The notes under the pieces are model-generated. The model worked only from the letters and a program-made list of their open reading frames with translations, did no database searches and had not been told where the DNA came from. The position numbers and the translations under genes were made by a program. A stretch of DNA of 63,139 nucleotides, counting the filler, from Octopus bimaculoides (lineage: Eukaryota), in NCBI RefSeq assembly GCF_001194135.2. It is 7 parts of 7 records of this genome, joined end to end, with 100 filler letters (N's around TTAATTAATTAA, not from the genome) between each part and the next. Parts side by side here need not be neighbours in the genome. Positions count along the whole stretch, not along the records: positions 52,407 to 55,060 come from NC_068981.1; 6 more parts are not named here. The stretch is one strand, 5' to 3'. Positions 1-63,139 of this stretch are shown one piece after another (within the stretch, counting starts at the first letter, position 1; each line of letters starts with the position of its first letter).

Positions 1-40
1 TATATATATATATATATATATATATTTACAAATATATGAC

Positions 41-203
41 ATGCTTCTTTCAGTTTCTGTCTACCAAATCCACTCACAAGGCTTTGGTTGACCTGAGGCT
101 TTTGTTGAAGACACTTGCCCAATATACCATGCAGTGGGACTGAACTTGGCACTAATGTGGTTGGGAAGCAAGCTTCTTTCCACACAGCCATTCCTGTGCC
201 TGT
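41..203 (-). mobile_element. tRNA-derived SINE, family A head/body (GTGGCTGTGTGG...TTGGGCAAGTGTCTT...GAAACTGAAAGAAGC)
   Basis: Reverse complement matches the copies at 16192, 42548 and 55320. It has tRNA A/B-box-like motifs and a CORE-like TTGGGCAAGT motif. Confidence 0.85.
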
Positions 204-1049
204 AGATACTTCATTCACATGGCTCTAATGAAACTATAAGATGTCATGCTAGCACTCATCTCTGGGTGCACACTTGCTCACAGCAGAAACAACTGTAAGT
301 TAATGAAAGTGATTATATAACTCCCATTCTTCTGTCGTTCATTTATCAATTGATGTTACACTTTGTAGTAGTTTACTACAAAAAAAATCTAAAGATACTG
401 AGTTCCAGCAACTGATTATTCATATAACATGTATGTGTGTGTGTGTTTGTGCAGTTATCTAATAAACAGATGTCCATTCTTCGCCTTTTATATTTCAAAA
501 CTGTCAGATAAACGAAGTTAGTTTTTCCACCAATCTTAAAATTTCATTATCAAACAATCCCCATTCCCCAACACCAAAACACACACACAGAAACCAATAA
601 AAAGAACAGAAAATGTAAAAAAGAGCTACAAAATATTGAAAAAGCCAATTTTGTAATCTTGACATTCATTAAACAGGCAATTAATTAGGATTCTTATTGT
701 TAGATAAATATTTAATGTAGCAATGTTTAGTAAACTGTGGCTGATGTAATATCAATTTGAGAGACAGACTGGGAGCAAATGTGTTGGAGAAGAATTTAAC
801 CTATTATTTGAAAGCATTGTTTTGGTACCTCAATGGCATTGACTGCACTGCTTTTGATGAAAGAAAGAAAAGAAAATGGCAAAACAAACAACATAAAATA
901 AAAAGCTGGAATATAGGAAACTTGGTTTGGAAGGGCAAATGGCAGGCTAGAGTTGAGTCAGGGCATCACAAATGAAATTTTAATGGATAATGTTGGGTCA
1001 GAGAGCGAGGAATGAGACAGAGATAGAAAGAGAAAGGGAGAGGAGTAAT

Positions 1050-1310
1050 GGTAGAAGCTCTTAAGGAGCTGTATGTGGTGACAATAAGTGACCCAGGGCG
1101 TGGAGGAATACAGGAGGCTATTCAGTACACTGGTTTTATACACACTAAATTCTGTGGTTTCCAACAAATATTTGCTGTGCTTGATTCTGTTCTACATTCT
1201 GCCAAATGCACATGCTTTGACTTTGTTGATCTTGGCATCTGATGAGATGATGCACCCCATACAGTTGAATTGGTGAACTGTGTTCAGTTCACTGTTTCCC
1301 TGATACTATT
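1050..1310 (-). mobile_element. RTE (BovB-type) LINE ORF fragment, post-RT region
   Basis: Translates to GCIISSDAKINK...AFGR...SVYKTSVLNSLLYSSTPWVTYCHHIQLLKSFYH, resembling the RTE motif LLYGSETWVTY. Confidence 0.75.
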
Positions 1311-1574
1311 ACAGAGAAGGTAGTGTCTATGTATGTATGTATGTATGTATCTATCTATCTATTTTCTTCCTTCCTTCCTTCTATCCATCCATCTGTCTGT
1401 TCAGCCATCTACCCATCTATTTTCTTTCTTTCTTTCTTTCTTTCCATCTGTGTGTCCATCCATGTGTGTGTGTGTGTGTGCATGCAAACACGCATACATG
1501 TGTGAGTAGTCTTGCAGCTCCTCCACAAGAAACTGTTTTGACCACCCACTTCTCTCATTCTTTAACCTCCCTCA

Positions 1575-1735
1575 ATACCTAGCATAAAATTGCCCCCCAC
1601 CCCCACCACTTTCCTTGCAGTTTGAAGTCTTACACACTGGGGCACAATGCAGTCCTTGGACCAATGACATCCTGACAAACTATCCAAGCCATGCCAGCAT
1701 GAAACAAACACGAATGTTAAATTATGATGATGACG
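1575..1735 (+). mobile_element. RTE 3' UTR/tail fragment ending in (GAT)n
   Basis: CCAAGCCATGCCAGCATG...GTTAAATTATGATGATGA matches the RTE tails at 33345, 40455 and 57445. Confidence 0.65.
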
Positions 1736-1753
1736 TATATGTTTGTGGGTGTG

Positions 1754-1807
<54 letters not shown>

Positions 1808-1833
1808 ATGTATATATATATGTTTGTGTGTGT

Positions 1834-1865
<32 letters not shown>

Positions 1866-1866
1866 T

Positions 1867-1909
<43 letters not shown>

Positions 1910-1924
1910 TTTACTCTCTAATTC

Positions 1925-2115
1925 TTATATTTACTTCAGTCACATGACTACGGCCATGCTGGAGCACCGCCTTGAGTCGAACAAATCGACGCCAGTGCTT
2001 ATTCTTTGTAAGCCTAATACTTATTCTATTAGTCTCTTTTACCAAACCGCTAAGTTATGAGGACGTAAACACACCAGCACTGGTTGTCAAGCAATGGTGG
2101 GAGAACAAACACAGA
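1925..2115 (-). mobile_element. SINE 3' module D (GGCGGTGCTCCAGCATGGCC tail)
   Basis: Homologous to 45940-46110, 47645-47735 and 55840-55925. Confidence 0.8.
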
Positions 2116-2157
2116 CACACAGACATATGCATATATACATACATACATACATACATA

Positions 2158-2190
<33 letters not shown>

Positions 2191-2191
2191 T

Positions 2192-2450
2192 GCTTAATAA
2201 AGAGAATGAATGGGAGAAAGAGAGCCTGCCGTATGTCGACCCAATAGAGGGACCAGCTATCCGAGTTGATAGTACCAGGGTAGATAAAGCAATTAAGAGT
2301 ATGAAGACCGGGAAAGCCCCCGGCCCATCAGGAATCACTGCAGAGATGCTCAAAATATCTGGCAGTGTTGGCTATAGCCTAGTCACCCGTATTACGAACC
2401 AGGTGATACACGAAGGAGTCATACCCAATGACTGGTGTAGCAGCATCATN
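2192..2450 (+). mobile_element. RTE LINE ORF2 fragment (EN-RT linker), cut by a gap
   Basis: ENEWEKESLPYVDPIEGPAIRVD...KAIKSMKTGKAPGPSGITAEMLK...IPNDWCSSI. Confidence 0.9.
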
Positions 2451-2493
2451 NNNNNNNNNNNNNNNNNNNNNNNNNNNNNNNNNNNNNNNNNNN

Positions 2494-2505
2494 TTAATTA
2501 ATTAA
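2494..2505. other. Assembly gap linker TTAATTAATTAA inside N-runs (also 26406-26417, 45097-45108, 52351-52362, 55105-55116, 57258-57269)
   Basis: The same 12-mer, with stop codons in all six frames, sits within N-runs six times. It is an artefact. Confidence 0.95.
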
Positions 2506-2550
2506 NNNNNNNNNNNNNNNNNNNNNNNNNNNNNNNNNNNNNNNNNNNNT

Positions 2551-3140
2551 ATATATATATACATGTATATACATATACATGCATACATACATACATGTAC
2601 ACTGACACATACACACACACATTACCTACTTGTTGTTCTTGATGCGTTAATAATAGAATATTGAAATGCTAAACCCTTTTTTCTTCCTGTGATAACAATT
2701 GGCAATTGATCTCGCAGGCTGAGTGTCGGGCTTGTGAGTATGAATGTTAGTGTGTATTTGTGTGTATGCATGTATGCATGCATGCAAACATATATGTATG
2801 AATGTACGTATGTATGTATGTATGTATGTATGTATGTATGTATGTATGTATGTATGTATGTATGTATGTATGTGTGCATGTATGTATGTGTGTATGTATG
2901 TATGCATGTATGTATGTATGTGTGTATGTATGTATGTATGTATGTATGTATGTATCTATGTGTGCATGTATGTATGTGTGTATGTATGTATGCATGTATG
3001 TATGTATGTGTGTATGTATGTATGTATGTATGTATGTATGTATGTATATATATGTGTATATATGTGTATATGTATGTATATATGTTTGTATGTAAGTATG
3101 TTTGAATGTATGTATGTGTGTATGTGTGTATGTATGCATG
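2551..3140. repeat. (TATG)n/(TG)n compound microsatellite
   Basis: Seen directly; explains the MYVC/HTYI ORFs. Confidence 0.97.
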
Positions 3141-3169
3141 CATTTCCAGCCGTCTGCATATGCATTTGG

Positions 3170-4200
3170 ATGCTAAACGTTTGGAAAGTTTCACATATAT
3201 TGATAGTTCCATTGATAACAGTTTCTGCATTCTACTAATTAACTTTCTCCTTTCTGGTTGTGAGAAGCCTAATTTTACAAGATTAAATACATAGGCAATG
3301 TTTTACATATCCCAGTGACTCAATATATACAGTTATAAACCTAATCTTCTAATCCTGGTAGAGTAACTGTAATTTTCTCAATAGTTCAGCACAGGTATTT
3401 TCTTTTCGGCTGACCAGCTGGGCATTTGATTTCCGCTTCTGTTCATAGTTTCTCTTCTCTGTCCCAAATCACTATGTCTAGTCTATTATGCTTGCATTTC
3501 ATTGAGCCTGTCATAGGAATATTCCATCCGTTCTCTTTCATTTCATTTCATATGTGATTATTGTCCCTACGATACTCAGGACTCATATCTTTGTTCTCGG
3601 GATTACCCCTCCGGCAGATCGCATTATGTAGTGTCTTGGTCATTACATCATGTGATGTGATGACATTTTCGGGCAACTGCTTATGATGCGGCTGACACCT
3701 TCGGTATTAACTCCACAAACTCTCCTTCGGTTAACACATTTCGGTGTTTTTCCGGTACCTCTGTCCCTTTTGTGTATCAGGAATTTGGTTACTATTTCCT
3801 ATCCCTGAATTGCAAACGCATATCCTTCAAAAGGATGTGTTATAACACTATTCTACATATACAAAAAAAAGACACAACCACACCAACAATCAAACGTACC
3901 TCCATCATCAGCTGCCCTACGGATATCATTATGGTTTCGACACCTGGGCAGTACCATTCGATCGTGAGAGTTAGTGATTTAGTTGTTGATCCACGACCAA
4001 CTGCTTTGACCATCAATGTTGCTGTCACTCTCGAACTTTCTGCTAACATATTCACACATAGATTTCTGCAGTTATGCATTCATCCAAAATCTTATGTTAT
4101 ATTGCGACAGAGCGGTGCACCTTTCTTGCCACAACATAGCATCAGATTATAGGATCAGTGCATAACAACAGAAGGTTGATATGCCGTCTCTTGTCTTCCC
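3170..4200 (-). mobile_element. R4/Dong-like non-LTR retrotransposon 3' part (Zn-knuckle region + REL endonuclease), decayed, with a ~110 bp insert at ~3850-3965
   Basis: FEGYAFAIQ..EIVTKFLIHKRD, CGVNTEGVSRIISSCPKMS, KCKHNRLDIVIWDREEK; homologous to 22421-23045. Confidence 0.85.
3898..3957 (-). ncRNA. Hammerhead-like motif with non-nested (pseudoknotted) helix order, copy 1
   Basis: AUGGU A|CUGCCC AGGU GUC GAAA CCAU (13 nt) GGGCAG CUGAUGA U GG. Stem III is 5 bp, stem I is 6 bp, stem II only 2 bp. Confidence 0.55.
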
Positions 4201-4474
4201 ATAGTTGCTAAAATGTGTTGAATATATAGTGATTGTTTTGGCTAGAAAAAGCGCGCAAAAATATGAAATTGCTGTTAGATCCTGCTTCACACGAAGTTTT
4301 GAATGGTCAGATTTTTTAGTGACGTCGGTAGTACTTTAGCCAATCGCGATCGTATACTTGAGTTGTTTTTTTCATCGGACATAGTGGCACAGCTTCGATT
4401 TCTACGTTTGCCGTTAGATATTTCAGCTGTATATATATTCTCATATATATAGTCACATGTCTAGACATGCGCAT

Positions 4475-4650
4475 ATGTACTCAAGTGCTAAGCTTTTAGA
4501 AAGTTTTACAAATTTTGACTGTTCTATTGAAGGTTTGTATCTCTAATCTTCTAATTAGCTTTCTCCTTTCTGGTTTTGAGAAGCCTAATTTCTCAAGATT
4601 GAGGATGAGATGGTTTGTTACATATCCGAGTGCCCCAATAATTACTGGTA
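4475..4650 (-). mobile_element. Short 3' end of the same R4/Dong-like family
   Basis: IPVIIGALGYVTNHLILNLEKLGFSKPERRKLIRRLEIQ...TVKICKTF. Confidence 0.85.
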
Positions 4651-5869
4651 TGATGTATGTATATATGTAAGTATATTCATATACACTATACTACATTATA
4701 TATATACACACACATTCATACATTGTGTACATCCATCCATACACACGCACGTATGTAAGTATATATTTATATCTTGTGCGTTTCTGTATGTATGTATGCA
4801 TGCATGTATGTGTGTACGTACGCATGCATATTTATGTGTATGTATTTTTCTCTGTATATAGTGTTCTTCTTTTAACTCTTCCGAATCTTCGCAAAAGAAT
4901 AAAGAACCACTTCCATCCCAGAAACAAGAGTCTTTTGATTACTATTTAGATATTAAAAAGATATTCATATTTGTATCTGTGTGTAGATATATGTGTGTTT
5001 GCATGCATGTATGTTCGCATGCATGTATGTTTACATGTATGTATGTATGCACGTGTTATGTATGTATGTATGCATGTATGTATGTATGTATGTACACAAA
5101 TATGCATGTATTTTTCTTTTTTTTTTTTTGCTTTTCTTTGAATTTTATTTAAATTCTATGCAGAATTACAACTGGTGAGAAACAAAATACTTTTGTTTAA
5201 GTGAAGAGTTCCGGGGCTTTGCGAACGTGTGGGCGTGTTGGTGTTAATGTGTGCGTATAAGATGGTGCACGTGTGGTTGTATATGCAATCATACAATACT
5301 TACACAAGTTTAGTACATAAATTGTAAATTCTTTACTTGTTATGGATCTGTGTAAGTGCCTGTATATGCCACAGACCCTGCAATAGTGTACATATGGTCT
5401 ACGCTGGATTCCAATCAGCTGAGGTGGTATGGTTTTTATGATGAGCACTCTGCTGGGAAATGAAGACAGTGAGAAAAAAAAACAAGCAAACGGTATAAAG
5501 AATGCCAAAAACAAATAAAAAAAAATAGCCGTCTTGATGAGTGTAATCTAATGCTCCTGACAAAAAGAAATGGCGAGAAAAGATCTGGTCTGGAGTAAAA
5601 GATTTTGAGAAATAGAAACAACAGTATGCAAAGTTGAAAAGAGAACGACGGAAATTAACACCTTAGTGTTACATGCATGCATTCAAAGGTGCATATATCT
5701 ATATAGTGTCATCTTTCCAGCTGCTCAACGTATGCTAAAACTTGATTCTCTGAGGCTGGTTTAACTTCACAACTCAGAACTCATCTTTATACAATTAACC
5801 CAAATGACACAAAAGATAATTCTAGCAAATGTGTTCATATGTGAAATGTGTTCATATGTCAAATGTGTT

Positions 5870-6085
5870 CAATAAGACATATAGGTCCTGTGCTGGTCCA
5901 AAAAAGGCATTAAAATAGCCATAAATCTTACATGACAAACAGAACCGTTCCCTCTCGAGGTGAGTCACATTTGCATTGCTTGTACTGCAAATTTCAAACA
6001 GCCCTCGGGACTTCAAAGCCACCAACGTGCTCATGTACGAAAGAAGCACATTGTTGTGTCGACGCCCCAGGCGAAGAAGTAGGAT
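5870..6085 (+). mobile_element. Probable RTE-BovB-type LINE 3' end with C-terminal C2H2 zinc finger (5972-6034)
   Basis: CIACTANFKQPSGLQSHQRAH fits C-x2-C-x3-F-x5-L-x2-H-x3-H and is followed by a GAAGAAG tail and a stop. A host exon is not excluded. Confidence 0.6.
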
Positions 6086-6400
6086 CTCCCAAGACATATA
6101 AATAGAGGTAGTCTGGCCGTGGTAGGTGTGTTGAGTAGCAGTCGAGTAGCAGTTGTGTAGCGGTTGAGTAGAGATCATCCGAAGGTGCTAGATAGCAGTA
6201 GCTTGAGACATAATACACATCTAAAAAGAAGCGTTCAAACTTTGAATAGGAACAGACTACGTCTCTACCATAGGCACACGCAGTTGTGCGCATGTGGTCT
6301 TTCCAGGAAAATTAAATCCTAAATTCTTGGAATGTTCTACAACTATGCTAATGTATGTATGAATGTATGTACGTTTGTATGTATGTGATGTGTGTGTGTG

Positions 6401-6402
<2 letters not shown>

Positions 6403-6492
<90 letters not shown>
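6403..6492. repeat. (GA)n microsatellite
   Basis: Seen directly. Confidence 0.98.
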
Positions 6493-6496
<4 letters not shown>

Positions 6497-6784
6497 AAGG
6501 ATTAGTCAGAGGACGAAGTCTATTACTGTATCAAACCTTAGCAATAGGGCGCTGGATGCCCCCCACAACAACAAAAAAATCCCTCTAAATGTTGGCCCTC
6601 TATGTCCATTCAGGGAAGACGATAAACAGGTTATTATGACTTATTATACTTCCAAGTACCATCTATCGGGGGCTTCAAACACCGAGCAAACGTGCCGAAT
6701 TTTGAGAGAAAGGCAAAAGAACCCTAACATAGGGCTGAACATAGACAGCAACAAATTTGCAAATTTGAAGAAATATTGGTTTAA

Positions 6785-6985
6785 AATTTTGGCACAAAAC
6801 CAGCAGTTTCAGGTGTCGGGGATACAAATCGGTTACATTGGTTCCAGTAATCAATTGGTACTTATTTTATCGACCCCGAAAGGAATGAAAGGCAAAGTTG
6901 ACCTCAGCGGAATTTGAACTCATAACGTAAAGACTAAAGACGGTTGAAATGCTGCCAAGAACTCTCCCAGTTCGCCACCTTAAAT
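6785..6985 (-). mobile_element. SINE family B (GGCGGCGAGCTGGCAG...GAGGTCGACTTTGCCTTTCATCCTTTCGGGGTCGATAAA)
   Basis: Homologous to the near-intact copy at 50917-51140. The central domain resembles Meta/MESC-type SINE domains (from recall). Confidence 0.85.
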
Positions 6986-7104
6986 TTATGAAGATATATA
7001 AAAAAAAAAACGGAGAGTGTTGTCTGACATTGAAATTGGCCGAGTAAAAGAAAATGTACAATCAGATTTGAGAAACAACCCAAGGAATATAATAAAATAA
7101 AAAT

Positions 7105-7355
7105 AAATGCTCCCTTTTAAAGCCTAGCCAGGCCCATGGGCCCGGTTTCCCGGTTTCAATGGCGTATGTGTCCTCCAACTGGATGGGACGCCAGTCCATC
7201 GCAGCGTTACTCATTTTTGCCAGCTGAGTGGACTGGAGCAACGTGAAATGAAGTGTTTTGCTCAAGAACACAACGCGTCGCCTGGTCCAGGAATCGAAAC
7301 CACAATCTTACGATCATAATGCTGACACCCTAACCACTAAGCCACGCGCCTCCAC
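7105..7355 (-). mobile_element. tRNA-derived SINE family C, near full length
   Basis: GGCGCGTGGCTTAGTGGTTAGG (A box), GGTTTCGATTCC (B box), CTTGAGCAAAACAC, GCGATGGACTGGCGTCCC; tail also at 25348-25405. Confidence 0.85.
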
Positions 7356-7369
7356 AATAACCCAGGGAA

Positions 7370-10362
7370 TACAATTCACAAATTAAACAGACAAAACTTA
7401 TGTCGGAGCCAAAGCAAAGAAAAGCATTACAAGAGTAAGCAAATATGAGACATATAACTAGAAGCAACCTAAAATATGGTCTCTGAGGATGAAACAATTG
7501 CAGACGAACAAAGTAATAACATTGCCAACATTTTATCGGAAATAAATAACGTTGATAACAAGACAATTGATCTGAGAGAAGTTGAAGTGCAAGTAATCGC
7601 TGAACGGATCAAAGTTCAAAAAAGCTCACAAAAGAACGCAGTGACCTGCCTAAGATCCGTGTTAGAAGAAAACAAAATTTACAATAAAACCTTCCGGGTG
7701 AACACGGCCGTTAAACCTTTTTTAAATGAAAATGAATTTGACATAACGACATTGAATGAATGACTCCATGCTGCTGCTACAAAATTGAAAAATAAAAATG
7801 GGAAAATCATCATAAAAGACCAACGTGTGAAGATAAGCTCAAAAAACCAAATCGATGCTCTCTGATCTGATATAGAAATACTGAAATACTTGATCTATGA
7901 CCATAACATCCTTTCTATAATAGGCACAAGGCCTGAAATTTGCGGTGGAGGAGGGGTGTAGTCGATTACATTGGTCCCAATACTCAACTGGTAATTATTT
8001 TATCGACTGCGAAAAGATAAAAGGCTGGCCAATGGTATCACATTTTTGTTTCCAAAAAACGAGGAAACAAAAACCACCAAAAAACTACGAATCCATAACA
8101 TGACTTACAACAATGTACAAGATCCTCACATCTGTTCTAATTAAGCGCACTTAACTAAGTATGCGTACCTCATTAACAACGACCTTTTTTCTTGTTGAAT
8201 AAAAAATGCCGTAAACGTGAGTCCTATGAATGCAGAGACCAACAGAAAATTAACATAATGATTCTTTAAAACATTTACGACAGGAAAAAGAACCATCTGT
8301 CAGCGGTCTGGATAGCCTGCAATAAGACCTTTCCTAGTCCCTCACAGCTCGATAGAGAAATTCCTGGAAGCGATCAAAATTTCGTCATGAAGCTCTGGAA
8401 AAACTACATTAATCTTTAACGCTGACATTGCAAGTATAAACACTGGACAATTCAATAACAATTGTGGAATCTTTGAAGGGGGCTCATTATTTCCATTGTT
8501 ATTCTGCTTAGCGGTTTTTTTTTTCTAAATAAACATCAGAATGAAACTAATTATGGACACAGGGTGTACAGGAAAAACAGTTAATCGTCTCATTTTATAT
8601 GGATGACTTGAAACTGCAGAAAAATGATCAACTGCAAGCACTCCTCAAAGCAGTCAAAACAATTTAGTGATGACATCAAAACGGAATTTGGGTTAACAAA
8701 TACGCCAGACTACATTTATCAAAGGAAAAACTATCAAACACGTACATCACCCTAGATAGGAATAAAGAATTAGAACCCGAGGGTTGATAAGAGTGTAAGG
8801 AACGACCGTGCGAACTCAATTGTAAGGAACGACCGTGCGAAATCAAAAAGGAGAAATGGTGACGAATGGAAGAAACAGAGGACTCCTTTTATTTATACGC
8901 GTCGCACGGTCGAACACACAAATATATATCAATGGATGATATACATGATATGTTATGCTACGATAACATAGATGACCAGTAATGAAAGACCACAACCGTA
9001 TTAGATGAATAACAGAGATATTTATTATGGCGTTAAAGTGTATGTCTGTGTGAGAGTGTGAATGCGATATATAATAACATAATCAAAGACAGGCCGTCGT
9101 ACAAAGAAAAGTGTGTATGTGAGTGATACATGTATGTGTATGTGAGTTATTACAGCAAATAGAAAGAGTCAATAACACNNNNNNNNNNNNNNNNNNNNNN
9201 NNNNNNNNNNNNNNNNNNNNNNNNNNNNNNNNNNNNNNNNNNNNNNNNNNNNNNNNNNNNNNNNNNNNNNNNNNNNNNNNNNNNNNNNNNNNNNNNNNNN
9301 NNNNNNNNNNNNNNNNNNNNNNNNNNNNNNNNNNNNNNNNNNNNNNNNNNNNNNNNNNNNNNNNNNNNNNNNNNNNNNNNNNNNNNNNNNNNNNNNNNNN
9401 NNNNNNNNNNNNNNNNNNNNNNNNNNNNNNNNNNNNNNNNNNNNNNNNNNNNNNNNNNNNNNNNNNNNNNNNNNNNNNNNNNNNNNNNNNNNNNNNNNNN
9501 NNNNNNNNNNNNNNNNNNNNNNNNNNNNNNNNNNNNNNNNNNNNNNNNNNNNNNNNNNNNNNNNNNNNNNNNNNNNNNNNNNNNNNNNNNNNNNNNNNNN
9601 NNNNNNNNNNNNNNNNNNNNNNNNNNNNNNNNNNNNNNNNNNNNNNNNNNNNNNNNNNNNNNNNNNNNNNNNNNNNNNNNNNNNNNNNNNNNNNNNNNNN
9701 NNNNNNNNNNNNNNNNNNNNNNNNNNNNNNNNNNNNNNNNNNNNNNNNNNNNNNNNNNNNNNNNNNNNNNNNNNNNNNNNNNNNNNNNNNNNNNNNNNNN
9801 NNNNNNNNNNNNNNNNNNNNNNNNNNNNNNNNGCTGCTGCTGTCGTGTGGTACACGGAACAGTCTCTAAGAGAAACTGGACCGAGACAAATTTGTGGGGT
9901 ATGAGTTGATCTATTTAAGGCGTTAAGAGGGCTCCAAATGGCTTCAGAATTTTACTCTATCACGTGACCTTATTAGGGGCTGTGATTGGTCAGTTTGCGT
10001 TCTGGCGGGATCGGTTCGAAGAAGTTGCCGATTCGAATAATAATCAGTCACGTGATGACAAGGAATGGGTTCTCTACTACGCTCGCATTTATTTATATTT
10101 AAATGAGAAGATTGTATGTAATGGCGATAGTAGTTTGTATCTAATGGTGGGAGGTAGTTTCACTACAAGAGTATTTAGGAGTATGTGAAGGAGGCGGAAT
10201 TAAACATTCCCTAAAAGATGAACAGAAAAGATAAGGAAGGAGTTCTATCGGAGAATAAGAGCTATTCTGAAAAGCGAGCTGGATGCCAGAAACAAGACTA
10301 AGACCATAAACACGCTGCCTGTGCCAGTAATCACATATGGTGTCAATAGTATAAACTGGTCT
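7370..10362 (+). mobile_element. R4/Dong-type LINE (RT domain), decayed and split by a SINE-B piece (7915-8025) and by a ~1.4 kb insert (8785 to ~10160)
   Basis: Frameshifted segments resemble GITFLFPKNEET..NY, GIFEGGSLFPLLFCLA, FYMDDLKL and NKELEPEG; after the insert, YLGVCEGGGI...IRKEFYRRIRAILKSEL...INTLPVPVITY. Confidence 0.85.
8785..9177 (-). mobile_element. LTR-like segment (TG...CA, ~393 bp)
   Basis: Starts TGATAA and ends ATAACA. The minus strand has TATAAATA and AATAAA, and there is an internal tandem repeat TGTAAGGAACGACCGTGCGAA. The right flank is a gap, so no TSD can be checked. Confidence 0.45.
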
Positions 10363-10363
10363 T

Positions 10364-10420
10364 AAAGCGGCGAGCGGGCAGAAACGTTAGCACGCCGGGC
10401 AAAATGCTTAGCGGTATTTC
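10364..10420 (+). mobile_element. SINE family B 5' head fragment
   Basis: AAAGCGGCGAGCGGGCAGAAACGTTAGCACGCCGGGC. Confidence 0.8.
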
Positions 10421-11889
10421 ATAGCGAAAGAGGCAGTATGGAAGACTAGGATAAAAAAGAATTAAGACAGGCAGCTTTATCTCTGGCCACAATTTACGTT
10501 CATTTTTTACTTTTCATTTGAAAAGGAAAGTGTGGTTGGAGAGGAGATGTCTGTCGGAGTGTACGTTCCAAAAGAGATGGAAGCATGTTGCACGAGTGTT
10601 GTGCGTGCAAGGAACCGTGTGAATAGACGGGAAAAAAAAGGAAAAAAAAAAGATGCCAGCGATAGATCGAGGCTTGTGAGGTCGGAGCGTGGCCTGATCA
10701 TCGCTTCATTTGTGTTGTCTAACGTACTGTTATCATTCGATTTTTTAAATATTTTATATAATTTTTAAAGTCATATTTTATGTAAACCANNNNNNNNNNN
10801 NNNNNNNNNNNNNNNNNNNNNNNNNNNNNNNNNNNNNNNNNNNNNNNNNNNNNNNNNNNNNNNNNNNNNNNNNNNNNNNNNNNNNNNNNNNNNNNNNNNN
10901 NNNNNNNNNNNNNNNNNNNNNNNNNNNNNNNNNNNNNNNNNNNNNNNNNNNNNNNNNNNNNNNNNNNNNNNNNNNNNNNNNNNNNNNNNNNNNNNNNNNN
11001 NNNNNNNNNNNNNNNNNNNNNNNNNNNNNNNNNNNNNNNNNNNNNNNNNNNNNNNNNNNNNNNNNNNNNNNNNNNNNNNNNNNNNNNNNNNNNNNNNNNN
11101 NNNNNNNNNNNNNNNNNNNNNNNNNNNNNNNNNNNNNNNNNNNNNNNNNNNNNNNNNNNNNNNNNNNNNNNNNNNNNNNNNNNNNNNNNNNNNNNNNNNN
11201 NNNNNNNNNNNNNNNNNNNNNNNNNNNNNNNNNNNNNNNNNNNNNNNNNNNNNNNNNNNNNNNNNNNNNNNNNNNNNNNNNNNNNNNNNNNNNNNNNNNN
11301 NNNNNNNNNNNNNNNNNNNNNNNNNNNNNNNNNNNNNNNNNNNNNNNNNNNNNNNNNNNNNNNNNNNNNNNNNNNNNNNNNNNNNNNNNNNNNNNNNNNN
11401 NNNNNNNNNNNNNNNNNNNNNNNNNNNNNNNNNNNNNNNNNNNNNNNNNNNNNNNNNNNNNNNNNNNNNNNNNNNNNNNNNNNNNNNNNNNNNNNNNNNN
11501 NNNNNNNNNNNNNNNNNNNNNNNNNNNNNNNNNNNNNNNNNNNNNNNNNNNNNNNNNNNNNNNNNNNNNNNNNNNNNNNNNNNNNNNNNNNNNNNNNNNN
11601 NNNNNNNNNNNNNNNNNNNNNNNNNNNNNNNNNNNNNNNNNNNNNNNNNNNNNNNNNNNNNNNNNNNNNNNNNNNNNNNNNNNNNNNNNNNNNNNNNNNN
11701 NNNNNNNNNNNNNNNNNNNNNNNNNNNNNNNNNNNNNNNNNTATATATATATATGTACATATACGTATTAATATATGCAAATATATATGTATATATATAT
11801 ATATATATACACACACATACATACACACACACACACACACACATATATATACATACATACATATACACACAGACATACATATACACACA

Positions 11890-35877: not shown

Positions 35878-36215
35878 ACCACCATTACCTGATCTCTTCT
35901 CTCACCCCCCCCCCTTCACTGGGTTGTTCTCTATATATTACCTGCACTCTTTCTCTCTCTCTCCTGGGACAAATGCAACTAGCTCAGTTGCCCACCTACT
36001 TACTGGCTATCTTTCGTTTAGTTTTGTTCTGTCTAGAAATTTGTCACCATCATTACCAGATGTCTCTTCTCTCAACCCCCCCCTCGTCATCAGTGCCATT
36101 TTCTATATAACCTGCACCCCCTCTCTCTCTCCTCAGAAAAATGCAACTAGGTTAGCTGCCCACCTACTTAACCGATTATCTTTTGTTTGTTTCGTTCTGT
36201 CCAGAAATATGCCAA
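35878..36215. repeat. Tandem duplication, ~165-170 bp period
   Basis: ACCA..ATTACC.GAT.TCT..TCTC and AAATGCAACTAG...GCCCACCTACTTA each occur twice. Confidence 0.75.
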
Positions 36216-36339
36216 CAACTACCCAGCAATTTTTCATGCACATATCAAGTGAAGGAAACAGCTAATGGGCTGTATGTGTGTACTTGTTCCTGTCTGATAC
36301 CCTCCCTTTTTTTTATGATGATCATAATACCGCTAGCTC

Positions 36340-38785
36340 CAGTAGGGACAACAATCTTAACACGCTTGAATGTTTGAATGATGTCAGGTCAGAAGTGAGA
36401 ACAGGTGAAGCATGCCTAAAAAACAAACACGACAACCTCCCTCTTCTTTTCAGGTGCTGAATAACATCTCTCCTCCCCATGCCTCACCTCACATTCCATT
36501 CTCAGTTTTCAGAGTTGGCACTGTCAATGTAGGCACACTGAAAGGTAGGTCTAGTGAGATTGTAGAGATGCTTGAAAGGAGACGTGTTGATGTATGCTGC
36601 ATATAAGAGGTATAAAATCTTCTGGCAAGGTAACATGGATAGAGTAGGGGGTGTGGGCATACTCCTTGTAGAGAAATGGGTAGATAAAGTCATAGAGGTT
36701 GTCAGGGTATGCAATAGAATGCTTAAGCTCATGCTAGTCCTGTAGAACAGCACAGCTACAATTATCTCTGCCTACACCCCACAAGCGGGCCTACCAAATG
36801 ATCAGAAGGACCATTTTTATGATACCCTTCTACAGGCTACCTCAAAGATGAGTGGTAATGATCTCATCTTTGCAGCTGGAGATTTTAATGGGCATGTTGG
36901 GCGGCAATCTGGTATCTTCACTGGTGTACACGGGGCCCATGGTATTGGTTCCTGAAACGATGAGGGAACTAGGCTACTGGAGTTCTGTGATGCATGTAAC
37001 CTTTTAATCTGCAACACTAACTTCAGAAAGCCAGACAGCCACCTGATAACCTATCAATCAGGTGACTCTCTGACAGCGGGATGCAGGGTTGCTCTTAAAT
37101 ACAAAGACCCTCCCGGGTGAAGAATGTATCCCCCAGCATAGACTAGTCATTAGTGACTTTAGGCTCAATGCCAGAAGGATGCCAAGAAGCAGACCAATCT
37201 CGAAAAGAAGAATTTGGAAGCTAAAGAATCCTTCACATGCTCAGAGATTTAGGGACATCCTCATCAAGAAATTTGATGAGAGGGAGGAGGAGCTACAGAA
37301 GGTAGCTGGAAATTCCTACGGGATAGCTTACTGAGTGCCACAGACCAAGTCTGCAGATGGTGCAAAGTCCCTTCCAGACCTAGAGTAACATGATGGTGGA
37401 ATAATACAGTAGACAAGACCATTAGAGCAAAGAAACAGGCCTGGAAGGGTAGGGGTAGCAGGGAACTGTACCAGACAGCCAGAAGGGAGGCTGGGCGACA
37501 AGTATACATAGCCAAGTGTGATGCAGAAAAGAAGAAGTTTGCCAATGTCCAACGACGTGAGGACCAAAGAACTGAAGTATTTTGGATAGCAAGACAGTGT
37601 GTGAGAGAAAATTGTGATGTCACAGGAGAGAAATGTGTCTGCATGGATGATGGTGCACTTGTTTTTAATGATTCGGAAAAGAAAGAGGCTTGGAGAAGCC
37701 ATTATGAAAGATTGCTGAATGTGGATAATGAATGGGGGGAGAAGAGCCTACCAAATGTTGACCCTGTAGAGGGACCAGCTATCTGAATAGACAGCACCCT
37801 GGTAAATAAAGCAATTAAGGGTATGAAGTCCGGAAAATCTCCCAGCCCATCAGGAATCACTGCTGAGATGCTTAAAACATGGCATAGTCACCTGCATTGT
37901 AAACCAGGTAGTTCATGATGGAGTCATACCCAATGACTGGCGTAGCAGCACCATAGTCAACTGCTATAAAGGTAAAGGTTATGCTTTAGATAGAAATAAC
38001 TATAGGGGTATCAAACTGCTGGATCAGGTGATGAAGGTCACAGAGAGGGTCATAGCCCAACTAATTAGGGAGAGAGTCTGCTTAGATGAGATGTAGTTCG
38101 GTTTTGTGCCAGGTAGAAGCACCACTGATGCTATATTCCTGGTGCGGCAACTGCAGAAGAAATATCTACCCAAAGATAAATCCCTATACTTGGTTTTTGT
38201 GGACTTGGAAAAAGCCTTTGACAGGGTCCCCCGATCCCTTATCTGGTAGGCGATGCAGAAACTGGGGATTGACGAATGGTTAATAAGGGCTGTACAGGCC
38301 CTATACAGAGATGGAGATGCCGTAAGTAAGGTTAGGGTTGGCAATGAGTATAGTGAAGAATTCCAGGTAGAAGTTTAGAATCAGGTTTAGAATCAAAGGG
38401 CCTTAGAGTCGATGTTGCAAAGACCAAAGTTCTAGTAAGTAGGAAGGCGAACATATCACACACCCCGTCAGGTAGGTAGCCCTGCTCGATCTGTATAAAA
38501 GGTGTAGGTAGAAACTCCATAAGATGTACCTAGTGTAAGCTATAGACACATAAGAGGTGCAGCAACATCAAATGAAGATTAACTGGGAAGATAGCTTTTG
38601 CATGTGGCAGATGCACAGGGGCAATAAACACCACAGATGCTCAGAAAAACAGATTCCATCACTTGCCAGGGGGAGAAACTAGAAGTAGTTGATAGCTTCC
38701 GCTACCTAGGGACCAGGTCTGTAATGGGGGTGGATACTCAGAGAGTGTTACTACTAGAATAAGAATAGCTTGGGCAAAGTTCAGA
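36340..38785 (+). mobile_element. RTE LINE including APE endonuclease; internal deletion removes the RT core; cut at the 3' side by a PLE fragment
   Basis: RVGTVNVGTLKGRS...VDVCCI, AGDFNGHVG, HRLVISDF, FVDLEKAFDRVP; EEFQVEV joins directly to GLESKGL. Confidence 0.92.
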
Positions 38786-38935
38786 AACCCAGGTTTGAAA
38801 TTTCCCCATGACACCTGAAGAAGGCTGGAGGGTATATCAGCTGAAATGTTGTGTTAACAACAAACAAGATGAAGACAAATATCCGTCGAATGTAAATAAT
38901 GTACATAATTCCTCATCTCTTAAAGACAGATTCAT
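38786..38935 (+). mobile_element. Penelope-like pLTR fragment
   Basis: Carries the HHR motif at 38810-38855 and is unrelated to the flanking RTE sequence. Confidence 0.65.
38810..38855 (+). ncRNA. Minimal type I hammerhead ribozyme motif
   Basis: GACAC CUGAAGA A GGCUG (10 nt) CAGCU GAAA UGUU|GUGUU; core intact. Confidence 0.7.
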
Positions 38936-38974
38936 CAAACTGAGCTAACTGGCAGAACTAGGGGTAGACCAAGA

Positions 38975-40210
38975 ATGAGATCATCATCATCCTTTAATGT
39001 CCATTTTCCACACTGGTATGAGTTAGATGGTTTGACCAGAGCTGGCAAGCTGCACCAGGTTCCAATCTGATTTGGCTTGATTTCTATGGTTGGCTCCCAT
39101 TCCTAACGCCAAACACTTTACAGTGTGTGAGGGGTGCTTTTAACATGGCACTGGCACAACTGTTTGTGTGGCACCAGCAAGAGTGCTTTTTACGTGGTAC
39201 CAGCACATGACTCTTAAGAGGCCAATCCTCTTCACCAGGATATGCAGCCTTAACAGTTCTGTAGAGGATGGGTCTTCTTGGGTACAGTAAGGTGTCAGGT
39301 AGCTTGGTCCTTTGTCATCTTATCCAAAAGGTTCAGCATTTTGGTCATCCTTCAGTACTTCATCTCCAGTCTTCCCGGGCTTACCTCTGTGAGTGAATGG
39401 CACTTATTTATGGAGCTGTTGGCATCCATCTGCATCACATGACCAAACCAATGCAGTCTTCTCTCTTGCACACTGCATCTAATTCCTCTTATGTCTAACT
39501 TTTCTTTCAACACACTAATACGCTGTTGCACATGTACATTACACATCCAGCAGGGCATACGAGCCTCATTCCTCTCTAGCATTTGCATATCCTCTGTATT
39601 CAGGACCCACATCTCACTATCATGTAGAATTGCTGTTCATATGCATGCATCAAACAATCTCTCACTTGGAGAGAGAAACCTTTGGTTGCCAACAGAGGTA
39701 AAAGCTCTTTGAATTTCTCCATCCTATTCTTATTCTAGTTATTACACTTTCTGTGCATGCTCCCCCACAATTAATTTGGTCCCTTAGGTAGCAGAAATTA
39801 TCTATCTCCAAAGAGCCTCTGAAACATTTGAGAAAATCGATTTCTTGAGTATCTGTAGTTTTTATGGCTCCTGTGCATCTTCCACATACAAACACTACTT
39901 TCTCTGATAACCTTTGCATATTCCACTATACCTCGTGTGTCCATAACTTACACTGGAATTCCAGGTTTTGCTTCTACATCTGGAACTTCTTTTCTAGCTC
40001 TGATATAGAGTTTGCTATAAGGGCAAGATTGTCAGCATATAGTAGTTACAAGGGGCTATTAGTCTTGAATTATTCTGTTATAGCTTGGAGGACTATGATG
40101 AAAAGTAGGAGGCTGAGCCTTGATGAACACCAAATTCTTTGCTGTACTTATTAACTCTCAACGTACTGACACTGTTCCTGTTCATACATAACCTGTACAG
40201 CTTTCACAAG
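38975..40210 (-). mobile_element. RTE LINE 3' part (diverged subfamily, internal deletions)
   Basis: LERNEARMPCWMCNV...LKEKLDIRGIRCSVQERRLHWFGHV. Confidence 0.85.
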
Positions 40211-40454
40211 CCACTCATCTACTAGCCTCCTCAGAGCCCGGTTGGACAATCCATAATTTCAGTTGATAGCACTTAGGAATCCAGCTGGAAAATCTAATGA
40301 AAAGAGGTGTCTGAAGACTCTACCCCCATGAACTTAACCAGGAATAGTGACAGAGGAGATGGATGAATGGATATATATATGTGTGTGTATTCTGATAGTT
40401 AAACTGGATGTGAACAGCAAACACCCAGTTTAAGTATAACAAAACATGTGGATC

Positions 40455-41905
40455 ATTATCATCGTTTAATGTCTGCTTTCCATGCTGGCATGGGTTGGAC
40501 GGTTTGACTGAGAACTGGCAAGCCAGGAGGCTGCACTAGGCTCCAATCTGATCTGGCAAGGTTTCTACAGCTGGATGCCCTTCCTAACATCAACCACTCC
40601 AAGAGTGTAGTGGGTGCTTTTTACATGCCACCAGCATGAGGTCCAGTCAGGCAGCACTGGCATTGACCACACCTGAATAGCGCATTTTACATGCCAGTCA
40701 GGTGGCACTGGCATTGGTCACAACTACAATTTCACTTGACTCAACAGATCTTCTCAAGCACAGCATATTGCCCAACGACTGAAGGGTACTTTTAAATGTG
40801 TCAGTTATGCGATACTGGCATCAGCCATGGCTATGATCTCACTTGGCTTGCTGGGTCTTCTCAAGCACAGCATATCTCCAAAGGTCTTGGGTGCTTGTCA
40901 TTGCCTCCATGAAGCCCAATACCTTCCACAGGTTCCCTCCACTGTTAGGGTGTGACACTTCTTCACACAGATGTCCTCATCCATACGCAACACATAACCA
41001 TACCAGTGCAGTTGTCCCTCTTGCACACCACATCTGATACTTATGTCCAACTTATCTTTCAGGGTGTTTATACTGTCATGTATGCACACTGACATTACAC
41101 ATCCAGTGGATCATACTAGCTTAATTTCTTTTAAGCCTATGCATGTCCTCAGCAGTCACTGAGCATGGCTGTTTGCACACAGGTATCATACAGTCTACCT
41201 TCCACTCTGAGTGAGAAGCCCTTTGTTACTAGCAGAGGTAGCTCTCTGAACTTTGCCCAGGCTATTCTTATTGTAGCAGCTATGCTCTCAGAGCATCCAC
41301 CCCCGCTACTGACTTGATCACCTAGGTAATGGAAGCTATCAACTACTTCTAGTTTTTCTACCTGGCAAGTGATGGAATCTGTTTTCTGTACATCTTTGGT
41401 GTTTATTGCTCCTGTGCATCTCCTACACACAAAAACTATCTTCTCAGTTAACCCTCTTTTGATATTGCTGCACTTCTTATGTGTCCATTGCTTACATTGA
41501 GTACATCTAATGGAGTTTCTACCCAAGCCTTTTCTACAGATCAAGCAGGGCCTTCTACCGGAAGGGATTTGTGATTTGTCTGCCTTTCTGCTTACTAAGA
41601 CTTTGGTTTTTGTTAGACTGACTCTAAGGCCCTTCAATTCTAGACCTTGCTTCCACACCCGAAAATTCTCTAGTTCTGGTAGTGACTCAGCTATTAGAGC
41701 AAGGTCATCAGCATAGAGGAACACCCAGAGGCAGCTTGTCTTGAATTCCTCTGTTATTGCTTGGAGGACTATGATGAATAAGAGGGGGCTGAGGACTGAT
41801 CCTTGATGAACCCCTACTTCTACCTGGAATTCTTCACTATACTCGTTGCCAACTCTCACCTTACTGACAGCATCCCTGTACATGGCTTGTACAGCTCTCA
41901 CCAAC
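40455..41905 (-). mobile_element. RTE LINE 3' part; 251-codon open stretch containing YADD
   Basis: GVHQGSVLSPLLFIIVLQAI...FLYADDLALIAES (ORF 41149-41904). Confidence 0.95.
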
Positions 41906-41984
41906 CACCAGCTAATACCAAAATAAATGCAAATGTCAGCAGACAGTAAAACTTGAATCCATCACCTTGTTCTTTCTTCTGTAA

Positions 41985-42225
41985 GTCATCATCATCATTA
42001 TTTTTAATGTCTACTTTTCTTGCATTGGTCAGACAAATTTGTTCAGGCAGATTTTCTATATCTGGATGTCTTTCCCGTAATGAACCACCACCTGTTTCCC
42101 AACAAGATAATATTTTCCCTAGGCCAAACATGCTTTCTTGGAAGATTGGAAATGAACAAAATCACTAGTATGATGACGCTGCTCATTTACAACCATTACA
42201 TGATATCAGGACAAGGACACAGGTA
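41985..42225 (-). mobile_element. Short interspersed element with an RTE-like (GAT)n tail
   Basis: CATCATCATTATTTTTAATGTC...CTGGATGTCTTTCC is related to the RTE tail motif. Confidence 0.5.
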
Positions 42226-42244
42226 CACTCGTGTTTAAAAGATG

Positions 42245-42350
42245 ATCTTCTTTCAGTTTCTGTCTACAAAATCCATTTACAAGGATTTGGTCATCCAGAA
42301 GATACTTGCCCAAAGTGGCATGTAGTGGTCTGAACCCAAAACTACCTATG
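42245..42350 (-). mobile_element. SINE family A, partial
   Basis: CTTCTTTCAGTTTCTGTCTACAAAATCC...GATACTTGCCCAAAG. Confidence 0.8.
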
Positions 42351-42547
42351 CCAATAATTATAATTTACATTCCTCAATAAAATCGACTTGAAATATTAAT
42401 GCCTCTATATTTGCACATCCAAGCTTCACTGGCTGCTCATATTTGAAAAATCTATTTTCATATATCTGCACACTTCCTCATACTTAAACATATACATGTT
42501 TTTGCTGTTTAAGCTTAGACTAACCATCAACAAATTTAATTTGACAT

Positions 42548-42710
42548 ATGCATACCTGTGTGGTTCAGAAGTTCACTTTGCAACAATGTGGTTTGGGATT
42601 TAGTCCCACAGTATGGCTCCTTGAGCAAGTGTCTCCTACTATAGCCCAAGGGCTGACTGTTGTCTTGTGAGTTAATAAGGTAGACAGAAACTGTATGGTA
42701 GCCCTTCAAT

Positions 42711-42715
<5 letters not shown>
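42548..42715 (+). mobile_element. SINE family A, CpG-decayed
   Basis: CCTTGAGCAAGTGTCTCCTACTATAGCC...GGTAGACAGAAACTG. Confidence 0.8.
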
Positions 42716-42747
<32 letters not shown>

Positions 42748-42863
42748 ATGTGTTTGTGTGTGTGTGTGTGTGTACATTCATTGGTTTTATAGATTACTAA
42801 AAGAACAAAATTGATAAATTGTTTGAATAAAAGAAAGACTTTATCATTTGAAGCAATCTAATT

Positions 42864-42917
42864 TTATTCTGAATCTTCTTCTTCAGCTTGCTCCAACCAG
42901 TTGATGTATTTCTCTGC
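42864..42917 (-). CDS. EIF2B5: Last coding exon of a W2-domain (eIF5-CTD/eIF2Be/eIF4G-type) translation factor; best guess eIF2B subunit epsilon
   Basis: Strong acceptor (TTTTTCATTTTTCTTTTTCTCTATAG), phase 0, encodes AEKYINWLEQAEEEDSE*. This matches the W2 AA-box 2 pattern [FY]I.WL..AEEE (human EIF2B5 ends LQRFIQWLKEAEEESSEDD). The symbol is tentative; eIF5, BZW and eIF4G are not excluded. Confidence 0.7.
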   Translation of the reverse strand, partial: AEKYINWLEQAEEEDSE

Positions 42918-43299
42918 CTATAGAGAAAAAGAAAAATGAAAAATAACAAAAATATTCAATCAAACACATAACAAACTCATTGTTTGTATAACTATGCACA
43001 TGTTTATAAACACACACACATTTAGCCTCTCTGTGAAAATGTAGGTTTTCTTTTGTGGTCAGAAAAAGAAATTCATCTGACAATTTTCAGCTTTGGTTAA
43101 CCCCTCAAAAGAGATTGTGACCAGAGGTTGGGATCAGAGAATGGATACTACCTTCAAAGGTTTCATTAGCCTTACCAACACTATAACCTATTTCAGTCTG
43201 ATACTTTTATGTGCATATATAAATATATATTTAGAATAATAAGGTAGTCAGAATGTTGGATGATTATATATATATTTTTTATTTACATTTTTAGCATTA

Positions 43300-43685
43300 C
43301 TCTTGCCACCTGTCACACATCAAAAGGAACATTTCATACAGAATGGCAAGACGCATCTGCACCATAGTAACTGACCCACAAATACGTCACATTAGACTTA
43401 ATGAACTCAAAAACTTCTTACAAGAACAAAATTACCCTGTGATGGAATCTTGAAAGCAATGAAGTTAGAATGCACACAACTTAGGACTCACAACTTAAAA
43501 GAGCAAAATTCACATCAGAGAATGAAACAGAATTCTCTGTAAAGGAATGTGGGGACAGTAGATGTGGAATATGCAACAATAACTACAAATATATAGATGG
43601 GGACACCCACATAAAATTTAAGAGTGGATTCTTATTCAAAGTAAATGCAAATATGAACTGCAAGACACAAAACCTCATAACTATG
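43300..43685 (+). mobile_element. Penelope-like element ORF fragment (RT thumb to Zn linker)
   Basis: SCHLSHIKRNISYRMARRICTIVTD...RLNELKNFLQEQNYP; CGDSRCGIC; FKVNANMNCKTQNLI. Confidence 0.8.
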
Positions 43686-44079
43686 TATTCTTTTGAAATT
43701 CCACCTATAAGAATTCTATATGAATTTGATTGTATATATGTTAAATATGATCTCAAACTATTGCTAAAACCTTTTTACCATGTTGGACCTTTCAAAACAC
43801 TCCAGATTCCGAAATTCTATAAGGACAGCTGCTTTTCCTCTTTTGTATTTGGCTATCTCTCTCTCTCTTTCTCATTTAGAAAATTCTAGGTTGGAGCTTT
43901 AAAATATATTCAAAACAAAACAGCAAACCAGAAATAGATGAATTTGGAAATATAATCATGACAGCATTGTATATTGCTTTTTATTGCACTCTGAAGGACA
44001 AATACTTGGACAAAAATCAACAGTAGTAGCTAAAATGACCAAAACATTCCAAATTTATTTAACCACAGAGATGAATCTT

Positions 44080-44126
<47 letters not shown>

Positions 44127-44155
44127 CTATATATATATCTATATATATATATATC

Positions 44156-44174
<19 letters not shown>

Positions 44175-44187
<13 letters not shown>

Positions 44188-44480
44188 AAACTAAGAATGT
44201 GTGTGTGTGTGTGTATGTCTGTAAGCGTGCATCACTAAAACTTGAGAACTACCCAACTGATTTCATTCAAATTTTACACATGCACTACTTAGGGTCCATG
44301 GAGTGTCATGAACCAAAAAATTTTTCAACTTCTTGCCTAATGCAAGCCTGGAGCAATTTCTTACACTGTTTTGGGATTATGTGTCAAAAGTGAAACAATA
44401 ACATCTCTACTGTAATGTCAGATAATAGTTTCACTATGTATATAATATACTAGAAGAGGCACCCAGCGTTGCCCAGGAAT
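44175..44480. mobile_element. Helentron/HINE-like element (+, 44175-44449) abutting a Helitron 3' end (-, CTAG 44450-44453)
   Basis: TATAAAACTAAGAATG(TG)n...AACTACCCAACTGATTTCATTCAAATTTT; the minus strand reads CTGGGCAACGCTGGG...CTAG-T. Confidence 0.6.
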
Positions 44481-44759
44481 GAAATTTTTCCTTATATATT
44501 GGAAGAAAAAAGCAAAATATGTTGTACAGAAATTTGTTATTCTAAATTCAATTTATTCTTCAACTGGGATAAAATTTATTCTTTAATTTGGAAATCAATT
44601 CTGAATTCATAATACAAAATAATAATAATGATGATGATAATAATAAACGAAAATACAAAATTTACTACTTTTATGAAAGGAGATAAATTCTACCACATGT
44701 GTTGAAGGAAATTATATATGAGCTTCTGTGTAAACAACATTCTTTGTTTTCTGGTTTGG

Positions 44760-45052
44760 AGCATAGACAAATAAGTCTTGCAAACTACCTAACTTGGAGC
44801 AACCAACATAAAGAGCATTTGAGACACAATGCTTTATGAGTACAAAAAAGGAAACTCTGCAGCCGAAGCAACTCGAAACAGGCACTCAGTTTATGGGAAA
44901 GAAGGCTTGAATGAAAGAACTTGCAGATGTTTTGCAAAATTCAGAAGTGGAGATTTCAGCCTTGAAGATGAAGATCGAACAGGATGTCCAGTTGAGTTTG
45001 ATGATAAGCTCCTTGAGGCATTACTTGAAGAAAATCCTCCATTATGAGTTGA
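44760..45052 (+). mobile_element. mariner transposase N-terminal fragment (related to the 30180 element)
   Basis: MLYEYKKGNSAAEATRN...VYG...FRSGDFSLEDEDRTG.P. Confidence 0.88.
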
Positions 45053-45267
45053 NNNNNNNNNNNNNNNNNNNNNNNNNNNNNNNNNNNNNNNNNNNNTTAA
45101 TTAATTAANNNNNNNNNNNNNNNNNNNNNNNNNNNNNNNNNNNNNNNNNNNNTATATATATATATATATTTTCCTACATATATGTATATACACGTACATT
45201 TATATCGTTGTGTTCAGTGACGTTAGTAGGTATTACGTTTAGAGTGCGATACACAAACGTACTAACA

Positions 45268-45480
45268 CGGTGAGCTGGCAGGAACGTTAGCACGCCGGAC
45301 GAGATGCTTAGCGGCATTTTGTCTGTCTTTACGTTCTGAGTTCAAATTCCGCCAATGTTGACTTTGCCTTTCATCCTTTCGGGTGTCGATAAATTAAGTA
45401 ACAGTTGCGTACTGGGGTCGATCTAATCTACTGGCCCGCACCCCAAAATTTCGGGCCTTGTACCTAGAGTAGAAAACAAT
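45268..45480 (+). mobile_element. SINE family B
   Basis: GAGCTGGCAGGAACGTTAGCACGCCGG...GACTTTGCCTTTCATCCTTTCGGG. Confidence 0.9.
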
Positions 45481-45841
45481 ATAGTCATCTACATATAATC
45501 CATCCATCCATCCATCCATCCACCCGCCCATCCATCCAGACACACATATGTTTGCGAGTGTTTATGTGTGTGTGAATCTGTCGGGGTCTGAAGCACGCAG
45601 TATTGTATAACTTTTGTACATGTGGTTACGTGTATGGATGCGTGCATACAATGCATAAATATTGACAATATGTGTGTGCGTATGTGTGTATACATGCGTA
45701 AATATTGACAAAATATTCATGTTAGAAATTATATTGGGCAAAGTGTATTTATATATATTTTCTTTTGTAGATGAAGATAAGAACAAATTGATGCCTGTAT
45801 TTGCACGATTCTATTTATGTATGAATATATGTTTGTGTACG

Positions 45842-45896
<55 letters not shown>

Positions 45897-45939
45897 TTAT
45901 TTATTTATTTATTTATCTGTATGCATGTATGTATTCTTC

Positions 45940-46178
45940 TATTGTTTACTTGTTTCAGGCATTTGACTGCGGCTAAGCTGGAGCACCGCCTTTATGTCGA
46001 ACACATCGACCCTAGGACTTATCCTTTGCACACCTAGTATTTATTCTATCTGTCTCTTTTGCCTAACCGCTAAGTTACGGGTACGTAAGCACACCAACAT
46101 TGATTGACAAACACAGCCACGCTGTTGGATTGAACCCCAAAGAATGATTTTGAAGCAAACTCCTTACACACAGCCACG

Positions 46179-46180
<2 letters not shown>
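45940..46180 (-). mobile_element. SINE-A head joined directly to the D module (internally deleted composite SINE)
   Basis: CGTGGCTGTGTGTAAGGAGTTTGCTTC...then GTAACTTAGCGGTTAGGCAAAAGAGAC...GGCGGTGCTCCAGC; CACAGCCACG repeated at the junction. Confidence 0.75.
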
Positions 46181-46209
<29 letters not shown>

Positions 46210-46499
46210 ANNNNNNNNNNNNNNNNNNNNNNNNNNNNNNNNNNNNNNNNNNNNNNNNNNNNNNNNNNNNNNNNNNNNNNNNNNNNNNNNNNNNNNNNNN
46301 NNNNNNNNNNNNNNNNNNNNNNNNNNNNNNNNNNNNNNNNNNNNNNNNNNNNNNNNNNNNNNNNNNNNNNNNNNNNNNNNNNNNNNNNNNNNNNNNNNNN
46401 NNNNNNNNNNNNNNNNNNNNNNNNNNNNNNNNNNNNNNNNNNNNNNNNNNNNNNNNNNNNNNNNNNNNNNNNNNNNNNNNNNNNNNNNNNNNNNNNNNN

Positions 46500-46544
<45 letters not shown>

Positions 46545-46734
46545 TGTGTGTGTGTATGTGTGTGTGTGTGTATATGCATGTATGTATGTTTGTATGTTTA
46601 TGGTATATATGTATGGATGGATTTATGTATGTATATATGCAAGTATTCATTATATATATATCTCTCTCTTTCACTCTGTCTATCTCTCACTTTCTATGCA
46701 CACACATACACACACATATTGGTATTCCGTCAGT

Positions 46735-47040
46735 TACGACAACGAGTATTCCAGTCGATCCGATCAACGGAACAGCCTTTTTCGTGAAATTAAAGTGCAA
46801 GTGGCTAAGCACACCTCAGACACGTGTACCCCTAACATAGTTCTCAGGGAATTTCAGCGTGACACAGAATGTGACAAGACTGGGCCCCCTTTTAAATACA
46901 GGTACAACTTATTTTTGCCAGGTGAGCGAACTGGAGCAACGTGAAATAAATTGTCTTGCTCAGAGACACAACGCACTGCTGGGTATCGAACTGACGATCT
47001 TACGATCGGGAACCGGATAGCCTAACTACAAAGCTACGCA
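46735..47040 (-). mobile_element. SINE family C variant with a different 3' body
   Basis: TTTCACGTTGCTCCAG...GGCAAAAAT is shared with 7105; the downstream part differs. Confidence 0.7.
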
Positions 47041-47644
47041 TCTTGTCATATACATACACTCGCACAGGTACACACACATACATACACAGACACACACAGA
47101 CACTTACGCACATAATTTAATAGAGAGGAATGTTGTATATGTGCGTTTAAATATGCATGCACTTGTAGAGCGAGCGAGCTACACATGATGCGCACACAGA
47201 TGTATAGTTATGTGTGTGAATGTGCATGTGCATATATTATACATGCAATGTGTGTGCGTGTGTGCGTGCATGTGTATGTGTAGGTGTGTGTGCGTGCGCA
47301 TGCGTAATGTAAGTACGGTGGATGTATGTTTGAATAGTATTGTTTACTGAAGTGATATACGTAAACATTTCGTGTCATTTATGTAACAAACCACGTCATA
47401 AAAATGTGTGATTTTTATATACAAACATACTCCCAGATACACATGTACACCTCTCTCAGCAAATATAGTAATTCTTATTCTACATGCATACATACGTACA
47501 AACATGCACACATACATACACACATGCGTACACACGTAGATACATATGTACGTACATAACATACATACAAATAAAAAATACCCTGTTGTTGATATTGAAA
47601 TTCCAATGAAGGAACCTTGGATCTAGGTTAGAAACCGGCTCTAA

Positions 47645-47735
47645 AGAATAAGTCCTGGGGTCAATTTGCTCGACTAAAGGCGGTGCTCCAGCATGACCGC
47701 AGTCAAATGACTGAAACAAGTAAAAGAGTAAAAGA
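47645..47735 (+). mobile_element. SINE D-module tail
   Basis: AATAAGTCCTGGGGTC...GGCGGTGCTCCAGCATGACCGCAGTCAAATGACTGAAACAAGTAAAAGAG. Confidence 0.85.
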
Positions 47736-47769
47736 GAGAGAGAGAATATATTAAAACATGAACCATTGG

Positions 47770-48715
47770 TATTTTGTTATGGAGAAATATATCACGCCCC
47801 AACTAACTGAAATTATAAAATTTCATTTTGTATATGAGCAGTCCATTAACGCATACAAAGAGCATACAAACGCCATTATAGAGTAAGGAACCTGCTCTCT
47901 AACTGCGCAATTATTCATCTAATTCATTGTTTCTTAAAACAGGGCTCTGTGCTTGACTTGCTATGACTTGGAAAACCACGTTCCACCGGAACTTCGGAAA
48001 ACCTATATCGCATTGAGAAAAGCATCCTGAAAGTTGCAACATCTACAAGACAGCGTTCCCGAGAGCTTGAGATTCCCCAGAACGTCCCTGTAGCTACTTC
48101 AAGAAGATTTGTATATGTACTCATACAAGATGTAACTAGGGCCAGAAACAAAGCCGTTAGATTACCAAGGACTACAGAATTCTACTGTTCGTTTTCAGGA
48201 AATGGCAAATCATAGCGATGAAGCCCATTTTCACCTCAATGAATGTTTCATTAAGCAAAACAGCTGATTCTGGAGAAGTGAAAATCCGAGAACCAATCAT
48301 CAGCGTCGATTGCATTCCACTCAAAGTCACGGTTTGGTGTGGGGTGACTTCAGAAAAATAATCGGACCATACTTCTTTGAAAATAAAAGGGGCAACGCAT
48401 TGAAGGTGACTGGTGTCTGTTACCGAGAAATGTTGGAGCAGTTTTTCCGTTAAGTAATTCAGGACACCCCAGAGGTTTGGTGGCAGAAAAATTGAGCAAC
48501 TGCTCAAACTGCGAGAGAGACTATGCAACTCCTGATAAACCTCTTTGGTGAAAGAATAGTTTCAAATACGGCAGATTTCGAGTGGTCACCCAGTTCTCCA
48601 TATCTAACCACACCTGACATTTTTCTGTGTGGCTATCTAAAAGATCGCATATACATTAACAAACTCGTAATATCCAAAACTGAAGGAAAATATTCAAACA
48701 GAAATTCGTGCAAGA
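47770..48715 (+). mobile_element. Tc1/mariner-superfamily transposase remnant, DD41D/rosa-like
   Basis: SDEAHFHLN..., KVTVWCGV, IGPYFFE, LFGERIVS...W..SSP.LT.PD.FL.GYLK; frameshifted, so DDD spacing cannot be counted directly. Confidence 0.75.
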
Positions 48716-49040
48716 AAGAGAAAAAGTTGATAAATATGGAGACCTGAAAATTGAGATCGCTAAGATGTGACAGCTACGAGAGTCGAACATAAAGGTTATC
48801 CTTATTGTTATTGGAGCATTGGGTCCAGTACCACCCAATCTGAATAAACATCTGAAAACTTTAGAAATAGCCTACAATCTAGATGTATTGCAAAAGTCGG
48901 CATTACTTGGAACTGCACGCATATCGCGTAAAGTATTGTCTGTCTGAGGTCCTTGTTGTGACTCGACAAACAGTACTAACCCCCGGTAGATACAATATAT
49001 TCAATCAACAAGCTCACGATATTGTATACTGTACGACGTC

Positions 49041-49085
<45 letters not shown>

Positions 49086-49090
49086 AATAC

Positions 49091-49140
<50 letters not shown>
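48716..49140 (+). mobile_element. Dong/R4-type LINE 3' end with (TAA)n tail
   Basis: DKYGDLKIEIAKM...IVIGALG...LQKSALLGTARI.RKVL*, short 3' UTR, ~100 bp (AAT)n. Confidence 0.9.
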
Positions 49141-49143
<3 letters not shown>

Positions 49144-49519
49144 GGATATGTAGTGGGCATAATATTACTAATTAAGAAAATAGAGTAAAGGGTGGAGGTG
49201 GTATAGAAAAATGAGTTAATGATAATTTTAAAAACGGAAAGGTAAAGAAGTCAACTTGTGTTCAGAAAGGAAAAGGAAATGTAAAAAATACACTTCGTGC
49301 TTATACCAGAACATCGGAGTATAATGTCTTAAATATAGGACTGTTGTTGGCCACGAATTGTATGATGGACCTTAACTCAGTTCTCATGCCGTATAAACGA
49401 TTAGATTAAAACATTCCTCTCAATAATTGGGGTTCCAGTGCGTTGCAGAGTTAACTTTCCAACTATTGTCAGAACTCATTTACAACAGACCAGATTGAAA
49501 TATCAGGAAAGGAAATGCT

Positions 49520-49622
49520 TTGCTCAATGAAATGAAATGAATTGCTTTCCTTGGTCCGGAATCGAAACCACCATCTTGCGATCGTGAGTGCAACGCTCTA
49601 ACTGCTACACCACACGCCTTCC
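49520..49622 (-). mobile_element. SINE family C head
   Basis: GGCGTGTGGTGTAGCAGTTAGAGCG...GATCGCAAGATGGTGGTTTCGATTCCGG. Confidence 0.7.
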
Positions 49623-50916
49623 TGATATACAGTGATATTAAAAAGTAAATAAAATAAAAAAAATTAGAATATTATATTGATTTAAGTGTCAAGGCCGTGA
49701 TATTTGTGGAAAAGGAACACAAAGAATCGTTTGTAAATAGATATTGGTTCAAGGAAAGTTAATGAATTGAGTGACAATAAGCAAAGAACCCGTGGGAGAG
49801 GCGAAATAAATGAAATTTCTGATGGAGTCGGTACTTCCTGAATAAAGTTAGTGGATGATGTTCTTGTTATTTTCGGAGTAAAATTAAGGGATTATAGTGG
49901 GGTCAAAAGTTTCAAGCCCTGTGTTTACACGAAGCGATACTTTTGTTACGTAAGATTGTAGGAGATTGCTAAATTTAACAAAAGTTAAGCTTTCTCATTG
50001 TGAGACCTGTTATCGACAGTATCGGACCAAGCCCTAGATATTATTTAACATTTCACAATGTAATTAGCCGTCTACTCCTTTAACTCCCAGATATATTTCG
50101 AGAGTGACGTTTCATTTTTTTCCAGTTAGATTCCTATATGTGAAAGTATGATTGCTGTAGCGTAATTTAAACGGCATACTAGTATACGTACACACAGACA
50201 CATATCCATGTGTATGTTGTGCATGATACGTATGCGTTTGTATATTCATATGTGTGTGAATGGATTTTATATGTATGTGTGAATGAACAGAATTATTAGT
50301 GGTGACAATGCACCAGAAGATTTTATCCTTATCCGAGAAATCATGAACTAAATAGAACCCACTAGAGTTAATATAGATAGAATTAATTACCATATATATT
50401 TCTATGATTGGTGAAGTTGAGATTTTGAGAGCTGGAATACGCTAGGGCTTGTGCAATGTGTTACTGACATTTCAAAGTTAGTGCAATTAATTTTCTAAAC
50501 ATTATTGACATTAGTAATTTAGTAATATTAGTAAGCAGATTTCCTATAGTGAAGAATCCTTTAAGATGCTACTCATTCTAATATCGTAATATAAAGTAGT
50601 AGGGTTAAAGAAAGACTACGTTACGTAGAAAGGTAGTGACGTGTAAGCTAGTTCAGTCGGCTATAGAGTCCTACTGTGGTGAAAAACTGCCATACTTTCT
50701 ATATTAGTCGGATGAAAAGAGTCGCAAAAACAGAACACGACAAAAGCAATACTTTTCAAAAGGCTGGGTGAACCCACTAGAAGGTTAACGACCATCTGGT
50801 ATTAGTGTGAAAACATAGATATTCTAGTTTGGTGTGCGGCATGTCACTAGAGTAGTGGGCATGAAACAGCTTTTAGTTTTCTTTAAAAGATGTCTCTACT
50901 AGAAGCTTGCTCTCTT

Positions 50917-51140
50917 AAAGCGGCGAGCTGGCAGAAATGTTAGCACGCCGGGCGAAATGCTTAGCAGTATTTCGTCTGCTGTTACGTTCTGAGTTCAAAT
51001 TCCGCCGAGGTCGACTTTGCCTTTCATCCTTTCGGGGTCGATAAATTAAGTACCAGTTACGCACTGGGGTCGATGTAATCGACTTAATCCCTTTGTCTGT
51101 CTTTGTTTGTCCCCTTTATGTTGTGGGCAATAAGGAAATA
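50917..51140 (+). mobile_element. SINE family B, near-intact copy
   Basis: Complete head, central domain and tail; CpGs retained. Confidence 0.92.
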
Positions 51141-51558
51141 AGAAGCTTGGTTTCTTGTAAACCCAGAAGAGTACCGTCGTACACCGTGCACTCGGCTTCT
51201 GCTACCAGTTCCCCTCCCCCGCCAAAGTGCGGCAGGTCCTAGTGAAAGTTTCATTGCTATAATCAAACCATCTACGTGGGTTGTCTAACAGTTCAGTTCA
51301 TTTCTGTAATAATATCTTACAATTCCATTTGCTGTTTCCGGGATTAGACTTACACATAAAAGACACAATTAGGAAATAAAATTCTTCTACAGAAATGTTG
51401 GTCCTGAATCTAATATGTGAGTCCATTAGATATAAATATATAGAGGATGAATCTGCATGCATGCATACATACATATATACATACATACATACATACATAC
51501 ATGCATACATATATACACATTTACATGTTTATATTTAGATGAATGTATACACATATGC

Positions 51559-51609
<51 letters not shown>

Positions 51610-51957
51610 GTATATATGTATATGCATAAAATGAATAGGAATGCCTTTCTGAGAATTTTTCCACTTTGATAATTAAATGTTTATAAATCATTAGGTGTGT
51701 GTGTGTGTATTTATATGTGTGTATGTATATATATATGTATATATATGTGTGAGTGTGTATATATATGTGTGCGTGTGTGTATATATATATATGTGTAGAT
51801 AGATATATATACACACACTTACATACAGATATACATATAAATATACGTATATGTATGTTTGTATATATATATATTCATATATGCATGCATACATACAATC
51901 ACACATACATACATACATACATACATATCTATCTATCTATCTGTCTGTCTGTCTCAG

Positions 51958-52010
<53 letters not shown>

Positions 52011-52407
52011 TTATCTAGCTAGCTTGCTAGGACAAAATGCATATATACAGTACAACACACATTTACAATAAGTCCTCCATTGTCGTTCTACCAACCTTCC
52101 TAAACGTACGTAACATATTTAGAATACAGTACAGATGCACTCAGTCACTAATCAGTCATTCGCGTCTGGCTGGCTGGCTTGTTTGCTGGCTGGTTGTGCT
52201 GACTGGCACACTATTTGAGGTTGTACTGCAGGCTGGCTGCAATTTTAATAACTTCGCTGGCAGAAATATTTGATAGTCGAGAGAGAGAGAGAGTGAGACA
52301 GAGAGANNNNNNNNNNNNNNNNNNNNNNNNNNNNNNNNNNNNNNNNNNNNTTAATTAATTAANNNNNNNNNNNNNNNNNNNNNNNNNNNNNNNNNNNNNN
52401 NNNNNNA

Positions 52408-52966
52408 ACAATCTTGAATGAACCGGCCGCTGGCTAAGACATACTTATAACTCCCATGTCCCTTACCCACTCCGATACTACCTACAAGTTTAAACAGATG
52501 CAATTTCCCATCAAACTCTGCTTTCCCATGACAATCAACAAGGCTCAGGGACAATCAGTGCAAGCGGTTGGTTTGAATCTGACAGAGCAATTATTCTCAC
52601 ACGCACAACTGTACGTTGGCTGTCCCCATGGTCTTTCTATTTGTGCACCCGAGGGAAGGACGAAGAATGTTGTCTACCAAGAGGCACTCCAATGATAACA
52701 ACGGCAACTTCAACTGCTCCAATTTCAACTCCGCAATATTTTCATCATCCTGCCAGCCCACGTAAGTCCAATCTTGCTTTTCTCTCCTTACTAACTCACC
52801 ATGGCATTCTTTTTTTTTCTACCAAGATCCGTCACTCAAACACCACTTCGTATCCACTTCGTATCCACTTCGTATCCACTTCGTATCCACTTCTTCCTCT
52901 TTTTTATGTCTTCGTTTCTCTCTTCGCGTCGTTCTCTGACCGGGTGAAACCGGGCTTAGCTGCTAG
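52408..52966 (+). mobile_element. Helitron 3' end: PIF1 helicase C-terminus, terminal hairpin and CTAG|T
   Basis: QFPIKLCFPMTINKAQGQS...GLNL...FSHAQLYV...TKNVVYQEAL; CCGGGTGAAACCGGG...GCTAG-T. Confidence 0.9.
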
Positions 52967-53569
52967 TATTCATGTAAAAGTCATAAACATATCTCATGTT
53001 TATACAAAGTCACCCGATGTAACAGATCTAACACCCAACACAGTTACAAATATTTAAATCAATCTACCTCATAAGCGTGGCTTTAATATAGTTTTGCAGT
53101 TGGCACTGAAGAGAGTATAGTGAATCTTGAAGCAGTGCCATGCAGTGTATCCCGCTTTTCCCGTCTACGTTGAAGTTGAATAAACATTATAGACATTTAT
53201 GACTGTCGTACATAGCTAGTAAATTTATGTAATCGATGAATGCAGCGATGGTTAAAACCTATGGGCATACCACATATTAACTATTAGTATGTATATATTG
53301 AATGTTTATGCATGCATATACTAATGTATGTATATGTATGCATATGCTAATGCATGCATGTATTGTATATATATATTTTCTCCTCATCTCTTACATGTAA
53401 CCATCTTCCTATTATCGCTTTTTAAATTTGGCACCCTACTTCTCAATTTGCGGTTGTCGTTATTAATTTTCTAGTCACACTCCCTCGTTTTCCAAAATTG
53501 CTTTTATTTTCGTTTATATTTTTCTATTTTTTATTACTGTCCAATATGTCTTGCCTTGTATGCCTCCTT

Positions 53570-54110
53570 TTAGCGTCGGGGAAAATGCTTTGCAATATTT
53601 CGTCCAACTAAGGCGGCGAGCTGGCAGAATGCCGGGAAAATACTTAGCGGCATTTGGTCCGTCTTTATGTTCTGAGTTCCCATTCCACCGAGGTTGACTT
53701 TTCGTTTCATCCTCTCGGAGTCCATAAAATAAGTACCAGTTGAGCACTGGGATCGATCACGACACCATTTGAACAGATAAAAAGCAAAGTCGACCCCAAC
53801 ACTATTTGCACTGAGAATGTAAAGTCGGATGAAATGCCGACTTTACATTCTCAATTTAAAAGGTGTCGGGGTCGACTTACCTTTTTATCTTTTGATGTCG
53901 ATTAAATAAGTACCAGTTGAGTACTGGGTCGATGTAATCGACTTATCTCCACTCCCAAAATTTGCAACCAATATTTCTTCCAACTCTTTACGTTCTGAGT
54001 TCACTTCACACCTGGGTCAACTTTACTTTCAATCTTTCAGGATCGATAAAATCCCAGTCAAATATGGGGAGAGATAGTATCGACTTGTCTCCTCCCCTCA
54101 AAATTGATAG
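53570..54110. mobile_element. Cluster of several SINE-B copies/fragments including a 53-bp-arm fold-back (53776-53889)
   Basis: Repeated GGTCGAT, AAGTACCAGTT and GTTGACT motifs in both orientations. Confidence 0.85.
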
Positions 54111-54474
54111 CCATGTGACCAAATGAGAAAAAATTATTTTCTTTTCCACCACCCTTATTCTTTATTATTCTCTTCTCTCTCCTTGCTACCCCCTCTCCCC
54201 CTCTCTCTTTATATATATATATATGTATGTATATATATNNNNNNNNNNNNNNNNNNNNNNNNNNNNNNNNNNNNNNNNNNNNNNNNNNNNNNNNNNNNNN
54301 NNNNNNNNATATATATATATATATATATATATAATATAAATAATATATATATGCATATATACATACGTATATGTACATAGCTACATCTATACGTATATAT
54401 AGAAGCATACGTGGGCACATGACGTCATGAAACGTGTACAATAAAAATATACGAAGCACGAGGGCATGGAACAT

Positions 54475-54790
54475 GAACTATTCTTTCGAACAACAAAAGA
54501 CACAAATGGCAAACAAAGCAAACAACATAAAGAACGACCCTTCATTAGTTGTTGGCTGTTTTTCTAGTCTCGTATTTCGAGCATTTAACAACAATATACA
54601 CTTTCGATAAAACAGTTGCTCCCTCAAAACAAATTAAATAAATTTGGGGGTTTTGCGGAGGGTCAAAATAGGTAACACAAACAGGTCAGTGAAAACAAAC
54701 AGGAAGGGCTGCTAAACCTAAACGAGGTTGTTGTGGCGAACGCGTAAATCAAACGTGGACAGGAGACAAACAAGAATACGTCTTCGTTGT
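54475..54790 (-). mobile_element. Penelope-like pLTR fragment
   Basis: HHR core followed by a GT-rich tract (TGTGTCTTTT...GAATAGT) shared with the 3850-3965 insert. The class assignment is inference. Confidence 0.55.
54537..54600 (-). ncRNA. Hammerhead-like motif with non-nested (pseudoknotted) helix order, copy 2
   Basis: UGUAU A|UUGUUG UUAAAU GCUC GAAA UACG (16 nt) CAACAA CUAAUGA A GGGU. Stems are 5, 6 and 4 bp; the core has G5A. Confidence 0.6.
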
Positions 54791-55319
54791 TCCAGCTTCA
54801 ACGGAGAGAAAGAAAGAAACAGAAGTAAGAAGTTGGCTGATGGTCACGTGAAAACCACGTGAGCAAGCGAGGAGGAGTGAAGTAGAGAGAGTGACAGAGT
54901 AATAGGAAAGAACAGTGAGAGAAGAGGAGGTAAAAGGATAGGAGAGAGAAAGAGAGAAAAACGAAAGATTAAAAAGATCGTACAGAGTGCACATCACAAT
55001 TATTGAGATAAAACTTACTTGGAAGAGGATGCGTGGCGTTCAATCATGTAATAATATATANNNNNNNNNNNNNNNNNNNNNNNNNNNNNNNNNNNNNNNN
55101 NNNNTTAATTAATTAANNNNNNNNNNNNNNNNNNNNNNNNNNNNNNNNNNNNNNNNNNNNGGGGGGGGGGAGTGCTGTAAGACAGAAACACAAAGCCACA
55201 CTCTCTCACAGGCACACACATACATACATGCACAAATAAACGCATGCATGCATACGTAAATAAATAAATACATACATACATACATACATACGTACATACG
55301 TACATACATACAATTCTAT

Positions 55320-55468
55320 CAATTTCCGACGTCTACCAAATCCACTCACAAGGCTTTGGTCGACCAGCGGCTACATAGAAGACACTTGCCCAAGGTGTCA
55401 CGCAATGGGACTGAACTGGGAACCATGTGGTTGGAAAGCAAACATGTCACACACAACCACGCCTGCGC
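55320..55468 (-). mobile_element. SINE family A
   Basis: CTACCAAATCCACTCACAAGGCTTTGGTCG...GACACTTGCCCAAGGTG. Confidence 0.88.
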
Positions 55469-55744
55469 ATAGTACATGTTTTTAAAGCCTGGTATTTATT
55501 CTATGGACAGGCTTCCACACAGTTTTCATCTACCAAAATTGAACTTGCAAGGCATTGACCCCCAAGCGGTGTTGGTAAGAAAAAAAACTATTCCTTTTGT
55601 AACCAATCTGCCTGAGACCGCCCTCGAACTATGACAGGAGCTTATTGCTCAGAAGAAATATAACTAAAAAAAACTTTCAATCAAAATTTCATCTAAGTTT
55701 ACGTTCTAAACACCAAATTGGTAACGGTTTCAAATTTTGGTTAC

Positions 55745-55925
55745 AGGGCCAACAGTTTTTGTGGGAAAGGGGAAGTTGATTACATTGACTCCAGTATTTA
55801 TGTGGTACTTACTTTATCGACCCCGAATGAAGGGCAAAATCCTGGGGTCGATTTGTTCTACTTAACAGCGATGCTCCAGCATGGCCGCGGTCAAATGACA
55901 GAAACGTGTAAAAGAATAAAAGTGT
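55745..55925. mobile_element. Chimera: SINE-B (-) joined to a D-module tail (+)
   Basis: ATCGACCCC-19nt-GGGGTCGAT at the junction, then GATGCTCCAGCATGGCCGCGGTCAAATGAC. Confidence 0.7.
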
Positions 55926-56478
55926 ATATATATATATATATATGTATGTAGGTGTGTGTGTGTGTTTATGTGTGTGGGTATATATTCAGAGATATACTCC
56001 ACACAGACACATATACACACAAGTATACAATACATACACACATACATACATACAAACATACATACATGCATACACACATACATGCATGCATGCATGCATA
56101 CATACATACATACATACATACATATTGTAGGCGATACCTACACTAACCGCCACACAACCCTGCACGCCCACTTGGATATTATGATTGCTAAAAGAGATAT
56201 TTGTACATACACACATATATATATATATACATAGAGGAAGAGTGATAACGAGACATAAAATAGCGACAAGCCAGTCCTGGCTACTTATCCCTGGGAAGAG
56301 AGCATGTGTTGAATGACATGTCATTATGTTAATAACTAGCACTTAGGTATCTTGATATTAAAATGCGTTTTGGACGCAGTTTAGAGAGAGTGTAGCCACG
56401 TACTTCCAAATAAGCTTTCTCGTGTATTTCAATAGCTACGATTGTGTTTGTGCGAAGGCTATGTAGATATACGTGTGC

Positions 56479-56520
<42 letters not shown>

Positions 56521-57070
56521 ATGTATATATATATATGTATATATATATATATTTCACGCAGGCATATATAGAAATATATTCATGCACAACACACACAATT
56601 ATGGATGTAAACACACACACACATACGCACACGTAGTAAGTTTTATTCAGATATGGTAATTTCCAAATCTATTCGTTGATATCTTCGGTGCTTTCCGCAG
56701 CATTTATGGGGCGTAAATGCACCCCTGGAATGCTTGATATAATTTTAAAATAACTTTCGAAGATCCGGTTTCTTCCCAGAAAGAAAAAGAATATTTTTTA
56801 TCATCAACACTAAAAGTCACTTTTCAGAAATTTATGCAACATTGAAACCTTATCCATGGCCATTTTCCATAATATTAATTCATGCCACCCGACTTAAGAA
56901 TTAAACGTTTTTAGTGCATGGGTGTATGTAAATATACATACATACATACATACATACATGTATGTATGTGTATATATACTTAAACATATGTGTGTGTGTG
57001 TGTGTGCGTGTGTGTGTGTGTGCATATGCATGTATGTATGTATATATCTAATACATATATGTGTGTGTGT

Positions 57071-57187
57071 ATACGACGGTCTTCTTACAGTTTCCGTCTA
57101 CCAAAATCCATTGACAAGGCTTTGGTCGACCCGACCAGAGTAGAAGACGGAATTTGGCAGACGGAAACTGAAAGAAGCCCGTCGTAT
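57071..57187. repeat. Inverted pair of SINE-A 3' ends (39-bp arms, 4 mismatches)
   Basis: ATACGACGGTCTTCTTACAGTTTCCGTCTACCAAAATCC / GGAATTTGGCAGACGGAAACTGAAAGAAGCCCGTCGTAT. Confidence 0.9.
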
Positions 57188-57444
57188 ATATATATATATA
57201 ATATATATATATANNNNNNNNNNNNNNNNNNNNNNNNNNNNNNNNNNNNNNNNNNNNTTAATTAATTAANNNNNNNNNNNNNNNNNNNNNNNNNNNNNNN
57301 NNNNNNNNNNNNNTATATATATACATATATGTAATCACAGAAACACATACATACATATTTGTATACACATATACACAGATATTAATATCTTCCCACATAT
57401 TAATATATTTCAATACATGTATGAGTATATGTATGTATGTATAT

Positions 57445-57725
57445 AATTATCATCATCATCATCATCGTTTAACGTCCTCTTTCCATGGTGGCATGGGTTG
57501 GACGATTTGACTGAGGACTGGCGAACTAGATGGCTACACCATGCTCCAAATCTGATCTGGCAGAGTTTCCACAGCTGGATGCCCTTCCTAACGCCAACCA
57601 CTCCGAGAGTGTAATGGGTGCTTTTACGTGCCACCAGCACGTTGGCCAGTCACATGGTACTGGCAACGGCCACGCTCATTTGGGATGTTTTTTATGCGCC
57701 ACCTGCGTGGGTGCCAGTCCAGCGG

Positions 57726-57728
<3 letters not shown>
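57445..57728 (-). mobile_element. RTE 3' UTR-only copy with (GAT)n tail
   Basis: CATCATCGTTTAACGTCC...GCTGGATGCCCTTCCTAACGCCAACCACTCCGAG. Confidence 0.85.
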
Positions 57729-57764
<36 letters not shown>

Positions 57765-57937
57765 AATATATATTTCTATATATACATTTACATACACAGA
57801 CTCAAAAGCATATTGCGTATATAGTACATGCAGGGAGTGAGATAGATAAGCATATACCTAGATGGATACAAACAGAATGAAATATATTGATATATGTCAC
57901 TACATGAAACTGATATATGTACATGTATACATATATA

Positions 57938-58779
57938 CAATGTGCGATGGGTAAATTGTTGCCATTTTATACTTTTAATTTCACACATGCACATTGTTTG
58001 TTTCTGATTTTGTCCACTGCACAGTATAGTAGGGTCTGCTGAGCACTCTCTGAGAGAAAAACAGCACGATCACGCAATTCACTCTGCCAGAAATTTGGAA
58101 ACAACATGCTGTACTGCTTGGTTTTCGCACCAGAGGTTCCTATACGAACATTTCAGTGTGTTTGGGTGTCAACCTGAGGACATGTACTGAGAGTGATAAA
58201 AATCAAACATCCAGTCAACATCATGGTGTTTGGAGTGATCACTAGTGATGTTGGCATTGTGCCTCCATTCATCTTTTCACTCGGCCTCAGACTGAACACG
58301 AAGGCCTACATCAAGTGCCTGGAGGAGGTAGTGCTGCCCTGGGTCAAGAGGGTAGCTGCTGGAAGACCCTATCTCTGGCAACAGGACTCTGCACCATGCC
58401 ACACAAGCAGGAGAACCCAGTCGTGGCTGTGAGATAATTTCTGTGACCACATCACCCCTAACATCTGGCCACCTAACACTCCAAAATGCAACCCCCTTGA
58501 TTATGATGTGTGGGGCGCAGTTAAGTGAGAGACACCAAAGATAAACTGAAGGCAAGGATTATGGAAGCATTCAGTGACTTAAACAAGGAGACTGTCCAGA
58601 AGAGTTGCAGGAGATTCCGAAGTCATCTGGAGGCCAATGGGGATTTTATTGAATAAATTTACTCTTTAGAATTTCAAGATATTTTTATGTAATTTTGATT
58701 AAGATATCTGTTAAAATTAGATGTCAGTGTTATTTTCATTTTTGCATAATTTAGACTTCAATTTATTCACCGCAACCTG
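57938..58779 (+). mobile_element. maT (DD37D) Tc1/mariner element, internally deleted, TA-flanked
   Basis: WQQDSAPCH...(37 aa)...NPLDYDVW; degenerate TIRs CAATGTGCGATGGGTAAATTG / CAGGTTGCGGTGAATAAATTG. Confidence 0.85.
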
Positions 58780-58883
58780 TATATATTTACACACATACAT
58801 ATATATACATATACACTTACACACATACATATATATACATATACACACACGCACATATCCATATATATATATATAGCTATATA

Positions 58884-58908
58884 TTGGGCCATCCCATAAA
58901 TAAATAAA
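58884..58908 (+). mobile_element. mariner TIR (same family as 30180) running into a gap
   Basis: TA|TTGGGCCATCCCATAAATAA. Confidence 0.7.
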
Positions 58909-59785
58909 NNNNNNNNNNNNNNNNNNNNNNNNNNNNNNNNNNNNNNNNNNNNNNNNNNNNNNNNNNNNNNNNNNNNNNNNNNNNNNNNNNNNNNNNNNNN
59001 NNNNNNNNNNNNNNNNNNNNNNNNNNNNNNNNNNNNNNNNNNNNNNNNNNNNNNNNNNNNNNNNNNNNNNNNNNNNNNNNNNNNNNNNNNNNNNNNNNNN
59101 NNNNNNNNNNNNNNNNNNNNNNNNNNNNNNNNNNNNNNNNNNNNNNNNNNNNNNNNNNNNNNNNNNNNNNNNNNNNNNNNNNNNNNNNNNNNNNNNNNNN
59201 NNNNNNNNNNNNNNNNNNNNNNNNNNNNNNNNNNNNNNNNNNNNNNNNNNNNNNNNNNNNNNNNNNNNNNNNNNNNNNNNNNNNNNNNNNNNNNNNNNNN
59301 NNNNNNNNNNNNNNNNNNNNNNNNNNNNNNNNNNNNNNNNNNNNNNNNNNNNNNNNNNNNNNNNNNNNNNNNNNNNNNNNNNNNNNNNNNNNNNNNNNNN
59401 NNNNNNNNNNNNNNNNNNNNNNNNNNNNNNNNNNNNNNNNNNNNNNNNNNNNNNNNNNNNNNNNNNNNNNNNNNNNNNNNNNNNNNNNNNNNNNNNNNNN
59501 NNNNNNNNNNNNNNNNNNNNNNNNNNNNNNNNNNNNNNNNNNNNNNNNNNNNNNNNNNNNNNNNNNNNNNNNNNNNNNNNNNNNNNNNNNNNNNNNNNNN
59601 NNNNNNNNNNNNNNNNNNNNNNNNNNNNNNNNNNNNNNNNNNNNNNNNNNNNNNNNNNNNNNNNNNNNNNNNNNNNNNNNNNNNNNNNNNNNNNNNNNNN
59701 NNNNNNNNNNNNNNNNNNNNNNNNNNNNNNNNNNNNNNNNNNNNNNNNNNNNNNNNNNNNNNNNNNNNNNNNNNNNNNNNNNNNN

Positions 59786-59786
<1 letters not shown>

Positions 59787-59838
<52 letters not shown>

Positions 59839-60596
59839 CATATACACTGAATCCAATAATATTTATTCCTTTATCTATGTACAGTATAGAACGTGCATGC
59901 CTATATCTTATATAGACACACATACAAGTGGGAACTCCTGTACTTTTAAATCTTAAATTATGTATATGCATATTTGTGTGTATATACATTGTATATGTAT
60001 CTGTTTATAAATATATATGTATATATATATAATATATATGTATACACACCACATACACACAAACATATATACACACTGGATTTATGTGTGTGTTTGTAAG
60101 TTTGTGTATTCCAACTCGTACCCATCATTAATATGCATTACAATTTTCTCAATCATATAAATATGTACATATATAAAAGTTTTTCCTAATTATAGATATA
60201 TAGTAACATAAGCAGACACGTGCGCACACGCGCGCACACACACACACACTCACACACACATTGATACACACATACGCACCCATATATATATATTTGTGTG
60301 TGTGTGCATGTTTATGTATATATATATATATATATATACATACACATATAAATATATATATTTATATCTATATATATATTTATATACATATACAAATATA
60401 CACATGTATGTATATATGTATATATATTCATGTATATATATATGTATGTTTATATCTGTATAATGAAAGTATATATAAAAATAAATTTATGTATGTTTAT
60501 ATATGCAAGTGTGAATATATATATATATACATATATATATAAACATGTATATATGTATGTATGCATATATATATGTATATCTAAGTATATACATAT

Positions 60597-60663
<67 letters not shown>

Positions 60664-61046
60664 AAGAGAGGGAGTTATCTATCTATCTATCCATCCATCT
60701 ATCTATATATCTATCTATCTCTATATACACACACACATATATATACACGCATATATATATACAGGCATACAGACAGACAGATAGACAGACAGACAGACAG
60801 ACAGATAGATAGATAGATAGCTAGATAGATAGAGAGAGATAGATAGATAGATAGGCAAATATTTAATTATCTACCTATCAGGTACACTTATATACACACA
60901 CGTATTCAAATATTCATTTGTGGAAATGTGTGTTTATCTATAAATCTATATACACTAATATACAGTTACATAATTACATTGCTAATAATACATATATATG
61001 CATGTGCGTATGTTCATATTTGTATCTTAGAGTTGCTTGTGTGTTG

Positions 61047-61078
<32 letters not shown>

Positions 61079-62461
61079 AGAGAGAGAGTGTGTATGTGCA
61101 CACACAATTAATGTACATATTTGCATTTGGCATCCACAAATATATTCAACTTATACATAGAAGGTTGTACACATTTATGCATATATGTATATACATTCAC
61201 CCACACACAATCACAACACCTTAATTCAATATATATATTGTACATATATATCATCTAGAGATAACAGAATCTCTTAGATACATAAAAATATAAACATACA
61301 TTCATATATACAGATTAATTCATACATTATGTAAACCAAATGGGGAAAAAAAAATGCATATACACATATATATATATTCATGTGTGGATATATGTGTGTG
61401 TGCGTTTATATACTCATATATAGACGTCTATATATGTATGCTGGAATAAATATATGGACACATTTTCATAGAAGCATACATTCACACACTCATGTGTATA
61501 TATATGTGTGTGTGTGCATATCAATGTCTGTTTCAGTGTGTGTATATGCATGTAATTATATCTATCTATCTATATGCATATATATATATATANNNNNNNN
61601 NNNNNNNNNNNNNNNNNNNNNNNNNNNNNNNNNNNNNNNNNNNNNNNNNNNNNNNNNNNNNNNNNNNNNNNNNNNNNNNNNNNNNNNNNNNNNNNNNNNN
61701 NNNNNNNNNNNNNNNNNNNNNNNNNNNNNNNNNNNNNNNNNNNNNNNNNNNNNNNNNNNNNNNNNNNNNNNNNNNNNNNNNNNNNNNNNNNNNNNNNNNN
61801 NNNNNNNNNNNNNNNNNNNNNNNNNNNNNNNNNNNNNNNNNNNNNNNNNNNNNNNNNNNNNNNNNNNNNNNNNNNNNNNNNNNNNNNNNNNNNNNNNNNN
61901 NNNNNNNNNNNNNNNNNNNNNNNNNNNNNNNNNNNNNNNNNNNNNNNNNNNNNNNNNNNNNNNNNNNNNNNNNNNNNNNNNNNNNNNNNNNNNNNNNNNN
62001 NNNNNNNNNNNNNNNNNNNNNNNNNNNNNNNNNNNNNNNNNNNNNNNNNNNNNNNNNNNNNNNNNNNNNNNNNNNNNNNNNNNNNNNNNNNNNNNNNNNN
62101 NNNNNNNNNNNNNNNNNNNNNNNNNNNNNNNNNNNNNNNNNNNNNNNNNNNNNNNNNNNNNNNNNNNNNNNNNNNNNNNNNNNNNNNNNNNNNNNNNNNN
62201 NNNNNNNNNNNNNNNNNNNNNNNNNNNNNNNNNNNNNNNNNNNNNNNNNNNNNNNNNNNNNNNNNNNNNNNNNNNNNNNNNNNNNNNNNNNNNNNNNNNN
62301 NNNNNNNNNNNNNNNNNNNNNNNNNNNNNNNNNNNNNNNNNNNNNNNNNNNNNNNNNNNNNNNNNNNNNNNNNNNNNNNNNNATACACACACACACACAT
62401 GCACACATACAAACAAACATACACATATATATATATATAAATATATGTTTGTGTATATTTG

Positions 62462-62547
<86 letters not shown>

Positions 62548-63091
62548 CTTATACATGATGGGTTGTATGTTTGTGTGCATATGTGTGGGTATATATATGT
62601 ACTTATACATAAATACATACATACATGCATGCATACATACACAGATGCATACATACACACAAATATATATGGAAAAAAACAAAAACATGAAAACAGGAAC
62701 AAGGGATAAGTTCACGATATATAGATCTAACTTGGTGGATAGATAGATAAATAGATTGATAAAGAGCTATACACACTGAGAGATAGCTATCAACATAAAA
62801 TACATATATGTGTGTGAATGCACACACACACACATGTATTTATATTCATATGCATATATAAATATACTGTGTATACAGATATATACATATATGTGTTTGT
62901 ATTAATATGTGTATATCAATATATATATATATACATACATACATATATATATATAATTACATATATATATTTATATACAAACACATATGATGAAGATGAT
63001 GACGATGATGATGATGATGATGATGACAACATGTGTACATATATACATACATAAATATATATACACACACACACATAGATATATTCATATG

Positions 63092-63139
<48 letters not shown>
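59787..63139. repeat. Microsatellite-dominated tract: (TA)n, (TG)n, (TAGA)n, (GAT)n
   Basis: Seen directly. Confidence 0.95.

What the first reader, a model, noticed from the sequence alone, without database searches (positions are those of the whole stretch)
54537..54600. Second, sequence-divergent copy of the same pseudoknotted hammerhead architecture: possible undescribed HHR topology in PLE-like repeats
SEEN on the minus strand: UGUAU-A|UUGUUG-UUAAAU-GCUC-GAAA-UACG-16nt-CAACAA-CUAAUGA-A-GGGU. The layout matches 3898-3957 although the stem sequences are almost entirely different. Stem I is UUGUUG/CAACAA versus CUGCCC/GGGCAG, stem III is UGUAU/AUACG versus AUGGU/ACCAU, and stem II is GGGU/GCUC. 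Helix lengths (5 and 6 bp), the A at the cleavage site, the extra base after the core and the linker lengths (4-6 and 13-16 nt) are all kept. Both motifs are followed by a similar GT-rich tract. INFERENCE: the short covalent link between the ends of stems I and II could replace the loop I-loop II contact of natural HHRs. The 5' product would be held by only 5 bp, so the ribozyme could define the 5' end of a retroelement RNA. Descriptor searches that assume nested types would miss it. This copy has G5A and is probably inactive. I know of no description of this topology but cannot search the literature here.
Basis: partly seen in the sequence, partly recalled or inferred. Interest (0 to 1): 0.9.

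Follow-up and report, generated by a model that had tools for sequence, protein, structure and literature searches.

The report
Hammerhead-like look-alike in octopus DNA

Summary
All 15 proposed pairs are standard pairs, 3 of them G.U.

The block order (cleavage-site block, GAAA block, CUGAnGA block) is not undescribed. It is the 'type SGC' non-circular permutation of the hammerhead ribozyme, found and validated by Eckert et al., NAR 2023 (PMC10085705).

Measured against that family, this copy fails:
- Its core, CUAAUGA, is the same as the paper's cleavage-dead M1 mutant.
- Stem II is 4 bp with two G.U pairs.
- The required fourth helix is no better than shuffled sequence.
- Local hairpins sequester blocks G and C.
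- Neither strand folds better than shuffles.

The piece is octopus DNA. It holds a decayed Helitron helicase tail, SINE-like repeats and a (TA)n-flanked gap. I found no PLE coding sequence and no canonical hammerhead.

No related sequence could be retrieved, so covariation is untested. By simulation, an equally good match is rare in 2.6 kb (about 5e-4), has about a 1% chance per 55-kb window, and should occur hundreds of times per octopus genome.

Verdict: most likely a chance look-alike, with about a 10% chance of a decayed real copy. Low interest.

The parts
54596..54600 (-). Proposed stem III 3' strand, UGUAU (positions 16.5-16.1). U16.1 is at 54596.
   Evidence: It pairs with A15.1 plus UACG (54575-54571): 5 pairs, one of them G.U. 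Duplex energy is only -1.5 kcal/mol.
54595..54595 (-). Proposed H17 (A). The hypothetical cleavage site lies between 54595 and 54594.
   Evidence: Position assigned by analogy with hammerhead numbering. No cleavage data exist.
54589..54594 (-). Proposed stem I 5' strand, UUGUUG.
   Evidence: Six Watson-Crick pairs with CAACAA at 54554-54549, duplex energy -3.7 kcal/mol. The same hexamer recurs at 54496-54491 in the GT-rich tract.
54583..54588 (-). S-to-G linker, UUAAAU (6 nt).
   Evidence: The published type-SGC linker is typically 3 nt.
54571..54582 (-). Block G: stem II 3' strand GCUC, then GAAA (54578-54575), then stem III 5' strand UACG.
   Evidence: In every minimum-free-energy fold this block forms its own local hairpin, CUCG-AAAUA-CGAG (54581-54569).
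54555..54570 (-). G-to-C linker, AGACUAGAAAAACAGC (16 nt). In real type-SGC ribozymes this is where the 5' strand of the fourth helix lies.
   Evidence: The best duplex with the 3' tail is -6.8 kcal/mol. 56% of shuffles do as well, so there is no specific fourth helix.
54537..54554 (-). Block C: stem I 3' strand CAACAA, core CUAAUGA (54548-54542, G5 replaced by A at 54546), extra A (54541), stem II 5' strand GGGU.
   Evidence: The core is identical to the cleavage-dead M1 mutants of Eckert et al.. Stem II has two G.U pairs out of 4 and a duplex energy of -1.5 kcal/mol.
54521..54553 (-). Competing 13-bp nested hairpin (AACAAC..AUGAAGG / UCUUUAU..GUUGUU) that sequesters block C.
   Evidence: Present in the minimum-free-energy and centroid structures.
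54488..54536 (-). GT-rich, degenerate (GTT/GTTT)n-like tract 3' of the motif.
   Evidence: 82% G+U. It supplies alternative partners for block C.

Best explanation
The 64 nt at 54600-54537 (minus strand) are a non-functional, most likely fortuitous, near-match to the type-SGC permutation of the hammerhead ribozyme. They lie in AT-rich, low-complexity non-coding DNA of an octopus genome. If transcribed, the RNA would fold mainly into two small nested hairpins that lock up blocks G and C. It would not self-cleave, because the catalytic G5 is an A. Nothing here marks the end of a retroelement.

Shown: the letters and pairings, the core defect, the missing fourth helix, the weak helices and competing folds, the absence of canonical hammerheads and of PLE coding sequence, and the chance rates.

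Inferred: that it does not cleave, and that it is not a decayed member of a real family.
For: 1. The core is CUAAUGA. G-to-A at this position is the M1 mutation that abolished cleavage in every permuted ribozyme tested in PMC10085705 (oligos CEW166, CEW223 and CEW335). Perreault et al. 2011 disqualify any hit with a core mutation and warn that consensus-like matches arise by chance in large databases.
2. The fourth helix, whose disruption abolishes cleavage in SGC-3, is absent. The linker/tail duplex is -6.8 kcal/mol against a shuffle mean of -7.4. SGC-1, SGC-2 and SGC-3 give -10.3, -15.0 and -7.5 kcal/mol as contiguous helices abutting the core.
3. As isolated duplexes the three helices are worth only -1.5, -3.7 and -1.5 kcal/mol. 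Nested folds reach -17 to -20 kcal/mol and use CUCG/CGAG and a 13-bp hairpin over block C.
4. Neither strand folds better than shuffles: z = -0.93, -0.81 and -0.85.
5. Rfam 15 returns no hammerhead match on either strand of the piece, even at E up to 10.
6. Chance rates: about 540-650 equally good matches are expected per 2.7-Gb genome, and about 0.01 per 55-kb window. The same block C also builds two other look-alikes nearby.
7. There is no second copy in the piece, no PLE-like protein signal, and no relative in any searchable collection.
8. Eckert et al. searched all of RefSeq 85 for type-SGC patterns. All of their data on rearranged ribozymes come from metatranscriptomes, apart from one bacterial type-GCS sequence.
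Against: Stem III is 5 bp, stem I is 5-6 bp, and one extra base follows A9.

A single G-to-A transition is what a decayed repeat copy might carry.

If that is true it would amount to covariation, but I could not examine it.

Confidence: 0.78

Rival explanations
1. It is a decayed copy of a genuine type-SGC (or SGC-like) hammerhead ribozyme carried by an octopus repeat, possibly an old retroelement remnant next to the (TA)n tract. The family consensus would have G5 and would cleave its transcript near the 5' end of block S.
For: The strict layout is very improbable in 2.6 kb. It shares stem lengths and the extra base after A9 with validated SGC ribozymes. The defect is a single transition. The motif lies about 135 nt from a (TA)n microsatellite and an assembly gap. 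Some PLE clades insert preferentially in (TA)n, upset short-read assemblies and survive in cephalopods only as old remnants (PMC8557442).
Against: There is no fourth helix. Stem II is weak and the S-G linker is longer than in the family. No PLE coding remnant or other repeat signature surrounds it. No second copy lies in the piece. No relatives were retrievable. The published RefSeq-wide search reported no animal-genome family. Chance matches of this quality number in the hundreds per genome.
Confidence: 0.1
2. The RNA is an active self-cleaving ribozyme as it stands, for example as a domain-swapped dimer or with a tolerated core variant.
For: Rare natural hammerheads with core deviations do cleave. 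PLE-associated minimal hammerheads act as dimers (titles and abstracts; reference 58).
Against: The tolerated deviations reported are at A9 and at the A15.1-U16.1 pair, not at G5. G5-to-A is the standard dead control and abolished cleavage in every permuted ribozyme tested. The helices are weak and outcompeted by nested hairpins.
Confidence: 0.02
3. The inverted repeats belong to some other element and the hammerhead-like words are incidental. That element could be a plain nested stem-loop (UUGUUG...CAACAA enclosing CUCG/CGAG) in a transcript or regulatory region. A CRE palindrome and two E-boxes lie nearby.
For: The minimum-free-energy fold of the 64 nt is exactly this nested two-level hairpin. 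TGACGTCA at 54420 and CACGTG at 54845 and 54856 flank the region.
Against: Fold energies are ordinary on both strands, with z about -0.8 to -0.9. No RNA family matches. There is no conservation evidence.
Confidence: 0.1

Closest known systems
Type-SGC hammerhead ribozymes (HRIMA-1 motif and type-SGC variants), Eckert, Friedrich, C.E. Weinberg and Z. Weinberg, Nucleic Acids Res 2023;51:2850 (PMC10085705)
   Same: The 5'-to-3' order of the three blocks is identical: site of cleavage, then GAAA, then CUGAnGA. All three stems cross one another. A short linker joins stem I directly to stem II. Stem III is 5 bp and stem I is 5-6 bp. One extra nucleotide lies between A9 and stem II. GAAA, the A15.1-U16.1 pair and H17 are intact.
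   Different: G5 is A, which is the published dead M1 core. There is no fourth helix tying the other sides of stems I and II. Stem II is 4 bp with two G.U pairs, against 5 Watson-Crick pairs. The S-G linker is 6 nt, against typically 3. The G-C linker is 16 unpaired nt. The context is animal genomic DNA, not metatranscriptome contigs of presumed circular RNA replicons that also carry hairpin ribozymes. No homologues or covariation are available.
Canonical hammerhead ribozymes of types I, II and III, including the minimal type I motifs of Penelope-like elements (Cervera and de la Pena 2014; Lunse et al. 2017)
   Same: The core words (one of them mutated) and the three-helix logic are shared.
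   Different: The blocks are not in any circular permutation of C-G-S. Rfam covariance models give no match at E up to 10. No PLE ORF or pseudo-LTR was recognised in the piece.
Chance hammerhead-like matches in large genomes (discussed by Perreault et al. 2011, PMC3088659)
   Same: It is a single isolated instance with a core mutation and AU/GU-rich stems. There is no conservation evidence. The expected number per genome is in the hundreds.
   Different: The match is tighter than the minimal descriptor: 15 contiguous pairs flush with the core.

Membership tests
Type-SGC hammerhead ribozyme (Eckert et al. 2023) | Blocks in the order S (III'-H-I), G (II'-GAAA-III), C (I'-CUGAnGA-II) | tested here: met
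   The same descriptor recovers the published SGC-1, SGC-2 and SGC-3.
Type-SGC hammerhead ribozyme (Eckert et al. 2023) | Conserved core CUGAnGA. Only 3 atypical sequences were found among 583 predicted type-SGC ribozymes, and none of the three deviations is at G5. | tested here: not met
   CUAAUGA at 54548-54542. This is the same core as the inactive M1 mutants.
Type-SGC hammerhead ribozyme (Eckert et al. 2023) | GAAA, the A15.1-U16.1 pair, and H17 not G | tested here: met
   GAAA at 54578-54575, A 54575 paired with U 54596, and A at 54595.
Type-SGC hammerhead ribozyme (Eckert et al. 2023) | Stems I, II and III flush with the core, without mispairs | tested here: met
   15 of 15 are standard pairs, 3 of them G.U. 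They are thermodynamically feeble, at -3.7, -1.5 and -1.5 kcal/mol.
Type-SGC hammerhead ribozyme (Eckert et al. 2023) | A fourth helix between the G-C linker and the 3' tail (the stem I-stem II interaction), required for cleavage | tested here: not met
   The best duplex is -6.8 kcal/mol with an internal loop, and 56% of shuffles do as well. The requirement is shown by mutants M8 and M9.
Type-SGC hammerhead ribozyme (Eckert et al. 2023) | Short S-G linker, typically 3 nt | tested here: inconclusive
   6 nt here. The published text says 'typically three'. The full range of the family alignment was not readable, because the images are not held.
Type-SGC hammerhead ribozyme (Eckert et al. 2023) | Covariation in the stems across homologues | not testable with these tools
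   No homologue was retrievable. Exact-protein look-ups found nothing. DNA patterns found nothing. ORF searches found nothing real.
Type-SGC hammerhead ribozyme (Eckert et al. 2023) | Site-specific self-cleavage | not testable with these tools
   This needs an in vitro transcription assay.
Canonical hammerhead ribozymes (Rfam type I, II, III, HH9 and HH10 models) | A match to a family covariance model with nested three-way-junction topology | tested here: not met
   No hammerhead family appears among the 26 matches at E up to 10 on both strands of the piece. The only nested (CGS) assembly has 4/4/4-bp AU/GU stems and loops of 45 and 34 nt.
Penelope-like element carrying hammerheads in pseudo-LTRs | RT (with or without GIY-YIG) ORF or its remnant, repeated pLTR, and a canonical type I hammerhead near the 3' end | tested here: not met
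   Pfam finds no RT or GIY-YIG domain in the ORFs. No protein-like frame lies in 54402-55060. The motif region is not directly repeated. The piece ends 460 nt beyond the motif and a gap lies 230 nt on the other side, so a remnant outside the piece is not excluded.

The most novel reading that the evidence does not exclude
Octopus genomes harbour a DNA-encoded repeat family carrying type-SGC (non-circularly permuted) hammerhead ribozymes, and this locus is a decayed copy. That would be the first such permutation in an animal genome or a retroelement-like context. It would also lack the fourth helix seen in the metatranscriptome family.
Probability: 0.1. Interest if true: 0.65.

Novelty: not a real feature. 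Interest (0 to 1): 0.12.

Why it matters
If it were real, it would move non-circularly permuted hammerheads from presumed circular RNA replicons in environmental metatranscriptomes into an animal genome. It would also suggest that descriptor searches of retroelements miss a ribozyme class.

As it stands, the value of this check is corrective. The topology is already in the literature under the name type SGC. A single core-mutated instance without a fourth helix or any relatives should not be counted as a ribozyme.

Tried and rejected
1. Fetching octopus DNA around the neighbouring helicase ORF. The window ORF and its 97%-identical O. bimaculoides relative are not on record as gene calls, and the cluster members come only from UniRef or MetaClust without contigs.
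2. DNA pattern GCTCGAAATACG-N8-24-CAACAACTRATGA in the viral, metagenome and prokaryote genome collections: 0 hits each.
3. A pattern for the published HRIMA-1 ribozymes in metagenome contigs, intended as a positive control: 0 hits. I rebuilt SGC-1, SGC-2 and SGC-3 from the published oligonucleotides instead. One T missing from the stored text of oligo CEW334 was put back so that the two oligos overlap.
4. Protein searches with the two ORFs that span the motif, to detect a repeat family through spurious gene models. One returned no candidates. The other returned one spurious hit to a tandem-repeat protein.
5. It exists only as a 4/4/4-bp AU/GU assembly with 45- and 34-nt loops. The GAAA at 54605-54602 leaves no room for a stem III hairpin. 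Both are rejected as ribozymes, and Rfam is silent on them.
6. The family alignment figures in the supplement were not held as text, so family-wide ranges for linker lengths could not be read.
7. The mir-297, mir-466 and similar Rfam matches are TA/TG low-complexity artefacts far below their gathering scores.

Full report
**1. Observation**

The piece is 52407-55060, with an N gap at 54239-54308.

All 15 proposed pairs are standard:
- Stem III has 5 pairs, including A15.1-U16.1 and one G.U.
- Stem I has 6 Watson-Crick pairs.
- Stem II has 4 pairs, two of them G.U.

None of the helices can be extended. The core departs from CUGAnGA at G5, which is an A at 54546. One extra A (54541) separates A9 from stem II. 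The following 49 nt are 82% G+U. The comparison with 3898-3957 lies outside my piece and was not checked.

**2. The topology is already known**

[quoted passage not shown] They split the hammerhead into three blocks:
- Block S: the cleavage site with the adjoining sides of stems III and I.
- Block G: GAAA with the adjoining sides of stems II and III.
- Block C: CUGAnGA with the adjoining sides of stems I and II.

Types I, II and III are the three circular orders CGS, GSC and SCG. The authors discovered natural 'type SGC' ribozymes: 407 HRIMA-1 sequences plus 176 variants. They also found two type-CSG sequences and one type-GCS sequence.

It reports significant covariation, cleavage at the predicted site, loss and rescue of cleavage by disruptive and compensatory mutations in four helices, and kinetics. 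'Undescribed topology' is therefore wrong.

**3. How this copy compares with the validated family**

From the oligonucleotides in Supplementary Table 1 I rebuilt SGC-1, SGC-2 and SGC-3. My descriptor recovers all three. Each of them has:
- an exact core;
- a 5-bp Watson-Crick stem II;
- a contiguous fourth helix that starts right next to block C.

The octopus copy differs in several ways.
- (a) Its core, CUAAUGA, is letter for letter the core of the inactive M1 mutants (CEW166, CEW223, CEW335). M1 abolished cleavage in all five type-SGC ribozymes that cleaved.
- (b) Its G-C linker and 3' tail form no specific helix. The best duplex is -6.8 kcal/mol, against a shuffle mean of -7.4, and 56% of shuffles do as well. 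SGC-1, SGC-2 and SGC-3 give -10.3, -15.0 and -7.5 kcal/mol. Disrupting that helix abolishes cleavage in SGC-3.
- (c) As duplexes, stems III, I and II are worth only -1.5, -3.7 and -1.5 kcal/mol.
- (d) The S-G linker is 6 nt rather than about 3.

**4. Folding**

The nested minimum-free-energy folds of the region use a CUCG-AAAUA-CGAG hairpin over block G. They also use a 13-bp hairpin (54553-54521) over block C, formed with the GT-rich tail. These folds reach -17 to -20 kcal/mol. Neither strand folds better than dinucleotide shuffles: z = -0.93, -0.81 and -0.85.

**5. Canonical alternatives**

Rfam 15 at E up to 10 gives no hammerhead match on either strand of the piece. It returns only low-complexity miRNA-like noise.

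A scan of all six block orders finds only three assemblies, and all three use the same block C. One is the SGC match. The other two are feeble ones (CSG and CGS/type I) that use the GAAA at 54487-54484 with AU/GU stems of 3-6 bp. This shows how readily the GT-rich surroundings supply partners. It does not show a ribozyme.

**6. Chance**

| Descriptor | Rate per base | Per piece | Per 55-kb window | Per 2.7-Gb genome |
|---|---|---|---|---|
| Same stem lengths, free linkers | 1.4e-8 | not computed | not computed | about 78 |
| Free linkers, total of at least 15 bp (1e8 Markov-1 bases per model) | about 1e-7 | about 5e-4 | about 0.01 | about 540-650 |
| Broad descriptor, minimal stems | 5-7e-7 | not computed | about 0.06-0.07 | not computed |

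The match is uncommon for so short a stretch. That is the main point in its favour. Perreault et al. 2011 make the same point and disqualify any hit with a core mutation.

**7. Context**

The ORF at 52456-52695 (+) is the C-terminal tail of a PIF1/Helitron-type helicase. It is 97% identical to an Octopus bimaculoides protein, and that protein sits in a cluster of 18 near-identical fragments. The frame is interrupted by a stop just upstream, so this is a decayed multi-copy element in an octopus genome.

Between it and the motif lie:
- an 11-nt tandem repeat;
- SINE-like repeat units;
- a 57-nt-arm inverted repeat;
- (TA)n tracts flanking the assembly gap.

No RT, GIY-YIG or other protein-like frame lies near the motif. 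'PLE-like repeats' is therefore unsupported for this piece.

One loose thread remains. Naiad-type PLEs insert in (TA)n, lack canonical hammerheads and persist in cephalopods as old remnants (PMC8557442). A remnant beyond recognition cannot be excluded.

**8. Relatives**

Every route to related sequence failed. Exact-protein look-ups, DNA patterns in three collections and ORF-based protein searches all returned nothing usable. Covariation and copy number therefore remain untested.

**9. Verdict**

- The letters are right.
- The architecture is the published type-SGC hammerhead permutation, not a new one.
- This instance fails two defining features of that family, the core and the fourth helix. 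It is thermodynamically outcompeted, stands alone and sits in ordinary repetitive octopus DNA.
- Best explanation: a non-functional, probably fortuitous look-alike (0.78).
- A decayed copy of a real octopus SGC-like family keeps about 0.10.
- Activity as it stands gets about 0.02.
- An unrelated plain hairpin or regulatory context gets about 0.10.
- Genome-wide descriptor and BLAST searches in octopus assemblies, followed by a cleavage assay, would settle it.

Noticed in passing
window 52438-52695 (+): C-terminal tail of a PIF1/Helitron-type helicase. It is 97% identical to Octopus bimaculoides A0A0L8HQP0, which is one of 18 near-identical short 'ATP-dependent DNA helicase' fragments in its cluster. 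An in-frame TAA at 52435-52437 cuts the frame, so this is a decayed multi-copy element. It identifies the piece as octopus DNA.
   Followed up: partly
window 52940-52967 (+): Possible Helitron 3' terminus. A small CCGG...CCGG hairpin (52940-52953) is followed 9 nt later by CTAG (52963-52966) and then a T. If real, the Helitron ends about 1.6 kb before the hammerhead-like motif and is unrelated to it.
   Followed up: no
window 52843-52893 (+): Perfect 11-nt tandem repeat, CCACTTCGTAT x 4.6, just downstream of the helicase stop codon.
   Followed up: no
window 53593-53760, 53897-53928 and 53969-54100 (+): Two to three partial copies of a SINE-like unit, 74-94% identical over 17-50-nt blocks. One example is GTC.AT.AAATAAGTACCAGTTGAG.ACTGGG. 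ARAGORN finds no intact tRNA.
   Followed up: partly
window 53772-53893: Long inverted repeat with 57-nt arms, 84% complementary, and an 8-nt loop, inserted between the SINE-like units. It gives weak, sub-threshold miR-430 and sRNA41 look-alike matches in Rfam. It is possibly a foldback or MITE-like insertion.
   Followed up: no
window 54209-54401: Assembly gap of 70 N (54239-54308) flanked on both sides by (TA)n/(TG)n microsatellite. The Rfam mir-297 and mir-466 matches here and at 53289-53376 are low-complexity artefacts far below gathering scores. The literature says Naiad PLEs insert in (TA)n and upset assemblies. No such element is recognisable here.
   Followed up: partly
window 54418-54429, 54845-54850 and 54856-54861: A 12-nt palindrome, CATGACGTCATG, contains a consensus CRE (TGACGTCA). 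Two CACGTG E-boxes lie 11 nt apart. They are followed by a strongly purine-rich stretch on the plus strand (54700-55000, GC skew up to +0.56). It could be promoter-like or simply low complexity.
   Followed up: no
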